DNA of 64,000 nt, from positions 480,001 through 544,000 of the forward strand of contig CAWHAZ010000005.1 in the NCBI GenBank assembly GCA_963827475.1. Direction: 5' to 3'. The notes under the pieces are model-generated. The model did no database searches, had not been told where the DNA came from, and saw only the letters and a list, made by a program, of their open reading frames with translations. This document shows positions 1 through 64,000 of the stretch, piece by piece. Position 1 is the first letter of the stretch. Each line of letters starts with the position of its first letter. The stretch comes from an uncultured Chloroflexia bacterium (GTDB taxonomy: Bacteria; Chloroflexota; Limnocylindria; QHBO01). The position numbers and the translations under genes were made by a program.

Positions 1-435
1 AGCTCGACCTTCGTCCGGTTGAACGAGATCAACGAGGAAGACCTGGTCTGGGTGAAGGGCATGAACCGGCTGCGACGCGCGTACCTGGAGATCGATCCGG
101 GGATCGAGCCCTACCTCATCACCGGCTGGACCGAGGACGTGGTGGGCGTGCTGCGGACCTTCGGGGCGCCCGGCGGAGCGGGCGTCCAGGCCCCGAGCAT
201 CCGGGGCAACATCATGCATGCGCTCGTCACCACCCCGGCCATGATCCTCATCGTGAACGCGGTCGTGGCGGCCGTGATGGTGGGCCTGCTGATCGCCCAG
301 TTCGGGATGACGATGGAGCTCGCCGCAGTCGGGGCGGTGGTCGCCTTCGTGGTGACGATCCTCGCCTTCGCGGCGTACGGAGCACGGAAGGCGGCCTTCT
401 GGATCGGGGCCGAGGACCCACCGCCAGAGGGGTAG
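1..435 (+). CDS. Hypothetical membrane protein, 5'-truncated by the window edge
   Basis: Frame 1 is open from base 1 (SSTFVRLNEINEED...MNRLRRAYLEIDPG); two hydrophobic C-terminal helices; TAG at 433-435. Confidence 0.7.
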   Translation, partial: SSTFVRLNEINEEDLVWVKGMNRLRRAYLEIDPGIEPYLITGWTEDVVGVLRTFGAPGGAGVQAPSIRGNIMHALVTTPAMILIVNAVVAAVMVGLLIAQFGMTMELAAVGAVVAFVVTILAFAAYGARKAAFWIGAEDPPPEG

Positions 436-441
436 CGGAGG

Positions 442-468
442 CTGGCACTCTGGGGCTCAGAGTGCCAA
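442..468 (+). promoter_or_regulatory. CIRCE element (HrcA operator) upstream of dnaJ
   Basis: CTGGCACTC-N9-GAGTGCCAA matches the TTAGCACTC-N9-GAGTGCTAA consensus; TATAAT follows at 473-478. Confidence 0.92.
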
Positions 469-487
469 TCGGTATAATCCGGCCCCC

Positions 488-1613
488 ATGGCGGTCAAGC
501 GCGACTACTACGACATCCTCGGCGTCGATCGCGACGCGTCCGACGAGGACATCAAGCGGGCGTTTCGGCGCGCGGCCCAGAAGCATCACCCCGACGTCGA
601 CACCAGCACCGGGGCCGAGCAGCGGTTCAAGGAGCTGAACGAGGCGTATCGCGTCCTGTCCGACCGCCAGCGGCGGGCCGCCTACGACATGTTCGGGCAC
701 GCCGGGGTCGACGGGGCGAGCGCGGCCGGCGAGCCGTTCGGGGGCGGGTTCGGTCCGTTCGGCGACATCTTCGACGCGTTCTTCGGTGGGAGCCCGGCCG
801 GCGGCCGGCGGCGGCAGCGGGTCGTGGCCGGCGCCGACCTGCGCTACGACCTGACCATCACCCTGGCCGAGGCGGTGACCGGCGTGACCCGCGAGATCCG
901 GTTCCCGACCCTCGTGACGTGCCCGACCTGCGCCGGCTCGGGCGCGGAGCCGGGCAGCGAGCCGGAGCGGTGCCCCGAGTGCAATGGCACCGGGGAGCGG
1001 CGCCGCGTCTCGCAGACGATCCTGGGCCAGATGGTGAACATCACCGCCTGCCCCCGCTGCAACGGGGAGGGCCGGGTCGTCTCCACGCCGTGCCATGCCT
1101 GCAAGGGCGACGGCAGGCTGCGCGAGGACCGGCGGCTCCAGGTCAGCATCCCGGCCGGGATCGAGAGCGGCCAGCGGATCGCGATCGACGGGCAGGGCGA
1201 GGCGGGTCCGCGGGGCGGGCCGTCGGGCGACCTGTACGTCATGGTCACCGTCCGCGACGATCCGGACCTCGTTCGGCGCGGGAGCGAGCTGTACGCCGAG
1301 GTGCCGGTCACGTTCGCCCAGGCCGCGCTTGGGCGCGAAGGTCGCGGTCCGCACGGTCGAGGGCAGCGAGGAGGTCGCCGTCCCGGCCGGGACGCAGAGC
1401 GGGCAGGAGATCCGGCTCCGCGGCCGCGGGATGCCGCGCCTGCGTGGCGCGGGTCGCGGCGACCTCCACGTGCTGGTCACGGTCGTCGTCCCGGCCAGGC
1501 TGAGCAAGCGCGAGCGCGAGCTCCTCCAGCAGCTCGGCGAGGCGAGCAGCCCGGCCGTGCTGCCCAAGAGCGGCCCGACCCTCGGCGAGCGACTCCGCGA
1601 TCTCTTCGGCTGA
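488..1613 (+). CDS. dnaJ: Chaperone DnaJ (apparent frameshift near 1330)
   Basis: J domain with HPD, G/F region, four CxxCxGxG repeats; the C-terminus (LGAKVAVRTVEG...GRGDLHV) continues in ORF 1095..1613. Confidence 0.95.
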
Positions 1614-1637
1614 GCTCTGATCACGGGCACGGAGCCG

Positions 1638-2543
1638 ATGCGCTGGCTGGCCCTCAGCGTCGAGGCCGACGTCGAGGCGGTCGAAGCCGTGAGCGAGATC
1701 CTCGGCCGGCTGGGCCGGGGCAGCGTGATCGAGCCGCTCCGACTGGTCGCCGACGCCGCTGATGAGCAGGCCCTGCGCGCGGACCCGGCCGCGGGCTACC
1801 GGGTGACGGCCTATGTGCCCGACGACGCCGAAGCGCCGGCCGCCGTGGACCGCACCGAGCGGGCGCTCTGGCACCTGCAGGCCTTCGATCTCAGACCGAT
1901 GAGCGCGCTCGCGGTGACGTCGGTCGACGACGCCGACTGGGCGACGGCCTGGCGCGAAGGATACGAACCGATCAGGATCGGCCGGATCACGATCGTGCCG
2001 ACCTGGCTCGACATCCCGGCTGACGCCGGGCTCGTGGTCCGCCTCGATCCCGGGATGGCATTCGGGACCGGGCTCCACCCGACCACCCGGTCCTGCGCGA
2101 TGGCAATGCAGGCGCTCGGACCCATGCCGGACGCGGTGCTGGACGTGGGCTGCGGGTCGGGAATCCTCGGCATCGCCGCGCTGGCGCTTGGCGCTGGGCG
2201 CGTGGTCGGGTACGACACCGATCCGCTCGCGATCGAGGCCACGCGGCAGAACGCGGAGGTGAACGGCCTTTCCGACCGGGTGGCGGCGCAGGAGGGCACG
2301 TTGCCCGAGGGCGCCGCGGAGCAATTCCCGCTGGTGGTCGCCAACCTCGTGGCCGCCGTGCTGGTTGAGCTGGCCCCGCGCCTCGCGGCTCACACCGCCC
2401 CGACCGGGACGGTCATCGCGTCGGGAATCATTCAGTCGCGCCGCGACGAGGTCGAGGCCGCCCTGGCCGCCGCCGGGCTGATCGTCTGGGAGCGGTCCCT
2501 CGACGGTGACTGGGTCACCCTGCGCCTGGTCCGATCGGCATGA
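1638..2543 (+). CDS. prmA: Ribosomal protein L11 methyltransferase
   Basis: DPGMAFGTGLHPTT and VLDVGCGSGIL motifs; follows dnaJ. Confidence 0.95.
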   Translation: MRWLALSVEADVEAVEAVSEILGRLGRGSVIEPLRLVADAADEQALRADPAAGYRVTAYVPDDAEAPAAVDRTERALWHLQAFDLRPMSALAVTSVDDADWATAWREGYEPIRIGRITIVPTWLDIPADAGLVVRLDPGMAFGTGLHPTTRSCAMAMQALGPMPDAVLDVGCGSGILGIAALALGAGRVVGYDTDPLAIEATRQNAEVNGLSDRVAAQEGTLPEGAAEQFPLVVANLVAAVLVELAPRLAAHTAPTGTVIASGIIQSRRDEVEAALAAAGLIVWERSLDGDWVTLRLVRSA

Positions 2544-3231
2544 CCACTCATCGGTTCTTCGTCGACCCCGGGACGACGGCCGGTGACCGATTCCCGGTGC
2601 CGGACGCGATCGCCCACCAGGTCACGCGCGTCCTGCGCCTGCGGGACGGCGACGAGATCGTCGTCCTGGAGGGCGACGGGCTGGAGATCCGCTGCCGCCT
2701 CGCCGGCGGGGAGCTGGTCGTCCTCGAGCGTGGCCCCGTCAGCCGGGGAGCCGCGTCACCGACTGACCGTGGCCCAGGCCCTGCTCAAGGGCGACCATCT
2801 CGAAACCGTGGTCCGGCAGGGGACGGAGATCGGGGTCAGCCGTTTCGAGCTGATCGTGACCGAGCGGTGCGTCCCCCGCGACATCTCGCCGGCGCGACTC
2901 GCGCGGCTCCGTGCCGTCGCCCGCGAAGCGGCCGAGCAGTCCGAGCGCGGCATCGTCCCCGAGGTCGCCGCCCCGGTCGCCGCTGGCCGATGTCATCGGT
3001 CCGGGATCGGTCCTGCTGCTCGAGCGCTCGACCGGCGCCCGACTGGTGGAGCTGCCGCCGATGGAGCGCCTGGTCATCGGTCCCGAGGGTGGATTCACCC
3101 CGGACGAGGTGGCTGCCGCCGAACGTGCGACGGCGACCACCGCCAGCCTCGGCCCGCGCATCCTGCGCAGCGAGACGGTGGCGGCGGCCGCCGCTGCGGT
3201 CGTCCTGTCGAGGACGGGGGACTTCGCCTAG
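2540..3231 (+). CDS. rsmE: 16S rRNA m3U1498 methyltransferase (frameshifts near 2741 and 2978)
   Basis: HQVTRVLRLRDGD, EAAEQSER, IGPEGGF and LGPRILRSET are spread over three frames. Confidence 0.9.
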
Positions 3232-3243
3232 CCCCCGGTCAGG

Positions 3244-3732
3244 TCAGTTCCCGGCGGGGTCGGCGATGAACCACACGCCGCTGATGCCTTCACCCCTGGC
3301 GTCGCCTTCGGCCACGTCAGCGGAGAAGTAGTACAGCGGGAAGCCGTTGTACGTCGCCTGCACCAGGCCGTCGGGGCGGGTCACCTCGCCGAGCAGGGTC
3401 GCATCCGCGGCGCCCGCGTCCACCGGCGCCTCGAGCGGCGGCCAGTTGGTCAGGCAGTCGTCGACGCAGACGAACTCGCCTGTTCCTTCATCGATGTGGA
3501 TGTAGAGGGTCAGGCCGCCTGCGCCGGCCAACGCCGAGCCAGCGGTGGTATCGACGACGGTCAACGCCAGGCCGGCGGCCTCCGATGGAGCTGCGCTCTC
3601 ACCGGGAGCCATGCTTTCCGCAACGCTGGGCACCACGATGCTGGGCTCGCTGTCCGTTGGGCTGGCGGAGGGTTGGCAGGCGGCCAGGACGACGACCAGC
3701 CCGCCGAGCAGCAGTGCTCGATAGGTCTTCAC
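3244..3732 (-). CDS. Secreted lipoprotein with Yx(FWY)xxD-type repeats (COG4315-like)
   Basis: GGAGGAG RBS, GTG start, lipobox VLAAC, TLY...CLTNWPP, QATYNGFPLYYFSAD...GVWF. Confidence 0.8.
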   Translation of the reverse strand: MKTYRALLLGGLVVVLAACQPSASPTDSEPSIVVPSVAESMAPGESAAPSEAAGLALTVVDTTAGSALAGAGGLTLYIHIDEGTGEFVCVDDCLTNWPPLEAPVDAGAADATLLGEVTRPDGLVQATYNGFPLYYFSADVAEGDARGEGISGVWFIADPAGN

Positions 3733-3870
3733 GATGGGTTTCTCCTCCCTGATTCGTGGACGGGTCGTAAGGCGGGAGGCTACTCCGAAAAGCAGAACGG
3801 TGCCCAAAGCCGCCCTGACGCCTCAGAAAACCCCTTGTCGGTTCGGCGCGGGTTCCCGTAGTCTCCGCCG

Positions 3871-4239
3871 GTGCCCGCCCGTGATCCCTCCTACGAAGCC
3901 GAATGCTTGTTTTGCCGGATCGCGGCGGATGAGATCCCCTCGGACAAGGTACTCGAGGACGATGCGGTGGTCGTCTTCCGGGACATCAGCCCGAAGGCGC
4001 CGACGCATCTGCTGGCCATCCCGCGCCGCCACCTGGCATCGGTCGACGACCTGACCGATGCCGATGCCGACCGCGACCTCCTGGCCGCCCTGTTCAGCGC
4101 GCTGCGCCGCGTCGCCGGTGACGGTGGGCTGACCGGCTACCGGATCGTGACCAACGTCGGGCCGGAGTCGGGCCAGAGCGTGTTCCATCTCCACTTCCAC
4201 CTGCTCGGCGGCCGCCCCATGTCCTGGCCTCCGGGATGA
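3871..4239 (+). CDS. hinT: Histidine triad (HIT) nucleotide-binding protein
   Basis: CLFC start, HLHFHLLGG triad, WPPG end. Confidence 0.93.
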   Translation: MPARDPSYEAECLFCRIAADEIPSDKVLEDDAVVVFRDISPKAPTHLLAIPRRHLASVDDLTDADADRDLLAALFSALRRVAGDGGLTGYRIVTNVGPESGQSVFHLHFHLLGGRPMSWPPG

Positions 4240-4271
4240 TCTCGAAGCCTTTCGGGTAGTCTTCGCAGCCC

Positions 4272-7200
4272 GTGACCCTCGTCTGCGCCAACTGCCGGAC
4301 CGAAAACCCGGCGGGCGCCAAGTTCTGCACCGAATGCGCATCGCCGCTTGCCCGGCCATGCGCGAATTGCGGTACCGCCAACCCGGCGGGCGCGAAGTTC
4401 TGCGGTGAATGTGCCGCTCCGATCGCCACCGGCGAAGCAACGGCAGGTGCGACGATTAGTGCCCCGCAAGCGGCCTCGACGACGCCCCACGAAGCCGAGC
4501 GCCGCCTCGTTTCGATCCTGTTCGCCGACCTGGTCGGCTTCACGCCGTTCGCCGAGGAGCGCGATGCGGAAGAGGTCCGTGAGTCGCTGAGCCGCTACTT
4601 CGAGCTCGCCCGCCAGGTCATCGAGCGCTACGGCGGGACTGTCGAGAAGTTCATCGGTGACGCGGTCATGGCGGTGTGGGGCGTGCCGACCACCCATGAG
4701 GATGACGCGGAGCGCGCGGTCCGGGCCGGGCTGGACCTCGTTGACGCCGTTCGCGCCCTCGGCCCAGGAGTCGAGGCCCGAGCAGGTGTGTTGACCGGCG
4801 AGGCGGCGGTCACGATCGGTGCGACTGACCAGGGCATGGTCGCTGGCGACCTGGTGAACACCGCGTCGCGCCTCCAGGGAGCGGCCGCGCCCGGCACGGT
4901 CCTCGTGGGCGAGGCCACCCAGCGCGCCGCCTCAGCCGGCATCCTGTTCGAGCCCGCCGGGGAACAGGCCCTGAAGGGCAAGAGCGCTCCCATCCCCGCC
5001 TGGCGCGCCGTCCGGATCGTGGGCGGCGTCCGGGGCAGATGGCGCAGCGACGGCCCCGAGGCTCCGTTCATCGGCCGCCACGACGAGCTGACCCTTCTGA
5101 AGGACCTCTACCACGCCACGGCACGCGAGAAGCGGGCGCGGCTGGTGTCGGTGGTTGGCCCGGCGGGCATCGGCAAGAGCAGGCTCGGGCGGGAGTTCCT
5201 GAACCACGTCGACGCCGAGGCCGACGACTTCTGGCTCCACCATGGCCGGAGCCCGGCGTATGGCGAAGGACTGACCTTCTGGGCGCTGGGCGAGATGATC
5301 CGCCAGCGGGCCGGCCTGGCAGAGACCGATGACGAGGCGACCACGCGCGCCGGGATCCACGCCATGGTTGCGGAACACATCCCTGACGAGGCGGATCGCC
5401 GCTGGATCGAGCCCGCCATGCTCTCGCTGCTGGGCCTCGGGGACGGCTCCATCGGCACGGAACAGCTATTCGGAGCGTGGCGGTCGTTCTTCGAGCGCCT
5501 TGCCAGCGACGTCCCGGTGGTGCTCGTGTTCGAAGACCTCCACTGGGCGGACAGCGGCATGCTCGACTTCGTCGACTACCTGCTCGAGTGGAGCCGCTCG
5601 CAGCCGATCTACATCCTGACGCTGGCCCGGCCGGAGCTGCTCGAGAGGCGCCCGACGTGGGGAGCAGGCAAGCGCCAGTTCACATCGGTGTATCTCGAAC
5701 CGTTGCCCGAGCCGGCTATCCGGGAACTGCTGACAGGTTTGGTGCCGGGTCTGCCAGATCAGGCCGCGCGCGCTATCGCTGCCCGCGCCGACGGTGTCCC
5801 GCTCTACGCCGTCGAGACCGTCCGGATGCTGGTGGCCGATGGTCGCCTGGTCGAAACCGACGGCGTGTATACGCCCAGCGGCGATCTCAGCACGCTTGCC
5901 GTGCCGGAGTCGCTCACGGCGCTCATCGCCTCGCGGCTGGACGCGCTCGAAACGGATGCCCGTGCCCTGGCCCAGGACGCGTCGGTGCTCGGCCAGCGAT
6001 TCACCATCGCCGGACTCGCCGCGGTCAGCGGCCTCGAGGCGTCCACCCTCACCCCACTGCTGGAGACCCTCGTTCGCCGCGAGCTGCTGGCCATGGAGAC
6101 CGATCCGCGGTCACCCGAGCGAAACCAATACGGGTTCGTGCAGTCGCTGATCCGCGAGGTGACCTACAACACGCTTGCCCGCCGCGACCGCAAGATTCGT
6201 CACCTGGCCGCTGCACGGTTCTTCGAGAGCCTCGACACAGATGAGCTGGCTGGAGGACTCGCGGGCCAATACCTCGCAGCCCACGCCAACGCGGATGGGC
6301 CGGAGGAAACGGCCGCCCTGGCTGCCCAGGCTCGAGTCGCGCTGCGGGCCGCCGCCGACCGGGCGCTGGCCCTCGGCGGGACCGAGCAGGCTTTCGAGTT
6401 CCTTCGACAGGCACTCGCACTGGCGCACGAGCCATCGGACGCTGCCGATCTAGCGCTGCGCGCGGGCGCGGCCGCGGGGGATTCGGGGCGGTATCACGAC
6501 GCCGAGGAGCTGCTTCAGCAGGCTCGCAATGGCTTCAGCGCGGTGGAGGACCAGAACGGATCCGACCAGGCTCTCACCTTGCAAGCCTCAGCCATGATCA
6601 ACGGGGGCCGATACACGGATGCGGTCGACCTGCTCGAGCCGGCGCTGAGCGGCATCGATGACTTCTCGGCCCGACCGGGCCTCATTGCCGCTGGCGGTCA
6701 GCTGGCACGCGCGCAGATGCTGCAGATCACGAACGCCGGCCTGGCGATCGCTGCGAGCGACCGCGTCCTCCCAGCGGCGGAGCGCGCCAACAACGGGGCA
6801 CTCGTGGCGGACCTGCTGATCACCAAGGGGACCGCGATGTCCATGGCGGGCCGCAGACGGGAGGGCCTGGCCTTGATCCGGGCCGGTGGTGACCTCGGTG
6901 AATCGCTCGGCGCCAGCAGCGTCGTCATTCGTTCCCTGATCAACCAGGCTTCGGCACTCGAATGGTTCTCCCCGCGCGACGTCCTGTCCGGGACCCAGCG
7001 GGGACTGACCGAGGCCAAGCGGATCGGAAGCCGTGCCCAGATGATCGTCCTGGTAGCCAACGGGTTCGAATCGGCCATCATGACGGGGGACTGGGAGTGG
7101 GCGGCATCCGAAATCGGTTCGCTCCTAGACGAGGACCTCGAAGGAGGAGACCGGCTCCTCGCCCTGGGAATGGTGACGATCTTCCGCGCTTTGCGTGGGG

Positions 7201-7808
7201 AGCCTCGATCGGAACTGCTGGACGAAATCCGACGGATGGATCTGAGCGAGCCCTTCCTTCGGGACACGGTCCACACGTACCTGGGCCTGAGTGCCCTGGC
7301 CGATGGCGAGCTCGAAGAGGCGCGCGAACGACTCGATGCATCGCGAGCGCTGGGCCAGGTCTGGGTCACCGACTCCGGATGGGCCGTCCATCTGGCGACG
7401 TGGCTACGGGACACCGGGGGGCTTCGCGGGATCCTCGGCGATCTGCGCGGGGTCTCCGCACATGGTCCTGTCGCGGAGACCCTGAGCGCGAATGCCGAAG
7501 CGGGCATTGCCGCTCTCGCCGGCCGCGTGGGCGATGCGGTGACTCTTTACCAGCGGGCACGTGCCGGATGGCATGAACTCGGGCTGCCGTTCGCTGAGGC
7601 GCTCGCCGGGATCGACATGGCCACGGTACTTGACCCGAACCTGCCGGAAGTCGCGGATGCCATCGAGCGGAGTCGCCAGGTCTTCACCGAGCTCGGCGCC
7701 ACGCCACTCCTGGCCCGGCTCGAGGCGGAGGCCGCCAAGGCCAACTCACCGCCCCCAGCAACCGCGGAGCCGGTTCCGGTTGCGGAAACCGAGGTCGCCG
7801 CGGGCTGA
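4272..7808 (+). CDS. Double zinc ribbon + class III adenylate/guanylate cyclase + AAA/STAND ATPase + TPR-like protein
   Basis: CxxC ribbons; FADLVGF, KFIGDAVM, GDLVNTASRLQ; Walker A GPAGIGKS; Walker B LVFEDLHWAD; helical C-terminus. Confidence 0.92.
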   Translation: MTLVCANCRTENPAGAKFCTECASPLARPCANCGTANPAGAKFCGECAAPIATGEATAGATISAPQAASTTPHEAERRLVSILFADLVGFTPFAEERDAEEVRESLSRYFELARQVIERYGGTVEKFIGDAVMAVWGVPTTHEDDAERAVRAGLDLVDAVRALGPGVEARAGVLTGEAAVTIGATDQGMVAGDLVNTASRLQGAAAPGTVLVGEATQRAASAGILFEPAGEQALKGKSAPIPAWRAVRIVGGVRGRWRSDGPEAPFIGRHDELTLLKDLYHATAREKRARLVSVVGPAGIGKSRLGREFLNHVDAEADDFWLHHGRSPAYGEGLTFWALGEMIRQRAGLAETDDEATTRAGIHAMVAEHIPDEADRRWIEPAMLSLLGLGDGSIGTEQLFGAWRSFFERLASDVPVVLVFEDLHWADSGMLDFVDYLLEWSRSQPIYILTLARPELLERRPTWGAGKRQFTSVYLEPLPEPAIRELLTGLVPGLPDQAARAIAARADGVPLYAVETVRMLVADGRLVETDGVYTPSGDLSTLAVPESLTALIASRLDALETDARALAQDASVLGQRFTIAGLAAVSGLEASTLTPLLETLVRRELLAMETDPRSPERNQYGFVQSLIREVTYNTLARRDRKIRHLAAARFFESLDTDELAGGLAGQYLAAHANADGPEETAALAAQARVALRAAADRALALGGTEQAFEFLRQALALAHEPSDAADLALRAGAAAGDSGRYHDAEELLQQARNGFSAVEDQNGSDQALTLQASAMINGGRYTDAVDLLEPALSGIDDFSARPGLIAAGGQLARAQMLQITNAGLAIAASDRVLPAAERANNGALVADLLITKGTAMSMAGRRREGLALIRAGGDLGESLGASSVVIRSLINQASALEWFSPRDVLSGTQRGLTEAKRIGSRAQMIVLVANGFESAIMTGDWEWAASEIGSLLDEDLEGGDRLLALGMVTIFRALRGEPRSELLDEIRRMDLSEPFLRDTVHTYLGLSALADGELEEARERLDASRALGQVWVTDSGWAVHLATWLRDTGGLRGILGDLRGVSAHGPVAETLSANAEAGIAALAGRVGDAVTLYQRARAGWHELGLPFAEALAGIDMATVLDPNLPEVADAIERSRQVFTELGATPLLARLEAEAAKANSPPPATAEPVPVAETEVAAG

Positions 7809-7903
7809 TCGCCTGCCCCAGTGCTGGCCGTCGAATCGTGCTCGAAATCGGCGTCTGCTAGACTCCGCCGGCCGAAATCATCGGCTGAGAGGAGGCGAGA
7901 CGT

Positions 7904-8080
7904 TTGGCGGAAGTCCGCGTGGGTGAGAACGAGTCGTTCGAGAGCGCACTGCGACGTTTCAACAAGAAGATCCAGCAGTCCGGCATCCTGGCCGAGGCAC
8001 GGCGCCGCGAGCACTACGAGAAGCCCAGCGTGAAGCGCAAGCGCAAGGAATCCAAGAAGCGCAAGGGTCCGCGCGTCTAG
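7904..8080 (+). CDS. rpsU: 30S ribosomal protein S21 (absent from the ORF track)
   Basis: GGAGG RBS, TTG start; [48 protein letters not shown]... Confidence 0.96.
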
Positions 8081-8137
8081 CCCCCAGCCGGGATCGGTCG
8101 TTCATGGCCGATCCCGTTTGCATGCCCGGATGAACCG

Positions 8138-8596
8138 ATGAGCCTCCAGACCGATCTGTCGACCGCCATGCGCGACGCCATGAAAGCCGGCGACGCGAAT
8201 CGGGTCGGCACCCTGCGGATGGCGATGGCGGCCGCCCACAACCGCCAGATCGAGCTTGGCCACGAGCTGACCGATGCCGAGATGGTCGAGGTCCTCGACC
8301 GCCAGGTGAAGCAGCGACGGGAAAGCATCGAGCTGTTCCGCGGCGGAGGCCGTCCGGAGCTGGCCGAGGTCGAGGAGGCGGAGATCGTCATCCTCCGCGA
8401 GTTCCTGCCCGAGCCGCTGTCGACCGACGAGCTCGAGCGCCTTGCCCGGGACGCGGTGGCGGCCACCGGGGCCAGCGGTCCGGCGGACATGGGCAAGGTC
8501 ATGGGCGCCCTCGTGCCTCAGACCAAGGGGCGGGCCGATGGGAAGGAAGTCTCAGACCTGGTTCGCCGGCTGTTATCCGAGCCGCCGCCGGGGTAG
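8138..8596 (+). CDS. yqeY: GatB/YqeY domain protein
   Basis: AMKAGD...KQRRESIELF...DMGKVMG...GRADGK; follows rpsU. Confidence 0.92.
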   Translation: MSLQTDLSTAMRDAMKAGDANRVGTLRMAMAAAHNRQIELGHELTDAEMVEVLDRQVKQRRESIELFRGGGRPELAEVEEAEIVILREFLPEPLSTDELERLARDAVAATGASGPADMGKVMGALVPQTKGRADGKEVSDLVRRLLSEPPPG

Positions 8597-8608
8597 CATC
8601 CCCGCCCC

Positions 8609-10712
8609 ATGTTCATCACGAAGACGCTCGCCCCCCGCGACGGAACGTTGACCGGGGCGGCGGCGGCACGGCTGGTGGCCGTCACCGCCTTCGTCGGGGT
8701 CGCCCTGTTCACGATCCTCGCCGTCGATCTCCTTCCGAGCGCGGTGGCGGTCGAGGTCGGCGACGTGGCGACCGAGGACATCCTCGCCCCGAGGGCCGTG
8801 ACGTTCGTGTCGGCTTCCGAGACGGAGGCCGCGCAGGCCGAGGCCGAGGCGGCGGTGGAGCCGATCTACGTCGAGATCGGTCCGCAGGCCGAGATCCGAT
8901 CCCGGCAGCTGGCCGCGTACGACGCGGAGGTGACCGGCGTCCAGGCGATCCTGGCCGACCGGGACGCCGGCAACCTTGGCGCCAGTCGAAACCCAGGCCG
9001 GGCTCGAGCAGGCGGCTCCTTCTCTGCGGGCCTCGCAGGTCGCGGTCCTGGCCGGCCTGCCGACGGCGCGCTGGAACGCCATCGCGGCCGAGGCCCGGCG
9101 CGTCCTGGACCAGGCGCAGGCCGGCGAGGTGCGCGAGGACGCGCTGGCCGAGGCGCGGCAGGCAAGCCGCGAAGCAGTGAGCGTCGATCTTGCCCCTGAC
9201 GAGCGGGAGATCGCCGGCGACCTGGCGGCCGCCAACATCGCCGCCAACCTTGCGCTGAGCAGCGAAGCCACGGCCGCCGCGCGCCAGGCGGCACGAGACG
9301 CCGTCGAATCGGTGCAGGTCAGCGTCCAGCGCAACGAGGCCGTCGTTCGCGCCGGCGACCCGATCACGACGCTCGACCTCGAGAAGCTCACGGCCCTCGG
9401 TCTGACCGAGCCAGCCGGAGATGCGCTGGCGCTGATTGGCTACAGCCTGATGGCCGCCCTGCTCGCGATCCTGCTGGTCGGGTTCCTGTGGCGCTTCCAG
9501 CCGGCCATCTGGCACCGGCCGCGGAGCCTGGTCCTGTTCCTGCTCATCCTCCTGGCCAGCGCCGTCGTGCTGCGGATCACCGGCGGTGGGGAGATCGCGC
9601 CCTACCTCGTCCCGACCTCCGCCGCGGTCATGCTGACCGGACTGCTGCTCGGTGGCGCGGCCGGTGGGGCGATGGCCATCGGTCTGGCGGTGGTGGCGGG
9701 GCTGGTCAACGATGCCGCGCTGGGCCCGGTGATGTACGTCGCGGCGGGCGGCTTCGCCTCGCTGGTCATCATCCTCCAGGCCGAGCGGCTGAACGCGTTC
9801 GTGCGGGCCGGGCTCGTCCTGGCCCTGGTCAACGTCGCCGTGGTCGTGGCGTTTGGCCTGCTCGACGCGCTGGATGCCACCGGGATCGCCCAGCTGGCCC
9901 TCGCCGGACTCGTCAACGCCGCACTGTCCGTGATCCTGGCGGTCGGCGGCTTCGCGGTCCTGGGCAACGTGTTCGGGATCCTCACCGTGTTCCAGATGCT
10001 CGAGCTGGCGAACCCGACCAACCCGCTGCTCCGCCGCCTGCTGCTCGAGACGCCGGGGACGTACCACCACTCGGTCATGGTCGGGAACCTCGCCGAGCGC
10101 GCGGCCGAGACGATCGGCGCGGACCCGCTCCTCGCCCGGGTGGCGGCGTACTACCACGACATCGGCAAGATGAAGAACCCGCTCGCCTTCATCGAGAACC
10201 AGGCCGGCGGGCCAAACATCCACGACGACCTGAGCCCGGAGACGAGCGCACGGATCATCGCCGCCCACGTCCGGGACGGCGTGGAGCTCGCCCAGGAGTA
10301 CAACCTGCCGACCCAGGTCGCGGGATTCATCCCGCAGCACCACGGCACGGCGGTGATGGGCTACTTCGCCGGCAAGGCCGTGCAGGAAGGCGACGAGCCG
10401 GATGCCGATGCCTTCCGCTACCCCGGCCCCAAACCGCAAACGCGGGAAGCGGCCATCGTCATGCTCGCGGACGGGGTGGAGGCCTCCGTCCGCTCGCTGC
10501 CGCGCAAGGAGGACACTGACATCCGGGAGATGGTCGACAAGATCGTGGACGGGCGGCTGGCCGACGGCCAGCTGGACGACAGCGACCTCACCCTGCGCGA
10601 CATCGGGCGCATCCGCGAGTCGTTCGTCGAGCAGCTGCTGGGCATGTACCACCAGCGGATCACGTACCCGGAGAACGTCCTTCCCATCGAGCGCGACAGC
10701 CGCAGCGCCTGA
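8609..10712 (+). CDS. pgpH: 7TM-HD phosphohydrolase, PgpH-like c-di-AMP phosphodiesterase (frameshift near 8976)
   Basis: Extracellular domain, multiple TM helices, PGTYHHS, YYHDIGK, QHHGT, MLADGVEA; upstream of ybeY as in Bacillus/Listeria. Confidence 0.85.
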
Positions 10713-10766
10713 CCGATTCCCTGCGCCTGTCTTGAGCGAGGGTCGCCCCTGGCCTAGGATGGACCG

Positions 10767-11357
10767 ATGGAGCCCGGGGTCACCCTCCACGAGAAGGTCG
10801 GTCGCCCCCGGCTGACGGAGGCGGTCGAGCCGCTTCCTGTCGAAACCGCCCTGGAGCTCCTCGCCGCCGCGGCCGGGGAGACGGTGCGCAGGGCGCTGGG
10901 GACGCGCGAGGCGGAGGTGGAGGTCACCCTCTGCGGGGACGCGGAGATGACCCGACTGAACTTCGACCACATGGGCGAGCGCGGCCCGACCGACGTCCTG
11001 TCGTTCCCACTCCACGAATGGAGCGTGGAGAGCGGACACTCCCATCTCGCCGACGAGGACGGCCGCCTTCCCGACCGTGCGCCGCTCGTGCTCGGTGACG
11101 TCGTGATCGACCTCGACCAGGCCATCCGCCAGGCGGCGGAGGGGGACTGGAGCGTCGCGGAGGAGGTCGCCCTGCTCGCCATCCACGGGACGCTCCATCT
11201 CCTCGGGCACGACCACGATGACGCCGAGGGCGAGGCCGCCATGCGCGACGCGGAGCACGAGGCCCTCAGCGTGCTCCATCGCCGGTTCCATACCGTGGAG
11301 TGGAAACCGGGGTCGCTGTTCGATCGCGCCGGCCACGCGGTGGTCGCCGGCTACTAG
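10767..11357 (+). CDS. ybeY: rRNA maturation RNase YbeY
   Basis: PTDVLSFP, LGDVVI, HGTLHLLGHDH. Confidence 0.95.
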   Translation: MEPGVTLHEKVGRPRLTEAVEPLPVETALELLAAAAGETVRRALGTREAEVEVTLCGDAEMTRLNFDHMGERGPTDVLSFPLHEWSVESGHSHLADEDGRLPDRAPLVLGDVVIDLDQAIRQAAEGDWSVAEEVALLAIHGTLHLLGHDHDDAEGEAAMRDAEHEALSVLHRRFHTVEWKPGSLFDRAGHAVVAGY

Positions 11358-12457
11358 ACTTTCCGGTCGGTCCCCAGCTCCGCCGGGATCCGGTTCGCCC
11401 GGCCCAGCATCGCGTCTACCACGAGCGCGGCGCTCGCCGGGCCGGTCGACATGCCCCACGGCCCGTGGCCCGCGCAGACCCACAGCCCATCAGCGTCGGG
11501 CACCGGACCGATGAACGGCCGTCCATCCGCCGACTGCGGTCGGGCGCAAATCCGCACGGCCTGGATTTCGGCATCGGCCAGCGCCGGGACGAAGGCAGCT
11601 CCCCGTTCGAGCAGGATCGGGGCCAGCTCATCCGGGTCCGGCTGCTCGGTCAGGAACGTCGAGCCGATCGTCGCCAGGCCGTCGGCCGCCACCAGGCTGA
11701 ACAGGCTGCCGGCGTGGCCGGACGGGATGTTGATGGTGTGAACCACGCCCTCCTCGAGGACGTGGCGCGGCGGATCGGCCATCGCCACCTGGATGGTGAC
11801 GCCCCACGTGCGCGCGACCGGCGGCCACGCGGGGTCCATCTCGAGCACGTCCGGTGTCCACGGGCCGCCGGCCACGAGCACGCCGTCGGCGGCGAACCGT
11901 TCCCCATCTTCGAATGCCACTCCCCGCACGCGGCCGTTCTCGATCCACGGCCGGCCGGCGCGGCCGATGCGGATCGTGGCGCCGGCCCTCACCGCCCGGG
12001 CTGCCATCGCGTGGGTGGCTGCCTCGGGGACCACCGGATAGCCGGTTGCGATGCGCACGGCGGCCCAGCGCGGCGCGAGGGTCGGCTCCGCACGCGCGGT
12101 GGCCGCCGCGTCGAGCACCTCGGGGGCGAGGTCCGGGAACGCGGCGGCGAGCTCCGCCGCCCGCTCCGCCCCGGCGGCGAGGTCATCGGTCAGGAGGAGG
12201 ATGCCGACCGGTTCTGTTGGGAAGCGGAACTCCGGGTCGGCCGAGGCCGCCGCGTGGTACGCCTCGACGGTCTCCAGGTGGAGGGGAAGCAGGACCGGGT
12301 CGAACGGGTGCTGAATGGTGCCGGAGTTCCGCCCGGAGGCGCCGGCACCGATGGCGGTCGCCTCGATCAGGGTGGTCTCGGCTCCGGCCTCCGCCAACAG
12401 TGCGGCAGCCGAGCAGCCAATGATTCCGCCCCCGATGATCGCCACCCGCTCGGCCAC
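11354..12457 (-). CDS. FAD-dependent oxidoreductase (DAO/glycine oxidase family)
   Basis: IIGGGIIG, GASGRNSG, RPQSADGRPFIG, GHGPWG. Confidence 0.9.
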   Translation of the reverse strand: MAERVAIIGGGIIGCSAAALLAEAGAETTLIEATAIGAGASGRNSGTIQHPFDPVLLPLHLETVEAYHAAASADPEFRFPTEPVGILLLTDDLAAGAERAAELAAAFPDLAPEVLDAAATARAEPTLAPRWAAVRIATGYPVVPEAATHAMAARAVRAGATIRIGRAGRPWIENGRVRGVAFEDGERFAADGVLVAGGPWTPDVLEMDPAWPPVARTWGVTIQVAMADPPRHVLEEGVVHTINIPSGHAGSLFSLVAADGLATIGSTFLTEQPDPDELAPILLERGAAFVPALADAEIQAVRICARPQSADGRPFIGPVPDADGLWVCAGHGPWGMSTGPASAALVVDAMLGRANRIPAELGTDRKV

Positions 12458-12495
12458 GGCCCGATGCTACCCGCTGGCCCGCCACGGGCAGCGGG

Positions 12496-13240
12496 TCACG
12501 CGATGACCGACACCAGCGGCAGATGGTCCGACGCGCTGGCGAACTCCACATCGGTCGCCGGCTCGCAGAGGTGGATGCGGGGCAGGACCGCCGGTGTAGC
12601 GAGGAGGTAGTCGAGTCGGACCTGCGGAGCGACCGCCGGCAAGGTGTAGCCAGGCTCATCGGGGTGGAGCCGCCGGTAGACGTCGATCCAGCCCGCCTGC
12701 TGGAGCCGGTCGAGCACATCGGTCCGGATTGGTCCATCGAAGCGCAGCAGGAGCCGCAGCCAGAAGGGCATCCGCGCCACCCTGGGTTCGTCTCCGGGGG
12801 CCACGCTGTTGAGGTCGCCGATGATGACCGTGCCAGTTGCGAGATGCGGGACCGATGACCGGGGCCATGGCGTCGAGATGGCGGAGCCGGACTCGCTCAC
12901 CACGCCCCGACAGGCCGGAGGTCAGATGCAGACCGATGAATCGCAGATCGCTGGCGGCCGGCCGAAACTCGAGGAAGGCACGGATCCCCGGCGGGCTGTG
13001 CCACGTCGTGTCCACGAACGGGGAACGGCCGAGGGCCGCCACCGACACGCCCGGACTGGCGGCCACGTGGGGCAGGCCGGCCAGCTCCGCCAGGCGGTCG
13101 ACGGCATGCCGATCCGTCGCTTCCTGCAGCACGACGACGTCGGGTTCGAGGCTGGACAAGAACGCGCCGATGAGCGGCACGCGGCGACCTCCGCCAAAAC
13201 GGATGTTGTAGCTGACGACCCGAAGCGTCACTCGAGGCAA
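12496..13240 (-). CDS. Endonuclease/exonuclease/phosphatase (EEP) family protein (frameshift near 12849)
   Basis: SYNI, LQE and GLHL in one frame; GDLN, RLDY and SDH in the next. Confidence 0.88.
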
Positions 13241-13243
13241 TCC

Positions 13244-14058
13244 CTACGCGCCCAGCAGCACGTATGGCTGGACCTGAAGTGCGGCGCGCAGATCCAGGAA
13301 CCACGGGGCCATGGCCTGGAGGCTGACCGGGCGGCGGGCAATGGACTGCGCCTCCCGGCGTGCGGGATCGAGTGAGGGCGCCAGCCACGCGGTCGTATCC
13401 GAAAGGGGGAGCGTATTCACGCCGCGGACGACATAGCCATCGTCGTGCCAGGCGGCCATTGCCTCGTCGCCGAACAGGACCACGTCGAGGTCGCTCGTGC
13501 CGGGGCCCTTCGCGTCGAACGGCTCCTCGGTCCGGTAGGCATGCCCCTGGATGGCGCTTCCGCGCAAGGCGAGTTGGGTACCACGCGGCACGCCCCCCTG
13601 GAGCGCCTTGACGAACTCTCCAAACCGGGCGGTGTCGCCGTTGAATGCTCGCTCGATGGCCGCGGTCAGGAGCTGCGGGTCGCTGGAGTCTGGCGGATGG
13701 AGCTCGGCGATGATCTCGGAGAACGATGGCGGCCGGGCAGGCGGTGTGCCAACCACGTGCACGAATACGCCGGGCTGTTGGTGCACGCGGTTGCTGACCC
13801 AAGCTGACAGATTCGCCAGATCGCCGTCCGGCGATGGACCGCCGGGTCGCTCGTCGGCAACCGGGACGATCGCGATCTCTCGTCGACCTTCGCGAATGGC
13901 GCGCTCGGTCGCGGCCAGCGCGTCGGCGGCGCCATCGGTGTAGTCGACCGTCACACCGTCTCGACCCAGCTCGACGTCGCCCGCCAACCAGCCCAACCAG
14001 GAGTCGGGGGCAGCCGTCCGCTCGGGGCCGGGCTCACGAGCCACGACCAGGATGAGGC
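13244..14058 (-). CDS. Hypothetical protein with a C-terminal pol-beta-type nucleotidyltransferase-like domain
   Basis: ALRGSAIQG...GTSDLDVVLFG (GS...DxD signature); start uncertain (14058 or upstream, up to 14146). Confidence 0.65.
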
Positions 14059-14220
14059 TCATTTCCGCCACACGGTCGCCTGCCCGGCGCTGCAGGGACG
14101 GCAGGGAGATGCGCCCAAGCGCAACGATCGTGTAACGAAATCCCACGGACCGGCCCTGGGCCGCGTCACGCCTGACCGGCCACGCTCGGGTTGTCCCAAC
14201 CGCGAAGTGGAGATCTCTGG

Positions 14221-14738
14221 ATGAGCCGGCTCTGGACGAACCACGGACTGAGCATCACTGTCGGTTCGCTGTTCGTCGCCGCATGGATGCTCCAAACGGT
14301 CCTGGGATGGGGCGAGTTCGTCGGCGAGCAGACCGCACTCGGCGAGACCCCGGAGGTCTTCGGGGGTCCGGCTACCTCTGGAGCTGGGGCCGCGCGACCT
14401 TCGAGAACTGGCAGTCGGAGTTCCTCCAGGTCTTCATCTTCATCGTCCTCACCACGTTCCTCATTCACCGCCACAGTCACGAGTCGCCGGATACGGACCA
14501 CGCCACCGAGGCGTCCCTGCGCCGCATCGAAGCCCGGCTCATCCGACTGGAGGCCGGAAAGGCGGCCAGCGGAGAATCGTCGAGGGAGGTGTTCCTCACC
14601 CCGGAGATGGTCGAGGCCGAGCACCTCGGCTCGGTCAGCGTCCGTGCGCACTGGGCGTATCTCCTCGGCGTGGTGGGCATCGGGTTCGCCCTGACGATCG
14701 TGCTGCTCGCCCTCATCCAGGGGCTCGTGGCCGCGTAG
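14221..14738 (+). CDS. Small membrane protein, DUF6766-like (frameshift near 14364)
   Basis: NHGLSITV... joined to ATFENWQSEFLQ...SHES across a G5 run. Confidence 0.7.
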
Positions 14739-14794
14739 CCGCGGTCTCCCCAACGCGCTGACCGCGGCCGCGGGACGGCTACCATCGGTCAGCC

Positions 14795-15381
14795 ATGAAG
14801 GTCGTCTGTGGGCTGGGCAATCCCGGGGACCGGTACCGGCTGACGCGTCACAACGTCGGGTTCCGGGTGATCGACCTGCTCGCGGACCAGTGGAAGGTCA
14901 GCAAGGGCACGGTCAAGGACGGATCCGCTCGGCTGGAGGTCGACCGTGGCGATCCGGCCGGTCGCGTCCTGCTCGTCAAGCCGGCACGGTTCATGAACCA
15001 GTCCGGCCCGCCCCTCCGCGCCGCGCTCCGGAACGTGAACGCGGCGTACGAGACCGACCTGCTGGTCGTGACCGATGACGTGGACCTGCCGCTGGGACGG
15101 CTCCGCCTGCGGCGTGGCGGCTCGGCCGGCGGCCACAACGGCCTGCGCGACATCATCGAGACCCTGGGCACCGACCAGTTTGCGCGGCTGCGGGTCGGCA
15201 TCGGTCGCAACGGCGAGATGGTCGACCACGTCCTGTCCACGTTCAGCCGGGACGAGGAGGAGCTGGCCCGCGAAGCGATCATGACCGCAGCTGACGCGGT
15301 CGAGACCTGGCTGGTGCAGGGCGTGGAGGAGGCGATGAACGCGTTCAACGGGGTCGACCTGGACGAGCCACCCGCCGGGCC

Positions 15382-15385
<4 letters not shown>
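14795..15385 (+). CDS. pth: Peptidyl-tRNA hydrolase
   Basis: GLGNPG, TRHNVGF, MNQSG, GGHNGL; upstream of mfd. Confidence 0.96.
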
Positions 15386-18752
<3,367 letters not shown>

Positions 18753-18756
<4 letters not shown>

Positions 18757-20027
18757 GGCCGCGCTCCGCGCGGCGCGCCTATGCCGTCTACCTCTGGCTC
18801 GAGGGGGCGGAGTTCTACTGCTACATGCTGGTGTTCACGGCCGGCGCCCTGTACGGCATCCAGGTGGCGGGCCTCGATGCGCTCCAGCTGGTCCTGGTCG
18901 GCACCGCCCTCGAGATCGCGGCCCTCGTGTTCGAGGTTCCGACCGGCCTCGTGGCCGACACCGTCAGCCGCCGGCTCTCGATCATCATCGGCTGCCTGTT
19001 CATCGGTGCCGGCTTCATCCTCTGGGGCCTGGTCCCGGTCTTCCTGCCCATCCTGCTGGCCCAGGTCCTGTGGGGCCTGGGTGCCACGTTCCAGTCCGGT
19101 GCAACGGAGGCCTGGATCGCGGACGAGCTCGGGGGCCACGAGGTGGGGCAGACCTACCTGCGCGGTTCCCAGCTCGGCTACGGCGCTGCCGCGCTTGGGA
19201 TCGTCAGCAGCGCGTTGCTCGGATCAGCGTTCGGGCTGGCGGTGCCGATGGTGGTCGGAGGCATCGGCTTCCTGGTGATCGCGGCCACGCTGGTCGCGTT
19301 CATGCCCGAGGACCACTACGCGCCGGAACCGCGCGGCGACCGGAGCCGGGCGCGAACGATGGGCGATACGCTCACTGCCGGGATCCGGACCGTCCGCGCC
19401 CGCCCGGTGCTGCTGACCATCCTGCTCATCACCTTCCTCGGGGCGGGCGCGAGCGAGACCTTCGACCGGCTGTGGGAGTTCCACCTCCTCGACAACTTCA
19501 CGTTCCCGACGATCGTCGAGCTGCCGCCGATCGCCTGGTTCGGCCTCATCAGCGTCACCACCCTCCTGACCAGCATCGCCGTCGCAGAGGTCGCGCGCCG
19601 ACGAGTGGACACCGACAGCCACGTCGCGACCGCCCGCGCCCTGCTGGGCATGGACGCCGCCCTGATGGTGGCCATGGTCGTGTTCGGGCTGGCCGTGAGC
19701 TTCGAGATGGCCGTCGCGGCGTACCTGGTCGCGCGGGTCATGCGCCGGGTGACGATCCCGATCAGCACGGCCTGGATCAACCAGAGCCTGACCCCGAACG
19801 TGCGGGCCACGGTGATGTCCCTCAACGCCCAGACCGATGCGGTCGGCCAGATCGCGGGCGGCCCGCTGCTGGGCGCGTTGGCGGTCAGCGCCGGCACCCC
19901 GGCCGCGATGCTGGCCGCCGCCGCGTTCATCGCTCCGTCGCTGTTCCTCTACCTCCGGACGATCCGGCTCCACGGCCGTGACGTGATCGGCGACGATGGC
20001 CCTCCCGAGGAGGAGCCAGCGGCGTGA
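18753..20027 (+). CDS. MFS transporter (TetA(P)-like)
   Basis: FEVPTGLVADTVSRR, SGATEAWIADE, about 12 TM helices; GTGA overlap with the mfd stop. Confidence 0.85.
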
Positions 20028-20551
20028 ATCCGATCCGACTCCGCGATGCGACCCTCGACGACGCCGACCTGCTGGACGCGTGGGCCGCCTCACCCGAGAT
20101 CCGCGGCGAGTTCAACGACTTTGGGCTGGGGTCCGGCGACCGTTCCAGCGTCCGCTCTGCCCTGGCTGAAGGCCCGCTCCGCAACGAGCGGAGCGGCGAG
20201 ATGCTCGTCGAGCGGGTTGCCGATGGCGCACCCATCGGCACCGTCGGCTGGCACGAGGTCTTCTACGGACCCGGTCCGCTGTGCCGGGCATGGAATATCG
20301 GGATCGCGATCATCCCCGAAGCCCGCGGCCAGGGCTACGGATCGTTCGCCCAGCGCATGCTCGCTGACTACCTGTTCGAACAGACCGATGCCAACCGCGT
20401 CGAGGCCCAGACCGACGTCGACAACCTCCCCGAACAGCGCGCGCTCGAGAAGGCCGGCTTCCTCCGCGAGGGCGTTGCCCGTGGCTCCCAATACCGTGCC
20501 GGCGCCTACCGCGACCTGATCACCTACGCGCGGCTGCGCGGCGACACCTGA
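20024..20551 (+). CDS. GNAT N-acetyltransferase (RimJ/RimL-like)
   Basis: ARGQGYG, NLPEQRALEKAGFLREG. Confidence 0.9.
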   Translation: MNPIRLRDATLDDADLLDAWAASPEIRGEFNDFGLGSGDRSSVRSALAEGPLRNERSGEMLVERVADGAPIGTVGWHEVFYGPGPLCRAWNIGIAIIPEARGQGYGSFAQRMLADYLFEQTDANRVEAQTDVDNLPEQRALEKAGFLREGVARGSQYRAGAYRDLITYARLRGDT

Positions 20552-20633
20552 GGCGTATACTCGAACGCGAATCTCGACCCGGGACGGGCGCACCCGTCCG
20601 GCGCCGATCAGCATCGACTGAGGAGGCGCGATC

Positions 20634-23318
20634 GTGACGACCCAACCCCTGCCCGATCCTTCGGCTGCGCGCGCGACGCTGCGGGTCGGCGAGAGCTCGT
20701 ATCGGTATTACGACCTCACCGCCCTCGGCATCCAGGACCTCGACCGGCTGCCGTACACCGTCAAGGTCCTGATCGAGAATGCCGCGCGGCACGCGGCGTC
20801 GGGGAGTGGCCTGGTCACCTCCGACGACCTGGCAACGCTGGCCGGCTGGCGCCCGGACACCGACCCGGGCACCACCGAGCTGCCGTTCCTCCCCGCGCGG
20901 GTCATTCTCCAGGACTTCACCGGCGTCCCGTGCGTCGTGGACCTGGCCGCCATGCGCGACGCGATCGCGGACATGGGTGGCGACCCCGACCGCGTCAACC
21001 CCCTCGTCCCCGCCGACCTGGTCATCGACCACTCGGTCCAGGTCGACCAGTACGGCTCCGACGCCGCGTTCCTGATCAACGTCGAGCGCGAGTACGAGCG
21101 CAACGGGGAGCGGTACGCGCTCCTCCGCTGGGCGCAGGGCGCGTTCGCCAACTTCCGGGTCGTGCCGCCGGGGACCGGGATCGTCCACCAGGTCAATCTC
21201 GAGTACCTCGCCGACGTGGTCACCGCCCGCCCCGACCCGGACGGCACGCTGACTGCCTTCCCCGACACCCTGGTCGGGACCGACTCCCACACGACCATGA
21301 TCAACGGCCTGGGTGTCGTCGGCTGGGGCGTGGGCGGGATCGAGGCCGAGGCAGCGCTCCTCGGCCAGCCGCTGTACCAGCCGCTCCCCACGGTCGTCGG
21401 TTTCCGCCTTGACGGGGCGCTGCGACCCGGCACCACAGCCACCGACCTGGTCCTGACCGTTACCGAGATGCTCCGTGCCCACGGAGTGGTCGGTAAGTTC
21501 GTCGAGTTCCACGGCGCCGGCCTGTCGCGCCTGGGGCTGGCCGACCGGGCCACGATCAGCAACATGAGCCCCGAGTTCGGGGCCACGGCCACCCTGTTCC
21601 CGGTCGACGACGAGACCGTCCGCTACCTGCGCATGACCGGCCGATCTGACGAGGTCGTTGCCCGGGTCGAGGCCTACGCCAGGGCCCAGCACCTGTTCCG
21701 GACCGATGCCTCGCCGGAGCCTGTCTTCAACGAGTCCCTGTCACTGGACCTGGCCGATGTCGAGCCCTCCCTGGCCGGGCCGAAGCGGCCGCAGGACCGG
21801 GTGTCGCTGCCGGGGCTGCCGGAGAACTTCCGGACGGTCTACGCCGATGCATTGGACCGATCGGCAACGGTCCGCCTGAACGGCACGACCGATTCGCTCC
21901 GCTCCGGATCGGTGCTCATCGCCGCCATCACGTCCTGCACCAACACCTCGAACCCCTCGGTCATGGTCGCCGCCGGGCTGGTGGCCCAGAAGGCCGTCGA
22001 GCGCGGGCTGACTGTGCCGAAGTGGGTGAAGACCTCGTTCGCACCCGGATCGAAGGTGGTGACCCAGTACCTCGGCGACGCCGGCCTGATGGAGCCGCTC
22101 GAGGCGTTGGGCTTCCACCTCGTCGGCTTCGGCTGCACGACCTGCATCGGCAACTCCGGCCCGCTGGCGGAGCCGATCGCGGCCGCGGTGGAGGAGACCG
22201 ACCTGGTGGGGGTATCGGTCCTGTCCGGCAACCGGAACTTCGAGGGCCGCATCCATCCGCTGACCCGTGCCTCGTACCTCGCCTCGCCGCCGCTGGTGGT
22301 GGCGTTTGCGCTGGCCGGACGGATCGACCTCGACCTGACGACCGAGCCGCTGGGTGTCGGCGCCGATGGCGCATCGGTGTTTCTCGCCGACCTGTGGCCC
22401 ACCGCTGACGAGGTCGATGCGGTGGTGGCCGAGCGAGTGCGGTCGGACATCTTCCGCCGCGAGTACGCATCGGTCTTTGACGGGGACGATCACTGGCGCG
22501 AGCTGCCGGTCCCGGAGGGCGGGCGGTACGCGTGGGATTCCTCGTCGACCTACGTCGCCCGGCCGCCATTTTTCGACGGGCTGGGCGCCGAGCCGCCGCC
22601 GCTGGCGGACATCGTGGACGCCCGGGTTCTGGCGTGGATGGGGGACTCGGTCACGACTGACCACATCTCGCCGGCGGGTTCCATCCCGCAGACCAGCCCC
22701 GCCGGGCAGTGGCTGATCGAGCACGGCGTGGAGCCGCGTGACTTCAACTCCTACGGGGCGCGGCGCGGGCATCACGAGGTGCTGGTCCGCGGCACGTTCG
22801 CGAACATCCGGCTGCGCAACCGGCTCGTGGCCGACGCCGAGGGCAACGTCACCGAGCACTTCCCGAGCGGGGAGCGGACGACGATCTACGAGGCGTCGCA
22901 GCGATATCTCGCCGCCGGGATTCCGCTGATCGTGCTGGCAGGCCGCGAGTACGGCTCCGGCTCCTCACGGGACTGGGCGGCGAAGGGACCGCTCCTCCAG
23001 GGCGTGAAGGCCGTGATCGCCGCGTCGTACGAGCGGATCCATCGGTCGAACCTGCTGGGGATGGGCATCCTGCCGTTGCAGTTCGCGGATGGCGGGGACG
23101 CCGACACGGTGGGCCTGACCGGTCGCGAGACGTTCACCATCCGCGGCATCGCCGCCGGCCTGCAGCCGCGCCAGCGGCTCGAGGTCGAGGCCCACGGCGA
23201 GGACGGGGTGGTCCGCACCTTCCCGGCCGTCGTCCGCCTCGATGGACCGGTGGACGTCGAGTACTACCGCCAGGGCGGCGTGCTGCAGACCGTGCTCCGG
23301 AGGCTCGCCACGAGCTGA
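20634..23318 (+). CDS. acnA: Aconitate hydratase A
   Basis: QDFTGVP, DSHTTM, SCTNTSN, GCTTCIGNSG, GSSRDWAAKG; AGGAGG RBS. Confidence 0.97.
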   Translation: MTTQPLPDPSAARATLRVGESSYRYYDLTALGIQDLDRLPYTVKVLIENAARHAASGSGLVTSDDLATLAGWRPDTDPGTTELPFLPARVILQDFTGVPCVVDLAAMRDAIADMGGDPDRVNPLVPADLVIDHSVQVDQYGSDAAFLINVEREYERNGERYALLRWAQGAFANFRVVPPGTGIVHQVNLEYLADVVTARPDPDGTLTAFPDTLVGTDSHTTMINGLGVVGWGVGGIEAEAALLGQPLYQPLPTVVGFRLDGALRPGTTATDLVLTVTEMLRAHGVVGKFVEFHGAGLSRLGLADRATISNMSPEFGATATLFPVDDETVRYLRMTGRSDEVVARVEAYARAQHLFRTDASPEPVFNESLSLDLADVEPSLAGPKRPQDRVSLPGLPENFRTVYADALDRSATVRLNGTTDSLRSGSVLIAAITSCTNTSNPSVMVAAGLVAQKAVERGLTVPKWVKTSFAPGSKVVTQYLGDAGLMEPLEALGFHLVGFGCTTCIGNSGPLAEPIAAAVEETDLVGVSVLSGNRNFEGRIHPLTRASYLASPPLVVAFALAGRIDLDLTTEPLGVGADGASVFLADLWPTADEVDAVVAERVRSDIFRREYASVFDGDDHWRELPVPEGGRYAWDSSSTYVARPPFFDGLGAEPPPLADIVDARVLAWMGDSVTTDHISPAGSIPQTSPAGQWLIEHGVEPRDFNSYGARRGHHEVLVRGTFANIRLRNRLVADAEGNVTEHFPSGERTTIYEASQRYLAAGIPLIVLAGREYGSGSSRDWAAKGPLLQGVKAVIAASYERIHRSNLLGMGILPLQFADGGDADTVGLTGRETFTIRGIAAGLQPRQRLEVEAHGEDGVVRTFPAVVRLDGPVDVEYYRQGGVLQTVLRRLATS

Positions 23319-23341
23319 GGCCGGCCGCGACCCGGACACGC

Positions 23342-23369
23342 CGAGACCCGGGATTGCTCCCGGGTCTCG
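23342..23369. terminator. Hairpin between convergent genes (probable terminator)
   Basis: Perfect 12-bp inverted repeat CGAGACCCGGGA-TTGC-TCCCGGGTCTCG. Confidence 0.7.
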
Positions 23370-23403
23370 TACTTCCCGGCTTGGAGGGCCAGTAAGGGAA
23401 GCC

Positions 23404-23613
23404 TCAGTACATCGACGGTCCCGACAGGGGGGTCGTGTCCACGTAGATCGGGGTCGTGTTCTGGACCAGGTCGTGGGCCGGAGCGGCTGGGGTTCCAAGG
23501 TTCATGGCGACGAGGGCGATGACGGCGACCAGGACGAGCATCGCGAGCGCCCCGCCGATGGCTCCAAGGACCGCCGATCCGGTGTTGGTGGTGGGATACG
23601 AGATGGTGGTCAT
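23404..23613 (-). CDS. Small single-TM hypothetical protein
   Basis: GGGAGA RBS, ATG start, one hydrophobic helix, ends just before the hairpin. Confidence 0.55.
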   Translation of the reverse strand: MTTISYPTTNTGSAVLGAIGGALAMLVLVAVIALVAMNLGTPAAPAHDLVQNTTPIYVDTTPLSGPSMY

Positions 23614-23744
23614 TGGTCGGGTCTCCCGGTGATTGCGGTTGGGAAGGTGCTGCGCAGCATCGGTCCAGGCGGATCCGGATCCCTAGCGGCGGGGCGACGG
23701 TCGCGCTGTCGTTCAGCCGACAGGGCGGGGATCGTGGTGCCCGG

Positions 23745-26081
23745 TCAGGCGCTGAGCGAGCTCTCCCAGCTGTGGGCGAGGGCCTCGGGCACCGCGTCGG
23801 CGGGGAGGGGCGGCGAGAAGTGGTAGCCCTGGCCCAGGCGGCAGCCCAGCTCCCGGAGGCGCACGACCTGGTCGCCGCGCTCGATCCCCTCCGCGAGGAC
23901 CTGGAGGCGGAGCGTCTGGCCCAGCTTGATGATCGAGCGGAGGAGGACCGGCACCTCCCGGTCGTCCCCAAGTGAGGCCGTGAACGATCGGTCGATCTTC
24001 AGCAGGTCCACCGGCAACCGCTCGAGGTAGCTGAGCGATGAGTAGCCGGTCCCGAAGTCGTCCATCGCCAGCTGGACGCCGAGGCCACGGAGGCGGATCA
24101 GCGTCTCCTCGGTATCGGCCACGTCGGCCATCAACGCGCTCTCGGTGACCTCCAGCAGCAGGCGGCCCGGGGCCAGCTCGGCGTCGCCCAGGGCGCCGGC
24201 CACCATGTCGACCAGGTGCGGATTCGCGAGTTGGCGGGTGGAGACGTTGACGCTGACCAGGGGCCGGTGGCCGTTCGTGACCGGCAGCGCGTTCGCCGCG
24301 TCCCAGTCCGCCATTTGGCGGCACGCTTCCCCGGCGACCCACGCCCCGAGCGGGACGATGAGACCCGTCTCCTCGGCGGCCGGGATGAACTCGGCCGGCT
24401 CGATGAGCCCGCGTTCGGGATGCCGCCAGCGAACGAGGGCCTCGAGGCCGGCCAGCCGGCCGTTGCGCAGGTCCACGAATGGCTGGTAGTGCAGGACGAA
24501 GTCACCGCGGCTGATCGCGTGCTCGAGCTCGGTCCGCAGCTCCTGCCGGCGGATGACGGCGAGGTGCATCCGCGGCTCGAAGAACTCGATCCGGCCCTTG
24601 CCGCGCGCCTTGGCGGTGTACATCGCCAGGTCGGCGTGACGAAGCAGGTCATCCGCGGACGTGCCTGCCTGGGTCACCGCCACCCCGGCGCTGCCCCGGG
24701 CGAACACCTGCTTGCCCTGCAGGTCGAACGGGGAGCGAAGGGCGGCGAGCACCCGCTCAGCCACCCGGCGGGCGGACTCGCGGTTCGTCTCCTCGAGCAG
24801 GATCGCGAACTCGTCGCCACCGAAGCGGGCGACCGTGTCCTCGGGCCGCATCACGCCGCGCAGCCGCTCCGCGACGGCGGTGAGGAGCTGATCACCCGCC
24901 GCGTGACCGAGGCTGTCGTTCACCGTCTTGAAGTCGTCGAGGTCGAGGAACACGACGGCCAGTGACCGCTTCGCGCGCTGGCGGGCCATGGCGTGCGCGA
25001 GGCGGTCCGCGAACAGGGCCCGGTTCGCCAGCCCGGTCAGCGAATCGTGGAACGCCTGGTGCTGGAGCTGGCGCTCGAGCTCCTTGCGGAGGGTGATGTC
25101 GTGGACGAGGGCCGAGAAGCTGACCGATTCTCCCGCCCCAACCGCCCAGATCGTGAGCTCGACCGGGAACTCCCGCCCGTCACGGTGCAGGGCGTTGACC
25201 TCGAACCGGGTGCCGAGGACCGGCCCCTCCCCGGTCTCGTGGAAGCGGGCGATCCCGAGCCGGTGCGCGTCGCGCTGCTCGAGGGGAATGATCCGATCGG
25301 CCAGCTGCCGGCCGATCATCTCGTCGCGGCTCCAGCCGAACGTCTGCTCCGCGGCGGTGTTCCAGTCGATGACCGCCCCGTCACGGTCCATGGCGATATA
25401 CGCGTAGCTCGCCGTCTCGATGATCCGGCGCGTCTGCTCCTCGCTCTGGCGGAGCGCCTCTTCGACGTTCTTCTGGTCGGTGATATCGACGATGTAGCCG
25501 CGGAAGAATGCCGGCACGCCGTGCTCGTCGGCGATGATCACCGCCTCGTCCCGAATCCAGACCACCTGTCCGTTGCGGGAGAGCATGCGGTACTCGCTGG
25601 CGCTCACCACTCCCGCCTCGCGGCTCCAGTCCTCGTCCTCTTCCTGCTGGACGCGGGCCCGGTCGTCCGGATGGATCTGCCGCATCCACAGCGTGGAGTC
25701 GGCCATCCACTCCTGCGCGCTGAAGCCGAGGAGGGACTCGATCCGCGGGCTGACGTAGTTCCAGGTCGCCTCCGGACCGAAGCCGGCGATGTACAGCGCG
25801 GCCGGCAGCCGCTCCACCAGGGCGCGGAACGTCCCCTCCTCGGATTCCAGGCCGGCCAGGTGGGCCCCGGCGCGGCTGGCGGCGGTGACCCGCTGCCACA
25901 GCATCACGCCCTGGGCCGCGGCCAGCATCACGAGCACCGCCGTGATCGCGCTGGTGACCATGAACTGGCGCGGCTGCATCCAGCTGGAGAGCAGCACGAG
26001 GATCGCGACTCCGACCGAGGACACGAAGATGAAGCCGGGCAGGAGGCGTTCCACCCGCCGGCGCGTTCGTCCGGTCGACAT
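23745..26081 (-). CDS. Membrane PAS-PAS-GGDEF-EAL diguanylate cyclase/phosphodiesterase
   Basis: Two N-terminal TM helices, IHPDD PAS/PAC, RPED-x5-[21 protein letters not shown]. Confidence 0.94.
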
Positions 26082-26218
26082 CGATTCCGACCCTAGCCCG
26101 CCCGGGTCCTGGGCACGATGGGCCAATGGTCCGGCTCGCGCGGGCGGCGCGATCGCGCCGCAATCGGGTGCGGCGGACGCGATTGCGAGCGCCTCTCCGT
26201 GCCGACTAGACTCCTCCG

Positions 26219-26749
26219 GTGACCGTCACCTCGACCGACGACCTGCGGAAGCTCATCCGCGAGGTCCCCGACTTCCCCAAGCCGGGCATCCTGTTCTACG
26301 ACATCACCACCCTGCTCAAGGACCCGGCTGCGTTCCGCGAGGTCGTCGACCGGATGGTGGAGCAGGTCCGCGGCACGCCGATCGACCTCGTGGTCGGGAT
26401 GGAGTCCCGCGGGTTCATCTTCAGCGCACCGATCGCCTATCAGCTGCAGGCGGGATTCGTCCCGGTCCGCAAGCTCGGGAAGCTGCCGGCCGAGACGATC
26501 GAGGTCGAGTACGCGCTCGAGTACGGCACGGCCACCCTGGAGATCCACCGCGATGCCATCCAGGCCGGGCAGCGGGTCCTGATCGTCGACGACCTGCTCG
26601 CCACCGGCGGGACGGTGATGGGCACCATCGAGCTCGTCCAGCGCCTCGGTGGGGAAGTCGCCGGCCTGTCGTTCATGGTCGAGCTCAGCGCCCTCCGCGG
26701 GCGCGAGCGACTCTCGCAGTTCGCCATCCACGCCCTGCTCACCTATTGA
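26219..26749 (+). CDS. apt: Adenine phosphoribosyltransferase
   Basis: [30 protein letters not shown]. Confidence 0.96.
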
Positions 26750-26772
26750 CCGATACGCGAACGGGCTAACGG

Positions 26773-27646
26773 ATGACCACGGCGTCGGCCACCGCCTGGC
26801 ACGCCCGCCCGGTCACCGACCGGGAAGAGGCCGCCGTCTTCCTTCGGACCGACCGCCTGTACGCCGCGTACGCCCTCGGTGATCTCGATGCCGCCGCTCG
26901 TCGGCGGGCGGTGTGGGGGATGGCCTACGACGAAGCCGGCCGGCCGCGCGGCCTGGCCATGCAGCACATGGGCCTGCCACCGCAGCCGCTGTTCCTGATG
27001 GGCGACCCGGATGCCTGCCGGGCCATCCTGTCGTCCGTCGTTCGCCCGCGCTACGCCTTCGTCCAGGCCCGCCACGACCTCGCCTCCGCCTTCAGCGAGC
27101 TCTACCGCGTCGACCTGCCGGCCGGCCTGCTCCGGATGGTCGTCGACCGGGGCGACGTTCCGCCCGGTGGCGAGCGGCGCCGAGCGCCTGGTACCGGCCG
27201 ATATCGGTGACCTCAACCGGCTGTACCAGCTCGGCCTGGGCGGTGGGTTTCCCGCCTCCATCCTGGAGGACGGGGTCTACTACGGGGTCCGCGTCGGTGG
27301 GCGACTGGTCGCGGCCGCCGGGACCCACGTCATCAACGAGGCGGAGGGGATCGCGGTCGTCGGCAACGTCCTGACCCACGTCGGCCACCGTGGCCAGGGC
27401 CACGCCAAGGCCGCCACCTCCGGCGTCACGGCCGAGCTGCTGGGCCGCGTCCCGGACGTCGCCCTCAATGTCTACGCCGACAACGAGCCGGCGATCGCGG
27501 CCTATGCCCGGCTGGGGTACGGTGAGTACTGCCGCCTCGGCGAGTGGGTCGCCTATCGTCGCGCCGGCGGCTGGGATCTCATCCGCCCGCTTCGCGCAGC
27601 CCTGCGCTGGAGCTGGCCCCGAACCGACCGAGGACCGAACCGATGA
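26773..27646 (+). CDS. GNAT acetyltransferase, FR47-like (frameshift near 27150)
   Basis: [29 protein letters not shown]; N-terminal half lies in ORF 26773..27210. Confidence 0.8.
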
Positions 27647-27656
27647 TGGAGGCACC

Positions 27657-28910
27657 GTGAGCGACATTCGAGACCCTGGACTGGCCGACGAGGGCGCGCT
27701 GCGCATCGAGTGGGCAGACCGCCAGATGCCGGTCCTGGCCGGCATCCGCGACCGCCTGACCGCCGAGCGGCCGCTTGACGGCTGGCGGGTCAGCGCCTGC
27801 CTCCACGTCACGGCCGAGACGGCCAACCTGGCGCGGACCCTGGCCGCCGCGGGCGCGGACGTGGTGCTGTGCGCCTCGAACCCGCTGTCGACCCAGGACG
27901 AGGTCGCCGCCGCGCTGGTCAGCGACCACGGCATCGAGGTGTTCGCGATCAAGGGCGAGGACCGCGACACCTACTACGGCCACATCAACGCCGCCCTCGA
28001 CCATCGGCCCCAGCTGACCATGGATGACGGTTCCGACCTCGTCGGGGAGCTGCACAAGCATCGGTCCGACCTGCTGACCGAAGTCAGGGGCGGGACCGAG
28101 GAGACGACGACCGGCGTCATCCGGCTGCGGGCGATGGCCGCCGACGGCGCGCTGCGCTATCCGATCCTGGCGATCAACGAGGCCCTCACCAAGCACCTGT
28201 TCGACAACCGCTACGGCACGGGGCAGAGCGCGATCGACGGCATCCTGCGCGCGACCAACGTCCTGATCGCCGGCAAGACGGTCGTCGTTGGCGGCTACGG
28301 CTGGGTGGGGCGGGGCATCGCGTCCCGGGCGCATGGGATGGGGGCCAACGTCGTCATCGTCGAGATCGATCCGATCCGGGCCCTGGAGGCGGCGATGGAC
28401 GGCTTCCGGGTCATGACCAGTCTCGATGCCGCCGAAGCTGGCGACCTGTTCATCACCGCCACCGGCAACCTGCACGTGTTCGGCGGCGACCACTTCCGCC
28501 TGATGCGTGATGGCGCGATCCTGGCCAACGCCGGCCACTTCAACGACGAGTACGACCTGCCCGCGCTCGACGACATGGCCGCCGAGCAGCGAGACGTGCG
28601 CCCGTCGACCCGCGAGTACCGCCTGGCCGATGGCCGGCGGATCTACCTGCTGGCGGAGGGCCGGCTGGTCAACCTGGCGGCGGCCGAGGGCCACCCCAGC
28701 CTGGTCATGGACCTGTCATTCGCCAACCAGGCCCTCGGCGTGGAGTGGATCAGCCAGCACCACGCCGAGCTCGAGCCGCGGGTCTACGAGATCCCGCTCG
28801 AGATCGACCAGGAGGTGGCACGCCTCAAGCTGGCGAGCATGGGGATCGCCATCGACCGGCCCACCGACGAGCAGGTCGCCTACGCCGCCTCCTGGCAGCA
28901 GGGAACCTGA
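27657..28910 (+). CDS. ahcY: Adenosylhomocysteinase
   Basis: [37 protein letters not shown]; GGAGG RBS. Confidence 0.96.
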
Positions 28911-28914
28911 TCCG

Positions 28915-29463
28915 CTAGTTGCTGGCCTGGAAGTCCCCGCTGATGTTGATCCCGAGGACCGCTCCCCCGGTGGCCGAGAAGCCGGCCTGGTCGGAACACT
29001 CGAAGCTGCCGGCGGCGCCGTCTTCGTCGTGCTGAGTGATGTTCCAGTCGCAGTCCGCGGCCGGGATGACGAGGTCCTCGGTGACGTACTGGAATACGTT
29101 GTTCGCGTCATCGCCCTCCGGACCGATGGTGATGATCACCCCGTTCGCTTCGGTGGCATCCGTGTCGTCGGTGAAGACGAGGAACGAGACGCCGGCCTGC
29201 TGGAAGTAGGCGAAGTTACCGGCAAACGGCAGCTCGTCGCTCACGCTGTGACCGCCGCTCATCTCGAACTGGACCGAGCCGCTGCCGGTCCCGCCGCCAC
29301 CGCCACCGCCACCGGACTGGCTCTGGCCGGGCTCTTCGGATTGCGCAGGCGGCTCGCCGCCGGCTGAGGCACCAGGTTCACCACTACCCGAGGGGGAGGC
29401 GCACGCGGCAAGGATGAGTCCGATGAGAATGATGAGGACAGAGAAAACGTGTGGGCGACGCAT
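28915..29463 (-). CDS. Hypothetical lipoprotein
   Basis: AGGAGA RBS, lipobox ILAAC, Gly/Ser linker, beta-rich domain with two Cys. Confidence 0.7.
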   Translation of the reverse strand: MRRPHVFSVLIILIGLILAACASPSGSGEPGASAGGEPPAQSEEPGQSQSGGGGGGGGTGSGSVQFEMSGGHSVSDELPFAGNFAYFQQAGVSFLVFTDDTDATEANGVIITIGPEGDDANNVFQYVTEDLVIPAADCDWNITQHDEDGAAGSFECSDQAGFSATGGAVLGINISGDFQASN

Positions 29464-29595
29464 GTGATTCTCCTGTGCGAACGGCGGTCGAGTACTCGTC
29501 GACCGGGTTGAAGCGCCGATAGTAGCCTGCCCCCGCGGCCCCGAATACCCCTGAGCGGTGGTCGGCCCGGAGACCAGCCCCTACACTCGCCCCCC

Positions 29596-30225
29596 GTGGC
29601 CGCATCTGTCCCAGTCCGATGGGGACCGCCCCCGCCCGGGCCGATGAGCCGGTTCGCCCGGTGGCTCCGCGGTCTGGCCGGCGCGAAGCCCGAGCCGGTC
29701 GAGCGCCTCCCCGACCTGCCCGTCGCGCTCCGTCGCGCCCCGCTCGCCGTGCCGTACCTCGACGCGGAGCGGGACGGGGACCAGAAACGAGCGGGAGCGG
29801 CCGCCATGGCGGCGGCGGAGGCGGGGATCGCCGCCGAGGCATGGTGGGTGGCCGATTTGTGGGCCCATCGCGCGCTGTGGCATTTCGAGCGCGCGGAGAT
29901 GGCACTCCAGTCGACCCGAGCGGCGCGTCGCATCGGCGACCTGCGCGTGGCGGGCGGCGACCCGGCCAGTGCCCGGCGGTACTATGCCGAGGCGATCAGC
30001 GAGGCCCGTGACCTCGGCGCCGAGCGCGAGGAGGGCCTGGCCGCCTACGGGATGGGCCGTGCCGAACTGGAGCTGGGCAACGTGACTGCCGCCCGCAAGC
30101 TGGCGACCATTGCCGTCGGCCTCCTCGAGCGCTGCGAGGCGCCCGCGGATGAGCTGGCGGCTGCCCGGGATCTGCGCGGCACGGAGGTTGCCGTCCAGGA
30201 GCCCGGGCCCGTGGGCGACGCATGA
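29596..30225 (+). CDS. Hypothetical TPR-like protein
   Basis: Helical repeat pattern (IGDLRVAGGDPASARRYYAEA...MGRAELELGN); ATGA overlap with proC. Confidence 0.6.
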   Translation: MAASVPVRWGPPPPGPMSRFARWLRGLAGAKPEPVERLPDLPVALRRAPLAVPYLDAERDGDQKRAGAAAMAAAEAGIAAEAWWVADLWAHRALWHFERAEMALQSTRAARRIGDLRVAGGDPASARRYYAEAISEARDLGAEREEGLAAYGMGRAELELGNVTAARKLATIAVGLLERCEAPADELAAARDLRGTEVAVQEPGPVGDA

Positions 30226-31073
30226 CCGACCGGCGCGCGATGAAGGTCGGGATCGTGGGGGCGGGTGTGATGGCCGAGGCCATGATCACCGGCCTGCTTG
30301 CCGACAAGGCGGTACGCCCGGCGGACCTGGTCGCGTCCCATCCGCGTCGAGAGCGACGGACGGCCCTCGGCGCCCAGCACGGCATCTCGGTCGTGGCGCG
30401 CAACCGCGATGCGGTCGCGGATGCGGACATCGTCGTGCTGGCGGTCAAGCCGCAGATGCTGCGGAGCGTGATGCGCGAGCTGGGGCCGGTCCTGGCCGAT
30501 GGCCAGGTCGTGCTCTCCATCGTCGCGGGCGCCACCCTGAAGACGCTGGCCACGGGTCTTGCGCACGCGGCGGTGGTGCGAGCCATGCCCAACACGCCGG
30601 CCCAGATCCGCAAGGGGATCGCGGTGTGGACCGCCTCGCCCGCGTGCAGCGCGGCGCAACGCGACCGTGCCCGCGCCGTCCTCCGCGCCCTGGGCGACGA
30701 GCGCCAGGTCGACGACGAGGACTTCGTGGCCATGGCCACCGCCCTGTCGGGCACGGGCCCGACCTACCTGTTCGCGGTCATGGAGGCGCTGGTCGACGCC
30801 GGCGTGCACCTCGGTTTCCCCCGCGACCTGGCCCACGACCTGGTGGCCGAGACCCTGGTCGGCTCGAGCGAGTACGCGGCTGCCTCCAACCTGCATCCCG
30901 CGCAGCTGCGCAACGCGGTGACCTCGCCCGGCGGGACGAGCGCGGCCGCGATCTACGAGCTCGAGAAGGGCCGCCTCCGCACCGTCCTGTCCGACGCGGT
31001 GTGGGCTGCCTACCGGCGCACGACCGAGCTCGGCGAGCGGCTGGAGGCCGAGACCCTGGCCGACAACGGCTGA
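30222..31073 (+). CDS. proC: Pyrroline-5-carboxylate reductase
   Basis: GAGVMA, LAVKPQ, RAMPNTP, VTSPGGTS. Confidence 0.96.
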   Translation: MTDRRAMKVGIVGAGVMAEAMITGLLADKAVRPADLVASHPRRERRTALGAQHGISVVARNRDAVADADIVVLAVKPQMLRSVMRELGPVLADGQVVLSIVAGATLKTLATGLAHAAVVRAMPNTPAQIRKGIAVWTASPACSAAQRDRARAVLRALGDERQVDDEDFVAMATALSGTGPTYLFAVMEALVDAGVHLGFPRDLAHDLVAETLVGSSEYAAASNLHPAQLRNAVTSPGGTSAAAIYELEKGRLRTVLSDAVWAAYRRTTELGERLEAETLADNG

Positions 31074-31086
31074 GGGCCGGTCACCG

Positions 31087-32151
31087 ATGTACGCCCTCGT
31101 CATGGCCGGCGGGTCCGGCACCCGGCTGTGGCCGCTCTCGCGACGGAAGACCCCGAAGCAGCTGCTCCCGCTCACCGGCGAGGCGAGCCTGCTCCAGCAG
31201 ACGGTCGCCCGCCTCGAGCCGCTCCTCGAGCCGCACGACATCTACGTCATCACCGCCGAGTCCCACGTCCACGCCACGCAGCGGCAGCTCCCTCAGCTGC
31301 CGGAGGGGAACATCCTGGGAGAGCCCCTGGCCCGCTCCACGGCGGTGGCGGCCGCCCTCGGGTCGCTCCTCGCCCGGCGCCAGACCGATGAGGTGGCCAT
31401 CGTCCTGCCCGCCGACCACCACGTGGCCGATGCCGACGCCTTCGTCGCCGCCATCCGCGAGGCGGTGGTCACCGCCGAGCGGGGATACCTCGTCGTCCTG
31501 GGCGTCATCCCCGGCCACCCGGCCACCGGCTACGGCTACGTCATCCGGGGCGAGCAGCTGTTCGCCACCGGGACGGCGGCCGTCACCGAGTTCGTGGAGA
31601 AGCCGAACGCGAAGGCGGCGAAGGAGCTCGTCGCGGCGGGGGCGCTGTGGAACGCGGGCGTGTTCGTGTGGAGCGGCTATGCCTTCCGCCAGGCCCTCGA
31701 GAAGTACCAGCCCCCACTGGCCGAGGCCCTCGACCAGGTGGCTCGCATCCCGCGCACGCCCGGCTGGCAGACCGATGCCCGTGCCCTGCTCGAGCCACTC
31801 CCCGCCATCAGCATCGACGCCGGCATCGCCGAGCCGGCGGCCGCCGAGGGCCGGATGGCGGTCGTCGCGCTGGACGCGGGCTGGTCCGACATCGGCTCCT
31901 GGTCGGCGCTGCTGGAGGCCCTCAGCCGCCAGAGCGGCAAGAGCCTGGTGGCCTCCGGGGAGCACCTCGACCGCGGATCGCAGCGGGTCCTCGTCCACGG
32001 CGGGGAGCGACTGGTGGTCACCGTCGGCCTGCGGGACGTGATCATCGTGGACACCCCCGACGCGCTCCTCGTCTGCGCCCGCGACCGGGCGGAGGAGATC
32101 AAGCCCATCCTCGACGAGATCGGGGAGGCGACCGGCGACCGCTACCTCTAG
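31087..32151 (+). CDS. manC: Mannose-1-phosphate guanylyltransferase
   Basis: MAGGSGTRLWPLSR...PKQ, PADH, FVEKP, WSDIGSW. Confidence 0.93.
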   Translation: MYALVMAGGSGTRLWPLSRRKTPKQLLPLTGEASLLQQTVARLEPLLEPHDIYVITAESHVHATQRQLPQLPEGNILGEPLARSTAVAAALGSLLARRQTDEVAIVLPADHHVADADAFVAAIREAVVTAERGYLVVLGVIPGHPATGYGYVIRGEQLFATGTAAVTEFVEKPNAKAAKELVAAGALWNAGVFVWSGYAFRQALEKYQPPLAEALDQVARIPRTPGWQTDARALLEPLPAISIDAGIAEPAAAEGRMAVVALDAGWSDIGSWSALLEALSRQSGKSLVASGEHLDRGSQRVLVHGGERLVVTVGLRDVIIVDTPDALLVCARDRAEEIKPILDEIGEATGDRYL

Positions 32152-32194
32152 GGCTCGTCTCTGGGGCCGGCTCCTGGCGGCGTACCTGCGCCTC

Positions 32195-32782
32195 GTGGCG
32201 CGCACGGCGCGCATCGGTCCGGTCACCCGTGACGCGGTGGTCCTCGCCTTCTGGCACGAGTACAACCTGGGCCTGTATGTCATGGCCGCCGCTCGACGGG
32301 GCGACCTGCCGCACGCCTCGTTCACGACCGACACGCCACGGGGGACGGTGATCGCGACGATCTTCGAACGCCTGGCCCGCTCTCCGGGCCAGGTCGAGAT
32401 CCTCCGGCTCCCGGCCGAGCAGGATCGCGAGGCGGCACGCGCCCTCGCCCGCCGGCTGGGTGACCTGGGTCGCACCGGCTTTTCGCTGGTGGTCACGCCC
32501 GACGGGCCGTGGGGGCCGTACCGGGTCGCGAAGCCCGGCGTGCTCATCGTCGCTCGCCAGTCCGGCCTGCCGGTCCTTCCGGTGGCCGTCCACGCCCGCC
32601 CCGCGCTCCGACTCACTGGTCGATGGGACCGGCAGCTGCTGCCGCTGCCATTCTCCCGGCTGACCCTCGTGGCCGGAGACCCGATCGCGGTGGCCGCCGA
32701 TCGCCCGCTTCGTCCGCTCGTCGCCGTCGTGCAGGCAGCCCTCGAGGAGGTGACGAGCACCGCCGACGGGCGGCTACCATAA
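32195..32782 (+). CDS. DUF374 / lysophospholipid acyltransferase-like protein
   Basis: LAFWH, TPDGPWGP...KPG, WDRQLLPLPFSR; start uncertain. Confidence 0.75.
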   Translation: MARTARIGPVTRDAVVLAFWHEYNLGLYVMAAARRGDLPHASFTTDTPRGTVIATIFERLARSPGQVEILRLPAEQDREAARALARRLGDLGRTGFSLVVTPDGPWGPYRVAKPGVLIVARQSGLPVLPVAVHARPALRLTGRWDRQLLPLPFSRLTLVAGDPIAVAADRPLRPLVAVVQAALEEVTSTADGRLP

Positions 32783-32790
32783 GCCTGCCC

Positions 32791-34249
32791 GTGACCACGA
32801 TTCGCTTCGGGACGGATGGCTGGCGTGCGGCCATCGCCGAGGAATTCACGTTCCACAACGTTCGCCGCTGTGCCCGCGGGGTGGCCGACTACCTCACCGA
32901 GCTGGGAACCGCCGACCGGGCGGTGGTCGTTGCCCATGACCGGCGTTTCGCCTCGGAGCACTTCGCGCGGGCCTGCGTCGAGGTCCTCGCCGCGCACGGC
33001 ATCCGCAGCCTCATCCCGCCAGGGTCGGTCCCGACCCAGGTCGTGTCCTTCTTCACCCGCGAGCTGGGAGCCGGGGCCGGCATCGTGATCACGGCGAGCC
33101 ATAATCCGTGGACCGACAACGGCTTCAAGGTCAAGGCCGATACCGGCGGCGCGGCTGACCCGGCCATGCTGGCGGCGATCGAGGCCACCATGGATCGGTA
33201 CCCCGAAGACGAGCTCCCGCCCCGCCGGGACTACGACGACGCGGTGGCGGCGGGGCTGGTGGAGACGTTCGACCCGTACCCGCGCTTCCGCGACCAGCTG
33301 GCGTCGATCGTCGATCTCGAGCGCATCCGAGCCTCCAGCGGCAAGGTCCTGGTGGAGCCGATGTGGGGCTCGGGCGCCGGCTGGTTCAGCCGCCTCCTCG
33401 ATGGCGGCAGCCTGACCATCCGCGAGCTCCACACCGAACGGAACCCGTTCTTCGGTGGGGTCAACCCCGAGCCGATCCGCCCCAACATCGACGAGTGGCT
33501 CGAGGAGATCCCGCGCTGGGGCGCGGACATCGGTATCGCGTTCGACGGCGACGCCGACCGGGTGGGGATGGCGACCGAGGAGGGGGTGTTCGTCAACCAG
33601 CTGCAGGTCTACGGCCTGCTGTACTGGTACCTGCTCGAGGTGCGGGGCCAGATCGGTCCGGCGGTCTACACCGTGACGACCACGTCCATGGCCCAGCGCC
33701 TTGCCGAGCGATACGGCACCGTGGCCCACGAGACCGGGGTGGGATTCAAGTTCGTCGGGCCGAAGATGGCCGAGACGCGGGCGGTGATCGGGGGCGAGGA
33801 GTCGGGCGGGTTCGGGTTCGGGATGCACATTCCCGAACGGGACGGGCTGGCGGCGGGGCTGTTCCTGCTCGACCTGTGGCTGTCCCGCGGCCGCCGCGCG
33901 TCCGAGGTCCTCGCCGAGCTGCAGGCCATTGCCGGGCCGTCGTACTACAACCGGATCGACGTCCGGTTCAGCCGCGAGGAATATCCGGCCATCAAGCGCG
34001 ATACGCTGGCCCGCCTCCAGGACGAGGCGCCGACCGAGCTCGGCGGGGCGGCGGTCGTCCGCCGCCAGGCCCTCGACACCGGGGACGGCTTCAAGTTCTA
34101 CCGCGACGACGAGTCGTGGCTCCTCATCCGCTTCAGCGGCACGGAGGCCCTGCTCCGCATCTACGTCGAGGCCCGCTCAGCCGGGGGACGTAGAGAGCCT
34201 GCTGGAGGAAGGTCGCCGGATCGCGACCGCGGCCGCCGCACCGGCATGA
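32791..34249 (+). CDS. Phosphoglucomutase/phosphomannomutase (frameshift near 34185)
   Basis: FGTDGWR, TASHNP, FDGDADR, GGEESGG, RFSGTE. Confidence 0.93.
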
Positions 34250-34268
34250 GTCCCCACGTCAGCGCCTG

Positions 34269-35441
34269 ATGACGGACGCCCGCGACTTCTTCGGCTACAA
34301 GCATCCCGACGAGGAGCCCGGCCGCCGACCCGAAGGCGACGAGGGACCCGACTCCGACGCACCGCCCCCGTTCGACGAGGCCATCACCCTCGACGGGCCG
34401 GCCTTCGTGGCCCGCATCGATCGGGACGACATGCTCGGCCGCGTTCGCGCTCTGCCGCGTCAGCTCGCCGGCGCGCGGCAGGCGGCAACGGGGCTGGCCC
34501 TCACCGACCGCCATCGGGACGTGGACGTGGTGGTTCTGCTCGGGATGGGCGGATCGGCGATCGGGGGCGACCTGGTGGCCGCCGCCGCCGGGGAGCGGCT
34601 GCGGGTCCCACTGCTCATCCAGCGCGACTACCACCTTCCCTCCGGCCTGGGCGAGCGGACCCTGGTCGTGGCCGCATCGCACTCGGGGGAGACGATCGAG
34701 ACGGTGACCGCCGCCGCGGAGGCTCGGGCCCGGAACCTGCCGCTGGTCGTCGTCGCCACCGGCGGCCAGCTGGGGCGCCAGGCGGAGGCCGACGGAACGC
34801 CATGGCTCCGCTACGAGCAGCCCGGTCAGCCTCGGGCCGCGCTCGGATGGTCGGTCGGACTCCTGCATGAGCTGCTCGGCGCGGCCGGCCTGCTGGCCGA
34901 CCCGGACCCGCTCGGGCCAGTGGTCGCCATCCTCGACGAGGTCATGGAGCGCCTCGGCCCCACCGTCGACACCGACGCCAACCCCGCCAAGCAGCTGGCG
35001 TGGAGCATCCTCGGCCGGATCCCGGTCGTCTATGGGGCCGACCTGATGGCGCCGGTCGCACGACGGTGGAAGACCCAGTTCAACGAGAACGCGAAGTCAT
35101 GGGCGTCGTACGAGGCGATGCCCGAGGCCAACCACAACGCGATCGAAGGCTCGCTCAACCCCCGTGAGCTGGCCGACGCCCCGTTCGTGATCGAGGTCCG
35201 CGACCCGACCGAGTCGGAGGACATCACCGCGCGCTATCGGGTCGTGGAGGAGCTGCTCGGGGAGCGAGCCACCAATCGGGCCACGGTCTGGGCTGAAGGC
35301 CCCTCGCCGCTGGCCCGCGTGATGTCGGCGGTGGCCTGGGGCGACCTGGTGAGCGTGTACCTGGCGATCCTCTACCAGACCGACCCCACCCCGGTTACAC
35401 TGCTGGCAATGCTGAAAGAGCGGCTCGCCAGGTCAGACTGA
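34269..35441 (+). CDS. Bifunctional phosphoglucose/phosphomannose isomerase (SIS domain)
   Basis: GMGGSAIGGD, SHSGETIET, QPRAA, RWKTQFNENAK, PEANHN. Confidence 0.92.
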   Translation: MTDARDFFGYKHPDEEPGRRPEGDEGPDSDAPPPFDEAITLDGPAFVARIDRDDMLGRVRALPRQLAGARQAATGLALTDRHRDVDVVVLLGMGGSAIGGDLVAAAAGERLRVPLLIQRDYHLPSGLGERTLVVAASHSGETIETVTAAAEARARNLPLVVVATGGQLGRQAEADGTPWLRYEQPGQPRAALGWSVGLLHELLGAAGLLADPDPLGPVVAILDEVMERLGPTVDTDANPAKQLAWSILGRIPVVYGADLMAPVARRWKTQFNENAKSWASYEAMPEANHNAIEGSLNPRELADAPFVIEVRDPTESEDITARYRVVEELLGERATNRATVWAEGPSPLARVMSAVAWGDLVSVYLAILYQTDPTPVTLLAMLKERLARSD

Positions 35442-35487
35442 CGGGCGCCTGAACAGGGCGCCCTGGGCGCCTGGAGGAGTAGCAATC

Positions 35488-35769
35488 GTGCATTCGGGCA
35501 TGATCGGCAAGGTGGAGAAGGCGATGCGCTACGCCCACGAGCCCGATCGAGTGACGATCAATCGGCTCGGGGCGACCTTCGCCGGCGACAACGGGTCCCA
35601 CCAGGTCTCTCTCGACGGCGAGCGCTGGCACTGTGACTGCCACCTCTTCGAGCAGGCCGGCGGCTGCACCCACACCCTCGCCATCCAGAAGATGCTCGAC
35701 CCCATGCTGTCCGATACCGCCCGCGAGACCCCCCTCTACGGTCACGTCGAGGTAGGCGCCGGGGTGTAG
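35488..35769 (+). CDS. Small SWIM-type zinc-finger protein
   Basis: GGAGGAG RBS; WHCDC-x8-CTH motif. Confidence 0.75.
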   Translation: MHSGMIGKVEKAMRYAHEPDRVTINRLGATFAGDNGSHQVSLDGERWHCDCHLFEQAGGCTHTLAIQKMLDPMLSDTARETPLYGHVEVGAGV

Positions 35770-35784
35770 CATCGCCCGACAACC

Positions 35785-35946
35785 GAAGACCGCGTGGGGT
35801 GCCGCCGCCGAAAGGCCGGCGGATAAATGGCGAAGCCGGTGCAAGGCCGGCGCTGTCCCGCAACTGTGAACCGGGCCCAGGCCCGGAAGCCAGGTCGCCC
35901 AGCCAGCACGCGATGTCTCCACCCTCGTGAGAAAGGGCAGGACATC
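35785..35946 (+). ncRNA. Cobalamin riboswitch with expression platform
   Basis: GGTGC...GAAGCCGGTGCAAGGCCGGCGCTGTCCCGCAACTGTGA...AAGCCAG core; GATGTC/GACATC hairpin over the RBS; TAGCAT -10 at 35767; precedes an ABC uptake operon. Confidence 0.92.
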
Positions 35947-35948
35947 AC

Positions 35949-36923
35949 ATGTCGGCATCCCGTTTCCGGTTCCTCGTTCCATTCCTCCTGGTCCTGGCCG
36001 CTGCGTGCCAACCATCGGCCAGCGCGAGTCCCTCTGACAGCGCCGCGCCCAGCATCGCGGCGAGCCCGTCGACCGTCGCCGAGGTCACCTACCCCCAGAC
36101 CCTGACCGATGACGCCGACCGTGAGGTCGAGCTCGCGGCCGAGCCCGAGCGGATCGTCAGCCTCGCCCCGTCGAACACGGAGATCGTGTGTGCCCTCGAC
36201 GCCTGCGACCGGCTGGTCGGCGTGACCGACTTCGACGACTACCCGGCCGACGTCGCCGACGTCGCCGACGTCGTCATCGGTCCCGTGGTCGACGTCGAGC
36301 TGGTGGTCGCCGCCGATCCGGACCTGATCCTGGCCGCCGGCAACGAGCTGACCCCGAGCGCGGTCATCACCGAGCTGGCCGACCTCGGCTACCCGGTGAT
36401 CGTCCTGTATCCCGAAACCCTCCACGAGGTCACCCACAACATCGAGCTCGTCGGTCAGGCCATCAACGCGGCGGAGGAGGCCGATGCGGTCGTCGCCGAC
36501 ATGGAGGCGCGAATCGAAGCGGTCGAGGAGGCCGTGGCGGACGCGCCAACCCCGCGGACGTTCTACGAGGTTGGCCTGTTCGAGGGTGCGATCTACACCG
36601 CGGGCGAGGACTCGTTCCTCGCCGACCTGCTGACCACGGCGGGCGCGGATCCCATCGTCGGCGATCCGCTCACGACGGCCATCGCCCTCGAGGATCTCGT
36701 CGTCGCCGATCCCGAGCTCATCCTGCTCGGCGACGCCGCGTACGACCCATCGATCACGCCCGAGTCGGTGGCCGCGCGCCCCGGCTGGGGGGAGATGACC
36801 GCGGTCTCGAGCGGTGCGATCCAGGTGGTTGAAGAGGACCCGGTCATCACCCGACCGGGTCCACGGATCGTGGACGGCCTCGAGGCGCTCGCCCGCGCCA
36901 TCCATCCCGACCGCTTCGACTGA
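35949..36923 (+). CDS. btuF: Cobalamin ABC transporter substrate-binding lipoprotein
   Basis: Lipobox LAAAC, PERIVSLAPSNTEI, RPGPRIVDGLE; downstream of the riboswitch. Confidence 0.88.
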   Translation: MSASRFRFLVPFLLVLAAACQPSASASPSDSAAPSIAASPSTVAEVTYPQTLTDDADREVELAAEPERIVSLAPSNTEIVCALDACDRLVGVTDFDDYPADVADVADVVIGPVVDVELVVAADPDLILAAGNELTPSAVITELADLGYPVIVLYPETLHEVTHNIELVGQAINAAEEADAVVADMEARIEAVEEAVADAPTPRTFYEVGLFEGAIYTAGEDSFLADLLTTAGADPIVGDPLTTAIALEDLVVADPELILLGDAAYDPSITPESVAARPGWGEMTAVSSGAIQVVEEDPVITRPGPRIVDGLEALARAIHPDRFD

Positions 36924-36928
36924 CGGTC

Positions 36929-38020
36929 GTGCGCGCGACGGCAGCCGTCCGCCCCCTGGTTGGAGGACCGAGCGTCGGCCATGCCACGCTCGTGATCGGG
37001 GCCGGGATCGGACTGGTGGTCATCGCCGTTCTCGCGGCGGTCGCGGTCGGCAGCGTGGACGTCGGCCTGTCGGAGACGATCGGGATCATCGCCCAGCGGC
37101 TCGGCTTCCCGGTGGTGGAAGACTGGGCCTCCACCGCTCCGACGATCCTGTTCGAGGTCCGCCTGCCGCGGGTGCTGGCCGGGGTGCTCGTCGGCGCCGG
37201 CCTCGGCTGCGCCGGCGTCGTCTTCCAGGCGCTGCTCCGCAACCCGATGGCCGATCCGTACGTCATCGGGGCCGCAGCCGGCGCCTCGTTGGGGGCCGTG
37301 CTCGCGATCACCGCGCCGATCGTCCTGCCGTTCCTCGCGGTTGGTGCCGGCACGGCCTGGCTGGGCATCGGCCTGGCCCAGGTCCTGGCCTTCCTCGGCG
37401 GACTGGGCGCGGTGGCGCTCGTGCTCGCCGTCGCCCGACAGGACGGGAGGTCGAGCATGGTCACCCTCCTCCTCACCGGGTACGCCGTGTCCTCCCTCAT
37501 TGCCGCCGGCGTGGCCCTGCTGCTGGTCAGCTCGGGCCGCGCCATCGCGTCGGTGGTCGGGTGGCTGCTCGGGTCGCTGGGCGGGACCGGGTACCCGGAG
37601 CTGGCGGTCGCCGCACCGCTCGTCCTCGGCGGATCCGCGCTGCTCCTCCTGCGCTGGCGGACGCTGAACCTACTACTCCTCGGCGACGAGGCGGCCGCCG
37701 GGCTGGGCGTCGATCTCGTGACCGCCCGGCGCGGCCTCGTCCTGCTGGCCACGGTCGTGACCTCCGCCGCGGTGGCGCTGGCCGGGACGATCGGCTTCGT
37801 CGGGCTGGTCGTGCCGCACCTCGTGCGGCTGGCGATCGGTCCCGACCACCGGCTCCTGCTGCCGATGAGCTGCCTGGGTGGCGCCGCCCTGCTGGTGACC
37901 GCCGACCTCGCCGCGCGGGTGGTCGGTGGCGTTCCCGTCGGAGTCGTGACCGCGCTCATCGGTGCCCCGTTCTTCCTCTGGCTGCTGCACCGTTCGGCGA
38001 CGGCCGTGACGACCCCATGA
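36929..38020 (+). CDS. btuC: Cobalamin ABC transporter permease (FecCD family)
   Basis: RLPRV, RNPMADPY, GTIGFVGLVVPH, GAPFF. Confidence 0.88.
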   Translation: MRATAAVRPLVGGPSVGHATLVIGAGIGLVVIAVLAAVAVGSVDVGLSETIGIIAQRLGFPVVEDWASTAPTILFEVRLPRVLAGVLVGAGLGCAGVVFQALLRNPMADPYVIGAAAGASLGAVLAITAPIVLPFLAVGAGTAWLGIGLAQVLAFLGGLGAVALVLAVARQDGRSSMVTLLLTGYAVSSLIAAGVALLLVSSGRAIASVVGWLLGSLGGTGYPELAVAAPLVLGGSALLLLRWRTLNLLLLGDEAAAGLGVDLVTARRGLVLLATVVTSAAVALAGTIGFVGLVVPHLVRLAIGPDHRLLLPMSCLGGAALLVTADLAARVVGGVPVGVVTALIGAPFFLWLLHRSATAVTTP

Positions 38021-38835
38021 CCGGCCGCCCACCGACCGAGCGACCAGTGGGGCCCCTGCTGGAGCTCGACGACGTCACGTTCGGCTACCGGCGCCGCGGC
38101 CGTCCGGACCGCGAGGTGCTCCGCGGGGTCAGCCTCGCCATCTCGCCGGGGGAGATGGTGGCCCTCCTCGGCCCGAACGGCAGTGGCAAGACCACCCTGC
38201 TCCGGCTTGCCGTCGGGACGGTGCCGCCGCGCTCCGGCCGCGTGGCCCTCGACGGCCGCCCGGTGGGGGCGTGGACCCGCCGAGAGGTGGCCCAACGGGT
38301 CGCCATCCTGCCCCAGCTGCCCTCGCTGCCGGACGGGTTCCGCGTCGAGGAGCTGGTCGAGATGGGCCGTGCCCCGCATGCCCGCTCGCGGTTCGGCGCC
38401 GGCCCGGAGGACGCGGCCGCCGTCGAGCGAGCGCTGGTCGACGCCGACGCGCGAGATCTCGTCGGCCGCCGCATCGACGAGCTGTCCGGCGGGGAGCGCC
38501 AGCGGGTGCTGGTGGCCATGGTCCTCGCCCAGGAGCCGCGCCTGCTGCTGCTCGACGAGCCGACGCAGCATCTCGACCTCGCGCACCAGGTCGCGCTGCT
38601 GAGCGCCCTCGACCGGCTTCGTCGGACGCGCGGACTGGCCGTGCTCGCGGTCCTCCACGACCCGGCCATCACCGCGCTCTCCGTCCCGCGAGCCATCCTG
38701 CTCAGCGAGGGACGTGTCGTGGCCGACGGCCCGGCGGCCGACGTGCTCCGTCCGGCGACCGTGGCCGCGGTGTTCGGGATCTCGCTGCCTACCGCCGTCG
38801 CGCTGAGCACCGGGAGAACTGCGCCGCCCGGCTAG
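38017..38835 (+). CDS. btuD: Cobalamin ABC transporter ATP-binding protein
   Basis: GPNGSGKT, LSGGERQR, LLLDEPT, VLHD. Confidence 0.88.
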   Translation: MTGRPPTERPVGPLLELDDVTFGYRRRGRPDREVLRGVSLAISPGEMVALLGPNGSGKTTLLRLAVGTVPPRSGRVALDGRPVGAWTRREVAQRVAILPQLPSLPDGFRVEELVEMGRAPHARSRFGAGPEDAAAVERALVDADARDLVGRRIDELSGGERQRVLVAMVLAQEPRLLLLDEPTQHLDLAHQVALLSALDRLRRTRGLAVLAVLHDPAITALSVPRAILLSEGRVVADGPAADVLRPATVAAVFGISLPTAVALSTGRTAPPG

Positions 38836-40056
38836 CTCCCGGCTTGGCCAGGGCTCGTCCCAGCCTCCGCTTCCGCGTCAGCTTCCGCGACCGCTTCCTC
38901 TACCTCGTCGGCCTTTGCCACTTCGTGCCGATGCTCGGCCTCCGCCAGGTCGGCCAGGGCCGCCTCTTCGGGGCTGTAGATGTCCATCCAGTGGTTCACC
39001 AGGATCACGATGACGGCCAGGATCGGCACCCCGAACAGGGCGCCCCACAGGCCGGCCAGCTGGACGCCGACCAGCAGGCCGAGGAACAGGAGGATGGGGT
39101 GCAGGCCCAGCTGCTCCTGCATCATCTTCGGCTGAATGGCGTTGACCAGGACGCCCTGGACCACGACCAGCACGGCGGCGGCGACGAGTGCCACGAGCCA
39201 GTTTTCGCTGGTCAGGAACGCGATGAAGATCGGGGGAATGAGGGCCAGCGGCGGACCGATCATCGGGATGAACATCAGCAGCCCGGACACGACCGCGGTC
39301 ACGAAGATGTACTCCATCCCGCCCAGGGCGCGGGCCGCGAAGCCGACGATCATGACCAGCGCGAACATGATCAGGGCCAGCACCGTCTGGGCCCGCAGGA
39401 ACCCGCCGAACGAGCGGGCCACGCCCTCCTGGAACAGGATCGACTGGTCGCGGAAGCGGCTCGGCACCAGGCGGCTGAGCCAGACCATGATCCGGTGGCT
39501 GTCGAGCACCATGAACAGTGCCAGCAGGACGACCAGGAACAGGGTGCCGATGACCCCGAACGCGCCGCTGGCAATCGCCCCGGCCGATCCCGCCAGCTCG
39601 CCGCCGAGCTGCCCGATCTGGTCGGCGAGCTGATCGAACAGGATCGCGACGTCGGGGTCCTGGATCCCGATCGCGTCCTGGATCTCCTCGATCTGGGCCA
39701 CGATCAGGTCCTGCCGGGACGGCCAGCTGGCGATGAAGTCGGCGAGGTCGGCGACCATGACGGCCGCGATGACGAGCAGGAAGGCGCCCAGGCCGATGAG
39801 GGTGAGCCCGAACGCAGCCCCAACCGCTGACGCCGCGACCGACGCGCAGCGAGCGCTGGATGCGATGGACGAGCGGCGAGATCAGGAACGCGAGGAGCCA
39901 GGCCAGGAAGACGGCGGTGATGATCGAGCCGAACTGGACGAGGAAGTCCAGGATCAGCCCCATCGCGAGGAGGCCGAAGTAGATCGTGCCGGTGACGAGG
40001 AACAGGGCGAGGAGGCGCCGCTCCCGGACCCACGCCCCCTGGAACAGCTCGATCAT
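38832..40056 (-). CDS. AI-2E family transporter (frameshift near 39828)
   Basis: LAWLLAFLISP, FIPMIGP, QPKMM...GLHP, GLWGALFGVP. Confidence 0.88.
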
Positions 40057-41069
40057 GAAATTCGCACTCCCGGCCTGCCGGTTCCCACCGCCTCCAGGAC
40101 CTCGGCCCGTGTCGCTTCCAGGATGGGCCTGACCTTCGCGGCTCCGGCCGAGAGTACCGCCTCGACCACGTCGGGGTCGGCGGCGAGGGCCGCCCGCTTC
40201 TCGCGCATCGGTCGGAAGAACTCGATCATCCGTTCCGCCAGCAGCTGTTTGGTGTCGACGCAGCCCGTGCGTGCCGTCCGCTCACCGTCCTGGATCTGGA
40301 GATAGTCCCCGCCGAAGTACCGATGCAGCTGGCACACGTTGCAGACCTCCGGTCGTCCCGGATCGGTGCGCTTGATGCGTTGGGGGTCGGTCACCATGTT
40401 CATCACGATGCGCCGTATCTCGTCGGGTTCGGCGAAGATCGGGATCGTGTTGTTCGCGGACTTGCCCATCTTCTTCACCCCGTCGGTGCCGAGCACCACC
40501 GGGGCATCGGTGAAGACCGCCGTCGGCTCGGGGAAGATCGGTCCGTATCGGTTGTTGAAGGCCCGCACGATCTCCCGCGACAGCTCGAGGTGGGGAGCCT
40601 GGTCTTTGCCGACCGGCACCTTGCTCGCTTTGTAGATGACGATGTCGGCCGCCTGGAGCACGGGGTAGCTCAGGAGGCCGTTGCTGTTGTCCTTCCCGTC
40701 GGCCAGGCCCTCCTTGTACGTCGGGTTTCGCTCGAGCCAGCTCACCGGCACCACCGTGCTGAAGATCCAGCACAGCTCGGCGACCTCCGGGAAGTCGGAT
40801 TGGCGGATGAGGGCGCATCGATCCGGATCGAGGCCGACGGCGAGCAGGTCGAGAACCATCTCGTGCGTCAGGCGCCGCAGCTCGTCCCCGTCATGGACCG
40901 TGGTCAGGGCGTGGTAGTCGACGATCCCGTAGATCGTCTCGTACTCGTCCTGGAGGGCAACGTAGTTCCGCTGCGCGCCGAGGTAGTTGCCGAGGTGGCT
41001 GGCGCCGCTGGGCTGGATGCCGGAGAACACCCGCTCCCGGCCGGCTGGCAATCGTGCGGCGTCGGACAT
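40053..41069 (-). CDS. trpS: Tryptophan--tRNA ligase
   Basis: SGIQPSG..HLGNYLG, YPVLQAADI, VPVGKDQ, KMGKS. Confidence 0.96.
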   Translation of the reverse strand: MSDAARLPAGRERVFSGIQPSGASHLGNYLGAQRNYVALQDEYETIYGIVDYHALTTVHDGDELRRLTHEMVLDLLAVGLDPDRCALIRQSDFPEVAELCWIFSTVVPVSWLERNPTYKEGLADGKDNSNGLLSYPVLQAADIVIYKASKVPVGKDQAPHLELSREIVRAFNNRYGPIFPEPTAVFTDAPVVLGTDGVKKMGKSANNTIPIFAEPDEIRRIVMNMVTDPQRIKRTDPGRPEVCNVCQLHRYFGGDYLQIQDGERTARTGCVDTKQLLAERMIEFFRPMREKRAALAADPDVVEAVLSAGAAKVRPILEATRAEVLEAVGTGRPGVRIS

Positions 41070-41123
41070 CGTCCGACCGAGTGTACCGGACCCGATTTCG
41101 GTGGCTGCTAGAATCGCCCACTC

Positions 41124-41954
41124 GTGTCCGATCCACGCCAGACCGGCTCCGAGCCGCCTTCCGCATGGGCAGCCGCGGCGCGCTCTGGGCGCCGCGTGGG
41201 AAACCGGGTCGAGTTCCATGCCGAGATCGGGTCCACCAACGATCGAGCTCGCGCCGCGCTGGCCGAGGGCGCGGAGGACGGCCTGGCCGTCGTGGCGGAC
41301 CGCCAGCTGGCCGGTCGCGGACGGATGGGTCGGACATGGCTGTCACCGGCCGGCGTCAACCTCCTGGTCAGCGTGGGTATCCGCCTCGATCTTCCCGTCG
41401 AGCGGGCGTGGTGGCTCGCGGCCGGCGCCGCGCTCGCCCTGCGCTCCGCGGCGCAGGACGCGGTCGGGCCCGCTGCCGCGCTCTCGGTTCGCTGGCCGAA
41501 CGACCTGGTCACGGCCGACGGACTGAAGGTGGCCGGCCAGCTGATCGAAACCGAGATCGAGGCCGCGCGGGTCGCCTGGTCGGTGATCGGGATGGGGCTC
41601 AACGTGAACTGGCCGCGGGCTGACATGCCGTCGGACATCGCGTCGGGCGCCACCTCGCTGGTGGACCTCGCGGCCGGCGCCATCGACCGCGTGGCGCTCC
41701 TCGGCGACCTGCTCGCGGCGCTGGACAGGGAGATCACCGAGATCGAAGCTGGGATCTCGCCCCATGTCCGCTTCCAGTCCGCTTCGTGGCTCACGGGGCG
41801 CGAGATCGAGGTCGAGACGCCCGCGGGTCGCCTGGCCGGGGTGGCGGGCGCCATCGCCGACAACGGCGGGCTCGTGCTCGACGGCCCGACGGTCCACACC
41901 ACGGTCACCGTGGGCGAGGTGATCCGCGTGCGCGCGGCGGCGATGGCCGGATGA
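41124..41954 (+). CDS. birA: Biotin--protein ligase (no N-terminal HTH)
   Basis: STND, QLAGRGRMGRTW, WPND, KVAG; heads the acc operon. Confidence 0.92.
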   Translation: MSDPRQTGSEPPSAWAAAARSGRRVGNRVEFHAEIGSTNDRARAALAEGAEDGLAVVADRQLAGRGRMGRTWLSPAGVNLLVSVGIRLDLPVERAWWLAAGAALALRSAAQDAVGPAAALSVRWPNDLVTADGLKVAGQLIETEIEAARVAWSVIGMGLNVNWPRADMPSDIASGATSLVDLAAGAIDRVALLGDLLAALDREITEIEAGISPHVRFQSASWLTGREIEVETPAGRLAGVAGAIADNGGLVLDGPTVHTTVTVGEVIRVRAAAMAG

Positions 41955-42595
41955 GCGACCTGCGCCCGCGGCCCGCCCTCGACCTCGACCCGAACCGTGA
42001 TCGGCCGGGGCGCGATCACGCCAGCGGGACCGATCCGGACCTGGCCGACGTCCAGGCCGCGCAGCGCGACCGTCGCGCCTTCGACCGGCTCTATCGCCGG
42101 TACCTGGATCGGGTCTACAGCTACGCCTTCTACCAGTTGGGCGACCACCACGAGGCAGAGGACGTGACCGAACGCACGTTCCTCGCCGCCCTGGCCGGGA
42201 TCGACGGCTTCACCGATGAAGGGGCCACCTTCCGATCGTGGCTGTTCCGGATCGCCCACAACACGATCGCCAACGCGCACCGGTTCCGCCGCCGCCGGCG
42301 GACCGAGCCCATCTCCGACGCGCAGCACCACCACGCGCCCGGGGCGGACCCGGCCGGTGTCGTGGCTCGCGCCGACGAGGGTCGCCTCATCCGCGAGGCG
42401 CTGGCCCGCATCCCCGCCGACCGTCGCCAGGCCATCGTCCTGCGGTTCGTCGACGGTCTGTCGGCTCGCGAGATCGGGGCCGTCCTCGACCGCAGCGAGG
42501 GCGCCGCCCGGGTGCTGCTCCACCGGGCCCTGCGGGACCTTGCGAGTGAGCTCGGCCCGCGCGGCGGCGACGACGACGTGGGCGACCGGCTGTAA
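41951..42595 (+). CDS. ECF RNA polymerase sigma factor
   Basis: AEDVTERTF, FRSWLFRIAHN, region 4 HTH (EIGAVL...LLHRAL). Confidence 0.92.
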   Translation: MSDLRPRPALDLDPNRDRPGRDHASGTDPDLADVQAAQRDRRAFDRLYRRYLDRVYSYAFYQLGDHHEAEDVTERTFLAALAGIDGFTDEGATFRSWLFRIAHNTIANAHRFRRRRRTEPISDAQHHHAPGADPAGVVARADEGRLIREALARIPADRRQAIVLRFVDGLSAREIGAVLDRSEGAARVLLHRALRDLASELGPRGGDDDVGDRL

Positions 42596-42629
42596 CGAAT
42601 CCGGCCCGGCGGTGTTAGCCGCCATAGAG

Positions 42630-42974
42630 ATGATCATCCGCCACGCCTCCCGACCGACCGACGCCGAGCGCATCGACCAGGCCGTCACCTCCGTCCTCGA
42701 GGGATTGCCGGTCGCGGTCCCGCCAACCCTCGCCGAGGAGCTCGCCATGGCCCGGGCCCTGCGGGAAGGCCTGCATCCCATCCCACCGGGAGCGGGCTTC
42801 GAGGCAGGCCTCGCGCGCCGCCTGGAGGCAGGCGCCGTGCCCGGCGGCGACAAACTTCCGTCGTTTCTCCGCCATCACCACCGCCTGCTGGTGACCGGAG
42901 CCGTCGGCTCGTTCGTGGTCAGCACCGCGGGGATGGCCGTCGTCGCCTGGCGCATCGTCCATCGGTCGCCATGA
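42630..42974 (+). CDS. Hypothetical protein with a C-terminal TM helix (putative anti-sigma)
   Basis: Directly after the ECF sigma; helical N-terminus, single C-terminal TM; ATGA overlap with accD. Confidence 0.6.
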   Translation: MIIRHASRPTDAERIDQAVTSVLEGLPVAVPPTLAEELAMARALREGLHPIPPGAGFEAGLARRLEAGAVPGGDKLPSFLRHHHRLLVTGAVGSFVVSTAGMAVVAWRIVHRSP

Positions 42975-43918
42975 AGATCAAATTCCCCTTCAGCCGCCGC
43001 AGCGCCCCCGCCGACGCGTGGACCAAGTGCCCGCGCTGCGAGGGCCAGCTGTTCAACCGTCAGCTCGAACGCAACGGCCGGGTGTGCCCCACCTGCAGCC
43101 ACCACTTCCGGCTGTCTGCGCCCGAGCGGATCGAGCTCCTGGTCGACCCGGGCTCCTTCGTCGAGCGGGATGCCGGTCTGTTCAGCGGCGACCCGTTGGC
43201 CTTCGTCGACAGCAAGCCGTATCCGGAGCGGCTCGAGTCCTCCCGTGTCCGGTCCGGGCTGCCGGAGGCCGCGCTCTGGGGCATGGCTCGCATCGAGGGC
43301 CAGCCGGTGGCGCTCGGCCTGTTCGACTTCCGGTTCATGGGCGGCTCGATGGGCAGCGTCGTGGGTGAGAAGGTGGCCCGCTGCTTCGAGGGTGGCCTCG
43401 CCGAGCGCGTCCCAGTCGTCGTCGTCAGCGCCTCCGGCGGCGCCCGGATGCAGGAGGGGACGATCTCGCTGCTCCAGCTGGCGAAAACGACCGCTGCCCT
43501 GGGACGGCTGAACGAGGCCGGGATCCCGTTCATCAGCGTCCTCACCGACCCCACCACCGGTGGCGTGCTGGCCAGCTTCGCGTCGCTCGGCGACGTCATC
43601 CTCGCCGAGCCGGGGGCGCTGATCGGGTTCGCCGGGGCGCGCGTCGCCAGCGGTACGGTGGGCGAGGAGCTCCCCGAGGGCTTCCAGAGCGCGGAGCGGC
43701 TGCTGGAGCACGGGTTCGTGGACGCCGTCGTCCCGCGCGGCCAGCTGCGGACCACCGTCGCCCGTCTCCTCCGCGTCCTGCCCGTGGCCGGCCCGGCGAC
43801 GAACGGCGACGGACGCCGCGCGATCCGACCGATCGGCGCGTTGCAGGGCCTCGCTCAGCGCGTCGGCGGCGCGGTCAGCGAGCAGGCAGGCATCGACACC
43901 GAGGCACCGCCGCGATGA
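42971..43918 (+). CDS. accD: Acetyl-CoA carboxylase carboxyltransferase beta
   Basis: WTKCPRC...CPTC zinc finger, FMGGSMG, SGGARMQEG, PTTGGV. Confidence 0.95.
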   Translation: MKIKFPFSRRSAPADAWTKCPRCEGQLFNRQLERNGRVCPTCSHHFRLSAPERIELLVDPGSFVERDAGLFSGDPLAFVDSKPYPERLESSRVRSGLPEAALWGMARIEGQPVALGLFDFRFMGGSMGSVVGEKVARCFEGGLAERVPVVVVSASGGARMQEGTISLLQLAKTTAALGRLNEAGIPFISVLTDPTTGGVLASFASLGDVILAEPGALIGFAGARVASGTVGEELPEGFQSAERLLEHGFVDAVVPRGQLRTTVARLLRVLPVAGPATNGDGRRAIRPIGALQGLAQRVGGAVSEQAGIDTEAPPR

Positions 43919-44892
43919 CCGAGATGTCCGTCCAGACCACTCCGCCGGAGGTCAGCCCGGAGGCGGCCGAGGCCGCGTGGCGACGCGTCCAGCTCGCCCG
44001 TCACCCGCAGCGGCCGCGCACCCTGTCGCTCGTCGCCCAGATCTTCGACGATTTCGTCGAGCTCCACGGGGACCGTGCGTTCCGCGACGACCCGGCCATC
44101 GTCGGCGGCCCGGCGCGGCTCGACGGACGAGCGGTCATGGTCATCGGCCACCAGAAGGGGTCCGACACCGAGTCGAACATCTTCCGCAACTTCGGCTCAC
44201 CGATGCCGGAGGGCTTCCGCAAGGCACAGCGCCTGATGCGCCTGGCCGACCGGGTCGGCATGCCGCTGGTCACCTTCCTCGACACCGCCGGAGCATTCCC
44301 CGGGCCTGCGGCCGAGGAGCGCGGCCAGGCCGAGGCGATCGCGAGCTCCATCCAGCTCATGACCGGGCTGCGGGTCCCGATCGTGGTCGTCATCGTCGGC
44401 GAGGGCGGGTCCGGCGGCGCGCTGGCCATCGGCGTCGGGGACGAGGTGCTGGCCCTCGAGAACGCGGTCTACTCCGTCATCAGCCCGGAGGGGTGCGCCG
44501 CCATCCTGTGGCGATCCGCCGATGCGGCGCCCCTGGCCGCGGCGGCGATGAAGATGACGGCTGCCGAGCAGCACGAGCTGGGGATCGTGGATGGCGTCAT
44601 CGACGAGCCCGGCGAGGGGGCCCATACCGATCTCCCCGCGACCGCTGCCGCGATCAAGCGGGCGGTGATCGGTTCGGTGGCCCGCCTGGAGCGGATGGCG
44701 CCCGACGACCTGCGGGCCCGTCGCTACACGCGGCTGCGGGCGATCGGCACCGTCCTCGAGGGCGAAGCCGAAGCGCTGCGAGTCGGTCCCCCGTCGCTCA
44801 CGGCGCGCCTGGGTCGGCTGCTCGGCCTCCCCGGTGCTGTTCCCGAGCCGGCCGGGATGGACGACGAGGACCTCGACGAGGAGGGCGCATGA
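43915..44892 (+). CDS. accA: Acetyl-CoA carboxylase carboxyltransferase alpha
   Basis: ARHPQRP, LHGDR, EERGQAEAIA, GEGGSGGA, SVISPEGCA. Confidence 0.95.
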   Translation: MTEMSVQTTPPEVSPEAAEAAWRRVQLARHPQRPRTLSLVAQIFDDFVELHGDRAFRDDPAIVGGPARLDGRAVMVIGHQKGSDTESNIFRNFGSPMPEGFRKAQRLMRLADRVGMPLVTFLDTAGAFPGPAAEERGQAEAIASSIQLMTGLRVPIVVVIVGEGGSGGALAIGVGDEVLALENAVYSVISPEGCAAILWRSADAAPLAAAAMKMTAAEQHELGIVDGVIDEPGEGAHTDLPATAAAIKRAVIGSVARLERMAPDDLRARRYTRLRAIGTVLEGEAEALRVGPPSLTARLGRLLGLPGAVPEPAGMDDEDLDEEGA

Positions 44893-45363
44893 CCGATTCC
44901 ACCGATCCGGCCCGCCGACATGGCGATCGCGGCCGCGGCGCTCATCCCCGCCCTCACCGAGCGGCTGCAGCGCCACGGGCTCGGCGAGATCGAGATTCGC
45001 CAGGGTGACCTCCGGGTCCGCGTCGCGGCTGCCCCGGGCGCCGATGGCGGCCGCCCGGCGTCCGGCGGCGTCGAGGTCACCGTCGACCGATCCGGGGTCG
45101 GCGTCACCGCGACCACCGGCGGCGCGGCTCCCCTCGACCCGGTCACCTCGCCGGCTGTCGGGCACTTCGTCTATGCCGACGGGCTCGGCCCCGGTCTCTC
45201 GGTGAATGCCGGCACGGAGATTGGATTCGTCGAGATGCTCGGCATCCGTCACGAGGTCCGCGCCCCCGCGGACGGCATCGTCCGCCACCTGGTCGCCGAG
45301 AGCGGGGAGCCGGTGGAGTACGGCCAGCTGCTGGTCGAGATCGACCGGGCGGCCCCCGGCTGA
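44889..45363 (+). CDS. AccB-like biotinyl-domain protein lacking the biotin-accepting lysine (start 44889 with an indel near 44912, or 44920)
   Basis: BCCP-like N-terminus (GLGEIEIRQGDLRVRV), VTSPAVG, EVRAPADGIV...GEPVEYGQLL; EAMK replaced by EMLG. Confidence 0.85.
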
Positions 45364-46727
45364 TGTTCGCCAAGGTCCTGATCGCCAATCGCGGTGAGAT
45401 CGCCGTCCGCATCCTGCGGACCTGCCGCGAGATGGGGATTCCGGCCGTCGTCGCCTTCAGCGAGCCGGACCGCGAGTCACTGGCCGTGCGGCTCGCTGAC
45501 GAGGCCATCTGCATCGGTCCGGCGGAGGCCCGGCGGTCGTACCTGAACCAGCCGGCGCTCATCAGCGCCGCGCTCATCACCGGCTGTGACGCCATCCACC
45601 CCGGCTACGGCTTCCTCTCTGAGGATGCGTCGTTCGCGGAAGCCTGCGCGGTCCACGATCTCGCCTTCATCGGTCCGCGGGCGCAGGTGCTGGAGCGGTT
45701 TGCCTCGAAGTACGCCGTGCGACGGATGCTGGCCGCCAACGGTCTCCCCACCGTGCCCGGCAGCACCGGGATCGTGGCCGACCTGCAGGACGCCCTGGTC
45801 CAGGCCGAGGCCGCCGGCTACCCGGTCCTCCTCAAGCCGTCGGCCGGTGGCGGCGGACGGGGCATGCGCCTCGTCCGCTCCCCGCGCGAGATGGAGACGC
45901 AGCTCCCGCTGGCGCGCTCCGAGGCCCGCGCCGCGTTCGGCGACGACTCGCTCTACTTCGAGCGTTGGATCGAGGACAACCGCCACGTGGAGGTCCAGGT
46001 CCTGATCGACAGCCACGGCAACGGGATCCACCTCGGCGAGCGGGACTGCTCGGTCCAGCGGCGGCACCAGAAGATCATCGAGGAGGGCCCATCGCCGGCC
46101 ATGGACCAGCCAGCCCGGGAGCGGCTCCGCGACCTCGCCATCCGCTCGGTGCGGGCCGCAGGCTACGAGAACGCGGGCACCCTGGAGTTCCTCCTCGACC
46201 GGGAGGGCAACTTCTACTTCATCGAGATCAACTGCCGGATCCAGGTCGAGCACCCGGTGACCGAGATGCTGACCGGGATCGACCTGGTCGCGGAGCAGAT
46301 CCGGATCGCGGCCGGCGAGCCGCTGACCATGACCCAGGAACAGGTCGCGCTGCGCGGCCACGCCATCGAGTTCCGGATCACGGCCGAGGACCCCCACGAC
46401 AACTTCGCGCCGCAGAGTGGGATGGTGTCGGAGGTGCAGCTGCCGGGAGGCGCCGGCGTGCGGGTCGACACCCATCTCTACCCCGGATACGAGATCCCGC
46501 CCTATTACGACTCGCTGCTGGCCAAGCTCATCGTGTGGGGTGAGGACCGCGCGGAGGCGTTGGCCCGTTCGCGACGGGCGCTGGCCGAGCTGCGGATCGA
46601 CGGCGTGAAGACGAACCTCCCCTTCCACCGGGCGATCGTCGACAATGCGGCCTTCGTGGACGCGGAGGTCAGCACCAGCCTGCTGGACCGCGTTGGACCC
46701 GCCGCCTTCGTCGGCGAGCCAGCCTGA
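45363..46727 (+). CDS. accC: Biotin carboxylase
   Basis: [38 protein letters not shown]. Confidence 0.96.
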
Positions 46728-46738
46728 GCGGAGGACCG

Positions 46739-47254
46739 ATGACGACCGATTCGCCCATCCCCGCCGCCCCGGACCCGAGCCTGCCGCCGCTCCCCTGGGA
46801 AGCGGCCACGATCATGCAGATCATCCCGCACCGCTACCCGTTTCTCCTCATCGACCGGGTGGTGGAGATCGATCCAGGCCGGCGGGTTGTCGCCATCCGC
46901 AACGTCACCGCCAACGAGCCCCAGTTCCGCGGCCACTTCCCCGACCGCCCGATCATGCCCGGCGTCCTGCTCGTGGAGTCCCTGGCCCAGGCGGGCTGCG
47001 TGGCCGTCCTGTCCACGCCCGAAAACCGCGGCAAGCTCGTCCTGTTCGGCGGCATCGACGAGTGCAAGTTCCGCCGCATCGTCGTCCCCGGCGACACGCT
47101 CCGCCTCGAGATCACCGTCGAGAAGCTCGGTCGCGTCTCCGGCCGCGCCCGGGCGGTGGCCTTGGTCGAGGGCGAGGTCGCCTGCGAGGCCTACCTGACG
47201 TTCATCATGCCCCGCGACCAGGATCTCGGCGGCAGCCGGGCGAGCGGTGGCTGA
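46739..47254 (+). CDS. fabZ: 3-hydroxyacyl-ACP dehydratase
   Basis: [25 protein letters not shown]. Confidence 0.95.
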
Positions 47255-48554
47255 CCGGGCACCAGCGCGCAGCTCCGCCGAGCGCGGGGAGCGCCGCGTG
47301 GTCATCACCGGCCTCGGGGCAGTCACGCCGCTCGGCAACGACGTGGCGACGTACTGGGACGGGCTGGTGGCCGGACGCAGCGGGATCGACCGGATCGCGA
47401 GCTTCGACCCGAGCGGCGTTCCCTCCCAGGTGGGCGGCGAGATCAAGGGCTTCGAGGCGGAGCAGTACATGGATCGCAAGGACGTCCGCCGCAACGACCG
47501 GTACGTCCACTACGCGTGGGCCGCGGCCGCGCAGGCCCTCGCCGACGCCGGCCTGCCGAACCCGATCACCGAGGACGCGGAGGCGGAGCGGGCGGGAGCG
47601 ATCGTCGCCACCGGCATCGGCGGCGTGACCTCGCTCGTGCGGGACGCCCAGGCTGCCCTGACCGAGGGCTACGACCGGGTCAGCCCGTTCAGCATCCTGA
47701 ACATGATCCCGGACACCGCCGCGGGGCACGTGGCCATCGCCGCCAACCTCCGCGGCCCGAACTACGCCACCGTCAGCGCCTGCGCCTCCTCGAACCATGG
47801 CATCGGGGAGGCGGCCGGCATCATCCGCCGCGGTGACGCGGACGTGATGGTGGCCGGCGGATCGGAGGCCGCCATCTGCGAGATGGTGGTGGCGGCGTTC
47901 TGTGCCATGCGGGCCCTGTCCACCAAGCGCAACGACGACCCGCAGCGTGCCTCGCGGCCGTTCGACGTGGATCGCGACGGCTTCGTCATCGCGGACGGTG
48001 CCGGGATGATCGTGCTGGAGGAGCTCGAGCACGCCCGCGCCCGCGGCGCCCGAATTCGCGGCGAGTTCATCGGCTACGGCGCCTCGGACGACGCGTCCCA
48101 TGTAACGCTCCCCGCGCCCGGCGGTCGGGGGGCGGTCGCCAGCATGCGCATCGCGCTGGCCGACGCGGGCCTTGAGCCCGCCGAGCTGTCCTACATCAAC
48201 GCTCACGGGACCTCGACCCCGCCCAACGACCCGGCCGAGACGACCGCCATCAAGACCGTTTTCGGCGAGGACGCGTACCGCATCCCGGTCAGCAGCACGA
48301 AATCGATGACCGGCCACCTCATGGGCGCGGGCGGCGGCATCGAGGCCGTGGCCTGCGTCCGCGCCCTCGAGACGGGCACCCTGCCCCCGACCATCAACCA
48401 CGAGCAGCCCGACCCCGAGTGCGACCTCGACTATGTCCCGAACGTCGCCCGCGAGGTCCCGATCGAGACGGCGATGAGCAACGCCTTCGGCTTCGGTGGC
48501 CACAACGCCACGCTCGTCTTCCGCCGCTGGGCCAACGGCCAGGCGGAACGCTGA
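47247..48554 (+). CDS. fabF: Beta-ketoacyl-ACP synthase II
   Basis: [29 protein letters not shown]. Confidence 0.95.
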
Positions 48555-48557
48555 CCA

Positions 48558-48987
48558 ATGGCGGACGACCCCATCCTCAAGGCTGTTGACGCCCTGACCG
48601 GCCCCTTTCTGGAGAGCGGCCTCGAGGAGCTCGAGGTGGAGAGTGGTGGCATCACCGTCCGACTGGCGCGTCCCCGGGCGCCGGCCCCCGCGGCACCGAC
48701 CGGCTCATCGGCGCTCGGGAACCCCGTATGGCGAACCCGCGGCCGGGCATCGGTTCATCACCGCCCCGCTGACTGGGGTCTGGTACACCGCTCCGTCCCC
48801 CGGGGCGCGGGCCTACCTCCAGCTGAACGGGGAGGTGGCCGCCGGCCAGGTGGTCGGGCTGATCGAGGCCATGAAGCTGTTCAACGAGATCAAGTCCGAC
48901 GTGGCCGGGACCGTGAGCCGCATCCTGGCCGACAATGGGGCGCTGGTGAAGCGCCAGCAGCCGTTGTACGAGGTGCGCCTGGCATGA
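48558..48987 (+). CDS. accB: Canonical biotin carboxyl carrier protein (frameshift near 48725)
   Basis: ESGLEELEVE N-terminus; ITAPLTGVWYTAPSP, IEAMKLFNEIKSD. Confidence 0.9.
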
Positions 48988-50060
48988 CCCCGACCCGAGC
49001 CGTGATCAGCGGGTGGGGGATGTACGCCCCCGAACGGGTCATGACCAACGAGGACCTGTCGAAGATCGTCGACACCACCGACGAGTGGATCCGGACCCGG
49101 ACCGGGATCCGCGAGCGGCGGATCGCGGCCGAGGGCGAGACGACGGCCACCCTCTCCACCCTGGCGGCCCGCGACGCGCTGGCGGTGGCGGGCGTGGACG
49201 CGGCCGACGTGGATCTCGTGATCGTGGCGACGGCGAGCCCCGATTACCTCATGCCCGCCACTGGCGTCCTCGTCGCGCGCGACCTCGGCGCCACCCGCGC
49301 CGCCGGTTTCGACCTCAACGCCGCCTGTTCCGGCTTCGTGTTCGGCCTCGCCGCCGGGGCGAGCTTCGTGACCAGCGGCATGTACCGCCAGGTCCTGGTC
49401 GTGGGCGTCGACCTGCTGAGCCGCTACCTGGATTGGACCGACCGCAACACCTGCGTCCTGTTCGGCGACGGGGCGGGAGCCGTCCTGCTGTCCGCGTCCG
49501 AGGGGCCGGGCGGGCTGCTCGGCGTCCAGCTGTACAGCGACGGGACCGGGGAGCAGGGGATCATCATCCCCGGCGGCGGGACCGCCCACCCCGCGACGGA
49601 GGAGACCGTGCGCGACCGGCTGCACTTCATGCGGATGGCCGGCAAGGAGGTCTACCGCTACGCCACCCGGCAGCTGGCCGAGACCACCCAGGCCGCCGTT
49701 CGAGAGGCCGGCCTGCGGATGACCGATGTCGACCTGTTCCTCTACCACCAGGCCAACCTGCGGATCCTCGAGACGGTCCGCGACCTGCTCGGCATCCCGT
49801 CCGAGAAGGTGTTCGTCAACCTCGACCGATACGGAAACACCTCGGCCGCCTCCGTCCCCATGGCACTCGCCGAAGCGGTGGCGACCGGCCGGGTGCAGGT
49901 CGGGGACCGACTTCTGATGGGGGCATTCGGCGCGGGCTACACCGCCGGCGCGGCGGTCGTGGAGTGGACGGCGGACCCATCGCGCTTCGCGCTGGCGCCC
50001 GGCGAGCAGACGCGCGCCGGCCAGCCCCGACGCGAGCCGGTCGGCGCTGGGGTCGACTGA
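48984..50060 (+). CDS. fabH: Beta-ketoacyl-ACP synthase III
   Basis: AACSGF, LFGDGAGA, HQANLRI, GNTSAAS. Confidence 0.95.
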   Translation: MTPTRAVISGWGMYAPERVMTNEDLSKIVDTTDEWIRTRTGIRERRIAAEGETTATLSTLAARDALAVAGVDAADVDLVIVATASPDYLMPATGVLVARDLGATRAAGFDLNAACSGFVFGLAAGASFVTSGMYRQVLVVGVDLLSRYLDWTDRNTCVLFGDGAGAVLLSASEGPGGLLGVQLYSDGTGEQGIIIPGGGTAHPATEETVRDRLHFMRMAGKEVYRYATRQLAETTQAAVREAGLRMTDVDLFLYHQANLRILETVRDLLGIPSEKVFVNLDRYGNTSAASVPMALAEAVATGRVQVGDRLLMGAFGAGYTAGAAVVEWTADPSRFALAPGEQTRAGQPRREPVGAGVD

Positions 50061-50815
50061 TGTTCGATCTGACCGGCCGGGCGGCACTGGTCACCGGCGC
50101 GAGCCGGGGAATCGGCCGCGCGATCGCGCTCGCCTTCGCCCACCAGGGGGCGGACGTGGCGGTGAACTACCGCGAGAACGCCGCCGCCGCCGAGGAGGTG
50201 GTCGAAGAGATCACGAGCCTCGGCCGACGAGCGATCGCCGTCCAGGGCAGCACGGCGGAAGGCCGGGAGGCCTGCGAGGCCATCGTCAAGGCGGCTCTCG
50301 ACGCATTCGAGAAGGTCGACATCCTCGTCAACAACGCCGGGATCACCCGTGACGACCTCATCATGCGGATGGACGCCGAGGCATGGGAAGCGGTCATCGA
50401 CACCAACCTGTCCGGGCCGTTCTGGATGACCCGCGCCGTCGCCCGACCGATGATGAAGGCCCGGCACGGGCGGATCATCAACATGTCCTCGGTCGCCGGT
50501 CGGATTGGAAACGCCGGCCAGGCGAACTACGCCTCGGCCAAGGCCGGGCTCATCGGTCTGACCAAGACCACCGCGCGTGAGCTCGCCAGCCGGAACATTA
50601 CCTGCAACGCCATCGCCCCCGGCTTCGTGGACACGGAGATCCTGGCCACCATGCCGGCCGGGGCGCTGGATGCGCTCCTCCAGCTCACACCGTTGGGGGA
50701 GATCGGGAAGGTGGAGGACGTGGCCGCCGCCGCGGTCTACCTCGCCAGCGACGAGGCCCGGTACGTCACCGGCCAGGTGCTCGGCGTGGACGGCGGCCTC
50801 GCGATGGGCAGCTGA
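50060..50815 (+). CDS. fabG: 3-oxoacyl-ACP reductase
   Basis: TGASRGIG, NNAGITRD, NYASAK, VDGG. Confidence 0.95.
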   Translation: MFDLTGRAALVTGASRGIGRAIALAFAHQGADVAVNYRENAAAAEEVVEEITSLGRRAIAVQGSTAEGREACEAIVKAALDAFEKVDILVNNAGITRDDLIMRMDAEAWEAVIDTNLSGPFWMTRAVARPMMKARHGRIINMSSVAGRIGNAGQANYASAKAGLIGLTKTTARELASRNITCNAIAPGFVDTEILATMPAGALDALLQLTPLGEIGKVEDVAAAAVYLASDEARYVTGQVLGVDGGLAMGS

Positions 50816-50857
50816 CCCCAGCTGCAGGCAGTTGAGGCAGAGAGTAGGAGGGTTCCC

Positions 50858-51439
50858 ATGCTCGGTCCGGAGGTCCTGATCGGTCTGCGCTGGATCCACT
50901 TCGTGGCCGGCATCACCTGGATCGGTCTGCTGTACTGGTTCAACCTGGTCAACGTCCCGTTCCAGCGCGTGCTCGACCCGTCGCTCAAGGGCCAGGTCAA
51001 CCCGCCCCTGTTCACCCGGGCCCTGGCTTGGTTCCGCTGGTCGGCGGTGGTCACCGTGGCCGCGGGGCTGCTGCTGATCTACGGCCTGTACTGGCAGGAC
51101 GGCGACATCTTCGGCTCGAACACCGAGAAGACGATCTTCGCCGGTGGTCTCCTCGGGATCATCATGCTGGCCAACGTCTGGATGTTCATCTGGCCGAGCC
51201 AGCGTCGGGTGCTGGCCGCCATGGCCGCCGGCGAGGCGCCGAACCCGGCCTGGCCGCGCCGGGCGCTGATCGCCTCACGAGCGAACTTCGCCCTGTCGTT
51301 CCCGATGCTGTTCTTCATGGCCGGCTCGAGCCACTACCCGCTGGACTGGCCCGGCATCCTCTTGGTGGGCACCATCCTGGCCGCGCTCGGCGCGATCGTG
51401 GTCCTGACCGTGCAGAAGTACCAGGCGGCTCGGTTCTAG
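50858..51439 (+). CDS. Membrane protein, PuuD/urate oxidase N-terminal-like, without a cytochrome c domain
   Basis: RWIHFVAGITWIG, WFRWSA, IMLANVWMFIWPSQR, SRAN. Confidence 0.75.
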   Translation: MLGPEVLIGLRWIHFVAGITWIGLLYWFNLVNVPFQRVLDPSLKGQVNPPLFTRALAWFRWSAVVTVAAGLLLIYGLYWQDGDIFGSNTEKTIFAGGLLGIIMLANVWMFIWPSQRRVLAAMAAGEAPNPAWPRRALIASRANFALSFPMLFFMAGSSHYPLDWPGILLVGTILAALGAIVVLTVQKYQAARF

Positions 51440-51454
51440 CCGCCTGGTACCCCG

Positions 51455-52636
51455 TTACTCGGTGAAGGCGAAGGTGCTCATGAAGGCGTCGAATCGGTCC
51501 TGGACCAGCGACTCCTCGCCCGGTGCCGCGATCGTGGCCAGCTGGACCTCGTATCCGTACGCGCCATAGAACAGGGGAAGGTGAAGCAGGAGGCTGTTCA
51601 CGTCGGCGTACGCGTTTCGGTACGCCACGAGGGTGCCCGTCACCGAACCCACGCCGTACGGCTGGCTGCCCGACTGGACCGCCCCGAGGGATGCCATCGT
51701 CGCGTTGGACGCCGCGGAGAACGCGTCCTGTGATGCGTGCTCCGGAGCCGGGTCCGAAAGGCTGACGGAGAACAGCTCCGAGCCATCCGGCGCGCTGAAC
51801 AGCAGCGTGCCGAAGGCAGCCTCCGAGGTCCACCCATCCGGGTAGGCGACGGTGAACGGCGCGTCAGCCGCGTCCCACTGGATCCAGACCTCGTCCGGAA
51901 CCTCGATCGCGACCGGGGAGCCAAGGTCGGTGAACTCGAAGTCGAGCGCGATCTCAGCTTCGGCGAGAGTTCCGCCTTCCAGGCCCTGGGTCCAGGTCAT
52001 CCCGATCGAAAATCCGGCGGGCGTTCCGTCCGGCTCCGCGAAGAAGGCCATCGACATCACGGCATCGGCCATGGTCGGATCGGTGAATCCGAGCGCGGCC
52101 GGATCCAGGTCGATGGGATCGGTCGGCGTCAGCTCGCGGACGGTTCGGCCGAAGTGCTGGACGGGTCCCGCATCCTCCAGGCTCTCCACGCCGCCGAGCG
52201 CCTTGGTCAGGCTCCCCCCGTCTTCGGCGTCCGGCTCGGCCATGGCCAGGACATACGGTCCGCCATCGGTGCTGGTGTAGGTCGCGTCGCCGATGGAGAT
52301 CTCGTCTGTCTGCTGGATCGTCCCGGCGACGTCCACCGCCAGAGATGAAGACGAATCGCCGCCGGAGAACCGGGCTTCGCCCTCGATCGTGCCGTCGACC
52401 GTGACCCCTTCGGTCTTCACCGAAATGGTGCCGGTGACTTCGGTCGTGCCCTCGAGATCGGGGCTCGTGATCTGGGTCACGAAGACCGTCGCCACGTCCG
52501 GGGTCGCTTCCGGCGTGGCTGCGAGACTTGGGCTGGGAGTCGACGTCACAGACGCGCAGCCAGCCAGGATTGTGGTGAACAGGAGCGCGACCCCCAGGGC
52601 CGCCGTTGATCGTGTGCTCAAGCGCCGCATTGCCAT
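51455..52636 (-). CDS. Hypothetical two-domain lipoprotein
   Basis: GGAGGA RBS, lipobox LAGC, beta-rich acidic domains, FTVAYPDGW. Confidence 0.72.
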   Translation of the reverse strand: MAMRRLSTRSTAALGVALLFTTILAGCASVTSTPSPSLAATPEATPDVATVFVTQITSPDLEGTTEVTGTISVKTEGVTVDGTIEGEARFSGGDSSSSLAVDVAGTIQQTDEISIGDATYTSTDGGPYVLAMAEPDAEDGGSLTKALGGVESLEDAGPVQHFGRTVRELTPTDPIDLDPAALGFTDPTMADAVMSMAFFAEPDGTPAGFSIGMTWTQGLEGGTLAEAEIALDFEFTDLGSPVAIEVPDEVWIQWDAADAPFTVAYPDGWTSEAAFGTLLFSAPDGSELFSVSLSDPAPEHASQDAFSAASNATMASLGAVQSGSQPYGVGSVTGTLVAYRNAYADVNSLLLHLPLFYGAYGYEVQLATIAAPGEESLVQDRFDAFMSTFAFTE

Positions 52637-52808
52637 GGTCCTCCGTTGCGCCGGACGAAGCCGAATGGCGACGTTCCTGCGCGTTTTGAAGCACCGTAGA
52701 GGGCGCGAACTGCGGTCAGACTGCGGCCGCTCGGTTCTGATTCGTTTCTGAAACCCTGCGGCCGGGGATGACAATGCGCTGATCGTTGCCCGGGGGGAGA
52801 ATCGGCAC

Positions 52809-53234
52809 ATGTTGAGCATTCGCCGTCTGATTCACCCCACCCGCATCGTGCATGCCCACTGCGACCTGCCGTGCGGCATCTACGACCCCGACCAGGCCCG
52901 GATCGAGGCCGAATCGTGCATTCGGATCCTCGAGAAGTACGCCGACAGTGACGATCCGCACTTCAAGGCCCGCTGCGTGCACATCAAGGAGGAGCGCGCG
53001 GACCTGGTGATCGGCCACCTCGACTGCCTGTGGCACGACTACTTCAAGCCGAACCACGTCGAGAAGTTCCCGGACCTGCACGACACGTTCTGGATGGCCG
53101 CCAAGCAGGCGTCCACGGTCAAGGGCTCCCACGACGTCGAGGAGGCCAAGAAGCTGCTGGCCATGATCAACCGCATCGGCGAGATGTGGGAGGCCACCGG
53201 GGGCCCGGAGAAGACCCGGATCACGCAGCAGTGA
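52809..53234 (+). CDS. sodN: Nickel superoxide dismutase precursor
   Basis: Propeptide followed by the Ni-hook HCDLPCGIYDP. Confidence 0.96.
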   Translation: MLSIRRLIHPTRIVHAHCDLPCGIYDPDQARIEAESCIRILEKYADSDDPHFKARCVHIKEERADLVIGHLDCLWHDYFKPNHVEKFPDLHDTFWMAAKQASTVKGSHDVEEAKKLLAMINRIGEMWEATGGPEKTRITQQ

Positions 53235-53689
53235 CGGCCCCGGTACCGAACCGCCCCGCCTGGCTGGTCGCCGGCGGCACGGCCGCCGCGGTGGCCGCCG
53301 CCACGGCCGTCGCGTTCGCCGGCTGGCGGGTCCTGCGCAATCTCGACGCGGTCGAAGTCAGCGGACGGTCGATGACCCCGACCCTGGAGCCGGGGGACCG
53401 GCTGCTGGTCGAGACCTGGACCTATCGCCGCCGCTCGCCACAGGTCGGCGAGGTGGTCGTCGCGCCGGACCCGCGTGAACCCACCCGCGAGCTCGTCAAG
53501 CGGGTTGCCGCGGTGGAGGACGGGCAGGTCACGCTCAGGGGCGACTCGGCGAAGAGCACGGACTCTCGTCGGTTCGGTTCGGTCCCGGTTGCCGACGTCC
53601 GCGCCCGGGCGGCGATCCGCTACTGGCCCGTGCAGCGCGCCGGGCGGATTCCGCCCTCCGACGTGGAGATGGACCCGCTCAGCGACTGA
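53231..53689 (+). CDS. sodX: Ni-SOD maturation protease (S26 family)
   Basis: GRSMTPTL, LVKR, GD...STDSR; GTGA overlap with sodN. Confidence 0.9.
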   Translation: MTAPVPNRPAWLVAGGTAAAVAAATAVAFAGWRVLRNLDAVEVSGRSMTPTLEPGDRLLVETWTYRRRSPQVGEVVVAPDPREPTRELVKRVAAVEDGQVTLRGDSAKSTDSRRFGSVPVADVRARAAIRYWPVQRAGRIPPSDVEMDPLSD

Positions 53690-54068
53690 GGGAGGCGACC
53701 GCCTCCGCGCACGCCGGACCGGCCGCCGGCAGGATCACCACGCTCACGCCGGCCTCGGCTCCGACCAGCCACTCCCCGCCAGGCCCGGGACGGACCGCGA
53801 TCCGCGCCCCGGGCGCACGCTCCCGGACGAAGTCGGCCACCGGCCCCAACCCGGCATCCCCGAACTCGGGTCGGATGGCGCCCGTGTCGATCACGACCAC
53901 GTTCGGCGTGCGCAGCACGACGGCCTGGTGCAGGCGGGCCGCATCGTTGAAGAAGAAGGCCAGGGCCCCGTCCAGGCGGCCGTCGATGGACTCGGCGAGC
54001 TCACGGTCGCGGGTCAGGCAGTACACGACGGGCTCGCGCGGACCTGGCGACCGGACGGGTGTGCCCAC
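53679..54068 (-). CDS. Hypothetical protein with a degenerate receiver-like fold
   Basis: Alternating beta/alpha pattern, PNVVVID; TACGCT -10 lies 6 nt before the GTG. Confidence 0.55.
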   Translation of the reverse strand: MGTPVRSPGPREPVVYCLTRDRELAESIDGRLDGALAFFFNDAARLHQAVVLRTPNVVVIDTGAIRPEFGDAGLGPVADFVRERAPGARIAVRPGPGGEWLVGAEAGVSVVILPAAGPACAEAVASLSR

Positions 54069-54091
54069 CGGCAGAGCGTATCATCGGCCTC

Positions 54092-55072
54092 GTGGCCCGC
54101 ACCTCCGTGGCACCTCGATCGGCCTCCAAGCCCGCCCGTCGCTCGGCCCGCCTGAGCGCCCCGCGCCACCAGGCGCTCGGCAACCTGCTCGGCCGCGTCT
54201 GGGCCGTCGACCAGGTCGGGATCGAGGAGCGCGCGGCGATGCTCGCCAAGCGCTCGATCAAGCGCGAGTCGAAGCTGTGGGCCCTCGACCTGGCGATCCG
54301 GATGATGGACCTCACCACCCTGGAGGGGAAGGACACGGTGGGCAAGGTCCGGGCCCTGGCCGGCAAGGCGGTCCGCCCCGACCCGACCGATCCCACCATC
54401 CCGTCGGTCGCCGCGCTGTGCGTCTACCCGAACATGATCGCGACCGCCAAGAAAGCACTCGCCGGCTCATCGGTCAAGGTCGCCTCGGTGGCGACCTACT
54501 TCCCATCGGGCCAGACCGCGCTCGAGGTGAAGCTGGAGGACGTGCGCCTGGCGGTCGCCGCGGGCGCGGACGAGATCGACATGGTCATCGACCGTGGCGC
54601 GTACCTCGCCGGCGACTACGGGAAGGTGTACGACGAGATCGTGGCCGTGAAGCAGGCCGCTGGTCCGGCCCACCTGAAGGTCATCCTGGAGACCGGGGAG
54701 CTGGAGACGTACGACAACGTGCGGCGGGCATCGGTCCTGGCCATGGCCGCCGGAGCGGACTTCATCAAGACCTCCACCGGCAAGGTCCAGCCCGCGTCCA
54801 CCCTGCCGGTGACCCTCGTCATGCTGGAGGCCATCCGCGACTTCCACGCCCAGACCGGTCGCGCGGTCGGCATGAAGCCCGCCGGCGGGATCCGCACCTC
54901 GCGCGAGGCCATCTCCTACCTGACCGTCCTGTACGAGACGCTCGGGCCGGCCTGGATGACGCCGGACCGATTCCGATTCGGGGCCTCCACCCTGCTCAAC
55001 GACGTCCTGATGCAGATCCGCAAGGAGCGCACCGGCCGCTACAGCGGCGGCGACTACTTCACGATCGACTGA
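54092..55072 (+). CDS. deoC: Deoxyribose-phosphate aldolase
   Basis: DLTTLEG, GADEIDMVI, KVILETGEL, FIKTSTGK, KPAGGIR, RFGAS. Confidence 0.95.
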   Translation: MARTSVAPRSASKPARRSARLSAPRHQALGNLLGRVWAVDQVGIEERAAMLAKRSIKRESKLWALDLAIRMMDLTTLEGKDTVGKVRALAGKAVRPDPTDPTIPSVAALCVYPNMIATAKKALAGSSVKVASVATYFPSGQTALEVKLEDVRLAVAAGADEIDMVIDRGAYLAGDYGKVYDEIVAVKQAAGPAHLKVILETGELETYDNVRRASVLAMAAGADFIKTSTGKVQPASTLPVTLVMLEAIRDFHAQTGRAVGMKPAGGIRTSREAISYLTVLYETLGPAWMTPDRFRFGASTLLNDVLMQIRKERTGRYSGGDYFTID

Positions 55073-55544
55073 GGTCGACGTCGGACTCGACGAGCCGGCG
55101 CAGCGTGCCGACGAGGTGACGGGTCGGAGAGGTCACCTCCAGTGTGGTCATCTCGACGGCGTAGGTCAGCTTGTCCGCCTTGAGCCGATAGGTCCGCCGG
55201 ATGGCGACCAGCGGTGGGCCATTCGCCGCTCGACCGACCGTTGTCGAAGCCAGCACGACCACTCCGTTGCTGATCGTTCCCTCCGAGACTTCCGCGGTCC
55301 GCGGCTGCGCAATGGTCGCCGCAAGGGTCCCGTCCGGTGTCGTGCGCCACATCCCGGCCTCGGCGTGGAGGACCTCACCGCTGCCCGGATCCCAGCCGCG
55401 CTGGATGTACAGCAGATCCCGGCTCCCGATGTCCACGAACTGGATCTCCTCGTCGTACTGGAACGTGGCCATGCTCGGGAACTCGCCAGTCCCGCTGCCG
55501 CGCCAGGTGCCGAGCAGCTGGATGAGGAGCGGTTCGACGGCCAT
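55059..55544 (-). CDS. Nitrobindin/THAP4-like (FABP-like) beta-barrel protein
   Basis: LLGTWRGSGTG, YDEEI, HAEAGMWR, C-terminal HLVGTL. Confidence 0.82.
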   Translation of the reverse strand: MAVEPLLIQLLGTWRGSGTGEFPSMATFQYDEEIQFVDIGSRDLLYIQRGWDPGSGEVLHAEAGMWRTTPDGTLAATIAQPRTAEVSEGTISNGVVVLASTTVGRAANGPPLVAIRRTYRLKADKLTYAVEMTTLEVTSPTRHLVGTLRRLVESDVDLSRS

Positions 55545-55616
55545 GTCCGAAGCCTAGCAGCGCCGTACCCTTCCTCGGTGCCTCACGAATCGGGCGCGCG
55601 CGGCGTTTCACGACGT

Positions 55617-56096
55617 GTGAGCCTGCCGCCGTTTCAGCGCCTGGTGGACGACCATGCGACCGAGCTCCATCGGTTCCTGGTTGGCTGCATCGGCGCCGAT
55701 GCGGCGGAGGACTGCCTGCAGGAGACATTCATGGCCGCCCTTCGTGCCTACCCCCGCCTGCGTCACGGTGACAACCTCCGGGCGTGGCTGTACACCATCG
55801 CCCACCGCAAGGCGACCGATACCATCCGGCTCCGGACGCGCCGACCGACGGTGGCCCTCGACGACATGGGTCCCGCGGCCGAGCCCCGGACCGATCCGGC
55901 GGCCGTCCCGGATGACGGGCTGTGGAACGCCGTCCGCGACCTCCCGAGCAAGCAGCGCGAGGCCGTCGTCCATCGGTACGTGCTCGACCTGGACTACCGC
56001 CAGATCGCCGACCGGATGGGCACGTCCGAGGAGGCCGCTCGCCAGAACGTCAGCGCCGGCCTGCGCCGCCTCCGGGTCCAGGTGACGGACCGATGA
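55617..56096 (+). CDS. ECF RNA polymerase sigma factor
   Basis: AEDCLQETF, RAWLYTIAHRK, LPSKQR, YRQIA. Confidence 0.92.
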   Translation: MSLPPFQRLVDDHATELHRFLVGCIGADAAEDCLQETFMAALRAYPRLRHGDNLRAWLYTIAHRKATDTIRLRTRRPTVALDDMGPAAEPRTDPAAVPDDGLWNAVRDLPSKQREAVVHRYVLDLDYRQIADRMGTSEEAARQNVSAGLRRLRVQVTDR

Positions 56097-56109
56097 CGAG
56101 GGCGAACGC

Positions 56110-56718
56110 ATGACCGATCTCGAGCGGCGGCTCTCGAGTCCCGCGACGCCAACGGTGGATCCCGCACGGGTCACGGCCGAGCTGGCCCGGCGCGCCGACG
56201 CCGCCGGGCTGCTGGACGTCGCGTGGGCCACGCTCGACACCCCGCTGGGACCAATCGCCGTGTTCGTGACCCCGCGTGGCGTGGTGCGAGTCGCGTACGA
56301 CCGCGAGAACTTCGGGCAGGTGGCGGACGAGGTCGCCGAGCAGGTCTCCCCGCGAGTCCTGGTCGCGCCGGAGCGCACCGATGTCGTGCGCGAGCAGCTG
56401 GACGACTACTTCGAGGCGCGGCGACGAACCTTCGACCTGCCCATCGACTGGACCCTGGTCCGCGGCTTCAACCAGGGCGTGCTGCAGGCCACGGCCGAGA
56501 TCCCGTTCGGGGAGACGGCCTCCTACGGCGACGTGGCAGCCGCCGCCGGCTCCCCGCGCGCGGCGCGCGCTGCCGGCAACGCCCTGGCCGGCAACCCGAT
56601 CCCCATCGTCGTGCCCTGCCACCGCGTCATCCACGCCGGCGGCGGCATCGGCGGCTATACCGGCGGCCTGGACAACAAGCGTTTCCTCCTCCGGCTCGAA
56701 GGGGTCAGCGTCTCGTAA
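56110..56718 (+). CDS. ogt: Methylated-DNA--protein-cysteine methyltransferase
   Basis: DTPLG, IPFGETASYG, RAAG, PCHRV. Confidence 0.93.
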   Translation: MTDLERRLSSPATPTVDPARVTAELARRADAAGLLDVAWATLDTPLGPIAVFVTPRGVVRVAYDRENFGQVADEVAEQVSPRVLVAPERTDVVREQLDDYFEARRRTFDLPIDWTLVRGFNQGVLQATAEIPFGETASYGDVAAAAGSPRAARAAGNALAGNPIPIVVPCHRVIHAGGGIGGYTGGLDNKRFLLRLEGVSVS

Positions 56719-56739
56719 TCGGTCCATAATCCGGGCCGG

Positions 56740-58275
56740 ATGGCGATCACGAAGAAGCCCGAGACGAAGCCCGCACCCGCGTCGTGGGGCATGGCTGCTC
56801 GGAAGATCCCGTGGGAGTACGCGGCAGCGCCCGAATCCACTGATCACGTCCGAATCGAGCCCGAATACGGGCTGTTCATCGACAACACGTTCAGCGCGGC
56901 AAGGCCGAAGGCCACGTTCGACGTCATCAATCCCGCCACCGAGGAGGTGTTGTCGAGGGTCGCCCGCGCCTCGAAGGCCGACGTGAACCGCGCCGTGACG
57001 GCCGCCCGCCGAGCACACGACACGGTCTGGTCACGCATGCCGGGCAGCGAGCGGGCGAAGTACCTCTACCGCATCGCCCGGATCATGCAGGAGCGCTCCC
57101 GCGAGTTCGCGGTGGTCGAGACCATGAACAGCGGCAAGCCGATCAAGGAGAGCCGCGACGTCGACGTCCCGCTCGCGGCGGCCCACTTCTTCTACTACGC
57201 CGGCTGGGCCGACAAGCTGGAGTACGCCTTCCCGAACCGCCGCCCGACCAGCCTGGGCGTGGCCGCCCAGATCATTCCGTGGAACTTCCCGCTGCTCATG
57301 CTGGCCTGGAAGATCGCGCCGGCTCTGGCCTGTGGCAACACGGTGATCCTCAAGCCAGCATCCACGACCCCGCTTACCGCCTACTTATTCGCCGATGTCG
57401 TCCGCCAGGCGGAGCTGCCGCCCGGTGTCGTGAACATCATCACCGGGCCGGGTGAGATCGGGATGGAGCTCGTCCGCCACCCGCAGGTCGACAAGGTCGC
57501 CTTCACCGGCTCCACCGCCGTCGGCAAGCTCATCGCCCGGGCGGTGGCCGGCTCCCACAAGAAGGTCACCCTCGAGCTGGGCGGCAAGGCGGCCAACGTG
57601 GTCTTCGACGATGCGCCGCTGGACCAGGCGATCGAGGGGATCATCAACGGCATCTACTTCAACCAGGGCGAGGTGTGCTGCGCCGGCTCGCGGCTGTTCG
57701 TCCAGGAATCGGTCTACGAGCCACTGCTGGACAAGCTGAAGGACCGCCTGTCCACCCTCCGCGTGGGCGACCCGCTGGACAAGAACACCGATGTCGGGGC
57801 GATCAACTCCGCCGGCCAGCTGGCCAAGATCCAGGAGCTGGTCGAATCGGGCATCGCCGAGGGCGCCGAGATCTTCCAGCCCGACTGCGAGCTGCCCACC
57901 CGCGGCTTCTTCTTCCGCCCCACCCTGTTCACGGGGGTGTCGCAGTCGCATCGGATCGCGCAGGAGGAGATCTTCGGGCCGGTCCTGTCGGTCCTCACCT
58001 TCCGCACGCCGGAGGAGGCGGTCGAGAAGGCGAACAACACGCCGTATGGCCTGTCGGCCGGGGTGTGGACCGAGAAGGGGAGCCGGATCTTCAAGATGGT
58101 CGGGGCCATGAAGGCCGGGGTCGTGTGGGCGAACACCTTCAACCGGTTCGACCCCACCTCCCCGTTCGGTGGCTACAAGGAGTCCGGTTACGGTCGCGAG
58201 GGCGGGCTCCACGGCCTGGCCGCCTACACCCGGCTGGACGGGGCGGCCTCGACCGATGGTCGTCGCCTGAGCTGA
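56740..58275 (+). CDS. Aldehyde dehydrogenase
   Basis: [38 protein letters not shown]. Confidence 0.95.
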
Positions 58276-59294
58276 TGGCCACCGCCCGCCGCACGAACCC
58301 ACGTCGTCGTCCGGTGGCCGCCAAGCGGCCGGCGGGCCGCGGCGCGGCCCGCGCATCGGTCCTCGATCCGCGTGCGCCGGCGCCGTTGGCGCTGCGCGAC
58401 GGAAAGGGCGAGGCCGCTGATCGGCTGGGGGTCCGGAAGACCTACAAGCTGTTCATCGGCGGCGAGTTCCCACGCACCGAGTCCGGCCGCGCGTACCTGG
58501 TCCACGCCGCGGACGGGGAGCTGCTGGCCAACGCCTGCCGCGGGACACGGAAGGACATCCGCGACGCGGTCCGGGCCGCGCGCAAGATCCAGCCGGAGTG
58601 GGCGGGCAAGTCCGCCGCCAACCGCAGCCAGGTCCTGTACCGCATCGCGGAGCTGATGGAGGGGCGGCGCGACCAGTTCGTGGCCGAGGTCCGCGCCGCC
58701 GAGGGCGTCGGCCTCCAGCGCGCGAGGCGGCTGGTGGACGCCGCCATCGACCGATGGGTGTGGTACGCCGGCTGGGCCGACAAGTTTACGCAGATCCTGG
58801 GCAACGTGAACCCGGTGGCGGGGAACTACTTCAACTTCTCGATCCCCGAGCCGACCGGCGTGGTGGGGACCATCGCGCCAGAGGATTCGTCGTTGCTCGG
58901 GCTCGTGAGCCGGCTGGCGCCGGTCATCGTGTCGGGCAACGCGGCCGTCGTGCTGGCCAGCGAGTCGCGCCCCCTGCCGGCCATCACCCTGTCCGAGGTC
59001 ATCGCCACGTCCGACGTTCCGGGCGGGGTCGTGAACGTCATCACCGGCCTGCGCCGGGAGCTCGTTCCGCACCTGGCGGGCCACATGGACGTCAACGCCC
59101 TGGATGGCTTCGGCCTGTCGCCGGTTGAGGTGCCCGCCATCGAGGAAGCGGCTACCGAGAACGTGAAGCGCTTCTCCCGCCCACCATCCGGCGGTCTTGA
59201 CCGCTACGACTGGCTCTCGGCTGCCGCCCAGTCGCCCTACCTCATCGGCGAGTTCGTCGAGATCAAGACCGTCTGGCATCCCATCGGCGTCTAG
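58275..59294 (+). CDS. Short ALDH-like protein lacking the catalytic domain
   Basis: YKLFIGGEF, YAGWADK, EPTGVVG, PGGVVNVITG, EIKTVWHP; no ELGG or catalytic Cys region. Confidence 0.88.
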   Translation: MATARRTNPRRRPVAAKRPAGRGAARASVLDPRAPAPLALRDGKGEAADRLGVRKTYKLFIGGEFPRTESGRAYLVHAADGELLANACRGTRKDIRDAVRAARKIQPEWAGKSAANRSQVLYRIAELMEGRRDQFVAEVRAAEGVGLQRARRLVDAAIDRWVWYAGWADKFTQILGNVNPVAGNYFNFSIPEPTGVVGTIAPEDSSLLGLVSRLAPVIVSGNAAVVLASESRPLPAITLSEVIATSDVPGGVVNVITGLRRELVPHLAGHMDVNALDGFGLSPVEVPAIEEAATENVKRFSRPPSGGLDRYDWLSAAAQSPYLIGEFVEIKTVWHPIGV

Positions 59295-59398
59295 CCGATG
59301 ACCCCGATAGGCCTCCTGCGCCGCGGCGACCGCGGCGCCCGGACGGCGGCGGTCCCGGCCTGACCGGCCGAGCGACCGACCACAGCCTCGACCGCCGG

Positions 59399-60979
59399 AT
59401 GCGCATCCTCGTCGCGGAGCCCATCGCCGACGAGGGCATCGACGTCCTGCAGGCTCGTCACGACGTCGACGTCCGAACGGGCCTGTCGCCGGACGAGCTG
59501 CGGACGGCGATCGCCGACTACGACGCGCTGCTCGTCCGCAGCCAGGTCAAGGTCGACGCGCCGCTCATCGAGGCCGGGTCGCGGCTCGTCGTCATCGGTC
59601 GTGCGGGTGTCGGCGTCGACAACGTCGACCTCGACGCGGCCACGCGCGCCGGTATCACGGTGGTCAATGCCCCGACCGGCAACACGATCGCGGCCGCCGA
59701 GCACACGCTCGCGCTGCTGCTGGGCCTCGCCCGGCGAGTCGCGGCCGCGGACGCCTCCGTGCGCCGCGGCGAATGGCAGCGGGCGCGGTTCGAGGGCGTC
59801 GAGGTGCGCGGCAAGACGCTCGGCCTCATCGGGCTCGGCAAGATCGGGCTCGCCATCGCGGACCGCGCGCGCGGGCTCGAGATGACCGTCGTGGGCCACG
59901 ACCCGTACGTGACGGCCGAGCAGGCGTCACTCCATGGCGTCGAGCTCGTCGAGCTCGACGTGCTCCTGGCGCGGAGCGACGTCGTCAGCGTCCACGTACC
60001 GCTGACGCACGCGACGAAGGACTTCATCGGTCGCGCGACGATCGCCAAGATGAAACCGGGTGCGTTCGTGCTGAACGTCGCGCGCGGCGGGATCGTCGAC
60101 GAGGCCGCGCTCGCCGACGCGCTGCTCAGCGGCCATGTGGGTGGCGCGGCGATCGACGTCTTCGAAACGGAGCCGCCAAAGGATTCACCGCTGCTGTCCG
60201 CGCCGAATACGATCCTGACGCCGCACCTCGGTGCCTCGACCGCGGAGGCCCAGGTCGCCGTGGCCGTGGAGGTTGCCAGTGGCGTGCTGGACGTGCTCGA
60301 TGGTCGGCCCGCGCGTTCGGCGGTCAACGCGCCGATCCTCAGCGCCGAGGCGGCCGGCGCGATCGCGCCCTTCCTGCCCCTGGCCGAGACGCTCGGCCGG
60401 TTCTTCGCCCAGTTCGCCCGGACGGCGATGAAGACGCTGACGTTCGAAGTCGCCGGTACGCCGGCCGACAACGACCCGGCACCGCTGACCGCGGCGATGC
60501 TGCGCGGGCTCCTCCAGGCGACGACCGAGGAGCGGGTCAACCTCGTCAACGCCGGCCTCCTCGCGAAAGCCCGCGGCATCACGGTCGTCGAGCGCCGAAG
60601 GCCCGAGGCCGGCGCCTACGCCGCGCTCGTGACGGTCTCCGGCGAGGTCGGCGGTCAGCGAGTCACGGTCGGCGGCACGGTGAACGCAGGCGAGGAACGG
60701 CTCGTCCGCCTGAACGACTACCGGCTCGACATGGAGCCCTCGGCGGTCATGCTGATCACGCGCCACAACGACCGGCCGGGCATGATCGGGCGAGTCGGCC
60801 AGATCCTCGGTGACGCCGACGTGAACATCAGCGCGATGCACGTCGCGCGATCAGGGCCTCGCCAGGACGCGCTGATGATCCTCGCGCTCGACGAGGATGT
60901 GCCGGAAGCCGCGCTCGAGTCGATCCGGACGCAAGAAGCGCTCACGGACCTGTGGCTCATCCACCTCGAGGACGGCTGA
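59399..60979 (+). CDS. serA: D-3-phosphoglycerate dehydrogenase (with ASB and ACT domains)
   Basis: RAGVGVDN, GLGKIG, NVARGG, TPHLGAST, HNDRPGMIG. Confidence 0.96.
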   Translation: MRILVAEPIADEGIDVLQARHDVDVRTGLSPDELRTAIADYDALLVRSQVKVDAPLIEAGSRLVVIGRAGVGVDNVDLDAATRAGITVVNAPTGNTIAAAEHTLALLLGLARRVAAADASVRRGEWQRARFEGVEVRGKTLGLIGLGKIGLAIADRARGLEMTVVGHDPYVTAEQASLHGVELVELDVLLARSDVVSVHVPLTHATKDFIGRATIAKMKPGAFVLNVARGGIVDEAALADALLSGHVGGAAIDVFETEPPKDSPLLSAPNTILTPHLGASTAEAQVAVAVEVASGVLDVLDGRPARSAVNAPILSAEAAGAIAPFLPLAETLGRFFAQFARTAMKTLTFEVAGTPADNDPAPLTAAMLRGLLQATTEERVNLVNAGLLAKARGITVVERRRPEAGAYAALVTVSGEVGGQRVTVGGTVNAGEERLVRLNDYRLDMEPSAVMLITRHNDRPGMIGRVGQILGDADVNISAMHVARSGPRQDALMILALDEDVPEAALESIRTQEALTDLWLIHLEDG

Positions 60980-61017
60980 GGGCGCGGCGGGAGACCGTCT
61001 GACCGAGGGCGACCGGA

Positions 61018-62376
61018 TCACAAACCGAGGGCGAAGCGCGCGACCTCGAAGTAGATGATCAGCCCCGTCCCGTCCACGATCGTGGTGATCAGGGGCGCGG
61101 AGACGACGGCCGGATCGATCCGCAGCCGACGGAGGACGAGGGGCAGCGCCGCGGCGACGGTGGCCGCCGAGGCGCAGATGGCGACGACGGTGACCGCGAC
61201 CACGATCCCGACCGTTGGGCCGGCGCCCAGCACGGCGGCCCACACGAACGCGGCGGCGGCCATGACCGCGCCGAGGATGAGCGCCACGCGCAGCTCCTTG
61301 AACACGATCCACGCGATGTCCCGCATCGCCACTTCGTTCAGGGCCATGGCACGCACGATCAGGGTGACCGTCTGCGAACCGATGTTGCCGCCGGTCCCGA
61401 TCAGCAGCGGGATGAAGAAGCTCAACGCCACGACCTCGGCCAGCTCCGCCTGGAAGCTCTGGAGCACCACTCCGGTGTAGGCGGCGGACATCACGGCCAG
61501 GCCCAGCAGCCACGGGGCGCGGCGGCTGACGAGCAGCGGGACGCTGGCCAGGCGGTAGGGGATGTTCAACGGCTGCGATCCACCGAGGCGCTCGATGTCC
61601 TCGGTCGCCTCCGCCTGGAGGACGTCGGCCACGTCGTCCTCGGTGATGATGCCGAGCAGGCGGTCTGCGTCGTCCACGACCGGGATGGCCAGCAGGTTGC
61701 GGTCCGTGAGCAGGCGTGCGGCGGCCTCCTGGTCGGCGCTGACCTGGACGCGCACGGTGTCCGGTGCCATCAGCTCGGTCACCGGGGTCTCCGGCGGGCT
61801 GAGCAGGAGGCGGTACGAGGACAGCACGCCGAGCAGGCGACGGTCGGGATCGAGGACGTAGACGTAGTTCGCGGTCTCGGCCTCGTCGGCGAGCTGGCGG
61901 ATGGCGGCGATCGCCTGGGCCGCGGTGGCGTCCGCGGGGACGGCCACGAAATCGGGGGTCATGAGACCGCCCGCCGTGTCCGGCTCGTAGGCCGCCAGCC
62001 GGCGAATCTCCTCCGCATCCTCCGGGCTCATCCGGATCAGGATCTCGGCGGCGGTCGTGTCGGGCAGCTCTTCGATGACGTCCGCCGCGTCGTCGGGATC
62101 CATCTCCTCGAGCAGCTCGGCTGCCTCGGGCTGGGCGAGGGTCCGGATGATCCGCGCCGCTTCCACCGGGGGCAGCTCCTCGAGGAGACCCACCACCTCC
62201 TCATCCGGCAGCCACTGGAGGAGGACGGCGACTTCCCGTGGCTCGAGCTCGGGGACGAGGTCGGCCCACTCCGGCGGACCGATGCGCTCGGCGAGGCCGC
62301 GGACGCCCTCTTCCTCGCGCTCGCGGATGAGCGCCTGCACCTCGGCGAGCAGCTCGCGGGTCTCGACGGAGCTCAT
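61018..62376 (-). CDS. mgtE: Magnesium transporter MgtE
   Basis: MgtE_N, CBS pair, GTGGNIGSQ, DPAVVSAPLITTIVD; GGAGGTGA RBS. Confidence 0.95.
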   Translation of the reverse strand: MSSVETRELLAEVQALIREREEEGVRGLAERIGPPEWADLVPELEPREVAVLLQWLPDEEVVGLLEELPPVEAARIIRTLAQPEAAELLEEMDPDDAADVIEELPDTTAAEILIRMSPEDAEEIRRLAAYEPDTAGGLMTPDFVAVPADATAAQAIAAIRQLADEAETANYVYVLDPDRRLLGVLSSYRLLLSPPETPVTELMAPDTVRVQVSADQEAAARLLTDRNLLAIPVVDDADRLLGIITEDDVADVLQAEATEDIERLGGSQPLNIPYRLASVPLLVSRRAPWLLGLAVMSAAYTGVVLQSFQAELAEVVALSFFIPLLIGTGGNIGSQTVTLIVRAMALNEVAMRDIAWIVFKELRVALILGAVMAAAAFVWAAVLGAGPTVGIVVAVTVVAICASAATVAAALPLVLRRLRIDPAVVSAPLITTIVDGTGLIIYFEVARFALGL

Positions 62377-62483
62377 CGGATCACCTCCTCTCCGGCGCGG
62401 GCGGCGGACATGGAACGACCACCTCGTCGCGCGAATCGTTCTGGAAGCGCGCCGGGTGGCCGTCGGTCGCCGGGGAGGCGAGG

Positions 62484-62602
62484 GTGGAACGCTAGGCGCT
62501 CACCTCGGCACCGGCCGGCTGCCGGCACGCGGTCTGTCGGGTACTCCAACCAGCGTCCACTGGGTCGATGGGTCCTCGAATAGGGGAACGGCCCCGATTC
62601 TA
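62484..62602 (-). promoter_or_regulatory. mgtE leader: TAGAAT -10, 22-aa leader ORF (62560..62492) and enclosing inverted repeat
   Basis: GAGGA RBS-like site, GTG...TAG in frame; GTGGACGCTGG pairs with CTAGCGTTCCAC. Confidence 0.55.
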
Positions 62603-63250
62603 GTGCGCGGGGCTCCCAGCGGGAAGGGGTCCAGGAGTCCCGCTGACCCGCCGGCGGGCCCGGTGGCGGGCGACCTTGGCCTGGTTGCCGCAGGTCCGCA
62701 TGTCGCACCACCGCCGCCGGCCGGTGGGGGAGCGGTCGATGAACACCTCCCGGCAGCCGCCGTTGGCGCAGATCCGGAGCCGATGGACGGGGCCGCTGGC
62801 CACGAAGTCAGCCAGCGTGCCGGCGATGGTGGCCCGCGCCTGGTCGAGCTTGTCCCCGACCCGCGCCAGCCCGTACTCGGTTCCTTCCGCGTTCATCTCG
62901 AGCTGGTGGTAGTGGAGGCCGTGGCGCAGGATGTGGTTCAGCTCGCGGACGTTGGCTCGGCTCGGCTGACCGTCGGCCACGATCTCCTCCGACATCGCGC
63001 GGAGAAGGTCGCGCAGGTTCCCGAACCGTTCCATCCGCCGCGCGGCCTCGCCGGGGTCGTCGCGGAGCGTCGCCCGCTCGGCGCTCGCCGCACGCTCCGA
63101 GAGGAGCCGTGCCTTGCGCAGCCACGCCACCAGGGCGTCGCTGTCGGAGATGGAATCGGTTGGCTGGTCGTGGGTGAACATCAGCGTGTTCACGAACCGG
63201 ACCCACAGGTCGTCGGATGGGGGCTCCGGCATGAGCTCTCGAGGGGTCAT
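62600..63250 (-). CDS. ABATE/CGNR zinc-finger regulator
   Basis: FVNT N-terminal motif; CANGGC..FIDRS....RRWCDMRTCGNQAKV. Confidence 0.92.
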   Translation of the reverse strand: MTPRELMPEPPSDDLWVRFVNTLMFTHDQPTDSISDSDALVAWLRKARLLSERAASAERATLRDDPGEAARRMERFGNLRDLLRAMSEEIVADGQPSRANVRELNHILRHGLHYHQLEMNAEGTEYGLARVGDKLDQARATIAGTLADFVASGPVHRLRICANGGCREVFIDRSPTGRRRWCDMRTCGNQAKVARHRARRRVSGTPGPLPAGSPAH

Positions 63251-63254
63251 CGCG

Positions 63255-63333
63255 GTAACCATTATAGGTCGTTTGACAAGTTACAGACAACCCCCTACCA
63301 TCCGTAACCGATAAAGGCATTATTAGTAGTTAC
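63255..63333. promoter_or_regulatory. Divergent overlapping promoters with two GTAAC-N20-GTTAC operators
   Basis: + strand TTGACA(63273)-N17-TACCAT(63296); - strand TTGTCT-N18-TATAAT(63266-63261); palindromes at 63255-63284 and 63304-63333. Confidence 0.8.
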
Positions 63334-63387
63334 CGATGCGTGCTGGATCACCAGCCGGGCGTATCGGTCAGAAAAGGAGGAATGGAG

Positions 63388-63549
63388 ATGAGCCGAGGTC
63401 TGACCTACATGGCCTTGATCGCATCCATCCGCCAGCGCGAGCTGCTTGAGGAGGCGCACCGGAATCGGTACCAGACCGAGCTTCCGCGGCGTCGCCGGGG
63501 CCGCATCTTCGGGATGAGCCTGCCGCGAGCGCTGCGTCGAACGCGATAA
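63388..63549 (+). CDS. Small basic peptide (53 aa)
   Basis: AAGGAGG RBS 7 nt upstream, own consensus promoter and terminator; MSRGLTYMALIASIRQRELLEEAHRNR... Confidence 0.72.
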   Translation: MSRGLTYMALIASIRQRELLEEAHRNRYQTELPRRRRGRIFGMSLPRALRRTR

Positions 63550-63568
63550 GACCAACTCACACGGCACA

Positions 63569-63602
63569 GACGCCGGGCCGACGGGCCCGGCGTCGCTGTT
63601 TG
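63569..63602 (+). terminator. Probable intrinsic terminator
   Basis: GACGCCGGGCC-GACG-GGCCCGGCGTC followed by GCTGTTTG. Confidence 0.65.
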
Positions 63603-63627
63603 CGCCGCTCTTTCTAGAATGGCCGCC

Positions 63628-64000
63628 ATGCCTCGACCCCGTCCCGTCAAGCGCAGCGACACCGAGGGCCTGTCCAACGCCGAGCTGGCGGCCACCTTCC
63701 GCGAGATCGCGGACATGCTCGACCTGCTCGACGAGGTGCCGTACAAGGCCGTCGCCTATCGGCGGGTGGCCGATGCCATCGAGCGCTACCCGGCCGACCT
63801 GACCCCGCTGGTCGTCGCCGGACGGACGCCGAAGATCGCGGGCGTGGGACCGGCGATCGGCGCGCGCCTGACCGAGCTGGCCACGACCGGACGGCTGGAG
63901 TACCACGAGCGCCTCCGCGCCCAGGTCCCGCCGGGGCTGAGCGAGGTGCTGCGCATCGGCGGCGTCGGCCCGCGGACCGCCCGCCAGCTCCATGTCGAGC
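63628..64000 (+). CDS. polX: DNA polymerase X family protein, 3'-truncated by the window edge (absent from the ORF track)
   Basis: NAELAATFREIADML...YKAVAYRR, IAGVGPAIG, TGRLEY, IGGVGPRTA HhH motifs. Confidence 0.9.
   Translation, partial: MPRPRPVKRSDTEGLSNAELAATFREIADMLDLLDEVPYKAVAYRRVADAIERYPADLTPLVVAGRTPKIAGVGPAIGARLTELATTGRLEYHERLRAQVPPGLSEVLRIGGVGPRTARQLHVE

Follow-up and report, generated by a model that had tools for sequence, protein, structure and literature searches.

A conserved paralogue of the biotin carboxyl carrier protein lacking the biotinyl-lysine is encoded in the acetyl-CoA carboxylase operon of Limnocylindria

This study was concerned with a gene, here called X, that occupies the usual accB position in the acetyl-CoA carboxylase (ACC) operon of an uncultured member of the Limnocylindria (Chloroflexota). 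X is interpreted as a functional BCCP (biotin carboxyl carrier protein) paralogue that cannot be biotinylated and would serve ACC as a non-catalytic anchor or assembly subunit, in the manner of the plant BADC proteins; we give this reading a probability of about 0.55. Heteromeric ACC performs the committed step of fatty-acid synthesis and is a target of antibiotics and herbicides. The assembly of its four subunits is still being worked out, and the tube filaments of the E. coli enzyme were reported only in 2024 (PMC11160672, available text). Non-catalytic BCCP paralogues, the BADC proteins, have so far been described only in plants (compare PMC11926652, in the portion consulted).

The window, meaning the whole stretch of 64,000 nucleotides that was analyzed, contains the following genes around X.

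41124..41954, + strand: biotin-protein ligase, BirA-like but with no HTH at its N-terminus; position about 1 kb upstream of accD
42971..43918, + strand: accD, carboxyltransferase beta with zinc ribbon (Pfam Carboxyl_trans, Zn_ribbon_ACC)
43915..44892, + strand: accA, carboxyltransferase alpha (Pfam ACCA, 385 bits)
44889..44919, + strand: original 5' end of X (MTDSTDPAR...), its ATG overlapping the accA stop as ATGA
44920..45363, + strand: X, BCCP paralogue with neither lysine nor thumb, in-frame length 147 aa (sequence, Pfam, homologues, model)
45229..45258, + strand: hairpin codons of X, VEMLGIRHEV, with Gly108 at 45241-45243 (sequence and alignments)
45363..46727, + strand: accC, biotin carboxylase (Pfam Biotin_carb_N, CPSase_L_D2, Biotin_carb_C)
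46739..47254, + strand: fabZ (Pfam FabA, 110.5 bits)
47247..48554, + strand: fabF (Pfam ketoacyl-synt N and C domains)
48558..48987, + strand: accB2, canonical biotin carrier (IEAMKLFNEI, thumb YTAPSPGA), between fabF and fabH
48984..50060, + strand: fabH (Pfam ACP_syn_III, ACP_syn_III_C)

Overlaps join accD to accA (stop and start), accA to X in the relatives, and X to accC, where the two share TGATG (45361-45365); the stop of accB2 and the start of fabH also overlap, as ATGA. The 276-aa ligase frame contains the stretch GRGRMGRTW, which we take to be the biotin-ligase signature, and PF03099 matched it with 54.2 bits at 41259-41603 of the window (G000:C5:521259-521603). An initial annotation of this DNA had pointed out that the operon holds two BCCP-like genes, and that the one in the accB position reads VEMLGIRHEV, lacks the thumb and is coupled to accC; all of this can be read directly in the sequence.

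X consists of an N-terminal helix with two strands (residues 2-37), a variable linker (38-72) and a biotinyl-type barrel (73-143). The sequence around its hairpin is ...GFVEMLGIRHEV..., and in alignment with the canonical copy Gly108 falls on the biotinyl-lysine of IEAMKLFNEI. Two hallmarks of AccB/BCCP are therefore absent from X, namely the biotinyl-lysine of the (E)AMK hairpin and the thumb between strands 2 and 3; the segment from the conserved glycine of strand 1 to the hairpin is six residues shorter than in accB2 and has no PSP thumb. A third, the N-terminal alpha/beta/beta domain followed by a flexible linker, is present in the model. Pfam PF00364 (Biotin_lipoyl) matched residues 75-141 of X with 31.1 bits against a cut-off of 22.1. 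The NCBIfam BCCP profile TIGR00531 scored 33.5 bits, far below the cut-off of 115.2 for this equivalog, and the match covered positions 12-155 of its 156. As had been stated earlier, X keeps the N-terminal segment and the barrel of BCCP. It had also been stressed that X has no lysine anywhere. The count is indeed zero in 147 residues, but it carries no weight, since lysine makes up 1.3% of six neighbouring proteins (probability of none in 147 aa about 0.14) and 70 of 120 homologues of X have 1-4 lysines elsewhere in the protein. Judged from the hairpin itself, X is unable to carry biotin. Sources nevertheless label such proteins "acetyl-CoA carboxylase biotin carboxyl carrier protein", an annotation to be corrected.

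X is under purifying selection and is not decaying. First, the motif [VI]E[MV]LG[IV]RH[ED]V was carried by all 120 of the best X homologues, which is far beyond chance. Glycine stood at the lysine place in 120/120 close homologues, in 145 of 150 representatives of 50%-identity clusters and in all 13 X genes read, which have open reading frames and come from 5 Limnocylindria families; EAMK, whose presence in close relatives the initial annotation had named as contrary evidence, occurred at the X hairpin in none of them. Second, X was matched in 40 of 41 genomes of the class, a tally that takes in the unpublished G016 and G021, and the single miss was a genome 71% complete. Third, dN/dS (Nei-Gojobori, 45 pairs from 10 same-genus genomes) was not near 1, the sign of decay that had been proposed earlier: it was 0.22 for X overall, with 0.11 for the N-domain, 0.50 for the linker and 0.125 for the C-domain, beside 0.118 for accC and 0.127 for the C-domain of accB2. 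That X could be a decaying pseudogene or an assembly artefact is extremely improbable. Such a reading can draw on the frame breaks of one base each that this assembly shows (accB2, the 5' end of X, and an E2 gene elsewhere), and on the overall rate of X, which is faster than that of its neighbours. However, the faster rate is traced to the linker, the folded domains are constrained, the motif recurs in many independent assemblies, and the frame is open in the 13 loci of the class. The homologue motif, the cluster representatives, the open frames and dN/dS together refute it.

The AlphaFold2 (AF2) model of X has a mean pLDDT of 86, with about 98 in the C-domain and a low-confidence linker (38-72), and its N-terminus forms a helix (2-19) and two strands (23-28 and 31-37). 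An alpha/beta/beta motif is likewise described for the N-terminus of E. coli BCCP in the available text of PMC11160672. The top Foldseek match was the biotinyl domain of E. coli BCCP (1bdo, E 4e-6, target TM 0.83). In a three-chain model of X, AccC and accB2 the complex score was 0.69, against 0.15 for the best of three controls; of 80 solved complexes 58 attained the mark used, as did 2 of 110 mismatched pairs, a calibration that is only rough here owing to the custom alignments and the three-chain job. The runs shared at least 91% of contacts, and partner pLDDT was at least 74. In the model, X residues 79-82, 106-107, 109, 131 and 133-136 contact AccC residues 34, 49-53, 59, 64-72 and 98, and X residues 8-29, 37 and 39 contact accB2 residues 4-18 and 31-40. 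Among the residues predicted to make contact, A79, V80, G81, L107, E133 and G135 are invariant in the X family, and Y134 and Q136 nearly so. The prediction supports possible binding of X to biotin carboxylase (BC) and to the N-terminal domain of the canonical carrier. The modelling with AccC and AccB that had been suggested for X did return contacts, as predictions. Because the structure of the E. coli BC-BCCP complex has been solved (4HR7), the score of 0.69 may reflect likeness to that complex rather than binding by X itself. Moreover, the score fell to 0.15 when AccC was swapped out; the N-terminal pairing of X with accB2 therefore has no independent support.

The proposed anchor role would follow from these two predicted surfaces. 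X would dock on the N-terminal domain of BC by way of AVGH in strand 1 and VEYGQ in the C-terminal strand, and its N-terminal motif would pair with that of accB2; if so, X would be the anchor or assembly subunit and accB2 the swinging, biotin-carrying arm.

The absence of the lysine extends well beyond Limnocylindria, a phylum-wide trait that the initial annotation missed. Of the 78 Chloroflexota genomes examined outside Limnocylindria, 55 (from 15 families) had a best match to the X profile without lysine at this place; counted by family, a lysine-less carrier was present in 15 of the 20 examined there and in each of the 5 read within Limnocylindria. The residue at the lysine place varies by family (G, N, Q, H, R, D, A or M) and the canonical MNE after it is also gone; no common constraint therefore acts on the tip of the hairpin. 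Outside Limnocylindria the gene usually adjoins efp, lying between efp and xseA with no acc neighbour, and for this reason an ACC role is backed by gene context in Limnocylindria and L042 alone. In the genome to which the window belongs the order is pepP-efp-xseA, and nothing separates efp from xseA. Second carriers were canonical in all 20 lysine-less-bearing genomes checked, 17 adjoining fabF and 19 adjoining fabF or fabH. Where a family's efp-linked copy retains the lysine, none of the 5 genomes examined had a biotinyl domain on a fabF contig. Across the phylum VEYGQ was retained in 96-100% of the lysine-less proteins (31) and in all 4 of the efp-linked ones that bear the lysine. The fab-linked carriers, 34 in number, did not retain it; there the most frequent residue at each of the E, Y, G and Q places attained only 23-61%. 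The sequences from other phyla had been chosen by the VEYGQ pattern and are thus uninformative on its generality.

A neighbourhood of efp and accB is also found in Bacillus and cyanobacteria. In a tree of only 99 columns, made by a quick method, X nests within the Chloroflexota lineage of efp-linked accB genes. A topology with a recent, class-specific duplication of accB2 was 29.4 lnL units lower and is disfavoured without being rejected (p-AU 0.064). We infer that X goes back to the ancestral, efp-linked Chloroflexota accB. This gene would have lost its lysine where there is a second carrier linked to fab genes, and in Limnocylindria it would have been relocated to the acc operon from its slot between efp and xseA. 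A broader and more tentative proposal, to which we give rather less than even odds, is that many Chloroflexota have split two biotin-carrier jobs between a lysine-less organizer docking on BC and a fab-linked paralogue bearing the biotin. The lysine would have been lost from the ancestral efp-linked AccB, maybe in one event, and the protein kept to organize the complex; the fab-linked paralogue, without the VEYGQ surface for BC docking, would be tethered by N-terminal hetero-oligomerization. If this is true, non-catalytic carriers of the BADC type are no plant invention, heteromeric ACCs having got there at least twice, and the bacterial version would be a simple system for settling the "inhibitor or glue" dispute.

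X might instead be a competitive decoy or negative regulator that fills the carrier sites on BC or the carboxyltransferase (CT), delivers no biotin and so throttles malonyl-CoA synthesis, a role that was also the first proposed for plant BADC; we consider this unlikely. The model does seat the barrel of X on AccC, X retains the strand-1 and VEYGQ surfaces found in single-copy efp-linked carriers, and the BADC literature contains both inhibitor and "glue" views (PMC11926652, in the portion consulted). However, translational coupling to accA and accC implies that X is made constitutively and in roughly equimolar amounts, which would be a strange arrangement for an inhibitor; the VEYGQ surface is lost from the fab-linked carrier, so that X and this carrier may not be rivals for a single site; and an unsystematic look at the region revealed no regulated promoter or sensor domain.

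AccB of E. coli autoregulates accBC through its own N-terminal domain. This autoregulation is also named in the available text of PMC11160672. X could similarly act outside catalysis, as a regulator of gene expression or a buffer for the biotin ligase, which we regard as improbable. A lysine-less carrier could associate with BirA and use up no biotinoyl-AMP, the window encodes a BirA-like ligase about 1 kb upstream of accD, the N-terminal domain of X is conserved (dN/dS 0.11), and in most classes the gene lies outside any acc operon. Against a purely N-terminal regulator, the C-terminal barrel is equally constrained and the residues invariant in it fall at the predicted contact with AccC, neither of which such a regulator would require, and no DNA- or RNA-binding feature was seen in X. 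The buffer role is opposed by the missing thumb, which contacts the ligase in the AlphaFold2 model of PMC10863985, as far as its available text goes.

The anchor or assembly reading of X can be set beside three known systems. The first is BADC (BADC1-3 of Arabidopsis, in plastid heteromeric ACCase), which like X is a BCCP homologue without the biotinylation motif. BADC binds BC and BCCP, is described as inhibitor or as assembly "glue", with the two roles disputed (PMC11926652, PMC12706156), and is called "unique to the plant htACCase" (PMC11926652), all in the portions consulted. X is likewise encoded beside BC and CT and is modelled touching BC and the canonical carrier. However, the available text of PMC11926652, an NMR study, puts forward a contact between BADC and the thumb of BCCP, whereas in our model X meets accB2 through the N-terminal motif. 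X is also bacterial and, from its sequence, belongs to the Chloroflexota accB lineage, which makes common descent unlikely; because of this placement in the tree, the resemblance to BADC, which was compared by description only, is probably convergent and of separate origin. The initial annotation was confirmed in what it observed of X and partly supported in its interpretation as a bacterial counterpart of BADC, in that a lysine-less carrier is conserved but kinship with BADC is not supported. An independently evolved and strongly conserved bacterial counterpart would mean that the design is recurrent, with strand 1 and VEYGQ (BC docking) and the N-terminal motif (carrier pairing) as its predicted key surfaces. 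Secondly, canonical AccB (E. coli AccB; TIGR00531; 1BDO, 4HR7) shares with X the three-part architecture and fold, the VEYGQ C-terminal strand and, through the ancestral gene, the efp-accB neighbourhood of other Chloroflexota classes; X differs in having no biotinyl-lysine, thumb or MNE, with VEMLG in place of EAMK. Lastly, AccE (epsilon) of actinobacterial acyl-CoA carboxylases is, as proposed for X, a small non-catalytic subunit. It tethers BC-BCCP to the carboxyltransferase core (bioRxiv 10.1101/2025.10.28.685139) and is cited as a bacterial "glue" precedent (PMC11926652). Set against X by description, from the available portions of these sources, AccE is helical and not a BCCP homologue (bioRxiv 10.1101/2025.10.28.685139).

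Two genes are interrupted in the present assembly. The ATG at 44889 is the start used by relatives, but here it is out of frame through one extra C at 44915, seen by DNA alignment with five relatives, and the in-frame X begins at 44920. Homologue P0001, 96% identical to X, begins MTDSTDPARDMA. The extra base was left out by all covering contig depth in runs X1, X2 and X5; in run X4 the sole covering depth (2.2) retains it. The stretch at 48558-48987, previously given as one gene, is 430 nt long and is not a single reading frame, a frameshift in this assembly that had been overlooked. Its N-terminal domain follows the frame of 48558, whereas the EAMK domain follows that of 48643; a single additional base is present near 48713, within the Pro/Ala linker. 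This base is missing from the contigs of runs X2, X4 and X5, which read in frame, and accB2 is intact in 26 of 26 relatives. Both extra bases are probably assembly indels, since contigs of near-identical populations are without them. Another single-base frame break in the same assembly was seen in an E2 gene elsewhere.

The gene under study, X, stands between accA and accC in an acc/fab operon whose members were read as follows.

42971-43918, +, accD (Pfam/ORF reading)
43915-44892, +, accA (Pfam/ORF reading)
44920-45363, +, X, 147 aa in frame
45363-46727, +, accC, its start overlapping the X stop (TGATG)
46739-47254, +, fabZ (Pfam/ORF reading)
47247-48554, +, fabF (Pfam/ORF reading)
48558-48987, +, accB2, the second carrier gene, 430 nt in two frames
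48984-50060, +, fabH (Pfam/ORF reading)

X is matched by Pfam Biotin_lipoyl at 31.1 bits (cut-off 22.1) and covers nearly the full NCBIfam biotin carboxyl carrier protein (BCCP) profile TIGR00531, yet scores 33.5 bits against a cut-off of 115.2. The hairpin is GFVEMLGIRHEV in X and GLIEAMKLFNEI in the second carrier, with Gly108 (45241-45243) taking the lysine position of X, and the thumb region, the YxxPSP segment of canonical BCCP, is six residues shorter and without PSP. From the hairpin, thumb and TGATG readings, the initial annotation was therefore correct in describing a BCCP-like gene with Gly at the lysine place, no thumb and a start-stop overlap with accC. It had also stressed that the protein has no lysine anywhere. 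X has none, but this is not a meaningful trait, as only 1.3% of the residues in the neighbouring proteins are Lys and 70 of 120 homologues carry a Lys at other places. A BirA-like biotin-protein ligase without a helix-turn-helix (41124-41954, +; GRGRMGRTW stretch; PF03099, 54.2 bits) precedes accD by about 1 kb, and its end is overlapped in another frame by an ORF at 41786-42595 (+) that resembles an ECF-type sigma factor by eye.

Both carrier genes are broken in frame in the window. The stretch given in the initial annotation begins at 44889, which is the start of X in relatives: the closest homologue, P0001 (96% identical), starts MTDSTDPARDMA, equivalent to ATG 44889 overlapping the accA stop. 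An extra C at 44915 puts this ATG out of frame in the window. The canonical BCCP gene is at 48558-48987 as annotated, but this is not one ORF, with the N-terminal domain and the EAMK domain lying in different frames. Base 44915 is absent from all contig depth in public runs X1, X2 and X5, which hold near-identical populations; in run X4 the sole covering depth (2.2) retains it. One base at 48713 is absent from contigs of X2, X4 and X5, and this missing base, combined with an in-frame difference in linker length, leaves accB2 open in those contigs. The accB2 break is placed near 48713 by the public-run contigs, the linker being too variable for alignment to a related genome (G013) to give the exact base. 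Intact accB2 with EAMK was found in 26 of 26 relatives read. Both breaks are most simply read as indels of the assembly in GC-rich linker DNA rather than as a lost canonical carrier. Contigs from the RNA libraries X1 and X2 match X at 90-99% identity, a coverage that does not show transcription.

Elsewhere in the same genome (G000:C5:609281-611206, -; outside the window), the gene for an E2 dihydrolipoamide acyltransferase leaves frame inside its Pro/Ala linker and gives an Arg-rich nonsense translation after the subunit-binding domain. This third single-frame break in GC-rich linker DNA points to assembly indels. In two few-contig assemblies, accA and accC are each split over two frames (locus L108, genome G010), as are accC, fabZ, fabH and the accB2 C-domain (L116, G001). 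Frame breaks seem common in the assemblies of this genus, and a single frameshift there should thus not be taken for a pseudogene.

X is a real gene under constraint, with good support as a conserved family. The motif [VI]E[MV]LG[IV]RH[ED]V was present in 120 of the 120 best X homologues (57-96% identical). HMMER, run exhaustively over the representatives of 50%-identity clusters, gave 1207 proteins at E <= 0.001, and the lysine column among the best 150 of these held Gly in 145, the canonical Lys in 2 and garbled or truncated sequence in 3. An X match was found in 40 of 41 genomes of the class Limnocylindria, a tally that takes in the unpublished G016 and G021; the sole miss was a genome 71% complete. 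At 13 of 13 class loci, from five families, X lies directly 3' of accA and carries the Gly, with hairpin motifs ranging over VEMLG, VDVLG and VQSLG. The change from Lys to Gly is conserved in relatives. Of the accA-X-accC order only the first pair is constant: a fabD-like gene stands between X and accC in some genera, so accA is the constant neighbour of X. Other genera of the family (L014 of G022, at 5080-6033; L110, L111, L119 and L120) have an insert of about 1 kb separating X from accC, and thus the TGATG coupling is genus-specific and the X/accA overlap general. By eye the L014 insert is fabD-like, with a GHSVGEYAAL stretch that we take to be the malonyl-CoA:ACP transacylase signature.

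Gene decay would bring dN/dS near 1. In pairwise Nei-Gojobori comparisons (10 same-genus genomes, 45 pairs), dN/dS was 0.22 for the whole of X, 0.11 for its N-domain, 0.50 for its linker and 0.125 for its C-domain, the folded domains comparing with 0.118 for accC and 0.127 for the accB2 C-domain. A separate locus, L077, from a MAG titled Candidatus Limnocylindrales bacterium, encodes a canonical AccB that, in its C-terminal part, nearly equals the AccB proteins of L070 and L096, two MAGs titled 'Candidatus Acidoferrales'; this contig may be mis-binned.

The AlphaFold2 model of X (35-row alignment) had a mean pLDDT of 86, with the barrel at about 98. Its best PDB matches were BCCP biotinyl domains, 1bdo (E 4e-6, target TM 0.83, 32% identity) and 4hr7 chain G. 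The N-terminus was modelled as a helix (2-19) followed by strands 23-28 and 31-37, the same alpha/beta/beta motif that PMC11160672 describes in E. coli BCCP (first 30 residues) and proposes to form oligomers at the centre of the ACC tubes. A complex of AccC (biotin carboxylase, BC), accB2 and X as partner was predicted with each chain given as an alignment; the accB2 chain was taken from a related genome (G002) because the window copy is frame-broken. The best of 3 controls scored 0.15 and this model 0.69, a mark that 58 of 80 solved complexes reach, as do 2 of 110 mismatched pairs; this calibration is only rough, since our own alignments and three chains were used. Contact agreement between runs was at least 91% and partner pLDDT at least 74. 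The X barrel (79-82, 106-107, 109, 131, 133-136) was placed on the AccC N-terminal domain (34, 49-53, 59, 64-72, 98), and the X N-terminal motif (8-29, 37, 39) on that of accB2 (4-18, 31-40). The modelled contacts coincide with the invariant X-family columns A79, V80, G81, L107, E133 and G135, and with the nearly invariant Y134 and Q136. The pass may reflect likeness to the solved E. coli BC-BCCP complex (4HR7). With AccC replaced the score was 0.15, and thus the modelled X-accB2 pairing lacks separate support.

The X-family profile was searched in 150 Chloroflexota genomes and matched in 138 of 151, a tally that includes G000, the window's own genome, and the unpublished G164. Limnocylindria X proteins scored 126-177 bits and other classes at most 89 bits. 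The best matches of 78 non-Limnocylindria genomes (20 + 58, from 135 same-phylum genomes; the other 57 had weak, unlisted or absent best matches, and G164 was left out as unpublished) lacked the lysine in 55 and retained it in 23. A lysine-less copy was found in 15 families and none in 5.

Residue at the lysine place in the best X-profile match, by family
f22: G, 8/8
f25: N, 8/8
f38: N, 3/3
f18: Q or H, 9/9
f8: Q, 3/3
f46: Q, 3/3
f14: D or N, 4/4
f27: G or N, 5/5
f10: N or R, 4/5
f34: G, 2/2
f33: M or N
f29: A
f41: R
f47: N
f17: D
Lys retained: f15 10/10, f32 5/5, f6 4/4, f23 2/2, f43 1/1

Lack of the lysine is a phylum-wide trait. At the first 20 non-Limnocylindria loci the gene order was M24 aminopeptidase, efp, carrier-like gene, xseA; efp adjoins the carrier-like gene in 17 of the 20, and no acc gene was found within 4 kb of it in any. 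Homologues of an efp-linked Gly variant (L123) were all uncultured Chloroflexi/Chloroflexota records, and the nearest ESM Atlas clusters were also Chloroflexota, with one Armatimonadota-labelled cluster at rank 29. Public names of the lysine-less proteins are 'acetyl-CoA carboxylase biotin carboxyl carrier protein', 'biotin/lipoyl-containing protein' and 'hypothetical protein'.

Where the efp-linked copy is lysine-less, a canonical carrier (E[AT]MK) was the next-best match in 20 of 20 genomes; it adjoins fabF in 17 and fabF or fabH in 19. The window's accB2 occupies this same fab-linked position. Conversely, no Biotin_lipoyl match was found on the fabF-bearing contigs of 5 of 5 genomes from four families with efp-linked Lys, some of these assemblies being fragmented. 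Taken together, the two sets show lysine-less copies only in genomes that also have a fab-linked carrier; the counts come from related genomes and are not independent events.

The lysine-less proteins also keep the surfaces that the complex model placed on AccC, strand 1 and VEYGQ. Strand 1 has V-G in 100% of them and VEYGQ is present in 96-100% (31 rows, phylum-wide); both are also kept by 4 efp-linked Lys-bearing proteins. In the 34 fab-linked carriers strand 1 reads T-G and VEYGQ is degraded, the commonest residue at E, Y, G and Q each reaching only 23-61%. Sequences from other phyla were retrieved by the VEYGQ pattern itself and are uninformative on how general it is. On the basis of these surfaces a division of labour is proposed, a plausible mechanism in which X would be the BC-docking, complex-organising subunit and accB2 the biotin-bearing arm, retained in the complex through pairing of the N-terminal motifs. 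The distribution, conservation, gene coupling and architecture of X are shown directly; its binding and this split into anchor and arm are what we infer from the model and the conserved surfaces.

The initial annotation had likened X to BADC of the plant plastid ACCase, a BCCP homologue without biotin that binds BC and BCCP according to two papers (PMC11926652, PMC12706156), the first of which terms it unique to the plant enzyme. X is alike as a non-biotinylated BCCP homologue with predicted binding to BC and BCCP, an analogue of BADC and not a demonstrated member of its family. As the main rival to a docking subunit, X could be a decoy that inhibits ACC, following the original BADC model. A regulator outside catalysis is also conceivable. 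Full-text searches of one open-access library found no bacterial lysine-less BCCP, and the available text of a Chloroflexus ACC paper (PMC11077971) makes no mention of one. Another candidate for a bacterial precedent, the MSMEG_0435-0436 complex of mycobacteria, was rejected, being a KipA/KipI-type pair and not a BCCP homologue.

The origin of X was addressed with a carrier tree (87 rows, 99 columns, lysine column removed, 'quick' method). Fab-linked carriers of all classes group with Limnocylindria accB2 (SH-aLRT 91), and the window's X falls in a starred 16-row clade (96) with X genes of three Limnocylindria families and efp-linked lysine-less proteins of other classes. When all 31 lysine-less rows, a group defined after the tree had been seen, were constrained to a single clade, the likelihood was 6.8 units above that of the free search (p-AU 0.66), and a single loss of the lysine is therefore compatible with the data. 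A late duplication giving X and the class's accB2 is disfavoured, holding the two as one clade being 29.4 log-likelihood units lower, but was not rejected (AU test, p 0.064). In G000, outside the window (C5:719299-722180), pepP (M24 aminopeptidase), efp and xseA stand in a row with about 76 nt between efp and xseA; in other Chloroflexota classes the lysine-less carrier gene occupies this slot, which here is empty. In an unclassified MAG ('bacterium isolate DBS1-2.bin29'; L042, 6001-7586), a lysine-less carrier (EALG; YVEALGIRNPV) immediately precedes accC, and xseA follows about 3 kb downstream, an arrangement that may be intermediate. The tree, the topology tests and these two arrangements together fit an order of events in which an ancestral efp-accB(-accC) arrangement would have been followed by gain of a fab-linked carrier, then by lysine loss in the efp-linked copy and then, in Limnocylindria, by its move into the acc operon.

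Two further carboxylase loci of G000 lie outside the window. A second carboxylase set (C3:53782-57254) holds a 158-aa carrier with IEAMKMQNEI, a BC homologue that shares 49% identity with AccC, and a homologue of the carboxyltransferase. A helix-turn-helix-like stretch (ELGVTVRTVQRWIASGRL) lies upstream of a fused BC-BCCP (LEAMKMEH; C5:112562-114700, -) in the same open frame; the stretch may be a small gene of its own or fused to it.
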